The notes under the pieces are model-generated. The model was not told where the DNA came from. It saw nothing but the letters and a program-made list of their open reading frames with translations, and ran no database searches. DNA of 63,641 nt, counting the filler, from Salisapilia sapeloensis CBS 127946 (Eukaryota; Protista; Oomycota): NCBI GenBank assembly GCA_023334545.1. It is 9 parts of 9 records of this genome, joined end to end, with 100 filler letters (N's around TTAATTAATTAA, not from the genome) between each part and the next. Parts side by side here need not be neighbours in the genome. Positions count along the whole stretch, not along the records: positions 41,107 to 50,863 come from JAADVB010000458.1; 8 more parts are not named here. The stretch is one strand, 5' to 3'. Shown here in pieces: positions 1 to 63,641 of the stretch; position 1 is the first letter of the stretch, and every line of letters starts with the position of its first letter. A program made the translations under genes and the position numbers.

Positions 1-141
1 CGTCGGTGCTCGATCCCTCGTGCGGTCCGTCCGCCAGGCTGCAAATGGAACCCGTTCGTTCCACCGGTCTGTCGGCATCGTCGGCATGCCCAACGTCGGC
101 AAGTCCACACTCTTTAACGCGCTCACCAAGACGGAGTCCGC
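1..141 (+). repeat. 141-bp left end of contig 1, exact inverted copy of 5923-6063
   Basis: Base-by-base reverse-complement identity for 141 nt, then abrupt divergence. Confidence 0.95.
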
Positions 142-1340
142 GCAGGCGGCCAACTACCCATTTTGCACCATCGACCCGAATGTAGCTCGCGTTGCCGTGC
201 CAGATCCTCGTGTGCATCAGCTAGCTGCGATTGAGAACTCCAAGCGAACAATCGAGACGCAGGTACGTCCGGTCATTCATGCGCGCTTGTACGAAATAGA
301 GTAATACTGACAACTTATTGCAATCGCATAGCTCGAGTTCACTGACATCGCTGGACTTGTGCGTGGTGCTTCCCACGGTGAAGGATTAGGTACATGTGGT
401 GCATAAGACGAAGTATCTTGACTTTTTTTACAGTGCTTTCGTAGGCAATAAGTTCCTGGATAATATTCGCCAGGTCGCCGTCGTTGCGCATGTTGTTCGG
501 TGCTTTGAGGACACGAACATTCTCCACGTCGATGAAACTGTGGACCCGATTCGCGATCTGGAAACGATTCGGACGGAGCTCATCTTGGCGGATCTTCAGA
601 CGGTTGAGAAGCGCTTGGCCAACATTGCCAAGAAGAAAAAGTAAGAGACGTCTTGAAGTAATTAAGGATGCGTCATTTACTTATCAATGGACAGCGTGAA
701 GGACCCATCCATGGACAAAATTAAGGCCATTCTAGAGAAGCTGCAGCCAGTTTTGGAAGACGGGGAGCTGGCCAGCACGATCGAGCTGGACCTTCCAGAG
801 GATCGTGTGCTCTTCGATCGACTCGACCTGTTGACAGCAAAGAAAGCAATGTACTTGTGCAACGTATCCGAGGAAGATGCAGCGGAGGGAAATGAAATGG
901 TTCAAGCTGTGAAGGAGAAGGTGGAGAGCGAAGGCAGTCTTTGCATCCCAGTGTCGGCAGCATTAGAGGAAGCTGCTGCTACATTCGAAGATGACGAAAG
1001 CCAACTGGAATACTTGCGCGAGTGTGGGCTGGAAGAGACTGGATTGACACGAGTCATTCGTGCCAGTCAGGACCTGCTCCAACTCCAGACGTACTATACG
1101 GTAGGAGAGATGGAGGCAAGAGCATGGAATGTTCCTCGTGGCACCACAGCACCAGCTGCTGCTGCTGTCATTCACTCGGACTTTGAGAAGAAGTTCATTC
1201 GAGCGGAGACCGTCGCGTACGACGATTTCGTCCGAGCTGGTAGCATGAAGGCTGCCAAGGAGCAGGGACTCCTGCGAGCGGAAGGCAAGGACTACATCTG
1301 TCAGGATGGGGACATTTTCAACTTTTTGCTGAATAGATAG
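1..1340 (+). CDS. ychF: YchF/OLA1 Obg-family ATPase/GTPase, 5'-partial, 4 exons (introns about 263-331, 390-444, 641-694), probably organellar
   Basis: [15 protein letters not shown] (G1), [11 protein letters not shown] (G2), [19 protein letters not shown] (G3), YLCNVSE (YchF-type G4) and a C-terminal TGS-like region ([11 protein letters not shown]...[11 protein letters not shown]). GT-AG introns join the reading frames. Confidence 0.93.
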
Positions 1341-1469
1341 AATGCTTTTTGCTAGATCTCAACTACTCGTTTGTGGTGCATGAAAGGTCCCTGGTAGTCT
1401 TGCATCACTTCGTGCGATTTTGCATACCTGTTTGACCTGCTTCATGTCGAGAAACATTGATATGAAGCC

Positions 1470-2960
1470 TCATGCAGTGCTTCGAGAATGTGGAAATGCA
1501 CTGGAATTGTGCTTTGTGCTGATTTTGGCAGCACGACTGATGGTTAGTCGTTGCATTCTGTCTAGTGGAGTTGTAGGATCACATCGCTCTGGACGTACTT
1601 CATCGCTTTTGTTTGATCGTTCGAAGTGTCCTCTATCTTCACCGTGATTGTTCAAAGTGCTTTGGTAGATTGACTCGGCCAGTTTTGCGCTTGATAATTC
1701 CTTTTTCTCCCTTGTCGGGTTTCTCTTGTCGTAGATTTCTCTATCTTCTCGCAGCTGAATGCTCTTACGTCCATAGCCAAGTCGGTCATTTAAAAAATCT
1801 TCATGCTCTATGTGCCTCGCTGTTCGGTAATTCTTTTTCGCTGGTGCTGTAAGCGGTCGATGTGGAATAAATGTAGACTCACTGTCGGATGTGGGTACTG
1901 TATCGGGCGATTTGCCCAAAGGCTTGTACTCTTGTTTACTGGAGTTATTAATGTTGTTGCTCTTAGGACATGGAGAAGTGCCCTTACTTGGCGTACGCTT
2001 TTGAGAGCAGCCATTCTTTTTGTCAGAGTGCTGAAGCTGCAATGCATTCATCTCCTCATGGTTTGCTTCCGTAGGGTCGGGCGAAAGATCAGTGTCCCTT
2101 GTCGATGTAAAGTATGCATCTCTTTTAACTTCGACATCATCATGTTCACCTCCAAACTGATCATGGTGAGAATTATACGCTGCTATCGTTGCTCCATGAT
2201 CTAAGACAGGGTTCGCTAGTCTATTTATTGTGCTCTTTCGAGCTGTCTTTGGAATTAAGCTAGGCCGAACTCTATACGTTGCTGCCACATGTAACAGATA
2301 GCCATTTAATACCGACTGTGGCTTCTTGACATTTCTTGTACTCTGCTTCTTCTGAACTCGACCGGGAGCACAAGATGCATGAGTGGGCATTGGAGTTTTA
2401 GATTTCGACAACTTGTATACATCTTTTCGTTCTAGCTGCTCGAGTATCCGGAGAGCTTTGTCGCTTAGTTCTGAGTGTAGTGAAGCTTCACTAGCGAGTT
2501 TTGGAGAGCTTGTGTCGATTGTTTTACCACATTTTGCTATTATACGCCTTCTTCCATGCCTAATGCATTTGTGCCCTGATTGCACTTTTGTTTTTGGTAC
2601 CTGTGGTCTGACGCACATGAGATCTACAACATCCGTATAGTTGTCGTCCCCGTGCTCTTCTGTAGCAAGTGACAATAATGATTTAGTTTTATCATCGCAT
2701 TCCTCTACAGCCTGATCATCATAAATGTTTGGCAGATACGACGCAGGAAGGCTCAATCCAAACAAAGGTATTGTATCATGCTCTAAAAAGCTGACAAGTT
2801 CGTCGTTTGCACTGTCCTCACTTGCACAAGACTGCAGTATCCTTGGAGAAACAGTAGCATGGCGCGAAGGGTCATCACTTAAACTGGATGGAGCTCCTTG
2901 TAAGATAGCATTAGAAGATGGCTGGATTGTGTCAATGGAGTAGCTTGATGACATTGGCAA
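1470..2960 (-). CDS. Hypothetical protein, 496 aa, low-complexity and probably disordered
   Basis: Long uninterrupted ORF, S/K/D-rich, no recognisable domain. Confidence 0.65.
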   Translation of the reverse strand: MPMSSSYSIDTIQPSSNAILQGAPSSLSDDPSRHATVSPRILQSCASEDSANDELVSFLEHDTIPLFGLSLPASYLPNIYDDQAVEECDDKTKSLLSLATEEHGDDNYTDVVDLMCVRPQVPKTKVQSGHKCIRHGRRRIIAKCGKTIDTSSPKLASEASLHSELSDKALRILEQLERKDVYKLSKSKTPMPTHASCAPGRVQKKQSTRNVKKPQSVLNGYLLHVAATYRVRPSLIPKTARKSTINRLANPVLDHGATIAAYNSHHDQFGGEHDDVEVKRDAYFTSTRDTDLSPDPTEANHEEMNALQLQHSDKKNGCSQKRTPSKGTSPCPKSNNINNSSKQEYKPLGKSPDTVPTSDSESTFIPHRPLTAPAKKNYRTARHIEHEDFLNDRLGYGRKSIQLREDREIYDKRNPTREKKELSSAKLAESIYQSTLNNHGEDRGHFERSNKSDEVRPERCDPTTPLDRMQRLTISRAAKISTKHNSSAFPHSRSTA

Positions 2961-3178
2961 TCAGCATCGAAAGTTCACGAAAGTATTGTCCATTTCCAGA
3001 TTATTTATAGACCTGCACAGAGCTCTTGACAAGTACCGAGCTTGAATTTCGGATCAGGTGCATGATACGAAATCCTCCGTGGATCGTCGCTTTCTTCTGT
3101 GCCCCTTGACCGATGCAGAGTTCGACTAGTCACCATCGCATTTGTATAAAGGGTAGCTTTAAGTAAGTTTTCATAGCC

Positions 3179-5868
3179 ATGCCTCCGCCGCAACGACCTC
3201 CAGGTCCTCCACCTCGCCCACCTGGACGTCCACCGAGCACCGTACCTAGTTCAGATGCCACTGCACTGCCAGGTACAATACCTCCAAGACCACGGCCACC
3301 GCCACCAAGAGCACCACCTCCAAGACCACCTACAAATCCTCCTCCTCGCGCACCGACTGCACCACCACCTCGACCTCCAGGGGAGCCACCTTCCAAGCCT
3401 TCTGCACCACCAAGCAAGAACGCAATTCCAGCACCACCTTCAGGCGCTCCTGCGTCTGCACCTCGTGGAGCACCTCCCAAACCACCGGCATCCGCACCAC
3501 CTGAAGTAGACGACGATGCAAGTGACTCTGCAACGCCACCTCCATCTCCACGCACAATTGAAAAGCTAGTACGAAGAGGTCGTCTACATTTCAAGCTATT
3601 GGAAGCACGAGGGCTACGAAAGCATGGAGGTAGTGAAAAGAAAAAGTTTAGTGCCGATGTGTACATCAAGATACGCCTCGGGTCTCATCCCATGACGTCT
3701 CAAGACCATCGGACGACGACGATTAAGAAGTGCATGTCGGCAAACGTCCAGTTCTCGGATGCAGAACTCGCATTTGACTTGACGGATCCAAAGTCGATGG
3801 TCACGGATGGCGACTTGCCCATTAAGCTACAAGTCTATGATGAAAATTTACTGTCAGATGAGCTTCTAGGCGAAACCACTTTCTCCGCACTGCGCTTCTT
3901 CGATGGAAAAGCGCATATGGAAGTGTTGCCGCTCACATTGATGAACAACAAAGATCGACCTCATTGTGGCGACATCGAGTTGGAAGTTCGTATGGAAGTG
4001 GCGCTCATCGGCATGATCTCCATCATCCTCTTAGAAGGTCGGAATCTAAAGTCCATGGAGCTCATTGGGAAACAGGACCCGTACTGTAGACTAGCCATTA
4101 ACAACGTGTCCAAGCGCAGTAAGACGATCAGCAAAGGAGGAAAGAACCCTCTGTTTGACGAAGAAGAGATCGTCTTCTGGATCACGCCAGAGCTGTGGGT
4201 GAGTCCAGTGCACTTCAGCGTGTTTGACGAAGACATTGGCAGTGACGACCTCATCGGGGAGGCAACGTTTTCAGTGCTTCACTTTATGACGCACGCAGTG
4301 AAGCAAGCCCTCGACATTCCGATCGCGCTAAAGAACCGGTCACAGAATGCAGGAGAGGTGCTGACGAAGATCCAGTTCTTTCCAGCAGGCGAGCTTACTA
4401 TTCGTTGTCTGGCTGGGAAAGACCTTCGGAATGTAGATGTGATGGGGAGGCAGGACCCGTACGTACGGTTTACGTTAGAAGGTATCGCTACCAAGATCAC
4501 GTCCAAGACCAAGACGGACACGGACGGAGGTCGGGAGCCAGAGTGGGAGAATGAAGTCTTTGTATTCCAAGTCGTGGACCAATTTAACATTCTGATTGAG
4601 GCGTGGGATGAAGATTCAGTCGGTGAAGATGATCTCATTGGTGCCACGACGCTGTCCTTGTTACCAGTGTATCGATACGGATACCTTGACAATTGGATTC
4701 CGATCTACATTAAAGACAAGTTTAATGGCAAATCACCTGCTGGCCAATTGCATTTGGAACTGAGCTTTGTCGGGTCTCCAGGGATAGCTTTTCCACAGCA
4801 TCAAGTGGGAATGGATAGATATGACGAGAAGCAGCGACGGACGAAGGAGACTGTTGGAGATGAGATAGTGAGTTTGGAACAGACATCTGCGGTAAACCCG
4901 TCCGAGTACAAGCCAGTGGAGAAGGCAACGCCCAAGTTCAAAGCGACGAGACCGAATCGTTTTCTGGAAGCGTGAGTCCAACATGTTTCCTTATATCTTT
5001 TAACCGGCTAATCAATTGACGCTTTGGTAGGGAAAGCGAATTCACAGACGATGAGATCGTTGGTGCTTTTAAATTCATCGATTTGGACAAGAATGAATTC
5101 ATCGGTGCAGCCGAGCTGAGACATTTACTTATTTGCATGGGTGAGCTGATTACCGATGAAGAGGTGGATGAAATGATCAAGCTATGTGATACTGATGGAG
5201 ATGGCCAAGTGAGCTTTGAGGAGTTCCGACGGATGGCCGTCCACCCTGATCCAAGCAGCCCAGACTTTGCCATTTCTGCTGCAGATGATAATGCATCGGA
5301 CGATGAAAAGGATGACGATGAAACAAAAGCGAAGCAACAGGAAATTAAAGACCAAAAGATGCGTCTGATGAAACGCTTCTGTGAAGATAACAATCCATCG
5401 CTCGACCTGCTTTCCCAGATATTTCAAAAGTACCGGACGATGCGACGAGAACAGCTCGACTTTGATGACTTTTGCATGCTGTTTGATGTTCAGCCGACTG
5501 GGGAATATCGACGATTGTTCACACTGTTTTCACCTGATGGAACTAGCACGGAAGGCGCAGATCTGCGTGAGATACTGTTGTCTATGGTTAACTTTATGGA
5601 TGCGACGGACCGAGCAACACGCGTTAAGTTCTGCTTCGAGATATTTGATGACGATAAGAACGGGTTCCTCACGGAGGATGAACTCGTTAACATTCTGAAG
5701 GCGAACTACATGACTACACCAGACCGAGTGAAGAAGAAAGCACAGACCATCATGAAGCAGGCGGATGACAACGGTGATAACAAAATGAGTCTCGACGAAT
5801 TTTACGCCATCGCAAAGAGATTCCCAAACTTGCTCTTCCCAACCATTGCATCGAATGAGTCAATTTGA
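3179..5868 (+). CDS. Proline-rich N-terminus, three C2 domains and multiple EF-hands (Ca2+/phospholipid-binding protein); intron about 4972-5030
   Basis: C2 signatures (DVYIKI...VYDENLLSDELLG; QDPYCRL...FDEDIGSDDLIG; QDPYVRF...WDEDSVGEDDLIG) and EF loops DLDKNEFIGAAE, DTDGDGQVSFEE, DDDKNGFLTEDE, DDNGDNKMSLDE. A GT-AG intron joins ORFs 3179-4975 and 5083-5868. Confidence 0.88.
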
Positions 5869-5922
5869 TAATAGACAAGCATTTAAGCTTTACATCCATC
5901 GCGTAAGCTTCGAGTAATATAA

Positions 5923-6063
5923 GCGGACTCCGTCTTGGTGAGCGCGTTAAAGAGTGTGGACTTGCCGACGTTGGGCATGCCGACGATGCCGACAGACCGG
6001 TGGAACGAACGGGTTCCATTTGCAGCCTGGCGGACGGACCGCACGAGGGATCGAGCACCGACG
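5923..6063 (-). repeat. 141-bp right end of contig 1, inverted copy of 1-141 (5' fragment of ychF)
   Basis: Exact reverse complement of positions 1-141. Confidence 0.95.
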
Positions 6064-6163
6064 NNNNNNNNNNNNNNNNNNNNNNNNNNNNNNNNNNNNN
6101 NNNNNNNTTAATTAATTAANNNNNNNNNNNNNNNNNNNNNNNNNNNNNNNNNNNNNNNNNNNN
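6064..6163. other. Artificial contig-joining spacer (N44-TTAATTAATTAA-N44)
   Basis: Stop codons in all six frames inside N runs; the same 100-nt spacer occurs 8 times. Confidence 0.97.
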
Positions 6164-6454
6164 ACTGTCCTGCTCTTCGTTTGGTGACGATAGATTGGAA
6201 AAGTCTAGCACTCGAGTAGCTTGACAAGAAGTGCGATTGGAGAGGATTTTTGACTCTTTCTTCCTACGATTCTCTTTCCAAACACCTGCAATGCTGAGCT
6301 CGTCATCGAAGCATGCTCGACAGCAGCAGCTACACCCGGAAATGAAGATATTCTAGCCAAGTGGACAATGCAGACAACCATACTCGTGGCTATCAAGTCG
6401 CTGACATCGCAGCTCATATTAAAAGAAAACGAATGATGCATTGCACTACTATTT

Positions 6455-7968
6455 TTATTCGTACGGCACGTACTCGAGCTTCTTACAATTGTTAAACTGC
6501 TCGGCTTCCGAACTAATGAATGTTGCCAACGGATCGATACCAGAGAACTCTTTCCACTGGGCCATCGTCCGCTTATTCCCAAGCGTAAATTTCTCCAAAT
6601 CCGTCCGATCAAAGTCTTCCTTCGTCACTGGCAGTCCGAGGTTGTACCGAATCCGACGCTTCGAAAGCTGCTGCCGCTTGTACCGTGCCGACCAATCTCG
6701 CTCCCACATGACCTTGCGAGGCTCGTACCAGTGGAACACTAGATCGTCGCTAGGCGTGTAAAAGTCGTATCCGCTCGTCCAAAGTCTCGCTGCACGCGAG
6801 TACTCTTCTCCATGGAAGAGGTACGGCGTATACGGATCGTCTCGCACTTCCTTGACGGCTTCGCACGTGGCAAAGTTGAAGCCGCCAGCAAATTGAGACA
6901 TGAGTCTCGGGCCGTTCATCTCTGCTTTCTTGATCCATGTAGGTGCTCCGTACTGAATCATGGCATCCGCGTCCTTGGTCTCGATGCGAGAGATACACAT
7001 GAGTTGGGAAGCATCCGTCATCTTGGATTCCTCCAGGAGCTTAACGGACTTGGGATAGACCGTAAGGATGGCCTTGTCGTTTCCAGTGGCCTCCCACTGC
7101 GACATCATCCGGTCGTCCCAGTTCGGAACGAAGACAATGTGCGAGTCAATTGTTAGACAAAAGTCTTCGTCCGTAATGGCTTCCTGCGTCCGGTAGCGAG
7201 CTTCCGTCGGTCCCTATCACACGGATTTAGTTTTGTTGAAAGCGTAGTGGCGAATAGGAGAGTTATACAGTAGCATTCAAGGCATTAATCTGGTCAGAGA
7301 TGATCTGCGGACGACGTGTGCATGGCTCACCAACGAGGTCGCAATAGTCTTCGACGCACGGTCGCTCACCTTCCTCTTCGTAGATCTGATCATAGATGCT
7401 GATGGTAACTAGATCTGGCTCCACCGCGTTATCAAAGATGGACTGCAAGGTCTCAGCACATCTACGAGGCTGTATAAGTACTTGGAAGTAGTTGTAAGAA
7501 AGAGGAGACGTACCGCTTCGTATCCCGGTAATTGGCAATTAGAACCATTGTTTTCCTGCCTTTGATGTGGTCACTAGCGACGGAAGCTTCTTGCTGCTCA
7601 GCATTTTCTAGGTTCTGCTGGTGAGCGTCCTCTTGCTGATCTAGTCTCTGATCCTTTTCATCCACTGTATATGCAACGCCTTCTTTCTCACTTAGATCAT
7701 TATTAGCCTGGAGTCGATCCGGCTTCTCCACTACTACACCCCCTTCATGTGGGAACGTTGCAATCGGTTCTTCATCGTGACGAAGGATATTGGAGCGCTG
7801 TACATCGGACGCCGCCGATGGTGCAGTCTGTTGCAAAAAGACAAATTCATACGTGACCACGATGACACACGCGAATGGGAATAGGATCAATAAGGCAAAT
7901 CGGCCATCCCAACCAGTTGCATGACGATTGCGATCATGCATACGTCCGTGTCCACCACTCGCTCGCAT
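6455..7968 (-). CDS. GT60/PF11397-like alpha-GlcNAc transferase (Gnt1/Skp1-GlcNAcT homolog) with type II membrane anchor, 3 exons
   Basis: N-terminal TM helix, VLIANYRD.RC.ETL, GPTEARY, the DSH motif (TIDSHIVF), FAGGFNF, PYLFHGEE and YDFYTP. Introns lie near 7463-7513 and 7215-7270. Confidence 0.85.
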
Positions 7969-8546
7969 TGCACTCGCTTGATAAGGTGCTTCCTGCGACA
8001 GAGGATTCCGATCAACCTAGACCGGCTTCGCCAGGTCGAACGTGGCGCGATCCGACTCGTTTCTATTGGTTATAATTCGACATTTCTACCAATACAAATA
8101 TATGGAAACTTGGCCATCATTGGGAGCCGGCTACAAGAGGTCTTCATTTTTTAATTACTTTCTCTCATAAGAAGACATATAGCTTCATTGATTCGTCTTT
8201 AAGCCCATATTTACACAGACTTGCCCGGAGGATTGGATCACGAAAATGACGCTAAGCTCAGAAGAGGAAACCATAACATAATAAAATACAATGTGGTCTC
8301 TCTTTACTTTAGCACGACTCCGCGCTACCTCGTAGTCCTCGCTCGAAAATGTTGTGCTGGCGGCTTGGCTGTGCGGAGGCATATGAAAAGCTAGTCAGTC
8401 GGAGCAACAACGCTAATTGTAAGGAAAGTGTTGCGAATTCTGGTCACTAGTCTTTTGTATGCTCTCGCACACGCGTGGATCAATCGAACACTCGAGCGCG
8501 AGGACATCAAAGTAGCGATCTTTTTCTCTTTGAACAAAGAATTTAT

Positions 8547-8777
8547 TTAATTAAACTCTTTGGAATCCAATTGGATTCTCCTGCCCGAGGACAGATGTGT
8601 GTTCCGTTTCTCTTGCGACTTGGACCCTTCAATTCGAAATGGCGTTTGACGTAAGGCCCATGTAATATCTCTGTAGCTTGCCGCTGCTAACAGATCTTCA
8701 AAGTAGCGATCTCGAATCGACCACCAAAACTTTTGTTTCTCAAATTTCCAATTTTGACATGGATAGATAGAGAGCAC
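8547..8777 (-). repeat. Possible distant member of the decayed coding repeat at 9450-9783
   Basis: Weak peptide similarity (WKFEKQK...YRDITWALRQTP vs CKFEKAR...ATLRRALYTVP). Confidence 0.3.
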
Positions 8778-9449
8778 TCCAAAGGGCCTAATGGGATGGT
8801 CCAGAGGCTCTACGTGTTGTTCTTTGTCTCATGAGAGCTCACTGAAAAACAGTCCACCTTTTCAAGCTCGCTTTGACTTGGAGTCTGTAGGAACACACCT
8901 CAAGCTTGAACGCGAAAGGTCAGAGCATTGGAGTTGCAAGCTCACGAGTAGATGGCTGGTTTGGCTAATATACACTATGATTTTATGATGGTCATAAATT
9001 GGACACAAGAAGAGTCGTGTTGTACGCCTATCGGAAAGATGTGGCTTTAGGACGGTGCTACACGTACCATAGTATAGTATATACAGCAGCGCTGTTTAAA
9101 AGATATGCTTTCGTTTCTTTCTCTGGAGAGAAGTAGATTAAGAAATAACTTTCTAAATCGATCGCCGGATTTGCCTTTTATATAGCCTTTGATGTAACTT
9201 CGATCAGGTAATGGAGGATCACATCAGACAGGAAATAGTAGGAATAAATGAATTTACAAGGTCATGACTGTTGAGCGAATTATCGGATTTCATCCAAGGC
9301 ATTTAAGGCAATATGAAAGCAAACATGGATGAATTGTAACAGGAATCAATGCTCAAGTCTTTGACGGCCGATCCTGCTCTTACGTCGTTATTTACCTTTT
9401 CAGACATATTCACGTACATCATTCGTTCTTCCAAGATGTCTTGGTGGGG

Positions 9450-9783
9450 CTAGTATCGAGCTCATCGTGGTGGATCGACGGGAGTCCTTCAGGTTGAAGT
9501 ATCATTCGATTTACTTGCAACATTGAGCTTTTCGCTGTTTTACTGGGACGGATACAGTGTGAGACATATATCGATCAATTATTTCGTCTAGCACTGTACT
9601 GTGTCTGTCCGAAATAATAGCGAAGAGCTCACCAAGTCTTTTGCGCGCTTTTTCAAATTTGCACATTTCGAGCACTAGGCGTGCCTTGAAGTCTTCTCGA
9701 AGATGATTTTCTCCTGATTGCATCCAAGACCAAGAACAGAAATTCGCATCTTCGTTGGCAGTACAGAACACTCGCTTACGCAA
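9450..9783 (-). repeat. Decayed dispersed repeat with coding remnant (copy 1), probable TE relic of unknown class
   Basis: MQSGENHLREDFKARLVLEMCKFEKAR matches MQSGGNDLQEDFKSRLVLDWCKFGKAR at 50991+. The nucleotide block gcaagtaaatc...cttcaacc...gtcgatc...gctcga is shared with 41107 and 51240. Confidence 0.75.
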
Positions 9784-10172
9784 TCGATATAGTGGGCGAA
9801 AGATTTATCGAAGTGCTACGTTGGATTTCCATAACATGCACCGACTCTGAGTCGGCAATTTTCAACGAACACAGAGCTGTCCGATTGTTTGCCAAGAATA
9901 GGATTGCGAAAGGCAAATCGTCAATCATGCCGAATCGGTATTTCGGGCAAAGACGGTCCGAACTAGCGTTCAATGCAGCTTCGTCCGCCTAACGATCATG
10001 AGGCAAAGAGTTTGAAGATGCCTTCAATAAACAACCAAAAGTAGAATGGAGAAATATAAAACTCATGTAATGCTAACAGATAACAGATCTCTGTCTGTGA
10101 ATAGTAACCATCTAAAGCTATGATACCTTTGTATGGAATCAAGATGAATCACTTGTAAAGACCAATCGCTTC

Positions 10173-10295
10173 CTACTTTCCAGTCGCGATTAAGTCCCAG
10201 GCAGCTTGGATGTACTCGTGGATATGGTCGACTTCACCCCACACGTCGCCTTCACTTCCCGAAATGCAAGACATCTTGCTCCAGTCCATACACCC
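10173..10295 (-). CDS. Possible 3' end of a gene running off the contig (GCMDWSKMSCISGSEGDVWGEVDHIHEYIQAAWDLIATGK*)
   Basis: Open frame from the contig edge to TAG, with coding-like composition; family not recognised. Confidence 0.35.
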   Translation of the reverse strand, partial: GCMDWSKMSCISGSEGDVWGEVDHIHEYIQAAWDLIATGK

Positions 10296-10395
10296 NNNNN
10301 NNNNNNNNNNNNNNNNNNNNNNNNNNNNNNNNNNNNNNNTTAATTAATTAANNNNNNNNNNNNNNNNNNNNNNNNNNNNNNNNNNNNNNNNNNNN
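10296..10395. other. Artificial contig-joining spacer
   Basis: N44-TTAATTAATTAA-N44. Confidence 0.97.
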
Positions 10396-11661
10396 CCGTC
10401 GAAAGAGGTCTTCCAGCTCTTCGATCGTCTTCTTCTTCTCAAGAGAGGAGGCGAGACAGCATACTTTGGTGATATTGGAGTGAATTCTTGTGAGCTTATC
10501 AAGTACTTTGAAGGATTCGAGGAGGTGCCAAGAATCGAGGAGGAATACAATCCAGCGACATGGATGCTGGAAGTCATCGGAGCTGGTGTCGGTCATGGAG
10601 AAGATGGGGAAGGAGCGTCTGGATACAATGTAGACTTTGTCACAAAGTTTAAAGAAAGTAGCAAGTATCAAGAACTAGCGGATAAGCTCGGACAACCAGG
10701 CGTCTTCGTTCCTGGCGGTGAAAACAGTGCCATCACGTACGAGAAGAAGCGAGCATCCAGTGACTTGCAACAGTTCCGGTTCCTCCTTAGCCGCTTCTTC
10801 GCCTTGTACTGGCGGACACCTTCATACAACTTGACACGATTTGCATTCTGCATTTTCGTCGGACTGTTACTCGGTCTCACCTTCCTCGATGCCGAGTACG
10901 TCACCTACCAGGACATTAACGGCACCATGGGTATCCTCTTCATGGCCGGGTCGTTCATGGGTGCTGTCTCGATGATCAGCGTCATGTCCATCACGGACGA
11001 AGACCGAACAGCGTATTATCGAGAGCGAGCGTCTCAGACATATAAAAGTCTCTGGTACTTCCTCGCATTTACCGTTGTCGAGATACCGTATCAACTCGTC
11101 GCTGGCTTGGTGTTCACTGTCATCATCTACCCAATGATGAACTTCCCAGGCTTCGTCCACGGCGTCTACTTCTGGCTCGTCACGTCCTTTAACCTGACCA
11201 TGTTCACGTACTTTGGTCAGCTCTTCGTCTACCTCTTACCAACGCTAGAGCTCGGTATGGTCATCTCGATGCTCGTGAATCAAATCTTCTTCATGACGTC
11301 CGGATACAATCGACCGTCGGTGAGTATCCCTCAAGGCTACAAGTGGGTCCATGCGATCACACCGCAGAGATACATCTTTGCATTGTACGGAGCAATCGTC
11401 TTTGGTGAGTGTTCAGACCAAGAGATGGTGGAAGCGAGTGCCCCAAACGCGACCTGGGAAGACTATCCCATCGGCTGTCGGCCGATGCAGCAAGCACCTC
11501 AAGAGCTCGAGAACGTGCCGATCAAGGTGTACTTGGAAGAGGTCTTTGACATTAATGCTGATGACGTCGCCTTCTACCTCGGTGTCTTTGCCGGTATGAC
11601 TGTTGCCGTTCGAATACTCGCCGCCGTGTGTCTTCGTTGCATTAACCATCAAAAGCGTTAA
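10396..11661 (+). CDS. PDR/ABCG-type ABC transporter, C-terminal part (end of NBD2 and TMD2), 5'-partial
   Basis: PSKEVFQLFDRLLLLKRGGETAYFG, NPATWMLEVIGAG, YWRTPSYNLTR, YYRERASQTY, IPQGYKWVHAITP; about six TM helices. Confidence 0.93.
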   Translation, partial: PSKEVFQLFDRLLLLKRGGETAYFGDIGVNSCELIKYFEGFEEVPRIEEEYNPATWMLEVIGAGVGHGEDGEGASGYNVDFVTKFKESSKYQELADKLGQPGVFVPGGENSAITYEKKRASSDLQQFRFLLSRFFALYWRTPSYNLTRFAFCIFVGLLLGLTFLDAEYVTYQDINGTMGILFMAGSFMGAVSMISVMSITDEDRTAYYRERASQTYKSLWYFLAFTVVEIPYQLVAGLVFTVIIYPMMNFPGFVHGVYFWLVTSFNLTMFTYFGQLFVYLLPTLELGMVISMLVNQIFFMTSGYNRPSVSIPQGYKWVHAITPQRYIFALYGAIVFGECSDQEMVEASAPNATWEDYPIGCRPMQQAPQELENVPIKVYLEEVFDINADDVAFYLGVFAGMTVAVRILAAVCLRCINHQKR

Positions 11662-11744
11662 GCTTGCATAACAACTCGTAACTTGATTCCATTCCAATTT
11701 AGTGCAAAAGCTTGGGCTAAACAACAAAATCTCTCCTCTCTTCC

Positions 11745-12743
11745 TTAATTCCCACCTGATGACAGGTTGTACTTGGCACGTAAACTCTCTCGACGTTCCG
11801 CTCGACGACGTAGACGATCTTCCTGAGACGCTGCTTTCCGCTCTTCAATCTGCTGCCACGTCTCGGCCATGTGCTTAATCTCTTCATTTTCACGCTGGAC
11901 ACGCACTGCTTGCTTTTGCTTCTCAGACGCTAGCAAGGCTGTACGAACGTCCCGAGCGCTTTGAATAGCACTCAACCATTCGTTTCGTTTATTCGTATCC
12001 GGTGCATCGAACCGGTGTTCCTGGTCGTTGGCCGTAATGACGAGGCCTAGCTCTGCATCTTCCTTGTCCGAGGACGGAACGCGGAGGTCTGTGATCGAAT
12101 CCAATAGAATCGCTTTCACGTCGCCGTGATACTGCCTCTGCTCAACGTCCACCCCCTGGTACTGGAATAAACTCCTCGCTCGAACGAACTTGAGTTCCAC
12201 CGGACGTTTTCGCAGTAATCCGTGCTTCTGAAATAGACCCCCGGCTTCCATGAGTGGGAGGTGGTGGGCATAGAACTCATTTTCACCTCGAGCTTGCGTC
12301 GCACAAGGCGTGCAAAGCCTCTTGGGCTCAAAAAAGCCGTACTTGATCACTCGATCAAAGGTACTGGCACACGAGCCACAGAAGACGAGACCACAGGCTC
12401 GGCAGTGGTGCTTGCGCGTGAAAAGATCGAACGAGTCATTGCACAAGGAGCATGCTTCGATGCGAGCATCTTTCACCCATGGCGGAGGCTGCTGATACCC
12501 GGCAAGAGCGATGCCATTGGAGACGCTGTCTGTATCACTTTGGACACCCGTGCTTCCTTCGCTACTTGTGGTAGTCACTCGAGTAGCAGAGCGAGCGGAG
12601 TCGGGCGCCCGGCGGTACTTGTTCGACGATGGGTCCGATCGACGAGTGTACATGGACGCATCGTCTTCGTGGGTCCCACGATTCGGCTGAAAGCACCATG
12701 ACACCATGGCGCAAAGACTCGCCGTCGCTCGCTGCGCCGCCAT
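11745..12743 (-). CDS. FYVE zinc finger, PH-like domain and C-terminal coiled coil
   Basis: WVKD...CSLC...RKHHCRACGLVFCGSC...RLCTPC is a canonical FYVE. Downstream EHRFDAPDTNKRNEWLSAI resembles the PH C-terminal helix. Confidence 0.85.
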   Translation of the reverse strand: MAAQRATASLCAMVSWCFQPNRGTHEDDASMYTRRSDPSSNKYRRAPDSARSATRVTTTSSEGSTGVQSDTDSVSNGIALAGYQQPPPWVKDARIEACSLCNDSFDLFTRKHHCRACGLVFCGSCASTFDRVIKYGFFEPKRLCTPCATQARGENEFYAHHLPLMEAGGLFQKHGLLRKRPVELKFVRARSLFQYQGVDVEQRQYHGDVKAILLDSITDLRVPSSDKEDAELGLVITANDQEHRFDAPDTNKRNEWLSAIQSARDVRTALLASEKQKQAVRVQRENEEIKHMAETWQQIEERKAASQEDRLRRRAERRESLRAKYNLSSGGN

Positions 12744-12969
12744 CCTCTGATGCTGATATGAGGCCGAAGTACGTTCCTCTCCCGAAATGGGTATTGAATG
12801 GTAGTTTCTACCATATTTGCATTTTTATACATAATATTCTACTTTTGAACTTGGAGTTTGTATGTCCATCTCCCTTTCAATTGACTGGGATAACTTTGAA
12901 TACAAGATATATCATGAAAACCATGTATCTGAACTTCAAGCGGTATACAAAGAAAAGGTGCATTAAAAC

Positions 12970-14960
12970 TTACGATAAAGCAAATGTATCCATCACGTGA
13001 TGGACAATGTCCAGCCCGTAGTCCAATGGCCTCTTCTCCGACGCTCGTTTCGCGATAATATGTTCATGTGCCAAGACGTTTTCAAACATCACGTGCACTC
13101 GACGCCAGCCGACGCTCTGAAGTGATAAAAGCATTCCCCTCAATTCATCCTGCTCAGCGTCGCTCTTGTACGCTTCGTCGACTCGATCCAAGACCACTTC
13201 ATCGTCCATAAACGGATCCGGTCGTTTTTTCCCGACCTTTTCTTCATTCGTATACGAAACACTGATTCGATCTCCACGTTCCTCTCGTTCTTTCGACTTG
13301 GAGGAAAACAATCTCGAAAACTGTTTGCTCTTGCCATTGACAAAAGGCTGTGGTGTCTTCGTCACAATGTCAGCAACATTAGACGTCGGCAAGGTCGATC
13401 GAACGAGTGTCTGCAGGTTCAAAGACATACGAGTGATGTGTGGGTATGTCTCATCCGTCTTCCATGTTGACGGATCCAGTCGATAAGGATTGAACGCACG
13501 TATGCTACCGGATGCAAAGGGTACCTGGACATCAAAGAAGACATTTGCATAGGCTGTACGGACTTGGAAGAGCAATAGAGCTTCTAGGAATCTACCTCTA
13601 GCTAAGCAACTGAGTAACGGAGGGGAAGAATCAGACAGTGAGCTGTTCTTCGTCGACCCGACGGCAGTCTTCGTCCGACAACGGACACCTAAGGAATTAA
13701 TACTGAAGGTGATGAGCCACCTCCAATCGTTTGACAGACCTTGGTCTCCGATACGTAGGACAGCTTGCTCTGTCGGATCGGTTGAGCCGATGGGACGGAT
13801 ATAGACGTCCCATGCATCTGCTCGGTCGTCTGGCGGGTTATCCTCGATCCCGTTGGTTTCCAAGGATCGCTCCGACTTCCATTGACGGAACGAAAGAGTT
13901 TTACGAAGAGTCGAGTGGCGATGAGATGTTGGAGGTGTAGACACTTCCAAGATAACTTCTGCCTGCCGTAAGTTAATGGAGAAGACGGGAGTCTCCGATA
14001 GAGTGTCTGTACGATCCGAGATGGACTTTAAGGTCAAGATATCGTCTTGGACGGTACATGAGTGGAACTCGAAGGCTTCCAATGTGCCTTTGGAAGAAGA
14101 AATAGAAGCAAGTACCGTGCCTTGCGTATTTATAAACGCTATTTCATGGTGATTAGTCGAACGCATGGACGTATTGTTAGATATAAGCGTACATGATTGA
14201 GCTCGAGGACCTTGACGATCAGTAGCGTTCGACCCAAGCGCAATAACCTCATCAGACGCCACGTCTGCTAGGTTTAGTTGTTGTCCCGTTCTATCCATGT
14301 CGTGGTTACGCAATCATCGAATCGAGGGGACATGCATATTATACCGATGGAAGACCGTGGGTGTGAGTGCGTTGATAATAAAGTTAAAGGAACCACGAGG
14401 AGGTCTTCTGACACCCAAGTGAGGCGTCGCTAGCGTAATAAAGTTCTATACATTATGTGAATAGACGGTCGGATAGTGTCGGATAGTACTCGTACCATAG
14501 GCTGAATCCGTTCAAAGAAGCCACGAACGAGTAATAGACCAATACAGAATCGAGCGTAGAGTCCACCCAACGAGTGTCCAATAATGGATATCTTCTGCAG
14601 ACACGGCATTCGTTTTTCTAGAGCACAGATCTCATCTGCAAGTCGTTCGCCACCACAATCGACGCCATCGTACGTTTGGAACAACGAACAATTGTTGCAG
14701 TCCGAGTCCTGAATGTACACGCCTTCGAACGAAAAATGCTGACGGAATAATCGAGCAAAGTGGGAGAAGTCAGCGCTAGAACCGAGTAAGCCGTGCTGCA
14801 TCACCACAAGGTGTGTCGCGGTTTCAAGCGTCGCTTTCTTTTTTGCTCTTGAATACGTCTGCTGCTCATCTGTAGCTGTACCATTCTCATGTGCTTGAGT
14901 CCTATTGCCATCGGCCGGAGTATCGCCTGCCATCTCTATAGAACACTTGGATAATGACAT
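12970..14960 (-). CDS. DUF676-type putative serine esterase/lipase (alpha/beta hydrolase), 3 exons, with a large internal insertion
   Basis: HLVVMQHGLLG, ISIIGHSLGGLYAR (GxSxG), ATPHLG, TGQQL, RTAYANVFFDVQVP and HEHII. Confidence 0.85.
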
Positions 14961-15079
14961 CGAACAGAGCGAAAAAAGGTATTCGATCTTCGATCTTCGA
15001 GCTACCTTCGCGCAACTCTAGTGCATAATCATATGACGTCATCATTCGTTTCAAGCAGCATTTATTCGTTTCGGACTAG

Positions 15080-16241
15080 TTAGGCAACCGACTTGCTATC
15101 TTCAAGAGCTGAATAACGGTGGAGTGCAAAGGACGTCGAGTAGCCGACGAGTGTGAGCATGCACCCGAGCTGCCCACCCGCCCGAATCTGCACGGCAGTA
15201 AAGTCTGTTTCATAATTCCACAACTCGGTGTGCGTCGAGTTGAAGCGCATGGTATCTTCACAGTACGAATCACCGAGATTTCTTTCAAGACATTCGTCGA
15301 GTGACAAATGTCGATCGCCTTCGGCAATTGCTGATCCGATCGGAATATAGATTAGGAAAGCAACGAAAAACGCAATGGCGAATGCAGCCTGCACTCTTAA
15401 TGTTCGTGCGAACGAGCGCTCGCCTGAAGTGCCTTTAGCTGCTTTAAGTAGTCGGACGCTGACTAGGGTCTACAAAATCATTCTGAGTATCATACCATCA
15501 AATGGATCTAGAAAGAGTAAGTACATTGGTGCAGACAGCTACAACTTGCCAAGCAAAGAACCAGTAGGCTCCAAGCACGTGGGTCTTAGGGAACGACGTT
15601 GTACTGAAGAAAGCCTAGGTTGCAATGTTAATCATGTAAAATACACGCAGAATGATCAAACTCTAGTACAAGAGTTGGTAGCCCAGGACAAGCAATGACA
15701 CCACAAAAGAGTGCCAAGACACTTATGATACGAACGACTCGAAAAGACTCGTTTTTAAAGCTCTCCATTGCAGCACGCTGGAATTGTGCATTGAGGATGT
15801 ACGTCCACGCGACGAAGATGGCTGTGAGCGACAGTCCGACACAAAAGATATAGTAGCCAGGTGCATCTACACACGAATGAAATACCACACAAGCAATTCA
15901 CTAGCATTGCAATGCATACCTCTGCCCATGTCGGAAAAGAACGGCCATGTAAGTCCGCCAGCGTAACGGTGATTCACCTTAAGGATCGTGAAGCACGTGA
16001 TCAGAGTCGTAAGGACACATCCGGATGCGACCAGCGGGACAGCTGAGCGCAAGCAAGTGTTGTGTTCAGCCATAGAGGACTTGGATCGGAAGGCGAGGCT
16101 ACCAGCGAGCGAATTGCAAAGTGGTTTTGATTCGACCAAGACACTTCGGCCAGTTAATCCCGGCGAAAGTGAACGTACCCACCTCTGGATCTTGGAAAGA
16201 AGCATGCATCTGTTTAAATGGATTTTCCATCTCTTTTCCAT
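15080..16241 (-). CDS. Frag1/DRAM/Sfk1 (TMEM150-like) membrane protein, tandem copy B, multi-exon (start possibly about 16073)
   Basis: WPFFSDMGRD.PGYYIF motif, several TM helices and C-terminal QLGCMLTLVGY; paralog immediately upstream. Confidence 0.7.
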
Positions 16242-16451
16242 CCAAGTCGATGTATAGAGAAGGACACTTCATCTTCTACTACATTTGGAAGCTTGTACGA
16301 GTGGGTTATCATCCTGCCGTATGCAGAGTAGAGGGAGATAAATCAGGCGTAACGAAGATATAAAGTATCTCATCCCAAGTTTATTAGTAAAAATAGTTCG
16401 AGTACGTTGTAAGTGGTAACCTTGAAGAGGGGCAATGTTTCCGCTATTGCT

Positions 16452-17571
16452 TTACTTTTTCTTGAGGCGTCGCGTTTCATCCATCAGAGCATAGTCATGC
16501 GAACCAAAGGAAACCGAGTATCCTACGAGTGTTAGGATGCAGCCTAGTTGACCTGCTGCACGCATCTGAGGTACAGCCATATCGTCATCTATACCACAAT
16601 CAGTACTCTATTGGATCTACCGGTAATCGAGTACGTACCATACGCCCACAGCTTTGTATGTGTTTCATTGAGTTGGATGAAACCGTAGCAATAGTCACCA
16701 CCCAGATCCATACGCAAGCATCGATCGATGGACAATCGAGGCGTGTCGGGATTGACAGCCAAGCCGATGGGTATGTAGAAGAGGAAGGCGATGAAGAAGA
16801 GGACAGTGAAGAACAATTGAATGTACAACGTGTGCCGGAAACTCTTTTCCTGTCGAACACTAATGTGTTGCCGATCTTTTGAACCGGACATTTTCACGGC
16901 AATCATGAGTTGATAGCTTATCATCGTCTAGGGAGACAGTAAGCACTTGGATCGCGGCATAATCTTTCCGTAGGAACTTACATTGAAGATGACGGCAACG
17001 TTTTGGAAGGCGAAAAAGTAGTAAGCAGAGTACGCATGAAAGTATGGGTATTCCACATTGCTAAAGATGGACTATGATCAAAAGATTGTTAGGATAATGC
17101 ACAAGATAATCGTAAATGGTATATAAGTACGAGAAGTGGGAGACCAATGACAGATAAGCAGCCAAAGATCATGACGACCAACGATAGGCGCTGCAGGTTA
17201 CGCGAAGCGCTCGTGAATGTGGTCGGGTTATAGAGTACATCGGCGTGGAATTGATAGTTCATAATGTACGTCCACGCGATCAATGCCGCTGCGATCGATA
17301 ATCCGACACAAAAGACGTAGTAGCCTGGAGGATCTACAGAAACATGTCAGAGCATGGCTGGATATACTTTTGCATAAAGCATACCTCTGCCCATGTCGGA
17401 GAAGTATGGCCAGTAGAGACCACCGACATATATTCCTCGGACTTTGACAAGAGATAAACAGATCAGCAACGTAGTGATAACCGTTCCAGACGCGAGGAAC
17501 GGCACGAGTGTGCGGACCTTGTGGGTCGTCGTGGAGCTCATACTGAGTGCGTCCGATGTCGTTTTGCACAT
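16452..17571 (-). CDS. Frag1/DRAM/Sfk1 (TMEM150-like) membrane protein, tandem copy A, multi-exon (start possibly 17541)
   Basis: WPYFSDMGRDPPGYYVF and QLGCILTLVGY, with the same intron position after SDMGR as copy B. Confidence 0.7.
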
Positions 17572-18979
17572 ATGCTGCAGTGAAACGGAGCGAAGGTCGA
17601 GTGGGAGAGTGCCCGGAAGATGGTATTTTTGCAGTCGGATGTTCAGAACCTAAGAATCCGCGACCTTTCAGAATACAATGGAAACCTGGCGACAAGTCAG
17701 ATACAAAGTGCTAGATTACGCTCCGAAAACCTTCTAATTGGTAATCTACTTAATGACTAATTGGTATGGCAAAGTTTAGTAGGCTCGTGTACAGAGAGGA
17801 TAGTAGTATTGCTTGTTTTTCTAAACTTGTGAGTAAACAGGAGTGAAAACGCAAGATGAGGCATGGTTGAATCAGGGTGGAGAAAGATACTGAGAATGCA
17901 TGCAGAATCTGGTCGGAGAATTCAATATTAGTTGACTGCAAGATACAAATGAATTTTTGTAGTAGTATGCGCAGCCTACTATCGAAGCAACGGATGTCGC
18001 TATCGTTCGATCTTGGCAAATCAAGTGCATTTCTCCCTTAAATTCTAGATAGTTGCGGTGCATCAGCCGCTCGACAAAGTAGAATCATGAGCATAGTGGA
18101 AAGAAAATAGAGAGCTTCATTCTGTAGCCGCCAAACCTCCGGACTTTTTCATTTGGATACAAGATAGAATGACTTGAAGGTACTAAAACCGATAATGTGA
18201 GTATACAACGTGCCTTTCGAACTATATTATATGGGCGCGCCTTCAAGCGCACGCTATCGGGCTATTACGATGTGCCTCAATATTTAGCCATCGCGATTGC
18301 GAACGCTCCGTCATCTGAATCAGAGCACTGGTCCGTAGCCTCCGCTTTCAAGTTATTTGGCAGTCTGTCAGGACGACTTTCGCCTCCGAGTCGCGTCTTT
18401 TCGTAGATGGAGAAACGGGATTTGGCAAGCTCGAGAAGCATCGAGTCGAGCTGCGCACGAGCAGCTTCAGTGCTCATTGACGCATGTTGAAGCGCCGTGT
18501 CCGAGTGCTTGAAGTTAAAGGATTTTTGTACTTCGGCCATGACTACTGTGTGAATGAGATGGAGATCGGTCTTGAGTGTTGCTGGGTAGATTCGTGAATG
18601 AGCAGACGCCATGCCAAAATCTTCATGTTGAAGTTTTTATACGCCCTTTACTGTTAGATCATCTGGGTTTTGGATCTAGTCTTGAAGGCATATCAATTTG
18701 TCGAGCAGTTTCGTGCTATGTCTGGACGAGAAGTTGTCGGTTCCTTTGAAAATATCACGTTTGACAAGACTTGAACTTCTATAGAGGCGGTTGAAACGCA
18801 TTGGTGTCAGACCAGAGCGCTTCTTCGAGCCCTAGGAGTCGTGTGGAAAGAATTTTCCATTCTGGAAAGCATTGCTTCCGTTCGATAGGTTATGTGGGAA
18901 ATCCACTAGCTACCGCAGATGCTGGGCGTGACCTATGTGTCCATCAACTTCAAGCAGATTGTTCATGATTGAAGCGGAC

Positions 18980-19079
18980 NNNNNNNNNNNNNNNNNNNNN
19001 NNNNNNNNNNNNNNNNNNNNNNNTTAATTAATTAANNNNNNNNNNNNNNNNNNNNNNNNNNNNNNNNNNNNNNNNNNNN
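18980..19079. other. Artificial contig-joining spacer
   Basis: N44-TTAATTAATTAA-N44. Confidence 0.97.
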
Positions 19080-19928
19080 AAGCATCATGGCAAGATACGC
19101 AATGACGGTGGCACCCCAGCTGGTCGGGAAGCCAAGGGCCGATAGCCCGGTCTCCGCTTTCGGGTAGATAGTAAACAAGAGGTTGTCAGAGATCTGGCAG
19201 CCAATTCCAGAGTAGGCAGACGACGCGAGGATGAGGAAGAGACACGAGATGAAGATAAGCGTCACACAGACAACGCGTGGCATGCGTTCGGGCTCCGAGT
19301 GTTCTCGGAAGAGGCTTGGGATGACTACGCCTGCTGCGTAGGCGAGAGACAAGTTACCAAACACAGTTGCTACTTGATCAAAGTTGATGTTTGGCGTTGG
19401 GATGGGTCCATGGCCTTCCATTCCGTGTAGAAGCACAGCGACAGCAATGATGTCAGCAATGATCGTGCCGAGCGCTCCGGCAAATGCAGCAAAGGCTCCT
19501 TCTTTCAGGGTCGGCGTCAGGCAGACTGGGAGACACGTGATGGCCATAAGAATGATCCACGTGGTGGCACTGAAGGCGCCAGGGAAAAGTCCGTCGAGCA
19601 AGCTACCTCCAAGTACTAGGAATGTACATGGGGCCAAAAGACAGACACCCATTTGAGCAACGACGACGAGGTAACGACCGGTTTTACCCATGCTCCACTC
19701 GCCCAGGTCTCCCAGTGTTTTTACGCTGCGCGGTGCCTTTAACAGGACCTTGCAGCAGACAACGGAGGCGTAGACGTTGGCAAATGCCATGAAAACCATA
19801 GCAATAACAGCGAGGACGGGTCCGGCACGCGAGAAATTCGTCGGCATACCTAGTGTGCCAATACCGTAGACACAGCAGAAGAGAGAGAAACTGGTCTTGG
19901 CATCTTCAAGTGTAAACCAGCGCCCCAT
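19080..19928 (-). CDS. Amino acid/auxin permease (AAAP, Aa_trans) family transporter, 3'-partial
   Basis: SLFCCVYGIGTLGMPTNFSRAG, LGDLGEWSMG and FGNLSLAYAAGVVIPSL...MREHSEPERMP-like region; multiple TM helices. Confidence 0.9.
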
Positions 19929-21857
19929 GGTAGTGTAGTTTGATCCGGTGCGTAGATATCTGGAGATCAAATCGGAAAGTGACAAAAAGTAAGAAGCCGA
20001 TCACTTTGTGATTAAAGGAGGCATGGGTCGTGCATGTAGATGAGACAATAGACAGACAATCGGATGTTTTGAATGGTTAAGGAGCGAACGATGAATGGCA
20101 GCTGGGAGCAGAACGACGTATCCATGGTGTTTGCGCATTCGCCTCTGATCCATTCGGCCAGTTTGCGAGAGCACCCAGGCTAGCAGCAGTCTTTATCGGG
20201 CCCAATTTATTACGCCATCCTTTGTGGTTTCTTGCATGACGATTATTTTTGAACGTGAGAGTGGTAGGATGTCGTTCTGAGCGCGTTTAGCCCACGTTGA
20301 ACAAGCTCATTGTCTCGACTCAACCCGATCCAAAATAGTCAGCCTTAGCGTACGTTTGTATTGCCAACGAATATCGAAAGGCCTTAGCATCTGATGCCAC
20401 GAGAAAACTCGAACGGTTCGAAGGACCCTTTTAGTGTGCAATTGGTGTTCTTTGCGTACTGTGAGATACAAGCTTTCTCAGCTAAGTATTGGGTAACTTG
20501 CACTGGCTCTTGCAAGACAGTTTGTGATGGCGAGCGAAGCAGCCTTGCAGTGTAGTGGCGGTTATATGTATTGCTAAATTCAGACGCTGAGTTGCATCCG
20601 AACGTGAGGCTAAAAGTTATCACCGAAAAGCTTTGCTTCGTTCAAAATCATACTTAAATCCTGTAGAAAGCTCTCGATTCTAAGTCGTGCACATGCTTAC
20701 CCCACAACCCCACGCCCTAGACTAAAGGTAATGCATCTGATAGCAATCGTCCCGTCAATATCTGCAGGTGTCATAAAGTTCATCCGAATGCGCAAACGAG
20801 GCAAAAAATAATGGGAAGAGAGAAACGGTCATATCAGAGAGCATTTGTCGCAAAGCAAGTACACGAGGGATTTATATTGGGACGCGAGCATCCGCGGTCA
20901 CACGGTCCATCGTGACATTGATGCCATTCAGCGAAAATATAAAGAATATTGGTTTTCTGTCTTAGAACATTTAATTCTTGTGGAAACTTGGGCAGTTGAA
21001 GCAAACTTATTTTTACTTGGTAAATGGCATGAAAGCAACATGTTCTGATTTACTGATGGACTTGTGTTAATGTATATGGACACTGGAAGGAAATGTGCTA
21101 GGGAGTTAGTCAAAAAGAGAGGCCTCGATCCTATTGAAAAGTATTTGCTGTTGTTGTACATTCTTAGGTCGCGTTCACGGTGAATCAGCATTTAATATTT
21201 TCAGGCATTCACTCTGGCTTGTAGTGTCCATGAGAATTTGTTAAGTCGACTCTACGTTCGTCGAAATAATCGATACCGCTCATATCATGCCATAAAAATG
21301 TTTTCAAAGCAGGTCAATATGCTTTTTCGTCAAAGATTGTACATAATGAAGAAGTGATGTATATTGCCGGCGGAAATGACGCTTCGTATTAGTTGCTAGT
21401 TCGGCTTAGATGATACATTCTCTGTTGAGACTACCATGCTCGTTCCCATGTTCGTTGCAAAATCATTGAGGCAAGAACTGCAACAGCCAGGCAACGCTTT
21501 TACAGAAATGGAAACCTAGAAATGAAAGTGCCTTGAATTGAATCTGCTTCATTATTTGATTAAGCAAAGGAAGCTATCAAGCCAAACAACATTAATAACC
21601 TTGCCTGTACGCTGCCACCATATCAAGACTATTGAAAATAATCGAGGATTATCCTCTCAACGACCACGACCTGCGCTATCTTTTAACCGAGGCAATTGTT
21701 TCAGCCGATATTGTGCTCACAAACTCTCCTATTCATTCTCTGGCTTTGTAAGGACTTGCTTTGCAATGAATGCTTCTTGGTTTAAAACCTCTCGACTTTT
21801 TTACACGCGCAATGTACGCTGCTACTTGCAAGATGATATTAGCAACCAAATGTCCAG

Positions 21858-23096
21858 CTACGATGCTTTCTTTTCTCCAAACGCTAATATCTCACTACGT
21901 ATTAACTCTGGTCGCAATGGAATCTCTAGCATCTCCTTTCGTTGGCCCTTCACGGTGCGCACCAGTCCATGCTCTTCCAAGTTTCGGACCGAGTGGCGCA
22001 ATGCCGGAACTGACAAATGGACCATGCTCTTGCTGCAGTCCTCGAGTACATTGTGGAAGTCGGCTTGGCCTGGCTGATTCTTCTTCGTATTCGCCTGGAT
22101 ACACTGGCGAGCGATGACTTTGACTATCCCGACGTCTGTAGGCGTAAGACTCTGCAGAATGAACTGAACTCCAGTCTCGGATTGCTCTGATAATCTTGCC
22201 TGCTTGGTCAGTCGCAAGTCAATCTCGCTCGTGTATGGCCGGTACGTGTTGGCGGTCTCATAGATCCAAGCGAAACGCAGCGCATCATCTTCTTGCCATA
22301 AAGAAGGGCCGTTGATTTGGTCCATGGAGGCTACGAGATGGATGCGAGGTGATCTGGCAAGCCAGCTGAGGCAAGATTGCAAAGCTGGGGTGCGCATGGC
22401 GATGCCATCGATGGAGTGGATTAGCAAAATGATCGGTGTCGAGGACGAAGTGGCGGATCTGTTTCCAATATCCTGACACTGTCACGTAAAGAAAGTTATA
22501 GAGCGAACGTATGTAAGTAACTAGATAGATGGTACTTGTTGTAGAAGTGTCTTTTGCTTTTGAGTCACGCTCATGTCAAGTATTTGCTGCAGCGACTGGA
22601 TAAGCGAACGAGTGGATACCACTGGCATGTATCCATATAGCTGCAGAACATAGCAGTCTGCCAATTGCTCCTGCATGAACACTTGCAACATGGCTACTTT
22701 GGAGCCCATGCCGACGACTAGAATGTTAAATCCTGCCAGGAGTTGAGATCGCCATTTGCCATACTGATCCGCATGGTTTGGAAAGGGGAAGCCGCCACTG
22801 CGTACCTCTTCTTCTGCACGGTTTATTTTGCTCAAGCTGGACACGACTTCGCCTCGCGGAGGAAAGAGAGGCCTTGCGTCTGCTGCATCGGACTTTGCCT
22901 TGGAAGTAGAAACTTTGGACTTGCTCGAGTGACGTGAACGCAGGTAGGCATCCGCTTTCCCAGAGCCGATAACATTGGTCCGAGGTTTCTGTCCTGTGCG
23001 AGCACGAAGTTGAGCTTGAGCAGGAGCGACATCCTCATCCAATGCGGTCGATCTGCGCTTGGACATTTTGCCCCAGTCGAATGAAATGCGTGGCAT
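21858..23096 (-). CDS. ORC2: Origin recognition complex subunit 2, 2 exons (intron about 22480-22530)
   Basis: WRSQLLAGFNILVVGMGSK, LIHSIDG, IHLVASMDQIN...LW, TYRPYTSE and a C-terminal winged-helix-like region. Confidence 0.88.
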
Positions 23097-23344
23097 TTGA
23101 TGTTGCCAACAAGGTCAAGGCTGGATGAAGTGGTAACCTGAGTGTCCACACGATGGCCTTTGTCCGCCGGTTCGTCGATGATTTATGCTAACAAATGCTT
23201 GAACTGGTGCATGCATTGTAATGAAGCGACTGGTCCACCGAGAGCATAGATTGAATGCAAAGTTTCGATGTAAAAGCAATGCTAAAGCCGGATCATGAAA
23301 GTATTGTATTTTAAAAGTATCCCGCCAAGTCTCAAGTGAAAGAT

Positions 23345-24358
23345 CTAAGCGTAGATGATGGCAGGGAGAAGAACGGCAAGACTGAAGCTAAGTAGGCTCA
23401 GCATATTGCTCCCCTTGAGTCCAGACACTCTGCATGAGCTTGCAGAGCTGCTACTAGAGTTAGAAGATTTCGAGTCACTACTTGACGCATCGGAAGCGGA
23501 AGATGGCGTACTAGAGGATCTATCACCAGAGGCGCTTTTCTCGTTTTCCACACGGCTTGTCATCTTACTAGCTCCAAGAATTGGATCATAGTAGAGACTT
23601 TCTTTGTAATTGTTAAAGTTCCATTCAATCTCCATTTCGTCGCCCACGAGGTACGTCTTCGTATGTGTTCGAATGTCATCATCATCTAGTACGACTGTAT
23701 TTGGAGCATCAATGTAGAGGCCATCACCAAAGTCGATTCGGTCCAAGTTTGTCTCGTCAGAACGAACATTACCTTCGGTTGCAACCTTCAAGTTGTTGTT
23801 GTTGGCCCCCCTCACGGACAACGCAAAACGAACAAAGAGTTGATTCGTATCCTTCTCAAATGGCCATGTTTTCAGCTCAAAGCTGAATTTTAGCGCGCCA
23901 GCAGGAACAGTGAAGCGATTGTTGCCATTATTCACTTTTTTATCCTCCATGTAGACCGTAGCCTTCATTTGTATCTCCATCGAATGTCCGTCAATTTGAT
24001 CACTGGCCGTGAAAGTTGTCTCACCAACAGTTCCGGAGGTTTCTTTAAGAGAACTCCATTCTCCTTTCATGGTCGCTAGATTTGTCATAGCTTTACTTTC
24101 AACCGGGAACCCATTTGCATTCGTTTCCCTCATGCTAGATAGAACGAGCGACATCACGGGCCCGTTTGTGCAGTCTCCAGTCGGACAGAACTCCATTTTC
24201 CCACCGGTTGGATAGAAATTCGACGTCGTGTAGATATCATAATCAACACTACTAGTCCCATTTTGACTAATGGTCACATCGGCTGAAATGATTCTGGGGG
24301 CGAAGGTCAAGCTGCATATGATCGTCCCAAGAAGGACTGGGAAAATATTCGCTAGCAT
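23345..24358 (-). CDS. Uncharacterised secreted, probably GPI-anchored surface protein (337 aa)
   Basis: N-terminal signal-like segment, beta-rich core (LKFSFELKTWPF...LYYDPILG), Ser-rich linker and terminal hydrophobic tail LSLLSFSLAVLLPAIIYA. Confidence 0.75.
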   Translation of the reverse strand: MLANIFPVLLGTIICSLTFAPRIISADVTISQNGTSSVDYDIYTTSNFYPTGGKMEFCPTGDCTNGPVMSLVLSSMRETNANGFPVESKAMTNLATMKGEWSSLKETSGTVGETTFTASDQIDGHSMEIQMKATVYMEDKKVNNGNNRFTVPAGALKFSFELKTWPFEKDTNQLFVRFALSVRGANNNNLKVATEGNVRSDETNLDRIDFGDGLYIDAPNTVVLDDDDIRTHTKTYLVGDEMEIEWNFNNYKESLYYDPILGASKMTSRVENEKSASGDRSSSTPSSASDASSSDSKSSNSSSSSASSCRVSGLKGSNMLSLLSFSLAVLLPAIIYA

Positions 24359-24669
24359 CGTGTCGAGTTGGAAATTGTGCTTCTCGATACTCGTTCAATT
24401 GCTCAATGCGGAGGAGTTTTATGAACGCCAAGAATAAATGCTAGGACATGACCTTTAATGCAGTTTCGTATCCGTTTTCTCCTCAATAAAGGTCGAAACG
24501 AACCATGATAAATGTAGCTCTTCGCGTTGAACTCCGGAGGAGTCTGAAAGAGAATGCATAATCTGCCTTGCTAACTTCAACTTACCGCTGTAAGAAGGTA
24601 ATGATCCATGTAGCATGAGTTCCGTTTGCTTTGAAAGGTACTAAAGGCAGACTATCAAAAGCTAAAAAT

Positions 24670-24751
24670 TGTCAGCTGTGGGATTTGAACCCACGAGTAT
24701 CTCTACATTGCGGCCTAAACGCAACCCCTTAGACCGCTCGGGCAAACTGAC
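24670..24751 (-). tRNA. tRNA-Leu (anticodon TAG), intronless, long variable arm
   Basis: GTCAGTT/AGCTGAC acceptor stem, D arm GCCCGAGCGGTCTAAGGG, anticodon arm TTGCG-TTTAGGC-CGCAA and T loop GGTTCAAATCC. Confidence 0.95.
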
Positions 24752-24881
24752 GGATACTTGAGTTGAAGCCTCAATACTATAAATAACTAAGTTTTTAGCA
24801 TACGGTCTCTTTGTACCATGGTGGTTTCATGCCATTTATATGGGACGGAGGAATCCGATCTGAGCAACGAGGGGAATCGGC

Positions 24882-26441
24882 ATGGCAGATGCCTCTGCGC
24901 AGTGGTTTGCGGCAACTGCACCGCAGCTCATATTAGCTCGAAACCGACATGAGACAGCAGGATTTCGAGAGCTTGTGCAAGGCTATCAAGCGTTGCTCGC
25001 TCGGGAAGGGCGCCGACCGAATGACCTGTCGTTGTCGCAGTCGCTCGCGTCGACCACTGTCGGAGATAGCGACTCGGACGCGTACGCTCAAAAGTACTTG
25101 ACGACGATCCAGCATTTGGAGCAAGAACTGAACGAGAAGAATGCTCAGTTGGCTGAGTACGCTGGCAGCCACCTCCGACAGAACCAAGAGCTAATGCAGC
25201 TGCGAAATGAGTGTAATAAGGCAGAGAATCAAGCGCAGGTCGTGTCGAGACAACTAGAGGAGGAGCAAATTTTAGGTGTGGAGAAGGACAAAATGATGAC
25301 CGAACTAGATGAAGCTCTCCGGGTGTCTCGACAAGAGGTTTCTCGATACCGAGAGCTGTTGGAAAAGGCGGAGAGCGACAATGCGCAGCTACGAGAACAG
25401 CTTAGCGGGAACGAGACGGGTCGAGCAGAGGTGAAGGATGGGAATTTGAGTGCAAGTCAGCAGTCTGTCCAGAGCGAAGACAAGGAAGTGGGCAGGGTGA
25501 CGCAGATCATCGGAGACCACACATTCTCACGCCAAGTATCCTCGGTTCAGCACGTCATTCGAGCACACGCCATTGAGGCCAACGCAGTCGCGTTCAACGC
25601 TTCTGGAAAGCTCATCTTCAGTGCCAGTAGCGACGGAACGGTCCGAGCATGGGACAGCGCTTCGGGAAGACCGGTGGGCGAGTACCGGGGCAAAGGATCG
25701 ACGCATCCGTTGCTATGTGTTCGAGGGTCCGAGGATGGAGAGACGGTGCTGGGGGCAGGGAGCGATCGGAAGGCGTTCCTTTGGCGAGCAGGTCCTGGGC
25801 GAGTCATCCAAAGTTTCACGGGGCACAAGGGAAAAGTGTTGGCGGCAGAGTTTCTGGCGACGCAGCCACATCAAGTGGTGACTGGATCGAGCGATCGCAG
25901 TCTGCGTATATGGGACGTGAACTCTGGCCGCAGTCTCCAGACGTTGTCCTGTCGATCTGGATGCAACTCGTTGTCGGTCGCCAAGAGCTCTTGCGGTCAA
26001 TTCGCTAGTGCCCACGTGGACGGAAGTGTTCGTCTGTGGGACGAGCGAACTCGGCATGAGGAGCAGGAAGTGAAAGGTCTTCATGAAGGACAGACGACGT
26101 CTGTCAGCTTGGCGGAGGAGGTGCCGCTGCTGGTGTCGAATGGACGGGATAATAAACTGCAGGTGCTGGATGTCCGTACGATGGAGGTGCTGGTGACGTT
26201 GCAACACAAGCATTATCACAGCGGCTTTGACTGGAATGATGCAGGTGTGAGTCCGGATGGGATATTTGTGGCGGCTGGAAGCGTCACTGGTCAAGTGTTT
26301 CTGTGGGATACGAGGAATGGGAAGATGGTACAGGAAATGAGTGGGGGACATCAGGGCGCCGTGGCCTGCTGCACGTGGCGACCAGACGGGACCGGCGTGG
26401 CTTCGTGTGACAAGAACGGTGTGGTCGTCTTGTGGCAGTGA
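24882..26441 (+). CDS. ATG16: Autophagy protein ATG16-like (ATG5-binding N-terminus, coiled coil, 7 WD40 repeats)
   Basis: N-terminal W...LILARNRHE motif, long coiled coil and WD40 repeats (VRAWD, LRIWD, VRLWD, VFLWD). Confidence 0.82.
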   Translation: MADASAQWFAATAPQLILARNRHETAGFRELVQGYQALLAREGRRPNDLSLSQSLASTTVGDSDSDAYAQKYLTTIQHLEQELNEKNAQLAEYAGSHLRQNQELMQLRNECNKAENQAQVVSRQLEEEQILGVEKDKMMTELDEALRVSRQEVSRYRELLEKAESDNAQLREQLSGNETGRAEVKDGNLSASQQSVQSEDKEVGRVTQIIGDHTFSRQVSSVQHVIRAHAIEANAVAFNASGKLIFSASSDGTVRAWDSASGRPVGEYRGKGSTHPLLCVRGSEDGETVLGAGSDRKAFLWRAGPGRVIQSFTGHKGKVLAAEFLATQPHQVVTGSSDRSLRIWDVNSGRSLQTLSCRSGCNSLSVAKSSCGQFASAHVDGSVRLWDERTRHEEQEVKGLHEGQTTSVSLAEEVPLLVSNGRDNKLQVLDVRTMEVLVTLQHKHYHSGFDWNDAGVSPDGIFVAAGSVTGQVFLWDTRNGKMVQEMSGGHQGAVACCTWRPDGTGVASCDKNGVVVLWQ

Positions 26442-26479
26442 CAAGAGCCTGGTTGGGAAGTTGGGTTCTGTTGCTTTAT

Positions 26480-27019
26480 TTACTCTTTTAGCTCAAACGA
26501 AGTGCCGCAGCCGCAGCCGCCGACTGCGTTGGGGTTGTTGACGACGGCAAAGGCGCTGCGGATGAGCTCTTGCTCAAAGTCGATGGTGCTTCCTCGAAGG
26601 AACTCGAGCGACTCGGAGTCCACGACCACGCGCCCTCCGTTCTGTTCATAGAGACTAGTGCTTTGGATTAGCAAAGGTATCAGGAACAAACAAAAGCGAA
26701 TGCATACATGTCTTCTTCCTCCAGGTTGTCATCACGCTCAAATTCGTACACGTACTGGAATCCAGAGCATCCACCACCTTCAACCGCTACACGCAGCACC
26801 ATGTTCGGTATCTTTTGCTTCTCCGCCACCTCGTTCAGTTTCTTATCAACGTGTGAGACCGAATGTACTTTATGTCTATGAAAAGAAGCGTGCCTTGGCA
26901 GCGAGGGGCGTGATGACGATGTCCGGCAGTCCAGAGTCGTTCACGGCAGTCGCAGTCGACGCCGCTCTCGCCGATACGGCCATCCGCCGCGCCGTCTGAA
27001 AAGTCCACTTGCGTAGCAT
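26480..27019 (-). CDS. ISCA2: Mitochondrial iron-sulfur cluster A-type carrier (IscA/HesB, ISCA2-like), 3 exons, first intron GC-AG
   Basis: Transit-peptide-like start, [30 protein letters not shown] and [14 protein letters not shown]. Confidence 0.92.
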
Positions 27020-27233
27020 GATAAAGTGCTTCTGCTAGTTTTCTTCTTGTCCGTCACACGTTAAACACTATTTTGTTTTTCTCGGAAGGTATATTTAGCA
27101 ATGCTTAATCTGCGTCTACCTTTGGAACACTCGAACGAGTACTCGACCAGATCGACAAGTACTGAGAGACTTATTGTCGAAAGGGATCTGTCTGCATCGC
27201 TACAGGGCCTGACCAAAACAAAATACAGGTAGG

Positions 27234-28001
27234 ATGAAGTACGCAGCTGTGACGCTCGATGCCATGGGCACACTTGTTCGACCGAGAGAGTCGATCGGTG
27301 CCACGTACTTGACTATATGGCAGCAAGTCACGGGGCTCACGCTGTCGTCGACCACATTCGATAGCTCCAAGCAGCATCTAAAATCCCAGTTTCCTCTGGC
27401 ATTCAAGGAAATGGAGGCAGAACGACCGAACTTTGGTCGCTCCCACGTCATCTCGGACACTAATCGAGTGAACAGCGATACCGCGTTGCCATGGTGGGAA
27501 GATTTGATCACTCGCGCAATGCCGCCAGAGCTTATACAGGCCGCAGGAACGCACGTGACGAAAAGTTTCGTAAAAGAGGCTTATGAGCATTTTTCCTCGG
27601 CGGAGGCATGGGCTTTGTTCGAGGATGCCAAGCCAACCTTGAATGGTCTGAAAGATCGTGACGTTCCGCTCGCAGTCGTGTCCAATTTTGACGAGCGCCT
27701 TGGAAGGATTCTACAGGAGCTGGATGTCTTGGATTATTTCGATGTGGTACAAAGTTCTTGGAGACATCGGGAAGCAAAGCCAGCGACGTCGATTTACTTG
27801 GCAACACTGAAGGAGCTAAGTGAGATAGCATCTGGTACCTTGCCAGCATCCAATGTGCTACACGTTGGGGACGACGTCGAGAAAGACTACCTAGCCGCAA
27901 CCAAGGCCAGTTTTCAGGCCCGGTACGTGTCTCGTGACGGTTCGTTTCATCAGGATGCCCCGCGTGAGCATACGATTGATAGCCTAGAGGCTATATTGTA
28001 A
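27234..28001 (+). CDS. HAD-superfamily hydrolase, HDHD3/REG-2-like
   Basis: Motif I VTLDAMGTL, motif II VVSNFDERL, motif III EAKP and motif IV HVGDDVEKDY. Confidence 0.88.
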   Translation: MKYAAVTLDAMGTLVRPRESIGATYLTIWQQVTGLTLSSTTFDSSKQHLKSQFPLAFKEMEAERPNFGRSHVISDTNRVNSDTALPWWEDLITRAMPPELIQAAGTHVTKSFVKEAYEHFSSAEAWALFEDAKPTLNGLKDRDVPLAVVSNFDERLGRILQELDVLDYFDVVQSSWRHREAKPATSIYLATLKELSEIASGTLPASNVLHVGDDVEKDYLAATKASFQARYVSRDGSFHQDAPREHTIDSLEAIL

Positions 28002-28265
28002 AGAATAGGAGTCGTTTCAGATCCGTGCGATCCGTTTGAAAATTCTGTGGCAAAAGTGCGAATAAGGAGCCCGTAGATATGGGATGCTGGCATTGCGCTC
28101 TCTCATTGTCGTACGAAAGAAGTTTCAGACTCTTGGTACTTTGAAACGGACAGACCTTCTCTTCACACTCACTGCACCATCCCATCCACTAGATAGAAAC
28201 TTGAGTAGTCACTCCTGCAGTTGAGCTCACTTTGCCTGGAAACATTGGGGCACTGGAGATAGCAA

Positions 28266-31200
28266 ATGGCATCCCCCGAACAGGACGGTCCTCTCTTTAG
28301 CTCGCTTTTGGCGGGCCTCGAAAACAACTTTGACACTACGCTCGCTTTTGTGACGAAAGCGGTTGCCGAGGTTTTCGACCCTTCTACCTTTGTCGACGAA
28401 ATCTGCAGCTTTGTTGATGGTAGCGACATTTCTGCGGCCGTATCTCCAGAGACAAGGACGAGGATCGACCAAGAGCTTTTGCCTCAAGTGCTTTTCGCCC
28501 TTTGCGAGCGTCCGTACTATTCGAAAGAAAGTGTCGGTGCGGCACACAACTTTCTCGCTACTTTCTTTGACAAAGCAATTTCGTCTCTCTGTGCACGAGG
28601 TACTTGGTACCTTCCAGCCCTCGCTTGTGCTCTAGATCCCCATCGTGACATCTTTGAAAATGCTAGGGACGTCAGTCTGTCAGCAAAAGTAGGGCAGTTT
28701 ACAAAGGTCAATGGTGCTGCTAAAGGCCCCAATTCTTTTCTGAACTTGGTTGAACACTTTGGCTCTGTCGGAGGCTTTACCGCTCTCATCGATCTTGTTC
28801 GCAAAAGTACGTCGATCACAAGTGCTTCAGAGGATGGAGGAAAACTGTCGACGGACAGTCTTTTACACGTCTTCCGCATTGTGTACGGCGTAAAGAGCAA
28901 TCTTCATTCCGACGTCCTACGCACCTTCATGGTCGCATTGACGGACACAACGCGGAAACTTTTACAGCACATGTCTGAAAAGTTTTTCGCACAAGAAACT
29001 CTCATGGAAATTGTTCGTATTTCGGACTTGGTGTTGATGCAGTTGCAACAGGAAGCTATAATGTCAGATGGTCTTTTCGGTCGGACGCTGGCGACCAGTG
29101 TGCAGCTATTAGAGCTCCAGACACATTGGTCGAGCTTCTGTGGCGGACCTATTGACAAGCAGGTAGCAGCGTTAACCGAGATCTCAAGCGTCGTCACCCA
29201 GTTGTACAACACCCACGTGATGCAGATGACATCGTCTGACAGTGTTGACACTGTCCGCAGACCTAGCGCCATGATAGTGGCTGTCTTGACGTGGATGGCT
29301 GATGTTGGAATGGTGGATACATTGCTCCAAGACCGCATACATCCTCAATTGCTGCGTAGGAGTGCCGCATTGTTCCAGTTTCTAACGGACACGGGCAACT
29401 TCACCCCAAGTCATGTAGACCTCCTGTGGAAGCTGTACGATCGAGATGAGGCCACTAGCTCATCTATTCACGAGTTATGGCTCAACCTTGTTGATTTTAT
29501 GGACCGCAACTTATTGGAGCTCATGTGCGTTCGCGTGCAGACCTCTAAAATGGATGCGAATCACTTGTCTCTTTTGGCTACCATTGCGACGAGAGATGTG
29601 GCTGCAGATCCTATGCGTGATCAAGGCACGGAGGTACTGACGCTTAGAAAACAAATCCTGTCGCATTTGATTCAGTCTGCGACGGAGAAAAGTGATTTGG
29701 CCGAATTGTCGTTGAAATACGTCGACTCGGTTTTGCGTCGCGTGTATCAAGACAATTCGGTCGCTGTGGCTACTGCCGAGGCGAGCATGACGTGTATGTC
29801 CGATTGGCATGCTCTCGTTCAGCAATTGCTGACTCAATGCACTCGGATGCTAAAAGAAGACAAGGACGTGATGGTTCCGCTGAAGATGATAACTTACCTG
29901 ATTTCTCTGCTCGTTGAAAAAGCTTGCTGGGAGTCGCCGGATTCTTGTATATCGCATGCTGAGGTAACTCAGCTAGCGAAAGAGTCGATCGCTTTGTTTT
30001 CAAGCGCCCGTACGAACGCTCTTGCTATAGACGAGGAGAGTCGCGTAGCCGAGGTTAAGACGCACTTATTGGTTCTTAGAGCTCTGTGGCTCTTGGAATC
30101 ATGCTTCTGGATCGCAGACTATCTTCGTGAGAGCTCTATGGACGAAGGTCGTGAATTATTTCCTAGCACCGGACGAGAGATGGTGGAAGCTGTCTGGACG
30201 CATGGTGTTGAAAATGCCGAGTCGGCAGATGAGGCATCTCTGTCCTTTCAATGGCTGGAGCTATGCGCCACGACGTCACTGCCGTTTGCTCTGGCATCTT
30301 CAGATGAGTCCATACCGCTACTACCAACGGAGCTGGCGGAGGAAATTGTAGAGAAAAAGTTCACTTGCCTCAGAGGGTCAGTTACATCCTCTTCAGCGCT
30401 CTCATGCTTCCACCACTTATTCCGCCGGATCAATCTTGCTGCGGGTGGGCTGGAAAGCTACCTCGTGTCAACGCAAGATGAAGACATTGTAAACAGTGAG
30501 GCTGCAGAGCAAGTCGTTGACCTCGTGTCTGCGAACCCTCTAGTTGGACTTGATGCGCTCTGGCTACTATCACTACATACCAGTGACGTTGCGGTGGCAG
30601 AGGAAGCATTTGCGCTGCTCATCGGCTACCACCTCGAGTTCATTCCTAGTTTGCAAACAACTGGTACACCTTTGATGTGTCGACTGCGATTTGTCGAGAC
30701 CTGCATGGATCATTTGACAAGCGCTAAGGCCAGGCTGGCTGAAAATCCTGAGATGCACGAGATGGTTATTAACCGATGTATCGATCTCCTCCATCACTTT
30801 CTTATTTCATGTGAAAATGAAGCCGAGGAAGAAGGCGCTGCAACGACTAGGTTCGAGAAGCTAGAGGAGCAGCTATCCATTATGCAAATCTTCCCCTCAC
30901 CACTGAAAAGCCAAAGCAATATGCCAAACTCGTCTGCATCGACTCAGCAATTCGAGTACAGCAAGAGTCGAAAGGAGCTGGTGGAGGAAATAGAAGAAGA
31001 AAGTATGCCACCTCCAGCACCAACGGATGTCGATGTTGGCCCTCGACCCAGCCCACGCAAGAAGGGCTACATTCCGCCAGACAGTGCGGACACCGACCAA
31101 GAGCTACTCTCAGAAGCCTTGGATGCGTCTGGATCGCCTCTAGTGTCGCCGAACAAGCGACCGACGCTGATGTCACCTCCAAAGAGAGTCAAAGTGGATT

Positions 31201-32912
31201 TGCAGTATGCGTCGTCCAGTCTTTCCCCACGCAAAGGACCAAACATGTCTTCGGATGATTTCAATCAAGCGCTTCGAGATGTAGTATCTGACCCGTTGGC
31301 TCCTAAGTCGTTGCTAAAGACGGAACGAACATTGTCTAAATCTGAGGTAGCTAGCCACGTGCTGGCCAACGAAGGAAACCACTTTAGCTGCCTCATGGAG
31401 CTAATGGACTTGGGAGAGTCGACTGCCCGCCGTGTGTGGGAACTTTTGACGCGCTTGCCGATCAACCACAATATTCTGCATAAAGTTATTAATCGCAAAT
31501 CAGCGGACGGAAGTGTGGTGGAGTGGTCTCAATTGCTACGAACGGACAATTTACATCATTTGCTGTATGTTCTACGTGTCATTGAGGCTCTACTGATCCC
31601 GTTGCACCCCATTTCGGAAGACGTCAGTAGCACTTCGCCGTCAGATCATGCTCGTCGCGTCTGGAGGGAACGTTTTATTCGACTTGATGGTGCTTCTTGT
31701 CTCTATTCCATTGTCTTCGAATGGAAAGACAACAGGAGTGAAAGTGGTTCGCGAGGCGTGTATGAGGAAAATTTATATGCCACTTGCCTAGCTTCCATCA
31801 TGCACACGATGGCCTACCTGACGCAGCTATTGGTGGATAAGAGCATTCACGAAAGCAAAGCGGATAAAAATGACGTACGTCTCTTTGAAAGCACGTTACC
31901 CGATATGGAGGAGCATTTGGACACTCCGCTACTTTTAAAGACCATTGCCGAGCATGTTGACATGTTTTGCAATAAGACCGTGGAAACGAATTGCAGAGCA
32001 AGTAGTTCCGAAGCTAGTCGTGTCATTTGCACAGGGTTTCATCTAGTATGCCTTCTTTATGCTCATGAACCAACGCTACTGCTGGATAACCCATCTTCTA
32101 TCCATCATTTAGTCTACAGGGCCATGGCTGGTGGCCAGTCTGTTGAAACGGATGTGAGGCCTGAAGAAGCGATGCTACAACTAGCAATTCGACTTCAGAC
32201 ACAAGCCGAAATTAACGTAGATGCACTGAATGCAGTCCTCCAAGCTGTCGTAGACACCACATTAGACGCTGTCAATATGCTTACGTTTGGTTCAGGAGAC
32301 AACATAGAGCTGCATCCATCTATATTCGCCTTGTTCAGTCAAGTTCTGGAGAGTGTGAAGATGACACCTGATGCACAGGCATGGACAGTTCAGTACATGT
32401 CCAGCTGCGCTCTACCTCAAAAAATTCTTGATACGCTTGACATCGTCACCTCGGGCAATGCCAATACTTGTGCGGATTCCTCGCAAGATGCGATTGCGTG
32501 CCTGTTGTCGTCACTTTTAGCTCTTCAAGGGCTCAGCAGTTCTATCTGCTCTACCATACTCAATCACCGGACACCGGAAGTAGACACAGAAGCTCTGGTT
32601 GGCAACTGTTGGACTCTGGACTTGCTTACCAAGCGACTACTTTTGGGTTCTTCATCGGAGAGGACAAAGAGTGGAAACTTTGCTTCTTACGCTGTTTTGC
32701 CTGCGTGTAACACTGAAAAGTGCCGCCGCTTGTGCCAGCAACTACTTTTGACGCTTGCGTTTGATCTTTTCGCTACCGAGTCGGTGGCGTTGCATAGCGT
32801 CCTAGATACCATGGATACGTACCAGTCATCTGTATTAGATACACTTAATGTCAGCGGACGTCCTTGGAATTACGAACCGAATGACGCTCTGCGGACTAAG
32901 AGCAAAAGTACG
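28266..32912 (+). CDS. Large ubiquitin C-terminal hydrolase (USP9X/USP24/USP34-like), N-terminal HEAT-like region, 3'-partial
   Basis: Helical-repeat ORF of more than 1500 aa with HFGSVGGF, HPQLLRRSAALFQFL, WELLTRLP and W...FIRLDG. It ends at WNYEP, the motif that precedes the catalytic Cys box, which is beyond the contig end. Confidence 0.75.
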
Positions 32913-33012
32913 NNNNNNNNNNNNNNNNNNNNNNNNNNNNNNNNNNNNNNNNNNNNTTAATTAATTAANNNNNNNNNNNNNNNNNNNNNNNNNNNNNNNN
33001 NNNNNNNNNNNN
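32913..33012. other. Artificial contig-joining spacer
   Basis: N44-TTAATTAATTAA-N44. Confidence 0.97.
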
Positions 33013-33682
33013 AGTTACGATGCACATCAAGATGAGTGGAGACTGGACGAATCGTCTTGGTAACCTTGTGGACGATAACGATTCGCTCACTCCGTTCAAG
33101 ATGCTGGTGGATGGACCGTACGGAAGTCCGATGACGGATTGGAACAACCGCGACAAGTACACCCATCTGGTACTCATCTCCGGGGGCATTGGTGTCACGC
33201 CTATGCTTTCCATTGCTCATGAGCTGTACCACTCATGCCACGTCTCGAGCTCTCAATCGCTCAACAACGTCCATTTCATCTGGAGTGTGCGCGATATTCA
33301 AGTTCTCGAATCGATTTTACAAAGCCCAGATTCAAAGGGTGCAAATGAAGCTGCTGATCGTTTCCTACCACACTCATTGCTAAGCAATTCGTCTGTGGCG
33401 AACGATGTCTTTGACACTCAGTTTTACCTCACTTCGAATGATAAAGTCGAAGCTGGTAGAGTAGAATGGCTCTCGCATGTCTTGAAACTTGGCCAACGAC
33501 CAGACATTCCACAGATTCTTCAAGACGCTGGTAATATGGCGAAGGAAAGCAATGCAATGAGAGTTGGTGTCCTTGTATGCGGTCCGGATAGCATGAAGCG
33601 GCAAGTAATTGAGGAAAGCATCCGTGCAGAGAAGAGCGCCAACGTCCGGTTTGACGTGCACAGTGAAGTATTTGCATTCTAA
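33013..33682 (+). CDS. Ferric reductase/NADPH oxidase (FRE/NOX) family, C-terminal NADPH-binding domain, 5'-partial
   Basis: VDGPYG, LVLISGGIGVTP, VHFIWSVRD, VLVCGP and terminal HSEVFAF. Confidence 0.9.
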
Positions 33683-34080
33683 GAAGAGATGGAAAGAAAC
33701 ACCAAATACACATTTAGTTATATAAGAGCTGGTTGTTACATGCCTTGAAGTGCGATAAGGATGAACTCCATCGCTCAGTTTGTACAATATAATCCACATT
33801 TCCATGCGCTATCCTATTGCTTTTTTGGAGTGCATTTAGATTCATGCCACAGCTTAGGATTAAGATATGCTAAAGCATATATATAGTATCGGCTAGAATG
33901 TGGCATGAAGAGCATTACATTGCTCTGTTTGAACAAGTAAATTAAACGATGCGCCTTTAGAAGCACATTTCTTGTTCATTTTACGGAAGCCTTTTATTGT
34001 AGTCAATGTTATATACGTCTCAAGCCTTTATCTAATACGAAAACTTACCATTTGTATCATTCAATCTTACTTCGGCATGT

Positions 34081-35460
34081 TTAACTTTGTAGCTGGACCG
34101 ACTGGGAATCACCTCCGTTCTTGATCAAAAAGATTACGACCACCCCAGAGGTTTTCATAGCTTTCCTACTTATCTTCATAGAAGGCACCGAAATTATAGA
34201 CCCCATTGCAAAAGCATCAATTGTACATATCTCGGCAGCACCGTTACTATCGTGCACGTCATTGGAATGATTAAATCGATCCAAAGGGCTATTGTCTTTC
34301 ATCAAGCAAAGACAGCTTTCCTTTTTTACTCGACAATAGATCCTATACATTCCCGATTTCTCAAACCAGATACTTTCATCCAGAGGACTGTAGGAAAATG
34401 TTGTATAGCTGTGGACAGTCTTCCATTTGTGATGTTCCCCATACGAAGCAGACATATCGGTAGCGTCAATGAATATGACAGTTTGATCTTTGTCAAAATA
34501 CGCAACCTGCTCTTCCAGATCATGCACCTTGGAAAACAAGATTTCAACATCGCTCAGGACAATACTTTGCAAGGGAAAGTAGTTTGGTTGACTCTAAACA
34601 GTAGAGAAAACCTTGAGTTTTAGCCAAAATATTAGCGTACATGTGCCGTCAGGAGCGATCGTAAGATCGACCAATTCATCTCTTGCTCCCTCTACCTTTT
34701 GGATTAAGCATTCTGTAAAGAACTATTATATTAGGAACGTAATTATGCGTTGTCTTTTGTCGGTAATGCGAATCATTCATACGTTGCAATAGTCTTCCAC
34801 TGTGGCATATAAAATACGATGCTCTTCCGATTGAAAATCCCTTGCTGGGAGCATCTCAGACCTCCTACCTTAATTGTAAGGATCGATTTGGATAAAAGAC
34901 TCATAAAATGTATCTGCATAGTACTACTGGTGCTTTGCTTATTCTCCAGCCGGATGCCAATCTTCTGATCTTCCACCGCTAACCGATGACAATACGAAGT
35001 GCTTGGTTCAGATGTGAATGTGGCGTAGCCTTCACTCATCTCTATGGTCGTCAATGGTTTTCGATGTTCTCGATAGATGGCAATTTGCACAATGAAAATA
35101 ATTGTCTACCGAGCACTGCCGAATTGGTCCACAGCATTTTCTTTATTAGGATAACTTGATGAAGGTTGGGAGTGCCCAATGCTTTCTCTCAAATTGATTT
35201 GGAGAGATTTGGATCGGTTCTAGAGAGCTTTTCGTAAAATTTGCTAGGTTGACATCTTTCTTGGATTATTCATTCCCAAAACCTTTTATCAATGATTGAA
35301 TCGCACTGCAGGTTTTAAAGAAATCGACATCCACAAAATATCCAGCTTGATCTTCCAGAAATTTTCTAATCCAAGTAGTAGCCGAGTAGCTCGATTTAAT
35401 CTACTCAGAGCACCAGGATAGCACTTGGTATCTATGATATGCGATAGAAACACTGAATGA
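34081..35460 (-). pseudogene. Decayed coding-like region, possibly a BTB/KCTD-like relic
   Basis: Broken ORF pieces (34081-34572, 34773-35090) and an upstream EDQAGYFVDVD segment loosely resembling BTB 'G.YFIDRD'; many stops. Confidence 0.25.
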
Positions 35461-37092
35461 AATGTTATATCGAGAGCTTTGCTTCACCAATTGAGCTCAT
35501 CTATGTCTTCCTATGTAGTGGTGATCCAAAATCTATATTTACTTTCACAGCTGAAAGCTACCATAAACACACTCATGGATCGGCATTTGTTCCTCGTCAC
35601 ATGTACTTGGAACTAACGTTAATGCTAATTAGCTGTAACTTGTACCCTCGAAAACCCACTATCATGTCGGATGCTGCGTGTAAGAATAGGATAAAGTCAT
35701 TTCATTTACGAAAACTAAACACATTCAGCTCTATCTGATTAGCTTTCTTTCTTGCTAGTATTTCATGCGGCCAGAATAAAGGGAATCAGGCGCGATTTAT
35801 AAGAGTATTAGCTCCGCATCTACGTTCTATGTTCTGATATTCTTAGGCTCTTTTGAGCCCCAGAACTAATTACTATAAACCGCGACAACCCCAGCGTACG
35901 TAGCAAACACGTCCAGAAGCATGATCAATGACTAGCTTGGACCAAGCAATATCAGACTTTACAATAATACAACTTCATTAACATAATGTTTTATATTTAT
36001 CGTGCATATTTGTCGTACAACTCGACGCTTCGTAGTAAAGTAGAAGTAATGTAAAAGTTTAAAAGGCCTGATAGGATCAAAGCACCTGCATCTAAGCGGA
36101 AGGAGATGGAACACCTACTGGCTATGAGGAATTTCACTCCCAGAAGACTATACATAAAAGAGATAAATACAACGATAAGTGCTCTCGATATAGCATCTTG
36201 ATCTTGAAATGACTGCCGCCTACAATACTTTAAACACTTCCGAATCTTCTTCTTTGAGCGCAAACAGCCTAAGGACCACCTCCGAAGGTCGGAGACCTTT
36301 GGCCTTCCAGGGAGGAAGCCCCCAACTGGGGCCCTGCAAGGAGCGAGATGATGACGGGGGAGGGCTTATCACCGCCTCGAGTGATGACCACGCGAGAAGC
36401 TCGACAACATACGCGGCAGAACAGAAGACCCGATCATCACGCGAGCTAGTCACACACAATAGCGGTACAAGGGCACGCAAGCCAGCATGCTTACGGGAAG
36501 GAGAGAGACAGCTTGGTCAAAAAGGTGGTATGCAAATAACACATGCCAGTACGGACATTAGACATCATAAGTAGCTTGACATCAATGTACCTCACTTCCA
36601 AAACAAATTACAATACTTCAAATCCGAATTTCCTTGTGGTAATACGCCCTGTTCATAAGCCATTCAAGTAGCCTATTTGCTCGCAAAAGCACTTTAGAAA
36701 GATGAATCTATTTTTTGAAAGGAAAATAGCTACAATTTCGACTTTGTACAAGATCGCTTAATTCTATCCTAGATATAACTTCCGAACATTTCGTTCAGTT
36801 AACAGTGCAGCACATGTTTACTCGGATCTGTCTATGTAGACACATTTTTCGATTGCTGTGGCATAACTTCAAGCCAGATGGACGCAAGGCGTTTTATGGA
36901 TGCCCCTCGCGTTGCTTATACCTAAAGTCTAATCTTGGGTGAATGCATATATCCCGAAATTATGTCACTGTCATGTACTTGCGACCTTGATTCGTCCGCC
37001 GGACAATCCTCTTAAGTAGAGATTTGAAGCTTCGATACTATACAATGCACAACAACCACAAACTCTTGCGCTACTCGTCCGTGCTCAAAGTA

Positions 37093-37106
37093 CCATTCTG
37101 CATTTT
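37093..37106 (+). promoter_or_regulatory. Oomycete core promoter INR+FPR element
   Basis: CCATTCTGCATTTT matches YCATTYYNCAWTTT, about 40 nt upstream of the sugar porter ATG. Confidence 0.7.
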
Positions 37107-37144
37107 GCGCTTAAAGTCTCAAGTCTACAACTCCACGATTCTTC

Positions 37145-38692
37145 ATGGCACCAAGGTCACCTTCGCTCGAGTATGGCTACAGTGAGAACTTGACACCTGT
37201 CAATGTATCACCAGGCTCATTCCACGCAATTACAAGCAACGGTGATCCACCCATGTATCCTGCTCCGAAACCCATTCTATACACCAGTACTGGGCTATCC
37301 TTCATGCTATTGCTCCAGTACGGTTTCTCCGTCAGCCAACTGAATCTGTCGACTTTCAACGATGAAGAAGATTGCGACGCGAGACCGGTGAAACCTGGCA
37401 CATGTATCATGTTCCCAGGTCATACTAAACTCCAGTGGACACTTGCAGTCAACGCTTGGCTCTTCGGCTGCATCCTCGGTAGCTTTGGCATCGGTCCACT
37501 CTGTGCCAAGTACGGCCCGAAGAAGTCGTTCTATCTTAACGCCATTCTTACTCTCATTGCTGCAGGCATCCAGGCGAGTTCCTTCAGTATCTGGCAGTTC
37601 ATCTTCGGTCGTCTGCTCGCTGGTTTTGGCACTGGCATCGCGTCCGGTGTCCAGCCAGGATACGTGTCCGAGATTGCTCCCCCACACTTGAGGAACAAAT
37701 TGGGCATGGGTTACCAGTGCACACTCTCTATCGGTGTTTTATTCATGTCCAGCACCTTTTTCTACGCTGATACGGTCATAGGTTGGCGCATCTTGGCAGG
37801 TATGTCTGTCATTGCTGCCGTGCTCTTCCTTTTCCTCGCTCCATTCTGGATGGTCGAAAGCCCTGCGTGGCTGCTCGTTCGAGGACGTCGAAGTGAAGCT
37901 AACGATGAGTTGGCAAGGTTGTTTGGTGAAGAGAATATCTTCACGGCATTGGAATGGCTGGAGACTGCCGAAACGGAAGATGACATGGCTCCAAGTTCGG
38001 ACAACAACAATTACCAGAGTTCGACCGATCTGGTCAAACCAGTGACGTTGGAACGACGGACAACACTATCATCTCCTGGTGTGCGAGCTCAATTGCTAAC
38101 AGCACTTGGCTTCATCTTCCTCTTCCACTTCTCCGGCGTGACCACGATCTTCTACTATTCTTCCGCTATCTTTAACCAGGCAGGTATAGCGGATGATAGA
38201 ATTGGTGTTAATATTATTAGTATCGTCAACCTTATAGCACCTTTGGCTGCTATCCCATTCTTCGGATGGTTTGGTAGTCGTCGTATGATGTTGTTTGGAA
38301 CTATCGGTGTAGCACTCAGCGGTGTCGGCGTGACTATATCAAGTTTATTCGAAATCTCATACCTCTCTGTCTTCTTCGCCGGACTGTACGTGACCACGTT
38401 CGAAATGGGAATGGGCGTCGCCATGTGGGCAATCCTGCCTTCTATCTTCCCGAATGAAGTGCGAGCGAATGCGATGGGCGTCTGTATGGGTACCAACTGG
38501 GTCGCCAATTTTATCGTCGGTTTCTCCTACCCGTACCTTTCAAGCGCGCTTGGAGACTTCACCTTTGTACCATTCGCTATTATCAGTGCACTCTCCTTCT
38601 TCTACATCAATAATATTGTCCCTGATACTGCAGGTAAGACAAACGATGAGATTCAGCGCTGGTTCCGACAAAAGTACTACTCGCGCGAGTAG
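37145..38692 (+). CDS. MFS sugar porter (GLUT/SP family), 12 TM
   Basis: GRLLAGFGTG, YVSEIAPPHLR, ESPAWL, GSRRMML, IFPNEVRA, NWVANF and PDTAGKT. Confidence 0.93.
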   Translation: MAPRSPSLEYGYSENLTPVNVSPGSFHAITSNGDPPMYPAPKPILYTSTGLSFMLLLQYGFSVSQLNLSTFNDEEDCDARPVKPGTCIMFPGHTKLQWTLAVNAWLFGCILGSFGIGPLCAKYGPKKSFYLNAILTLIAAGIQASSFSIWQFIFGRLLAGFGTGIASGVQPGYVSEIAPPHLRNKLGMGYQCTLSIGVLFMSSTFFYADTVIGWRILAGMSVIAAVLFLFLAPFWMVESPAWLLVRGRRSEANDELARLFGEENIFTALEWLETAETEDDMAPSSDNNNYQSSTDLVKPVTLERRTTLSSPGVRAQLLTALGFIFLFHFSGVTTIFYYSSAIFNQAGIADDRIGVNIISIVNLIAPLAAIPFFGWFGSRRMMLFGTIGVALSGVGVTISSLFEISYLSVFFAGLYVTTFEMGMGVAMWAILPSIFPNEVRANAMGVCMGTNWVANFIVGFSYPYLSSALGDFTFVPFAIISALSFFYINNIVPDTAGKTNDEIQRWFRQKYYSRE

Positions 38693-39376
38693 ATTGCACT
38701 TCACACTTGCAAACAGATAACGTAGAAAATATAGATGTTGAGTTTAAATGGAACTGAACACAAAGCCAATGGTTTATGTTGATCTTCTTCTGGATGGGAG
38801 TGTCTATTTACATCAAAGCTACTTTCTAATTTTTAATCTTAGATATAAATTATATAAACTTTTGGAGAAACGAAATGCTCCAAGCCCATAGCATGAGATC
38901 TTACACTTCACTTCAATCTGTTGTATACAGCTCATTTTGTCGTATCCGTCTGGGTGTTTCATCTGAAGACTAACTGACGCCAAAGAGAAGCAATTCGTAC
39001 TTCACTGTGCCGTTTCTTCTTGATTCCATCCACTGCAGGTCATGCAGAATAGCTATCGTTGTCTGGATAAGCTTAGACGAAACGCAATATACTAGCAAAA
39101 CAACTACCTCATGGTAACCTATCTTGTCAATCTGTGTAGACAACATTCTCAAGTTGTCCCATCAAGTTTCTACCTATCGAAAGCTACACTTACGCTCTGT
39201 CATGCGTGGAGTTCTATTCTATGTGCAGATCGTCGTCATCAGGCTCGACGAGTAACAAATGAAAGCAAAATGAACGCATTCAAGCAGTCCTTTTATTTCG
39301 AAATTCAAAACGCGCGCGTAGTTGATGCGCGAGTGACCAGATATCCTGCTGACCGTATCGACGTATTCGACATTTT

Positions 39377-40102
39377 TTAGTTGCGGAGACGGCGTTGGCC
39401 CCACTGGTTTCCACCACCGTTGCCCCACTGGTTTCCACCACCGTTGCCCCACTGATTACCACCAGCGTTACCGCCAGCGTTACCTCCATCGCCTTCATTG
39501 GCGACGGCACCGCCGCCACCACCGCCGGCTCCGTTCTGGATCTTCACACAGTTCTTGTACATTTGCCACTGCGGCTGGTGGAGAGCGAGCCAGTAGAACT
39601 TGAACTCGCACGTGCCCGAGCATTTCGAGTAGTCGATCGGGATCTCGGCAGGGTAGGCAGGGTACGTTCTCGCGCAGTTCATGTCTTGAGCGACCAACTG
39701 GTCGTCAATCCATGCCTCGCACGGACCCGTGTGGGATTCGAGGAAACCTTCCTGGTACTGGTCGTTCTGCCACTTCATGGAGCTGAGGCCACTGACATCA
39801 ACGGGACTGTTGTCCGGGTTCGTCGGACCACAACCTTGGTAGTTCGCATCAATCAACTCCCTCAGTGTTTTGTACTGGGAGTTGGGAAAAGCTTGGGTGA
39901 AGACAGCAGCGTTGTCATCGGGGCTATGGTTCCACACGAGACCACCAAATGCAGTCGAGTCAGAGTTTTCGTCGATTGTCCCGACCATGTCGGTCGGCAT
40001 CCAATCCGGTAGCATCTCAGCTTGGGGCTGGGAGAGGTAGCCGTGAGCGCTGACTTGGTGCACAGTCAGGGCCGAAGCCGCGATTACACTTGTGAACTTC
40101 AT
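39377..40102 (-). CDS. AA17-type secreted copper-dependent lytic polysaccharide monooxygenase with Gly/Asn/Gln/Trp-repeat tail
   Basis: Signal peptide MKFTSVIAASALTVHQVSA followed by His1 (HGY), then GCG, MKWQN...EGFLESHTGPCEAWID and FYWLALH...WQMYKNCV. The true start is Met64 of ORF 39377-40291. Confidence 0.85.
   Translation of the reverse strand: MKFTSVIAASALTVHQVSAHGYLSQPQAEMLPDWMPTDMVGTIDENSDSTAFGGLVWNHSPDDNAAVFTQAFPNSQYKTLRELIDANYQGCGPTNPDNSPVDVSGLSSMKWQNDQYQEGFLESHTGPCEAWIDDQLVAQDMNCARTYPAYPAEIPIDYSKCSGTCEFKFYWLALHQPQWQMYKNCVKIQNGAGGGGGGAVANEGDGGNAGGNAGGNQWGNGGGNQWGNGGGNQWGQRRLRN
39398..39490 (-). repeat. 24-bp tandem repeat (about 3 copies plus degenerate copies) encoding GNGGGNQW
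   Basis: gccccactggtttccaccaccgtt twice, then a variant third copy. Confidence 0.9.
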
Positions 40103-40138
40103 GGTATTGTCTTCTGAGTCTGGGTTGTTGCTGATGGA

Positions 40139-40154
40139 GCAAGTTGGGAAATGA
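40139..40154 (-). promoter_or_regulatory. INR+FPR-like core promoter of the AA17 gene
   Basis: TCATTTCCCAACTTGC on the minus strand, about 37 nt upstream of ATG 40102; one mismatch to consensus. Confidence 0.5.
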
Positions 40155-41006
40155 AAACCAAACGGATCGCCACGCAAAGTTGAGACCCCAAGCTCGCGCG
40201 ATTGCCGGTTGCTTTTCAAGAACACACTAGAGATCTTGCTGGGCGCCAACGGATCGATCAATCCAAGAGGGTATATGCGAAGGTCAGGCAATTAAATCGG
40301 AACCCTTGGAACGCGTACTGGTCACAGTTGTTTGTCTGGAAAATCATTGCATTGACATGCTACTGGATGAGCCGCTCATTCGTGCCCACGATGCGTTATT
40401 TTGATCTACAAGTCGAGCTTCTTGGTAAGCTATCGATTGCATTTTGCTTCAAAGCGAGAACATGACAGCATCAATACTGACACTACACACGCATGCTCTT
40501 TTGTAATTCAGCTCAGCATTCAAAAGCACTGCAATTGAATGCTAGCAGAATCGCGCTTCATTACCAAGCCTTTTGATACGAACGAGGCAAACGACCTGTT
40601 CGAGGACTTCGAAAGGATGTATAGAACCCCTGAGTCCCACCCTTTGGACTAGATCTCCGTTGGCAAGTGGTTTTGTGCAACTTGTCTTGCTCGGCTCAAT
40701 CGCTGTTAATGGCTTCCACTCGTGTCGATTAAGGCGTTTGGATCTTGAACCCTCGATCGTGTGTAAATAGCATTGAGCGCACTCGGGAAGCTACTGATAG
40801 ACATCTGATAAGCCATTAATTATTTCTGTCGTAGCGCGTATCCATGTTGTAGTGAACAAATGTGAAAGGAAATTGAAGGTTGGACTCATTGCTGTCTCTG
40901 GACTTTGCTTCATGCTCCTCACCTCTAGGTTTCATTGCCTATGAACAAACTCGGCTGCATGTAAATGGTAACTGCAGGCTGTGCTCTAGCCAATGATGGA
41001 GCTTTG

Positions 41007-41106
41007 NNNNNNNNNNNNNNNNNNNNNNNNNNNNNNNNNNNNNNNNNNNNTTAATTAATTAANNNNNNNNNNNNNNNNNNNNNNNNNNNNNNNNNNNNNN
41101 NNNNNN
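41007..41106. other. Artificial contig-joining spacer
   Basis: N44-TTAATTAATTAA-N44. Confidence 0.97.
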
Positions 41107-41190
41107 AACTAGCGCAAGTAAATCGAATGCACCTTCAACTTGGATGACTGCCGACGATCTACCGCGATACGCTCGACACGATTCCCACGA
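41107..41190 (+). repeat. Decayed dispersed repeat (copy 3, at contig start)
   Basis: gcaagtaaatcgaatgcaccttcaacttggatgactgccgacgatctaccgcgatacgctcgacacg aligns with 9450-9520 (minus strand) and 51240-51300. Confidence 0.7.
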
Positions 41191-43236
41191 AAACATGACA
41201 GAGGAACATACGATACACGTGGATAGGAATGGAAAGGTAAAGAGCGAACTAAGCCTAGGGCGAACCGCCAAATACTTCATTAAATTCTACTACTGTTTTT
41301 GCGTGTTTGTTCACACAATGCCTTAAATGCCTGACATAATACCCGAGATTACGCTCAACAAACATGGCCTCACTTTTCATACGCATTAAACAAAGTGAAT
41401 ACATTATCGGTGGAAGGAGTACTTATGGACATGCAGGCGAACTGTATCAACTCTAAAACGAAGCCATATAAAGCTAAATGCATGCGCAAGACTAGCATTG
41501 AGTTTTTGAAAGAGCCACAAAGTACTGAAGCGAACACTAATCGCACTAAACGAACAATTTCATGCTACAAGAGCTTTATTCCTGAAGGCTCACCGCAAGT
41601 TGGTATTCGTTATGCGAGTAAGAAGCGGCCTCTTTCGACCATCGAAGAGCTCACTGCTGGCAATTCATCTTACTACGAGAATATCGAGAAATGCACGTCA
41701 GATTGCAAGCGATCATTGTATAGCCAACACTGTTTCAGGTATACGCCAGGGACGAATGGATATGCCACTGTATCTGACGGCATTATTTTTCGCGACCTTT
41801 CTGTTATCCCAGTAGATCTAGGAAATCTTACCAAATTGCTAAGCATAGACGATGTTCTGGACAAATAAGGGTGCAAAGGTGAACCTGGGTCAAAAAGAAA
41901 GGATCCTTTGCAAGCCTTAAATGTGTGAGTAGTGATAACCCTTTAAAGCCTTCATGTACTGCAAATTAAAATAGAACATCCCACCATTCGTGACGACTCA
42001 TGCTACAAAAATAGTGCAGACCAACGAGCTAACAATTTGAATAGACGATGATTTTATAGGCAATGCTAGATCATCACTAGAAAGTTTTAGATTTATAACT
42101 TTGCACGGACACGCGCCAGACTCATGCTTCGATCCAATTAATCTCGCTGTAGATGCAGACACGTGCGTTCAGTCCAATAGGAGCCAGCTGACACCATTTT
42201 GTAACTTCTAGATATCCAAATTACGCAATATCCATTCAATCGTTTTTATTTCTAGTTCAAAAGATGCATGGAGTCGGTGTACCCCTTTGCCTATCTGTTG
42301 TAAAATCACGCTATCGATCGCTACCTTCCTCTTTTATCCGAACTACTGTATCTCTTTTAAGAGCTCAAATTAATTTACTATAAACCGAGTCACTCGGTGT
42401 ATGTGGGTGTCCTGATGTGTCCGAGTAATCAGAGCAACTTCACGCTAGCTTCAATCAAGGATTTCTTATCTGAATAAATATTTCCGTATTGGACCTTTGG
42501 CCGAGTGAAAGTGAGAAAGAGAAATAGCTCTTTGGAAGTGGCGTTTAGGTTCAGAGGTCATAAATCATTTCTACTTTTCTGATACGACGATATCCGAGTG
42601 AACTTAAACTCGACTTTTAAAGTCGAATGGCAGAGCTACTGGGGGTGACAACACAGTCACAAGTGAAGCAATATGACGAAAAAACAAAATAACAAACTGT
42701 CTACCAAAGCAAAGTCACCTTCTATAGAACAATAAAAATTGTACCTATCCTACCTACTTGTACGACCCTCAAAGGCCTGCTTCAGTAGATATCTTCTGAA
42801 CAGCATAAGCTATAACTTGACACTTTTCTGTCGCGTATTTCGATCGTATGAAAGCATCGTCATCTTGAAAAGCCATGCTTTCATCTAAGGACCATTGTCC
42901 AGTCTGTATATCCACACTAGTACTCCAGTATGAAATTCATCGCAACTTCTTTTCTTCACATAAGATGACGCGATGGCATAATCTTCTCTTTCCATCCTCC
43001 GACCACGGACGTTGCTGACGCCGCTATGTACGACCAAGTTTCCATCTGCGTGCCTCTAATCAGTCGATGAGTGGCTGAAATGTTTATGCGCGTACGGCGA
43101 TTGGGTGAAAAGATCTCTTTCGATAAGCGAAGACGTACGCCACAGTGCTAATCGACAGGAAGAGCTCAAGTGGCGCGAGAGTAGCTTAGCCACACTCACA
43201 GACGTAGGTGTCAAAGAAAACATTATCTTGATTCCG

Positions 43237-45273
43237 ATGGACTCGTACGCAATAGCTGGGACGCTGCTGTCAATAGCTGCAGCCTGGGTCTTGTACACCC
43301 GTCGTCCGTCTTCATCTCCTGGACAAAAGTCTCAGCTCGAGATGATGCAGATTCAGCAACAAATGCTCATGTACAAAAAGCAGAGTCAAGAGTTGGCTGA
43401 ACGACAGAAAGAAAGCCAAGTTGTGGAAGATGAAAGTAAGTTTGCTGGTGGACGTGTCACCATTTTGTTTGGCTCGCAAACTGGCACAGCAGAAGGGTTC
43501 GCACAAATGCTAAAGAAAGAAGGACGCAAGCACGGGTTCTTTACGCAGATGATCGACTTGGAAGAGTATGATCCGGAGCAACAGCTTTCGGAAGAACATT
43601 GCGTCATCTTCCTCATGGCTACGTATGGCGAAGGCGATCCGACAGACAATGCGATTGAATTCAACAAGTTCATTCGTGGCAAGTCTTGCGACTTGGATGA
43701 AAGCAGTCTTAAGGACGTGCCGTTCACGGTCTTTGGTCTCGGCAACAGGCAGTATGAGCACTATAACACCATGGGCAAACTCGTGAATGACCGCATGGAA
43801 AAGTATGGCGCGAAGCGAGTGTACAAGTATGGCGAAGGTGATGATGACGGCTCTTTGGATGAAGACTTTGACGACTGGAAGGAAGGCTTGTGGAAAGCTT
43901 TGCGCATGGAGTTCCTACCAGACAGTGCTGCTGACATTGAACCGACGGACACAGCGGAAGATGGAACGTCGGAGCCTGTCTTTGAGTTTGAATGTATTGA
44001 AATCGAAGAGGATGAACTAGATCGTCACGCGCGCAAGTCTTCTGAGGCTCATATCAAGTCTCTTACGAAGCATTTTGTTGCATCTCGACTAGCTAAAGTC
44101 GTGGTCAATCGCGAAGTTCGTCAATCGACGGAACTCGGATCCACGGTGCACATGGAAATCGATTTGGAAGGCACTGGCATGAGCTACGTTACTGCCGATA
44201 ACCTTGCGGTGTTGCCTGAAAACCTGACGTCGGTTGTCAACCGCCTTGCCGCGCGTATGAAGTGGAATTTGGACCAGTTGGTCGCTATCACTCCTGTTGA
44301 TGATGAGAACGGTGGCCAAGTGCCCTTCCCATCGCCATGTACGGTCCGTGACATCTTGATGAAGTACTTGGCGATCAATGGAAACCCTCGTAAGGGTCCA
44401 TTGAAGCAACTGGCGTACTATGCGCAGGACAAGGATGAGAGGCAGGAATTGATTCGACTAGCTGGCAAGGATGGCAAGGACGAGTATCAAAAGTGGGTTG
44501 TCGCGGATGAAAGGTCGTTTGTCGACATCATCGAGCACTACGAGTCCATCGACTTGTCGCTCAAAGCTTTGCTGCACATTGTCCCATTCATGATGCCTCG
44601 TTACTACACGATTTCATCTTCTAGCCTCGTGCATCCGAACCGTATCCACGCGACTGTGAGCATCATTCGCAATGAAAAGGAAGATGGACGTGTCTTCCAA
44701 GGTGTCGCATCGACATATCTTGGCAACTTGACGCCAAAATTGGAGGCAGGCGAGGCTCCGGTGGCACGTATTTTCACGCGTGCCTCTTCCTTCCGTCTGC
44801 CGTCGGATCCAAAGACGCCGATCATTATGATTGGACCAGGTACAGGTATTGCGCCCATGCGTGCATTCTTGCAGGAACGTGCGAAACAGAAGGAGGATGG
44901 ACTAGACGTTGGTCGATCCATCCTGTACTTTGGCTGCCGTCGTCGTGACGAAGACTTTATCTATCGAGACGAGTTAGAAAAGTACGAGGCGGATGGTGTC
45001 TTGACGGACATGCATCTCGCGTTTTCGAGAGAGCAACAAGAGAAAGTGTACGTCCAGCATCTGATGAAGCAGAATGCAGCGGACTTGTGGCGTCTAATGG
45101 ATGAGGAGAAGGCGCACATTTACGTTTGTGGTGCGACAACTATGGGAAATGACGTGAACAAGGTTCTGGATGAAGTCTTGCAAGAGTTTGGTGGCAAGTC
45201 CAAGGATGAAGCTGCTGCATATCTGAAGAAACTTCAGAAGGAAGAGAGGTATGTGCAGGAATTGTGGTCGTAA
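43237..45273 (+). CDS. CPR: NADPH-cytochrome P450 reductase
   Basis: N-terminal anchor, FMN motifs (FGSQTGTAE, ATYGEGDPTDNA, FGLGNRQYEHYN), RYYTISSS, GVAS, IGPGTGIAPMR, LYFGCR, KVYVQ, YVCG and terminal QELWS. The likely start is Met45 of the ORF beginning at 43105. Confidence 0.95.
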   Translation: MDSYAIAGTLLSIAAAWVLYTRRPSSSPGQKSQLEMMQIQQQMLMYKKQSQELAERQKESQVVEDESKFAGGRVTILFGSQTGTAEGFAQMLKKEGRKHGFFTQMIDLEEYDPEQQLSEEHCVIFLMATYGEGDPTDNAIEFNKFIRGKSCDLDESSLKDVPFTVFGLGNRQYEHYNTMGKLVNDRMEKYGAKRVYKYGEGDDDGSLDEDFDDWKEGLWKALRMEFLPDSAADIEPTDTAEDGTSEPVFEFECIEIEEDELDRHARKSSEAHIKSLTKHFVASRLAKVVVNREVRQSTELGSTVHMEIDLEGTGMSYVTADNLAVLPENLTSVVNRLAARMKWNLDQLVAITPVDDENGGQVPFPSPCTVRDILMKYLAINGNPRKGPLKQLAYYAQDKDERQELIRLAGKDGKDEYQKWVVADERSFVDIIEHYESIDLSLKALLHIVPFMMPRYYTISSSSLVHPNRIHATVSIIRNEKEDGRVFQGVASTYLGNLTPKLEAGEAPVARIFTRASSFRLPSDPKTPIIMIGPGTGIAPMRAFLQERAKQKEDGLDVGRSILYFGCRRRDEDFIYRDELEKYEADGVLTDMHLAFSREQQEKVYVQHLMKQNAADLWRLMDEEKAHIYVCGATTMGNDVNKVLDEVLQEFGGKSKDEAAAYLKKLQKEERYVQELWS

Positions 45274-45763
45274 GGATGCTTGCATCTAGTTGGATACTAC
45301 GTAGACAGGAGATGGGTAGAGTTTTCATAGGTCAGCGGGGAATATTCGAGCTGAGAATACAAATGCGATTGACCATAGAAATGTAGGCGTTGTTTATTTG
45401 TAGAGATGCATATCGGTAGGTATCCTACTGTCGTCATATTGCTTGGTGGTCGGAAATAATGCAAGAGATACTCTGGATCTCATGTGTGACAAGCATGATC
45501 CGAAAAGCTTGATACTGAACACAAACATCGTAAATGCTCTCTACGCTTCCTGAATAAGCTTTTCTGTGAATAAAATGTATAAGTAGACTAGTTATATCGA
45601 TTGCTATTGGAGGTACGATGGCAGGAAGTTTTGGTTAATGGACGTGCATGCAATAAAACAAACTTTAATCTCATGAACTCTCATTCTTTACTCATGCTTT
45701 ATCTCAAAACAAAGGTAGACATATTCCAATCGGTCAATTGTTCTCTTCGCAATGAAAACCGAC

Positions 45764-46852
45764 TTACGCATCACAGTCCGGATGTTGCGGAGCAGGGGTC
45801 ACTTCGGGAGTCTCAGCGGCCGCTGGAGCCTCCGTAGGCACAGGCTCCGAGGCTTCAGCTGGTACTTCAGCCGGTGCTTCCATCGGAGGCTCGGTAGGCG
45901 CATCCGTCGGGGCATCCGTTGGTGCTTCCGTTGGAGGCTCGGTAGGCGGATCCGTCGGGGCATCAGTAGGCTCCTCCGTTGGTTCCGGAGTATCTTCCGG
46001 AGCATCTTCCGACTGATGCTGTTCAAAGTTGGCGTCATTAGCGATATCTTCGTCCATGTTGCTTGGAACAAGCTTTCCTGGACCGTCATCACTGTCGTTA
46101 GCTGCGTTGCCAGTCACTTCGACCTGGAAGCATGAAGAGTAGGCTGCACCGCCGTAGTGTCCACCAGTCGTCTCGATGTTCTTGTTTACCTTGTCGTTGT
46201 AGAACTTCCAGTACCAGACAAAGTTGTAGATGCCTGGAGCAGTTCCTTCGGGAATGGTCACTTCGCCAACACACGGAAACCCGTTGCCTGCACGACCACT
46301 CCGGACGTTTCCAGAGAAGTCACCGTCCTCGTACGTTTCGCCACAGACGCCATCGTCAAAGTCGTGGAGCTGTCCATCGATGAGCTTATCCTCGGTCAAG
46401 TCAGCAATCTTGTCTAACGTCGTGTCCGGTTTGCCAGTCCAGTAGACACCGTAGTGGGTACCACGCGCCGACTTGTCCTTTGCAACGTGTCCGTTCGGTG
46501 TGTATCCGTAATAGAAGGTTTGACCAGGTGAAACCTCAAGGCGTGTGCGCCAGCCAGAGTAGTCCGGATTCGTGTCCTTACATGCCGGTGGTTCTCCGCT
46601 CTCGGCGTCATCCATCAGCACCTTGTAGGTCATCTTGTTGTTGATTCTCGAATCTCCTCGGCCAGGGTAGTTATTCGCATAGCCAGAGCAAAAGCCATTT
46701 CCACCTGTGCCTCCATAGATGTACGAGTGGCCACCTTCGAATACGACTTCACGGTCTGTGTCGAGACAGTCGATCCATGTATGGCCAGAGATGCCACTAA
46801 GCGTGGCTAGCCCAAGTACAATAGCAGTGGATAGAGACTTGGACGAAAGCAT
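45764..46852 (-). CDS. Secreted protein with predicted mature N-terminal His (HTWIDC), candidate LPMO-like copper protein, with Glu/Pro/Thr-rich stalk
   Basis: Signal peptide ending ISG|H, then NGH, FVWYW and YSSCFQVEV, followed by EPT/DAPT repeats. Confidence 0.75.
   Translation of the reverse strand: MLSSKSLSTAIVLGLATLSGISGHTWIDCLDTDREVVFEGGHSYIYGGTGGNGFCSGYANNYPGRGDSRINNKMTYKVLMDDAESGEPPACKDTNPDYSGWRTRLEVSPGQTFYYGYTPNGHVAKDKSARGTHYGVYWTGKPDTTLDKIADLTEDKLIDGQLHDFDDGVCGETYEDGDFSGNVRSGRAGNGFPCVGEVTIPEGTAPGIYNFVWYWKFYNDKVNKNIETTGGHYGGAAYSSCFQVEVTGNAANDSDDGPGKLVPSNMDEDIANDANFEQHQSEDAPEDTPEPTEEPTDAPTDPPTEPPTEAPTDAPTDAPTEPPMEAPAEVPAEASEPVPTEAPAAAETPEVTPAPQHPDCDA
45790..46010 (-). repeat. Imperfect 12-bp coding repeats (EPT/DAPT/EAPA mucin-like stalk)
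   Basis: Repeated catccgtcggggcatc and ggaggctcggtaggcg blocks. Confidence 0.8.
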
Positions 46853-47595
46853 GTCGAATCGGAAAATGGTTCTTGGAGATGGATGTGAAATAAGAGACTG
46901 GAGCGATCACGGGCCTAGCTCGTCGAGTAGAATCATATGCAGCCAAAGTATTCAAATCAATCTCCGAAATCAGATGCCTTGTCAATCGTTAGGTCAGCAT
47001 TTTCCTGACGTTGCATAGCATTGACACACCATGGAACATCGGAAAGACACACATGGGATGGAGCATACCAATCTTTTTCCTATCAAAGTCCACTTAACAT
47101 ATCTAGGTGACGAGTGAAAATTAGACGAAAGCGCGTCTTTCTTCACAGTTTCTCGTCAAGAGTGACCAACTGATTTCCTAGAGCTGCCCGTTCGTGTCGG
47201 TATTTGTAGTCCGACTAGTTCAGATTCCGTTTGGTTGTGGAGCGAAGTCAGCTGGGCAACAACAAGGTAGAGATTATTCCCAGTGCAAGGGCGGAAAGGA
47301 TTTCCATCTAATGACGAAGGCCTCGAATGAGATTTTCGACAGTTACTGGGTGCCATGTAGAATTGTGCTGCATGAGATCGTAAAAGTCTAGAGTACAGGT
47401 CGATAGCACGTTTCCAGATCAGGTAGGGACGGCAGTCAATGGAACGAAAACACCTGACTATCTCTGCGTCTAATCCGCACCGTAATGGGTCGGATCAGGT
47501 CCAAGATACAGCGCAAGTATATGCATGTGAACGCAAAAGACGGACTTGGAACTTAAAGACGTAAAATGGACTGCAAACATATTTCGTAGCTACGC

Positions 47596-48843
47596 TTAGT
47601 CGCTGCTAGCGATGCTGTGAGGAAAAGAGGCGGACATCGTGTTCGCGGATGCGTCCGTACTCATCTTCGCACGCACTTCATCACCCCTCAGTGCCATCGC
47701 GTCCATGCGCACGGCTTCATGCAGGCACGGAGAGCAGAAGACAATCTTCGGCTTGCTCATTTTATCATCCGGAGTGATCACGTTCATGCGCTTCTTTACT
47801 TGGCAACTGTTGCAGATGAGACGGTAGCAAAGACGGCAGGCCTTTGCCCTCGATCGCATTTTGGACTCACAAACGGCACAAGTGGTCCTGGTAGTATCAA
47901 TGTGGCGAGACTCCTTGCTACGTAGGCGCACGAGCCACGTCAGCTTTCTCATGATTCCACATTCGACATGGCGGGCCGCTGTGTTGGCGATCGCTTTAGC
48001 GTACTCGTTCACTGCGACAGGGCGAAGCATCTTGTTCGGCGTCTCAAGCATGCCTCGAGTAAAAGATTCCAAGGTACCGTCTTTCCTCTGTCGCGCCATG
48101 AAGGTCATTGCGACGTTACTCCACGAAGCTCCCTCCAGGTACGATGTCTCAGGGAAGCTGACGCTATGCAAAAGCATGTAGCCAACCTTCTCGCCGTTCC
48201 GAAGTGTTCGATAGCCCGTGTAGTGCATGTAGAGGAAGTCCATGTCTTTGATGATGTAGTTGAATATACCATCAAATTCGTTCGTTCGGTATGCGATGAC
48301 GTAGGACTCGAACGGTTCTTCTGGTGTCGAATCCTTCAGTACCTCTAGAACACACATTTTCTTACCAGAGTCATCAAGGTATGTGCTCTTCAATCGAAAG
48401 TCTTCAAGCGAAGTTGCCACTGCTCCGTTCATGAAGTCTTCCAACGTGCCATTAATGGTACCAATGGCTCGCATGTCAATTAAACCACCCGTTTCGTCTT
48501 CCAAACCAACCTTGATGTTGGACGGCTTAGTTCGGCGAAGAATGTTACCGAGCAAGACAGTATCTTCACGACGTGCATACACGTGAATGTTTTCAGTCTG
48601 ACGGATGTACTTCCATTTCGACTTATCGTTCAAGTCATCACCAGATTCGCTCAAGTAGTCTTCGTAAGCCTCGAGATGAGATTCGAGCAAACTGTCGGCG
48701 TATTCGTGTAGCTGTTCTTTGTCTTCCTCCGAAAGATTGAGAGGAGGGAACGGATTCGCGAATTGGTTCACAGAACTAGGCATGGTGCACTCGTGTGTGT
48801 AGGATGAGGAAACTGGAGAAGTGAGGATGTTATTGTTGGTCAA
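47596..48843 (-). CDS. Oomycete START-like and degenerate FYVE-like zinc finger protein (likely start Met at 48783)
   Basis: FANPFPPLNLSEEDKEQL, WKYIRQTENIHVY, IGTINGTLEDFM, DFLYMHYTG...GYMLLHSV and C-terminal CAVC...CRLC...ICNSC...FCSPC. Confidence 0.8.
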   Translation of the reverse strand: MTNNNILTSPVSSSYTHECTMPSSVNQFANPFPPLNLSEEDKEQLHEYADSLLESHLEAYEDYLSESGDDLNDKSKWKYIRQTENIHVYARREDTVLLGNILRRTKPSNIKVGLEDETGGLIDMRAIGTINGTLEDFMNGAVATSLEDFRLKSTYLDDSGKKMCVLEVLKDSTPEEPFESYVIAYRTNEFDGIFNYIIKDMDFLYMHYTGYRTLRNGEKVGYMLLHSVSFPETSYLEGASWSNVAMTFMARQRKDGTLESFTRGMLETPNKMLRPVAVNEYAKAIANTAARHVECGIMRKLTWLVRLRSKESRHIDTTRTTCAVCESKMRSRAKACRLCYRLICNSCQVKKRMNVITPDDKMSKPKIVFCSPCLHEAVRMDAMALRGDEVRAKMSTDASANTMSASFPHSIASSD

Positions 48844-50695
48844 AGGGTGTCGTCATTGCGTTCTTTTGCCAATCGGAGACATTACTGGCAAGCATAAATC
48901 CAAAAAAGCACAACGTGAAAACACACGGGAAGTATGAAGAGCACACAAACGTGTGAAAAACACTCAAGAAATGTAAATGCACATAGCGCGCGCGAGTAGT
49001 CTGTAACAGATGTGGCTGGCACGCAAGCCCCGTGGTCAGCTCAGTACCTGGGCATCTAGACCAGATCTACTGACAGCATATCAGGTCGTCGTCGTCCTAG
49101 ATGCACCAGTAGCGCCAGGACCATGTTTATTCGCTAGGCTAAGTTTCCATTGAACTGATCCCAGCGTGATCTGCTTTCTATCTTTATATTAATAACCTAA
49201 CCCTACGCGAGACAGTCCGAGCGGGAAAATCCCGATGAGTACAGAGTCTCATACTAGGATAAATCCGATCGAACACCTAGTTTCCATGGCTTTCAATCAT
49301 AAGACCAAGAGGTTTTGGATCCGACAATTGAACTACGTGCCATGGCATAAATATCTCTTGATGGTTCTGACGGGATCTGGCACCACTGTGACTAGCTGAA
49401 GCGGAAACTTGAGCTACAAGGTGGTAACGATACCTGATACTGAAAGAGTGGACTTTTCTCAGTTAGTGCTCTGCATCGGATCATACTCAAACGATGCATC
49501 AGTGCTGAAAGGTTTTCGAATAAAGTCTATCATGTTATTCGTAGATGTCTGACGTCATTTAAATTTTACAGATAGATAAGGAACTTCTACTGGTACGGCC
49601 ATTTGCACCACATAAAACTTCCGAATGCACAATTGGCGCGATGCTAATCGGGGTGTCTAACATCTACGGAATATTTTATGCAGCAATCTTGAGTACAGTT
49701 GAGATGACGAAGACGCGAACCGCAAAAGTGCAACCGAATGTGATGACTGATTTACTTTAGAGACATGAGGACACTGTACGCATTATCTTGCAACAGTTGT
49801 GTCCGACTTTTGTATTTTCATGCTAGCTTCATATAGCACAGCTTCACTTTTACACTTTTTTGAAATAAACAATGTATAATTCTGTTATTGGAACAATGAT
49901 AGCTTTGGTGATGTGGTTTATCATACTTTGCATCTAGCTTTTAAACTCACCTCCATAAGGTCCAAGCGCTGTAAAACGGGAAGACCGTGTTGTATGTCCG
50001 CTAGAATTCAGCATCAATCCTGACATTACTACATATCAGAGCAGGGCAATCCGCTTGCTGTGTATTCGTGGACCATGCCATTCTCTCTATTTGAGGCGAT
50101 ACACAAAACAAAATATGCAGGATAGCTAGGTTGTCGATTGTCGTGGCTGAACTGCTGGTTCAGATAGAACTGTGCTTCCACGTTATTCGACTGGACAAAG
50201 AGTGATCTCTCAGCTCGCGTACCATCATGCCAAGCTCTTGCTGATTGTGATTAGACTTCGAGTCGCTTGTAATATTTAGGTACACTGTATCATGAGTACT
50301 GCTTATCAGATAAACGTGGATCTAATGTATATTATCGCTTGAGGCTTCTTACTATGGTGAGATTTGTACAGTTCGTCATTGGTACAGTTGTTGAGACTTC
50401 TATCGAAAATATAGCAGATTATAGTTTGTGGAGCATTCTGGCTGGATCGGACTGGTACAACTTTTTTGTTTTGTTTTGTATTTGTAATACTTATTTTTAA
50501 GATAGTACAGTTGGAAGTATCCTACAAAGTTGTACATTTCTCTCGTGTTTCCTAGATGACATGAAGCTGTAGCGAGGCAGCCTTTGGCTTCCATACTAAT
50601 TTTGATTCTTGAATGCTATTATTCATTCGTTCGAATCTACGTAGTTTTCGCAACTTTCAGCTTTACTTTGCACAAGTACCAAAGATGGAAACCTA

Positions 50696-50863
50696 GGCCG
50701 TGTTCACGCTAAATACCGATTCGGTAAAATTAGAGATTCGCACTTTGCAACTCTATTCACGCTAATCGAATCGGGCAATTTCGCGTTCGCTGAGAATAGC
50801 CGATTTTGTTTTATCACTTACCATTGGAAACCCAACCCAACACTTCAATATAACTTTCCCGCC
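50696..50863 (+). mobile_element. Possible left end of a PIF/Harbinger-like element or MITE, truncated by the contig end
   Basis: CTA|GGCCGTGTTCACGCT resembles Harbinger-type TIR starts, and TTCACGCTAA recurs near 50756. The partner TIR is not in the window. Confidence 0.25.
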
Positions 50864-50963
50864 NNNNNNNNNNNNNNNNNNNNNNNNNNNNNNNNNNNNN
50901 NNNNNNNTTAATTAATTAANNNNNNNNNNNNNNNNNNNNNNNNNNNNNNNNNNNNNNNNNNNN
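50864..50963. other. Artificial contig-joining spacer
   Basis: N44-TTAATTAATTAA-N44. Confidence 0.97.
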
Positions 50964-50990
50964 AACAGGAATGTCAGAGCACGTGATCGT

Positions 50991-51310
50991 TTGCCTTTGA
51001 TGCAATCAGGAGGAAACGATCTTCAAGAAGACTTCAAGTCACGCCTGGTGCTCGACTGGTGCAAATTCGGAAAAGCGCGCGAAACAGTCGCTTCTTTGGT
51101 GAGCTCTTCGATTTACTTGCGCTATCGAGCTCTTCGCTATTATTTCGGAACAGGCGAAGTTCAGGGTGGACGGAATAATTGGGCGACTTTGCGACGCGCA
51201 TTGTACACCGTCCCACTGAAATGGCGAAGAGCTCACTGTTGCAAGTAAATCAACTTCAACCTGGATGACTTCCGTCGATCAACCTCGATAAGCTCGACAC
51301 GAATTCCACC
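50991..51310 (+). repeat. Decayed dispersed repeat with coding remnant (copy 2, at contig start)
   Basis: Peptide and nucleotide similarity to 9450-9783 and 41107-41190. Confidence 0.75.
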
Positions 51311-52788
51311 AAAGCATGACAGAGGGACGGGCGATATACATGAATAGAAATAGAAAGGTGAATAACGGTGAAGGAGTAGGGAGGACCGCCAAAGACTCAG
51401 GCATTGATTTCTGTTACAATTCATCTATGTTTTCACTGTGGCTACGATGCCTTGCATAATACTCAAATGTCTGCTCAAGAAACCCAGCTTATTCTATTCT
51501 TACTTACTTTTGGTTATACTGCCAAGTTGACTTTTAGACACACTGACAATTTGCTCTCAAATAGTACCCTCATTTCTTAGCCTCTATCAGTATGGCCATG
51601 ATATAGAGAATGATGAGAAAATGGACGGGAAAAATTCCGAACCCTGTCTTTAGGTGAATACGACATTGATACTTTGGTCATTAACAAGATTAGGAACGAA
51701 TTCATATGACTGAGTCTACGTATTGCTTTACGTCGCCCGATGCTTGGAGATAAGACTACTCACAAGATGCCAAATACATGTAGGTCTTTAAAGACATTAA
51801 GAGCTATGGCAAGTAGACAACCTTTTATAATACCCCAGACGAATAAAAAAGCAACGGTATGCGACAAAAACTGCCAAGTCCATCATCTTCGTGCCTAGTC
51901 AAACTGTCGTTGCTCTGGGAGCATTTGTTTACATAGCAACCTCTGCATTTCCGTCCTTAATTATCGATGAAAACGTATTCTAAAGAATGCATTTTATTGC
52001 TTCCCTTGATTCGGCCCTGTTGCGCTGAAAGATGTGCCTGTATCCGTGTATCTTGGCAAATAAAGTTTAACACACAATAAGCAGCTCTGGGTTTCATGCA
52101 GTGTTCATGGTTATGTACATCATTTATACTGCCATGCTACAAGAGTAGTCCTTGGTAAATCCTTTCCAACTGAAACTAGTACCCAAGATTTATGTCCCTT
52201 CAATATCGCGGTATGCAGGACATTCTATACACTACTCCATCGCCTACTCACTATTTTTAAATCCTCTTCTTACACCGTACCCTTCGTGTTTCCGCTGCAC
52301 AATTGCTACAAGTGTAAATTCATGCTCGAAGCCGTTCTGACGCACGTGACAACTGTATCGAATGAGATTGACATTTCTGCTGCCGTCAATCTGTCATGCA
52401 AACGGATCGCGGGGTCGAGCATCGAATTCCCTTCTACAAAATCGTCTGGAGCTGTCAGTCTGATTGATGTTTCATTGAAGTTATAATCATTTATGAGTAC
52501 ATTGTCATGTTAAGGTGCGAAATGGCCCGTATGAATACAATTACAGAGTCTTCTATGCAAAAGATAGACCCTCCAAGCTCTAAACACACTCCAATTCTAC
52601 AAACAACGGATACTATGCGCACTTAGATGAACCAGTCATGGCAAATCTCGGCCGTCGAACTTGTTCGTTTGTCCGTTTGATATGTCATTAAAGACACATG
52701 TTAACTTGATTTGAGAATGTCCGGTATATGAAAACTATATGCGCGAAAGTATAGGCGAGCATACACTCGAGAATAAGAGACGGGCAGC

Positions 52789-54924
52789 ATGGATGCTCGT
52801 GGCGGCCGATGGCGGCATGCACGACGACTCTATCTATTACTACTAGCTACCATCGTACTTTCCACAACCATGACAATGGGAATTATGACTCAAGAGGTAC
52901 GAAAGGAAGAGGAAAACGGTGATATAAGTGTCCAAGCGTCGGCACAAGGCGTCCCAATGGGTACGACGAAAGCGCCTGAAACTGTCCTTGACCACGCTAG
53001 TGAGCATGCAGCTCACGACGATGTTTCTACTCAAGATGAGTCGGTTCCAAGTGTCCATCCACCAGTTGAGAAGCCCCAAGACCATTCGAAAGCGACAGCA
53101 CCAGTCCATGTCATGGACGATCAGCATCCTGATGACGGGAGATCGAATCAAGTGGATGACCCGGAAGACGAATTGGAGCGTGTTACATTTCCATCCGTTG
53201 GATCGATGGAAGTAGAGGATAGTGATGAAAACGGTGGGCAGCGTCAGAACTATGCTTCTTTGGATGCTGGCGCAACGATCCTGGACTCTTCCTCCGAGAC
53301 CAAGAGCCCGACGAATTTACTCGTGCCGGATAAAGACAGATACATGCTGACACCGTGTGCCAACCCTCGCAAGTGGGTGGTCGTCAGTCTCTCAGAAGAC
53401 GTACATTTCCATCTATTACTCATTCTATGCATATACTCATGTACGAAGTAGGTTCATGCCGATGCGCTTGTGATCGCGAATTATGAAAAGTACTCTTCTC
53501 CTATGAAAGACATCTTGGTCCTCGGTAGTGTCAATTTCCCGACTGACACGTGGTTTGTTCTTGGTAACTTTACTGCTGCTCAGACGAATGGCGAGCAAGT
53601 CTTTCCACTTGATTCCCAACATCACGTTCGTTACTTGAAAATCCGATTTCTATCGCATTACGGCACAGAATACTATTGTACTTTGAGTCAATTAAAGGTC
53701 TACGGGCGTACATTCACGCAAGTGATATCTCAATTGGAGATGAGTATCGATGCAGAAACAGCTTTGGATTCAACGCCAGTCCCTCCTGCCATCTCCAATC
53801 AGCCACAAGAAACGAATAGTACGAAAGCCCAGACGTCATCTCAAGATAAAGTACTAGAAGTAGATACATGTGCAGCCAATCGCTCGATCAATCCTTTCTA
53901 TCAACACGCATCATCCGTCTACTTAACTCGACAGCAACAGCTTACGGAGCAAAAGGAACGCGAGCGACGGAGTGGCATCTGTCTTGCGGAAGATCAAGAC
54001 AAGTGTATCGAGCTGCAGAGTCTCCAGAGGAATAAGGCTGAAGAAGAGCCGCATGAACCTTTCGTTTCGTTCCTTCCTCATGATGAGAAGCATTCGGATG
54101 TAGGTGACTTGACAGATAAGAACGCGACGCAAATGGCTCCTGTCCCGACGGCCATGGCAGGTCTCCAAGGCCAAGGCCTCGGTCGATTAGAAAGTATATT
54201 CGTTCGTATCACCAAGAAGATTCAGACGTTGGAAGCGAACCAAAGTGTCTTTGGACGACAGTTGGAGCACTTGCAGAAAGAACAGACCAAGTCGACGCAA
54301 CGCCTGCAGGAGAAGCATGAGGCGTTGGAAGTGCAGTTGGATGAGATCCGACTGCTCTTGTCGAACTTGACGTTTCGGATGGACAAGGAACTCACTGGGA
54401 ATGACGAACTGGTCCAGCAAGTACGGAGAGAGAATATTGCCTTGTGGAGGGAGATGGTGATCGTACGAGAGGTCATGGCGACGTTACGTAGTGGTATCCT
54501 CTGTGCGATTGCATTATCAGCGATGATCATCTGTGCCTACTTGCTTCGACTCTTGATGAAGTGGCTTGCGACGAGTAAAGAGCGAGCGGATCTGCGTGAA
54601 TGGTTTTGGCGAGTGGAAAGTTTGGATTATAACACGAGTGAGAATGCTGGCGAACATAGCTTATCAAAGAGCAAGAGTAATGGAGACCTTCAGTCTGCAT
54701 GTAGTGATAGTATCAAGGACGAGGTGGAGGAGACGGAGGTGTCTGAACCGACGCCGATGGAGCTACTGGTGGACCGGAAGCTCCAGTTCGGGACGTCGTG
54801 GGATGACTCAGCGATTAGTCGCAAGACCATGTTTCGAGATTTGATGCTCCGAAGGACGTGTAGTCCGAACGCTGCTTGGGAACGTAAGCGGGAGGAAGAT
54901 CCGGCAGATCCGTCCTTTGAATAA
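52789..54924 (+). CDS. Mid-SUN domain protein (SLP1/SUCO/osteopotentia-like); intron about 53401-53451
   Basis: NYASLDAGA, LLVPDKDRYMLTPC, VVSLSEDV..D..VIANYEKYSS, RYLKIRFLSHYGTEYYCTLSQLKVYG, then a coiled coil and a TM helix. Confidence 0.9.
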
Positions 54925-55442
54925 TTATAAAGTTTATTTTTTTTCATTTGACTTGTAGCTTAGACGTTTGTTATTTATCTATTTTTACTTTTTGTTGTAG
55001 CATAAGATGTCAAGGAGAGGTAGGAGCTTGATGATCTTAGTTGCTAGAGACATTTCGAGATTTGAAGAGTGAAGAGAGTATGCTACGAAGAGCGTCGGTG
55101 CGTTCCGTCGGGAGTGATGGAGACGCCGATGTGAGCTTTGATGATGTGGATGATAGCAAACTGCTTTCATATATGGATGAACAGGAAGGTGGAGAAAGGT
55201 GATGCTCGTTCGGATAGGAATAAATGGATTGTGCTGAGTTTTGGCGATAGGACACCTGTAGCATCAAGTTCTGCAGTAGCACCAACTGCAGACTTTCGAC
55301 TCAACTTTGGATCGAGGAGGGTTTCCACCATCAGCAAGTCGCTTGAGTCAAAGGTTGGCACGGCATACTAAGTGATTATGAGCTCCAATTATTGATAGTT
55401 CCATGGTAGAGTCGTACGTCGTCTCCTACAAGACGTCCAACG

Positions 55443-56693
55443 ATGGCACAAGCGTCGTCAATCTCAAGCAGGTATTGACGAATGGCAATGTTAATGAGTT
55501 ACTTCATCTATATGTCGATTACTAATAATCAATCTAGTAGTCCGACAAAATCTTCGGCGCCTCTACGTCGACAATCCGAGGCGTGGACTCTACAGGCAGC
55601 AAATAAGGCTATGCCATCGCCACTTTTACGTAGTCCTCGACAGTCAACAACGAGTGTCGATGGGCCCGTAAATAATAAATCGTCTACTTTTACAGCAAGT
55701 ACAAAGTTACTAGAAAAGCTTCGGACGGATAATGATAAACTACGGAAGAGTGAACAATCTCTTCGGAATGCAGTCGTGAAACTTAAGGAAGAGATTGAGA
55801 GCTTGCACGAGTCCAATGATTTTTTAACGTCTCAAGTGACAGAAATAAAGCAAAGTTCAGAAACCCAGCTCTTGCTACAGACCGAAACTATGGAAGAAGA
55901 GCGACAGCAAATGGTAGATGCACACTATGATGAATGCATGAAACTAAAATTGGAACTGGTAAAGGCTCAAGATGAGTATGACGACAAAGCACTCGCTTTG
56001 CAAGAGCAAATCAACGACTTAAAAATTCAGAACAAGAAACTTGCTGATAAATTCGAAGAAGAGCAAAAGGCTAAACAGGAACTTCATGACGAATTTCAGG
56101 ATCTGATGAAGCGCTACGAGGAAGTCAAGCCGCTTAAAGAAAAACTTGAGTATGCAGGAATCAAAACGCATTCTCTCAAATCTGAGCAGCGCGTACCAGT
56201 ATTTTTCGAAAAGCTTGAACAGCTAAAAAGTACTCATGAGATCTGTCTTATGGAAAAAGAAGACCCGTGTCAATCCACCTCGCGTGCCGAGCTAAATGCA
56301 AATTGGGTGAAAGCAAAAGAAGTGTGCAAATCTATTCGAAGACAACATCAGCAATTAAAGCAAGCTATAGAAGGCGAGATAGATGATTTTTTCTCGCAAG
56401 TACAGAGTGCCCAAAAGCAGCTTCAAGATTTCCTAAATAATCCTGAGCGAATCACCGCAATGAACTCGATTGAAGCGCTGCGACTTAAAGTTGGTCATTT
56501 GCAAACACAAGTCAAGCAAGAACGCAAGTTGAGTTTTTGCTACAAGATGAAGACACAGCAAACGGCCCGTGTACTAGCGGAAAGAGAGAAGGAACTCCGT
56601 GCGTGTGTCGACGAGCAACGAATGTACATCGGAGCGACAGACACTGGTCGGCGAGAGATAATTGCAAAGTGGAGAGCGAGGACCAAACAGTAA
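55443..56693 (+). CDS. Coiled-coil protein of unknown function (probable short first exon 55443-55471, intron 55472-55537)
   Basis: A 400-aa heptad-rich ORF. A GT-AG intron joins ATG 55443 in frame. Confidence 0.7.
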
Positions 56694-57883
56694 AACCAAA
56701 GTAGTTCAAATTAGAGATTGGATGCATTTTGATTCTAATATATTATTTTGTGTTCATATAAGTGACTTGCTTCTTTCTACAATGGAGTATACTAAGGCCT
56801 GGAGGTTGATTTGCATCACTCAGATCTTGTCCTTCATGATTGTACTACGATTCTGATCACAAACCCCATGCAAGGTGTATACGAATTATAAAAATTTGCG
56901 TAGTTTCCATGGACCAGGTACTTCTGATCGTAGTCCTATAAACTTTTGATGTGTTGTACAAATGCTGGCTTACCACTTGACTGATCGTATCTTTGCATGC
57001 AAGTCGTGTGTTTACGCGGAGTCAGATGCTAGAAGGCTACTTGAACAACTAAGATTGCTTGATAGAGATTTATGCACCATGTGCATTGGCGTCTATCCAT
57101 TGTATCTTTGTGAAAGCGCAGTACAGTCTATCCAACATATCTGTACTATCCTGGTCTGCGCCTTATGTACTATCTCGGATGTTGGGGAAGAACTCCACAG
57201 CTGAAGCTGCGTCAATGTCCCACGCGAAAGATATCTGCTGGAAATAATGAAGCATGCTCCACTCAGCAATGGCTGCTTGACTGTCTCTGGATCAGATCTA
57301 AAGGCCGTGATCGTTGAGAGTGCTCGCAACCGTCTGAAAAATAGATCAGAAGGAAGCATTAAGTGGTCAATGAAACAATCGTAGGCATCATAAATGAGAA
57401 GACTTCATTAAGCATCCTCACCCATAACTTCGTCGTAGGATACAAATAGGTTCATACTAGCAACGGGCAGTACCGCCAAGTTACATCGTGTATTTGTGAC
57501 ATCGACTTTTGTACAATTTAATGGCATTCACATGTGCATGGGCCATGCGCTCAAGTCGCAACCAAATACAAATCAACTCTATCTAGAAATGCTTCGTATT
57601 TGTTATACTTCTGCAAGCTGTACTATTCTCATGAGCACCATTTCTACTATGGAAGGTGTTCATATGTCTCCACTTCTTCCGAATAGGCTATTTAGTCGTT
57701 TGAAAGTGAATAAACAAAGAAGATATACTCTATCCAATACTACTTATACTATCGGCACGATGCTCCTGAACATGACCATGTATCCGCGCCAACGTATTCA
57801 GACTACTCTTCAACTTGAACCGACCAAACACCCCCACAAGATCGCACAAACCCCCTTGGAATACACGCCAGCCTCAAAACGCC

Positions 57884-59491
57884 ATGAGCTCCGACACCCT
57901 CACTACTTTCGGCTCTGGCGTCGTGTCCGGCGTTGCATTGCTGGCAGCCATCCAGTATATTCGTCATCAGCACCAGCTACGCTCAACTCACGCTCTTGAC
58001 GCAAGTAACCCGGAGGAGCTACGCCACCCTGCGCATGCTCTGACTGACCTGATCATCAAGTATCGAACCAACTTAAATGCAAAAGATGAGCATCGTGGTA
58101 ACCCAGCCAAATCCTCTTCCTACCCGGTTCGTATCCAAAAGGAGCCAGGGTGGCTCGTAAGTCGCTTGCCATCCGAATGTCCGACAGATCCTGAATCGTA
58201 CGCTAGTATCTTTGCAGACGTCGAGAAGCTCATCTTCCCATCGTTAAGTCATTGGGCGGCTCCTACTTTTGGCGCATACTTCAAGTGCAACGGATCTGAC
58301 CCAAGTGCTCTAGCTGACTTTCTGTGTGCAGCCATGAATGTCGTGGGCTTTTCTTGGGTCGCTGCTCCAGCCGCAACGGAGTTAGAGACGGTCGTTGTGG
58401 ATTGGATGGCCAAGTTACTGAATCTGCCGGCCAAGTTTCTATCCACAACACATGGAGGTGGCGTCATCCAAGGATCCGCTAGTGAGTCAGCATTATGCGC
58501 TATGATCGCAGCTCGCCAGCGAGTGCTGCAGACCTTGGACGAGGATGAGACCGCCATTCTACCTCGTCTCTGTGTCTACGTCTCGGACCAGACGCATGCA
58601 CTAGCTCAAAAGGGATGTATGATTCTAAAGATTCCGAATTTAAGAGTTATAGAGACGAAACGAGGTGAATGGGATGACAACAACTACGGTCTATCGCCAA
58701 CGAAATTGGAGAAACAAATGCAAAAAGACATTCAAGACGGTCTTATCCCGTTCTTTGTTTGCGCGACAGTCGGAACGACCGCGACGTGTGCAATTGACCC
58801 GATCCAAGAGATTGCCACCGTCGCACATAGTGTCCACCAGCAGGCAAAAGTGTGGGTACATGTGGACGGTGCGTTTGGTGCTGCTGGTGCCGTCTGCCCA
58901 GAGTATCAAAAGTGGCTGAACGGTGTGTCGGATGTCGAGTCGTTGTGTGTGAACAGCCACAAGTGGCTCATGGCTGCTTTTGACTGCAGTCTGCTGTGGC
59001 TGGAAGATCGTCGGCCGTTGATCCAGTCCCTGGCACTCGATCCAGAGATCTTAAAGAATGACTTTATGTCCCAAATCCAGTACAAGGACTGGCAGCTTCC
59101 ACTAGGACGACGCTTCCGAGCGCTTAAGCTATGGTTCACCATGCGTCGCTTTGGTGCCGTCGGACTGCAGGAGCACATACGCACATCTATCCGGCACGCC
59201 AAGTTGGCGGAAGAATTGTTGCTGGAAGACGGTCGATTTGATCTGTTCGTACCGACGCGTATGGCTTTAGTTTGTTTCAACGTCAAGTTTGGTGGAAGAG
59301 AAGTAGGTGAACGATTGCTGCGGAAGGTGAACGAGAGTGGCAAGACATTCTTAATTCATGCAGTTGTGGATGGAATCTACTTTATTCGGATCGCGATCGG
59401 AGGGTCGGAAATCCAGGAATGGCATGTGCGACAGATCGTACAGGTCATCCAACAGAGCTTAACGGAGGTGATGGAAGAAAAGACGAAATAG
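57884..59491 (+). CDS. Group II PLP-dependent aromatic L-amino-acid decarboxylase homolog with N-terminal hydrophobic segment
   Basis: SHW..P.F.AYF, WVAAPAATELE...VDW, GGGVIQGSASES, YVSDQTH, TVGTT.TCAID, HVDGAFG, NSHKWL (PLP Lys) and DWQLPLGRRFRALKLW. Confidence 0.93.
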   Translation: MSSDTLTTFGSGVVSGVALLAAIQYIRHQHQLRSTHALDASNPEELRHPAHALTDLIIKYRTNLNAKDEHRGNPAKSSSYPVRIQKEPGWLVSRLPSECPTDPESYASIFADVEKLIFPSLSHWAAPTFGAYFKCNGSDPSALADFLCAAMNVVGFSWVAAPAATELETVVVDWMAKLLNLPAKFLSTTHGGGVIQGSASESALCAMIAARQRVLQTLDEDETAILPRLCVYVSDQTHALAQKGCMILKIPNLRVIETKRGEWDDNNYGLSPTKLEKQMQKDIQDGLIPFFVCATVGTTATCAIDPIQEIATVAHSVHQQAKVWVHVDGAFGAAGAVCPEYQKWLNGVSDVESLCVNSHKWLMAAFDCSLLWLEDRRPLIQSLALDPEILKNDFMSQIQYKDWQLPLGRRFRALKLWFTMRRFGAVGLQEHIRTSIRHAKLAEELLLEDGRFDLFVPTRMALVCFNVKFGGREVGERLLRKVNESGKTFLIHAVVDGIYFIRIAIGGSEIQEWHVRQIVQVIQQSLTEVMEEKTK

Positions 59492-59992
59492 ATATCCTTT
59501 TCGAGCTCGTTCTGAAGTATAGATACGTCGGTTGACGACAGAATAAGATACATTGGCGTTTCTGGCGTAGAGTATCTAGCGCTTGCATCATCTTTCCATG
59601 CATCAGACAAGTAGATGAACGTACGATTTTGCATACAGAATTACCATTGACCTACGTGACATGCGATCTATTTGCAAAGATCTACGAGACGATGCAGAAG
59701 GTGCATTGGGACATCTCCAGCGCGCTATGGCGCAAGAAGCTCGAAACGTCATGGAAAGTACGACTCTTGACAGTATCTCATCACGTTGGATACTAGCGTT
59801 CCCGATTAGAAATGACTTGCCGTTTCACAGGAATAAGATGGCAAGACTTTGTCATACAAAAGTGTCGATCCTGTAATCGGTGGCGTTATTCTGCACCTAC
59901 ACTTTTGCACGTGACGATCATCCTCGCGCCTTAGGCATCTACTGTGCACACGAGTGCGTAGGCGGTGACACACGATATATATACACTAGACA

Positions 59993-60624
59993 ATGCCGTT
60001 AATCCCTCTACCAGCCATCAAGGTAGGCTATATCTATATTGCAGCGTTGTATATGAAGTCTATGGCTCATGCGTGTCAATGCATTCGATTCGGTAGCTTG
60101 GTGGCTTGATCGTTCGGTCTTTAGCCAAGCCCATGGCAAATGGCGTCAAGTCTCAGGCCAAGTCACGGCCGTCTTTGCGGTCCGTGTGCCACGGGATCGG
60201 GCAGCTGCAGCACAAGTCTCTCTTCCGAATGCACATGGCGTTCCGTGGGATCCGGAACTATAAGATCAAGGATCTACAGGCAGACCAGGCCGTGCAGGAA
60301 GGAGCTGACTTTATCGGTGAATTCGTCCTCTTCTCCGTAGCTGTTAGTGTCGCGTCGTTCGAGTACTCTCGTAGTGCCGAGAAGGCGCGAGAGACACAGC
60401 GGAAGGAGGAGGAACGGCAGCGAAAGGAAGAGGAGGTAAGATCCTGTGCTCTGCCGCTCGTATTGAGGTTTTATTAATAGTTGGGATAGGAAATGGAGCA
60501 ACGGTTTGTACGGTTGGAAGAGAAAGTCGTGTGGCTCGAGCGGCAGCTGACGGAGGTGGAACGAAGGGTGGAGAAAGATAAGGACACGTCGGAACAAGAT
60601 GGTACTAGAGATGCGAAAAAATAG
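59993..60624 (+). CDS. OPA3: OPA3-like mitochondrial protein, 3 exons
   Basis: MPLIPLPAIK|LGGLIVRSLAKPMAN, IKDL...AVQEGADFIGEFVLFSVA...FEYSRS and a C-terminal coiled coil; GT-AG introns. Confidence 0.88.
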
Positions 60625-60637
60625 ATGCTCATGACGA

Positions 60638-60760
60638 TTATAAGCCCATGCGTTGCTTTACTTGTTGCAAGGTGTCGACGGCCATGGCGCCAGCTTTCTC
60701 TGCGCCGTCTTCGAGGACGCGGTCGATGTGCGCAGGGTCGGCCTGGAGCTCTCGGATGCG
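60638..60760 (-). CDS. WARS2: C-terminal end of tryptophanyl-tRNA synthetase (bacterial/mitochondrial type), 5'-partial
   Basis: RIRELQADPAHIDRVLEDGAEKAGAMAVDTLQQVKQRMGL* matches the conserved TrpRS C-terminal helix pattern. Confidence 0.8.
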   Translation of the reverse strand, partial: RIRELQADPAHIDRVLEDGAEKAGAMAVDTLQQVKQRMGL

Positions 60761-60860
60761 NNNNNNNNNNNNNNNNNNNNNNNNNNNNNNNNNNNNNNNN
60801 NNNNTTAATTAATTAANNNNNNNNNNNNNNNNNNNNNNNNNNNNNNNNNNNNNNNNNNNN
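60761..60860. other. Artificial contig-joining spacer
   Basis: N44-TTAATTAATTAA-N44. Confidence 0.97.
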
Positions 60861-61001
60861 ACAGTTGAATACGATGTCGCTGTTCTAAAGCTTGAAGAAA
60901 GTGTGCAAAACTCGGACAAGCATAGATACACGCCGCTTGACCGTTGCGAACCGTACTTGGACAAAAGTGGGAAAGCCAATATCTTTGGATGGGGAATGTA
61001 T
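60861..61001 (+). repeat. 141-bp contig end, exact inverted copy of 62146-62286
   Basis: Reverse-complement identity for exactly 141 nt. Confidence 0.95.
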
Positions 61002-61357
61002 AAGTCAATATAACGTTTATCGGATGAGTTTCTCGTACCCGATGGAATGAATATTGTTGATGTTGATAAATGTAAAATACGGTATGACAACTGGTTGCCC
61101 CGAATTCTACGTATACCCAGGGTAACGAACGCAGACCTCTGTGTGCGATCCTCGAAAAGAAAGGTGAGAAAAAGCAACAAGCCTGCCACAGTGATAGTGG
61201 TGGACCGGTGACTCGAGATGGGAAGTTGATTGGTGTAGTACCTTGGGGATCTGGCCTCTGCACTGGAAATGATTTGGAAGTAGTGGTGGAGGTCAGCGCT
61301 GTTTGGGAATTTACAAATGAGGTGGCAGAGATTAGGCTGGACGGTACTGATGATTAA
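60861..61357 (+). pseudogene. Trypsin-like (S1) serine protease pseudogene, 5'-partial
   Basis: EYDVAVLKL (Asp102), IFGWG and CHSDSGGP...LIGVVPWG, with an in-frame TAA at about 61010 and a frameshift before QQAC. Confidence 0.82.
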
Positions 61358-61813
61358 ATCTCTTGCGTCGTATCTCTTTCAATACTTCGTTCGCAACTAA
61401 ACAGAGAAATTTCCCATGGAAATGACGGTCTATTACATAGCTGCTTTATGTAGGATTCTAAACAAGTGAATATTAGTAGCCACTATATGCAGACAGTTGG
61501 AAATGGATTTATTTATCATTATCGCTGGCATCAAGTGACGGAATCCATGGATTGAAAGAATATAAAAGCCATGTACTATCTGCCGAATACTGCACATACT
61601 GTGTCTTCGTAATGTACGCGCAACCTACAAAGGAGGAAAAGAATAATATCTTTACAACTTGATACTTTGCATCTTGTCAGATACATTAACTATCGCTTAT
61701 GGAGGTCTTGAACATAGCACTCTGCTGATTTCACAGGGGCAATATCAAAGTGATATCGAATGCCACATCAAATTGTAAGTTCAGTCTTCAAAGGCACGAC
61801 CATCCAGGACAAG

Positions 61814-62286
61814 CTAAGTGGTTGAATTGATAAAATTCCATACAGCTCTGACTTTGGTGGACAATGTTAAAGTCATTTCGTTGCAGGTCTCTGGTCCCCA
61901 AGGTACTACACCAATCAACTTCCCATCTCGAGTCACCGGTCCACCACTGCCTCCCGGACATGCCTGTTGCTTCTCCTCATCTAGTTCCGTATGCGTAGCT
62001 CTCACACAAAGGTTTGCATCTCCCACCCAATGTTGACGGGCTAACCAACTTATCAAGGTATTGAAGCGTCGTTGCATATTTTGATATCGATGATGTCCAT
62101 CCTATCGGCTGCAAGAAGTTCAATTGACGTAAGCGACTTTAAGGAATACATTCCCCATCCAAAGATATTGGCTTTCCCACTTTTGTCCAAGTACGGTTCG
62201 CAACGGTCAAGCGGCGTGTATCTATGCTTGTCCGAGTTTTGCACACTTTCTTCAAGCTTTAGAACAGCGACATCGTATTCAACTGT
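61814..62286 (-). pseudogene. Trypsin-like (S1) serine protease, probable pseudogene, 5'-partial, tail-to-tail with the first copy
   Basis: Same N-terminal block as the left copy and CPGGSGGP...LIGVVPWG; a 1-nt frameshift near 62070 splits ORFs 62053-62244 and 61814-62077. Confidence 0.78.
62146..62286 (-). repeat. 141-bp contig end, exact inverted copy of 60861-61001
   Basis: Reverse-complement identity. Confidence 0.95.
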
Positions 62287-62386
62287 NNNNNNNNNNNNNN
62301 NNNNNNNNNNNNNNNNNNNNNNNNNNNNNNTTAATTAATTAANNNNNNNNNNNNNNNNNNNNNNNNNNNNNNNNNNNNNNNNNNNN
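62287..62386. other. Artificial contig-joining spacer
   Basis: N44-TTAATTAATTAA-N44. Confidence 0.97.
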
Positions 62387-63641
62387 CTCGCGGTGGAAGG
62401 GATGATGTGCATGAAGAATTGTGGCACGACCGTCCAGAATGCCCTCCGGAGTCTCGATGGAGTGGTGTCGGCTGTGGTGGACTTTGAAGCGAAGCGAGCG
62501 CACGTCGTGTGCAGCGGATCGATCTCGGATGAGGAGTTGGTAGACGCCGTGGAATGTGCTGGATTTGGTGCCGTCTCGCTGGAGGGAGAGAGTCAGTCGC
62601 TACAGCGCATCATCGTACTGGCGGTGGAAGGTATGATGTGCATGAAGAACTGCGGCACGACCGTCCAGAACTCGCTCTCGAACGTGCCGGGTGTCCAGGA
62701 TGCTGTGGTGGACTTTGAAGGTCATCAAGCGAGAATCGTGGGCGAGCCGGGTGTGGAGCTATCTTCGTCCGCACTAGTCGACGCAGTGGAAGCTGTGGGC
62801 TTTGACGCTGAAGTGGTTACAGAGCGGGACATGGACGAAGATGGGAACGAGAAGAAGCGTTCTGGACCAAAGACAGTCAAGTTGCTGGTGGAGGGCATGA
62901 TGTGCATGAAAAACTGCGGCTCAACCGTCCAGAGCGCCCTTCGGAACATGGATGGCGTGCAGTCGGCCGACGTCGACTTTCCCAAGCGATCGGCCACTGT
63001 TGTCTTGGAGGAGGACAGTACCGTAAGCATGGAGGATCTGATCGAGACGGTGGAGATGGTGGGCTTCTCTGCGACTGAGTTTGATCCTGTCCAAGCCCTG
63101 AAAGAGCGGATGAAGAGCGAAAAGCAAAGAACAGTGCAGGAAGAGGACACGACCATTCCGATCGGCGAGCCTGGCGACGAGAGTCACCCTCGAGCCTTCT
63201 TTACAGTGCAGGGCATGAGCTGTGCCGCTTGTGTGAAGAGCATCGAGGACCAGCTGCATGCGACGCCAGGCGTGGTCGACTGCCGCATCGGTCTCATCAG
63301 TCAAAAGGCCGAGATCATCTTCGACCGCGACGTGATTCCGGATCCCGAGACTGCGCTGACGAAAGCCATCTCGGACGCTGGGTACACTGGCATCTTCTCC
63401 CACAGCGTGGAGCCTGGAGAAGAGGAGACGGTGGAGCTCAAGTTTATCGTATCAGGTATGACGTGCTCCTCGTGCGTGAATAAAGTGGAGAGTGCCGTGA
63501 GTGAGCTGTCCGGCGTAACGAGCGTGGGGGTGAACTTGCCACTGAACACGGCGCACGTCCACCTCAAGCAGATGGCACCCACAGGTCCGAGAGACGTCCA
63601 GGAGTGCATCAACTCGTTGGGTTATAGTGCAGAGATCGTGA
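62387..63641 (+). CDS. Copper-transporting P1B-ATPase (ATP7/RAN1-like) N-terminal region with at least five HMA domains; open at both ends and absent from the ORF track
   Basis: Stop-free frame starting at 62387, with GMMCMKNCG three times, GMSCAAC and GMTCSSC. The ATPase core is not in the window, so the ATPase call is inferred from the HMA array. Confidence 0.82.

Follow-up and report, generated by a model that had tools for sequence, protein, structure and literature searches.

Every LPMO family so far has led to a substrate or a biology not seen before, namely cellulose, chitin, starch, xylan, pectin and copper uptake. The AA17 proteins of Sabbadin et al. 2021 are said to be pectin-active, secreted oomycete proteins with an N-terminal His, the X325 copper site of Labourel et al. 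2020 reportedly uses an Asp ligand, and the AA18 work of Santos et al. 2025 reportedly concerns a metagenomic bacterial enzyme. The label 'AA18' is found in recent texts, where it is attributed to Santos et al. 2025, and our literature search for AA19-AA21 LPMOs returned no papers. Both fungi and oomycetes possess AA16 (X273) proteins, which frequently carry C-terminal extensions or GPI anchors (PMC6420742). Finally, a putative 'LPMO16' (A. niger An07g08250) was described from fungi, oomycetes and metazoa as related to AA11, AA14 and AA16 (Voshol et al. 2017/2019).

The locus compared here with these families belongs to the oomycete Salisapilia sapeloensis CBS 127946 (GCA_023334545.1) and lies on JAADVB010000458.1, which occupies positions 41,107-50,863 of the window, i.e. 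the whole stretch of 63,641 nucleotides that was analysed. Positions are those of the window, and all features of the gene are on the minus strand, which the original prediction had left unstated. The gene is real and transcribed, as a single intron-less ORF: RNA contigs of X2, X3 and X5 align without a single mismatch or joint to 45671-45914 and 45919-46942 (mRNA unit 45671-46942, no intron), and they break only inside the tail repeat of the gene. The intergenic flanks (45374-45669 and 47002-47223) had zero depth in X2, X3 and X5 and full depth in the DNA run X1. The CDS at 45764-46852, taken from the ORF list, its translation and the Pfam DUF7492 match, encodes 362 aa plus a stop, and the translation contains every sequence feature that had been listed in predicting a secreted, LPMO-like copper protein.

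It had been foreseen that homologs might be filed as hypothetical or DUF proteins, which was borne out by the match to the uncharacterised family Pfam DUF7492 (PF24320; 49.9 bits against a gathering cut-off of 27, E 3.3e-13, residues 56-254). DUF7492 was the sole Pfam match of the S. sapeloensis protein, and 48 of 50 wider relatives also matched it. We found 52 oomycete homologues (E 1e-61 to 1e-108), so that chance similarity can be dismissed; the names of the DUF7492 relatives were all 'hypothetical' or 'DUF7492', and no paper mentioning the name DUF7492 was found in the literature searched. The fungal DUF7492 clade matched the oomycete profile with an hhalign probability of 100% (E 5.7e-50). 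Both clades have in common a signal peptide followed by H-S/T-W, as well as the motifs G-Y-x-R-x-Y-P-G-R, N-G-H, F-D-D-G-x-C, W-x-W and Y-x-x-C-F-D/E/Q-V, but they are separated with 99% local support, and the fungal proteins have E-x-Y and lack the 22 residues that are inserted behind strand 1 in the oomycete proteins. Conservation of the family extends across oomycetes, with crop, animal and insect pathogens among them. Its holders include the obligate biotrophs Peronospora, Peronosclerospora and Albugo, the animal pathogens Pythium insidiosum and Lagenidium and the mycoparasite P. oligandrum, a distribution that suits a role on the organism's own wall more than the breakdown of plant biomass. 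The family is also widespread in fungi, including Aspergillus species and dimorphic human pathogens.

Residues 1-23 (MLSSKSLSTAIVLGLATLSGISG; 46784-46852) read as a signal peptide with an MLSSK start, a hydrophobic core and an SGISG end, followed by H24-TWIDC. His24 (46781-46783) is the predicted mature N-terminus and first ligand of the brace. Conservation was counted in 136 aligned near-full-length DUF7492 relatives, where this His was present in 134, mostly at precursor positions ~16-32 (133 relatives). Wherever His1 and sufficient sequence before it were available (130 members), the -3/-1 signal-peptidase rule held without exception, with A84/G29/S10/C5/T2 at -1 and V63/A25/S14/T12/I10/C6 at -3. 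SGISG|H24 fits this pattern, and the sequence context throughout the family is consistent with cleavage directly before the His, as originally proposed.

The domain of residues 24-247 (DUF7492; 46112-46783) was assigned to the LPMO fold by an AlphaFold2 model (pLDDT 84, pTM 0.84), fold searches and hhalign. In the fold search with the model, the 22 best of 48,161 PDB representatives were all LPMO or LPMO-like, and each Foldseek match against the PDB at E <= 0.001 was an LPMO. The structural alignments to LPMOs begin with the first residue of both the model and the PDB chain, and the model has the immunoglobulin/fibronectin-III-like beta-sandwich of the LPMO superfamily, which agrees with the Ig-like sandwich that had been anticipated. 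In the ESM Atlas the closest clusters were DUF7492 and then LPMO, while a BIM1-like cluster came only at rank 63. A clade-specific insertion follows the first strand at the position of the LPMO L2 loop (residues 33-54, DREVVFEGGHSYIYGGTGGNGF; 46691-46756); the profile-profile alignment shows no counterpart of it in the fungal clade, and it is predicted to be helical in the model. Its columns Y15, I22, G24 and G25 are conserved in the oomycete clade only. Clade-specific conservation also makes D8, Y15, K54, Y91, K102, D103, Y114, D143, N146 and R164 (mature numbering) candidates for standing in for the second-sphere Glu that this clade lacks (see below).

The second His of the predicted brace lies in the TPNGHV motif (residues 118-123 of the translation), in particular in N120-G121-H122 (46487-46495), where N, G and H are conserved in 127, 131 and 133 of the 136 relatives, respectively. 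The fusion paralogue P0364 has lost His1 and the NGH His together. The strand GIYNFVWYWKF (residues 207-217; 46202-46234), a predicted beta strand aligned with 'GKYTLAWTW' of AA11, holds the W-x-W pair, with W213 and W215 each kept in 135/136 relatives. The last strand, AAYSSCFQVEV (residues 236-246; 46115-46147), carries Tyr238, the predicted axial residue (column Y 129/136, F 5/136), and Cys241 (C 129/136); in the family profile this strand aligns to 'EMYMNC' of AA11, with the Tyr238 column on the AA11 Tyr. The six cysteines of the domain are at 29, 55, 91, 170, 194 and 241. Conservation of three residues had been named as a check of the prediction, and His1 (134/136), the NGH His (133/136) and the Tyr (129/136, plus 5 Phe) all proved near-invariant. 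Of the LPMO motif N/Q/E-x-Y/F, the S. sapeloensis protein has the aromatic residue (Tyr238) and Ala at the N/Q/E position. At position Y-2 (Ala236 here) the aligned relatives had 58 A, 55 E and 4 Q, and Ala was found in the S. sapeloensis protein and in all 58 aligned members of its clade, whereas Glu or Gln occupies the position in the fungal DUF7492 clade and in AA11, AA9 and cellulose-active AA10. The second-sphere Glu/Gln of LPMOs matters for H2O2 activation, and Ala at this place counts against the oxidative role proposed below. The Ala of the oomycete clade, at what the alignments place as this second-sphere position, is a new point and would allow the second coordination sphere to be studied through a replacement made by nature.

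Intact DUF7492 domains were found fused through a linker to Tos1_N/Tos1_C in at least 10 protein clusters, with Pythium oligandrum and Albugo laibachii among the species represented, and the fusion of [Pythium] brassicae is one continuous ORF. This, too, is a new point. These fusions belong to a sister clade, not to the S. sapeloensis gene, and the piece around the S. sapeloensis locus contained no second DUF7492 copy and no Tos1 gene. Since Tos1 itself is predicted to be a beta-1,3-glucanase in circularly permuted form (PMC4176579), the fusion suggests wall beta-glucan as the substrate and gives a concrete candidate. The original prediction had not decided whether the protein acts on polysaccharide, of the own wall or of a host, or handles copper, and the fusions would tilt this choice towards wall beta-glucan.

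Downstream of the domain, an acidic stalk ending in QHPDCDA had been described after the globular part, and the translation has it as a disordered Pro/Ala/Glu/Asp/Thr tail with tandem PT(D/E)AP-type repeats (residues 248-362; 45767-46111). This tail has 115 aa (P25, A19, E17, D14, T12) and a net charge of -30, its DNA contains 12/24/48-nt tandem repeats at 45873-45982, and the tails of relatives vary in length. A lone cysteine, Cys360 (45773-45775), stands three residues from the C-terminus in the translation. Many oomycete relatives have a lone Cys in the last ~2-20 residues as well (endings DCHA, FCV, WCT, YCH, CRRRMRS), and other relatives and many paralogues have a hydrophobic GPI-like C-terminal tail instead. 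In CoAA9A, a lone Cys in a disordered tail leads to a disulfide dimer with higher cellulose binding and activity (PMC10990093). The S. sapeloensis protein resembles it in the long disordered tail and the single Cys flanked by charged residues, but it belongs to another catalytic family, and its tail is strongly acidic and lacks the X283 motif.

Taken with a probability of about 0.6, our reading is that the gene product, a member of DUF7492, is a secreted protein of the LPMO superfamily with a single copper in a histidine brace, and a putative oxidative cutter of wall polysaccharide. The predicted fold, the conservation of His1, the NGH His and the Tyr, and the cleavage context are all in favour of the histidine brace of LPMO type that had been proposed, and the sequence matches of the family to AA11 and Pfam AA9 (see below) also link it to LPMOs. 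Signal peptidase would cut after Gly23 and leave His24 as the N-terminus, and one Cu would be held by the amino group and imidazole of His24 and by His122, with Tyr238 at the axial side. The reduced copper, with H2O2 or O2, may then break glycosidic bonds oxidatively in cell-wall polysaccharide, the substrate most likely being beta-glucan (beta-1,3/1,6-glucan or cellulose) of the own wall, or of the host. The 115-residue acidic Pro/Thr-rich tail would act as a flexible spacer, and Cys360 would probably form an intermolecular disulfide, by which the protein either dimerises or is tethered to another protein of the wall.

We consider it improbable that the protein belongs, as a divergent case, to one of the CAZy families already defined, for which AA11 and the putative 'LPMO16' are the most plausible candidates. 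The family-wide profile did match the AA11 structures 9exj, 4mah and 7p3u (E 7e-9 to 5e-7), through P-x-G-x-x-P-G-x-Y-x-x-x-W-x-W and E-x-Y-x-x-C, but the match is confined to the C-terminal ~80 residues and the oomycete-only profile reached only E 1.4. Compared with AA11 (AoAA11 4mah/4mai, AfAA11B 9exj/9hdg, 7p3u), the N-terminal two thirds are unalignable by sequence, Ala replaces the Glu of E-x-Y in the oomycete clade and the domain has 224 aa against ~190-200. By structural Z, AA11 (8.6) comes no closer than AA15, AA13, AA10 or AA9, and Pfam keeps DUF7492 as a separate family; judged by sequence, this is remote homology without full-length similarity, which would place the protein outside AA11. 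With AA15 (Thermobia domestica 5msz), AA13 (4opb), AA10 (4oy7) and AA9 the identity is 10-21%, and none of these gave a significant sequence match, except for Pfam AA9, weakly, in 4/50 family members. The statement that the protein is not AA17 held: HTGPCE, FYWLALH and WQxYxNC are absent from it, and no AA17 chain appeared in the PDB sequence matches of the protein and two profiles (E up to 10) or among the best 50 matches of each fold search, though both are secreted oomycete proteins with an N-terminal His, here a predicted one. The LPMO fold is shared with AA16 (MtAA16A 7ze9), but by the X273 module and the Q-T/N-Y motif (PMC6420742) the protein is not a member of AA16. As for 'LPMO16', it is plausible that An07g08250 was an earlier sighting of DUF7492: by description, its taxonomic range and stated relation to AA11, AA14 and AA16 are compatible, and DUF7492 is widespread in Aspergillus, but A. 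niger was absent among the 120 fungal DUF7492 matches listed.

A somewhat stronger, though still unlikely, competitor is an LPMO-like protein that binds copper without cleaving polysaccharide and serves in capture, delivery or buffering of copper at the cell surface, as fungal X325/Bim1 does. The Ala at the canonical Glu/Gln position throughout the oomycete clade, the GPI-anchor-like hydrophobic ends of many paralogues, as in X325, and the retention of the family in animal pathogens and biotrophs with reduced sets of wall-degrading enzymes would all suit such a protein. However, the axial Tyr is kept in most relatives where X325 reportedly has Asp, the Pfam search of the S. sapeloensis protein gave no BIM1-like match (PF20238), and its domain is larger than the ~150 aa of X325 domains (LaX325 6ibh); the protein is not a member of X325/BIM1-like. 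The fusion of an intact domain to a predicted glucanase is also hard to square with a copper chaperone, and in the conservation of W-x-W and further aromatic positions the family is like the catalytic AA11 and AA10. We would give even less credence to a copper oxidase, H2O2-generating helper or small-molecule oxidoreductase that does not itself cut polysaccharide, as argued for some AA16. In its favour, the altered second sphere (Ala236) could promote oxidase chemistry, and AA16 proteins with the LPMO fold are reported to boost AA9 LPMOs and not to cleave cellulose on their own (PMC10088020).

Within the preferred reading of an oxidative cutter of wall polysaccharide, a bolder version is tentative and has well under even odds. 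DUF7492 would be a new family of LPMOs, and its oomycete branch would oxidatively cut beta-1,3-glucan or mixed wall glucan and so remodel the own wall, together with Tos1-type glucanases. Its second-sphere residue would have moved to another site, perhaps in the clade-specific insertion that follows strand 1. To our knowledge, no LPMO with established beta-1,3-glucan activity has been described. If the protein does act on the own wall, this would amount to a new activity in wall remodelling, among organisms that offer few specific targets for control.

With regard to the gene neighbourhood, a NADPH-cytochrome-P450-reductase gene (43105-45273) adjoins the DUF7492 gene. Pythium insidiosum and [Pythium] brassicae have the same arrangement at their orthologues, but Nothophytophthora and Lagenidium do not. 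This reductase is an ER enzyme that faces the cytosol; thus, we rejected it as a redox partner and read its position as local synteny. The gene neighbourhoods offered no functional partner, and the fungal loci and one Phytophthora paralogue locus had unrelated neighbours. Two multi-domain gene models, P0105 (PPR with DUF7492) and P0119 (an upstream ORF with the fusion), were dismissed as merged neighbouring genes. Another gene model, P0101, combines DUF7492 with NHL.

The 362-aa product of the gene at 45764-46852 (minus strand) matched one Pfam family alone, DUF7492 (PF24320; score 49.9 bits, cut-off 27). By its sequence it is a newly recognised member of this family, which is catalogued but has no assigned function and itself represents a distinct variant within the LPMO kind. 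The original prediction had read it as a histidine-brace, LPMO-type protein. Conservation, cleavage context and fold support that interpretation: we put the probability of a copper histidine-brace protein at about 0.85, and on present evidence its mode of working is LPMO-like.

All the motifs quoted in the original prediction were found in this ORF. In the translation, the signal peptide MLSSKSLSTAIVLGLATLSGISG precedes His24, the predicted mature N-terminus, in HTWIDC; the second histidine is His122 in TPNGHV, the aromatic strand GIYNFVWYWKF covers residues 207-217, the last strand AAYSSCFQVEV covers 236-246, and the six domain cysteines lie at 29, 55, 91, 170, 194 and 241. The 115-residue tail (P25, A19, E17, D14, T12; net charge -30), whose DNA contains 12/24/48-nt tandem repeats, ends in QHPDCDA, with a lone cysteine, Cys360. 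Four RNA-labelled runs of the source organism contained about 80% of the stretch's words, and three of these and the DNA run were aligned to the stretch. RNA contigs from the three runs spanned 45671-46942 with no mismatches and no joints, while the intergenic flanks (45374-45669 and 47002-47223) had zero RNA depth at full DNA-run depth, thus indicating an unspliced mRNA of about 1.27 kb, with a 5' leader of about 90 nt and a 3' trailer of about 93 nt. RNA contig breaks were confined to the tail repeat, where DNA contigs also broke. These data establish a genuine, expressed gene.

Among 5.8 billion proteins, a word-indexed search returned 52 homologues (E 1e-61 to 1e-108), all annotated as "hypothetical" or "DUF7492", as the original prediction had thought possible; the named ones were all from oomycetes (Pythium, Lagenidium, Globisporangium, Nothophytophthora, Phytophthora, Peronospora, Peronosclerospora), and the other matches covered only the Pro/Thr-rich tail. 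The family is small: of 1.84 billion cluster representatives searched with a profile, only 215 reached E <=0.001. Our literature search found no paper naming DUF7492. The tree of 136 near-full-length domains separated two clades with 99% local support: one of 62, whose named members were fungal (Mortierellomycota, Chytridiomycota, Taphrinomycotina, Pezizomycotina), and one of 74 with all the oomycete proteins and some unplaced metagenomic ones. Many fungal relatives came from Aspergillus, Penicillium, Blastomyces, Paracoccidioides, Fonsecaea and Cladosporium. Judged by profile comparison (hhalign probability 100%, E 5.7e-50), the two clades are unambiguously homologous. Paralogue pairs in Phytophthora lilii (P0028/P0035) and Nothophytophthora (P0044/P0050) share their longest-contig size (59,301 and 20,236 bp, respectively); the pairs suggest tandem duplication in Phytophthora-type genomes.

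The window's protein was 49-68% identical to its nearest relatives and grouped with Pythium, Lagenidium and Nothophytophthora proteins whose tails likewise end in a lone cysteine. The relatives showed three C-terminal types: no extension; a long low-complexity linker leading to a hydrophobic, GPI-signal-like end; and a linker in which a single cysteine stands 2-20 residues before the C-terminus (DCHA, FCV, WCT, YCH, CRRRMRS), the type of the window's protein (DCDA). A lone tail cysteine is common to this protein and the AA9 LPMO CoAA9A, in which the cysteine of a disordered tail links two molecules by a disulfide, giving a dimer with improved binding to cellulose and improved activity (PMC10990093). 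By analogy, it is reasonable that Cys360 may form a disulfide dimer aiding substrate binding.

The expected conservation of His1, the NGH histidine and the tyrosine was borne out over the 136 aligned domains (134, 133, and 129 plus 5 Phe, respectively). Trp3 was present in 136, the Asn and Gly of NGH in 127 and 131, both tryptophans of W-x-W in 135 each, and the cysteine after the last-strand tyrosine in 129. Among full-length relatives, His1 was mostly at precursor positions 16-32, with small residues throughout at -1 (A84, G29, S10, C5, T2) and V/A/S/T/I/C at -3; this fits the signal-peptidase rule, so a cut directly before the histidine, as proposed, is the consistent reading across the family. 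One fusion paralogue, P0364, has Gln1 and N-G-N, losing both histidines and keeping the remaining domain, a sequence-level hint that the two may work together.

The AlphaFold2 model, which covers residues 24-250 and was made from 34 sequences, had a pLDDT of 84 and a pTM of 0.84, and the aromatic and terminal segments of the original prediction formed long strands in it. The predicted LPMO-type beta-sandwich agreed with the searches: all 19 Foldseek matches in the PDB at E <=0.001 were LPMOs, and in an independent fold search of 48,161 PDB representatives ranks 1-22 were all LPMO or LPMO-like, after which the score fell to 6.8, with unrelated beta-sandwiches. The scores (within these ranks AA15, 10.6; AA13, 9.4; AA10, 9.4-8.2; AA9, 8.8-7.6; AA11, 8.6; fusolin, 8.4; X325, 8.2; AA16, 7.8; and below them AA14, 6.3) place the protein about equally far from every characterised LPMO family. 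Oomycete and fungal DUF7492 models came first among AlphaFold-DB clusters (TM 0.86 to 0.62), some of them labelled "Chitin-binding type-4 domain", and an ESM Atlas feature search gave DUF7492 clusters, then LPMO clusters.

Against AA11, the oomycete-only profile gave E 1.4 and the wider-family profile E 7e-9, 3e-8 and 5e-7 for three crystal structures. The alignment set TIP-G--PG-Y-L-W-W and E-Y--C on AA11 TIPAGIEPGKYTLAWTW...REMYMNC, which places Tyr238 on the AA11 tyrosine of the E-x-Y motif. Pfam AA9 was weakly matched by 4 of 50 family members. Membership tests placed the protein outside AA17, AA16, AA11 and X325, in keeping with its claimed distinctness from AA17: no AA17 chain stood among the PDB sequence matches at E up to 10 or among the fold matches listed. 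Voshol et al. (2017, 2019) described a putative, uncharacterised "LPMO16", typified by A. niger An07g08250, which ranges over fungi, oomycetes and metazoa and has AA11, AA14 and AA16 as relatives; from this description, it may be the same family as DUF7492.

An oxidative enzyme on wall polysaccharide is the rather probable function. The main rival, a non-catalytic copper-handling protein, is unlikely; for it speak GPI-anchored paralogues, predicted from their GPI-signal-like tails, and the missing second-sphere Glu in the window's protein. Two residues before the last-strand tyrosine, Glu or Gln stands in each of the 59 members of the fungal-type group so defined and Ala in every one of the 58 in the group of the window's protein; basal members carry other residues, small or hydrophobic. 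This position gives the second-sphere Gln/Glu in AA9, AA11 and cellulose-active AA10, whereas chitin-active AA10 enzymes draw the equivalent Glu from the L2 region. The oomycete clade carries a 22-residue insertion immediately C-terminal to strand 1, DREVVFEGGHSYIYGGTGGNGF, which has conserved positions of its own and sits where the L2 loop lies, so a relocated second-sphere residue is possible.

For the oxidative enzyme, fusions give a substrate lead. In an oomycete sister subclade, DUF7492 is joined through a Pro/Thr/Ala linker to Tos1_N and Tos1_C; Tos1, from the yeast cell wall, has been predicted to act as a beta-1,3-glucanase with a circularly permuted domain (Steczkiewicz et al. 2010, cited in PMC4176579). 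The [Pythium] brassicae fusion is a single continuous ORF (L007:9518-11602), and the architecture recurs in at least 10 more protein clusters, among them those of Pythium oligandrum Poli38472_003053 and Albugo laibachii F0VYW5. The signal peptide directly followed by HSW-DCID, NGH, W-x-W and AAYSSC were retained in 8 of 11 fusions. Stand-alone and fused genes are also near each other: they have consecutive locus tags in P. oligandrum, stand in a row in [P.] brassicae (stand-alone copy, reductase gene, fusion copy), and apparently share one 56-kb contig in the case of P0004 and P0360. Obligate biotrophs, pathogens of animals and insects, and a mycoparasite have all kept DUF7492. Together, this retention and the fusions favour cell-wall beta-glucan over a polymer found only in plants, with the oomycete's own wall as the simplest source. 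The specific and novel version, a beta-1,3-glucan-active LPMO remodelling its own wall, is doubtful.

The fusion proteins (P0113, P0359-P0368) came from Pythium, Albugo and several other assemblies, and P0368 has lost His1 alone. Two apparent multi-domain proteins, P0105 (PPR and DUF7492) and P0119 (a long N-terminal ORF and a fusion), were rejected as gene models merging neighbouring genes; the Lagenidium model P0101 joins DUF7492 to NHL repeats.

The ORF and Pfam scan of the piece 41107-50863 gave three obvious genes, and neither a Tos1 gene nor a second DUF7492 copy was found in it. Tail-to-tail with the LPMO-like gene lies an NADPH-cytochrome-P450-reductase-type flavoprotein gene (43105-45273, plus strand; Flavodoxin_1, FAD_binding_1, NAD_binding_1). 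The adjacency recurs in [P.] brassicae (L007) as well as Pythium insidiosum (L001), is absent at the Nothophytophthora (L003) and Lagenidium (L002) loci, and is probably synteny only. The piece ends (41107-43100 and 48900-50863, about 2 kb each) have a G+C of 0.39-0.43 against about 0.5 in genes and held no convincing ORF or repeat; a 157-aa ORF at 41395-41868 had no Pfam match. The third gene (47596-48843, minus strand) encodes a 415-aa protein with a weak, sub-threshold FYVE zinc-finger match near its C-terminus (E 0.003), and an RNA contig of run X5 (47239-47500) extends to its 3' side.
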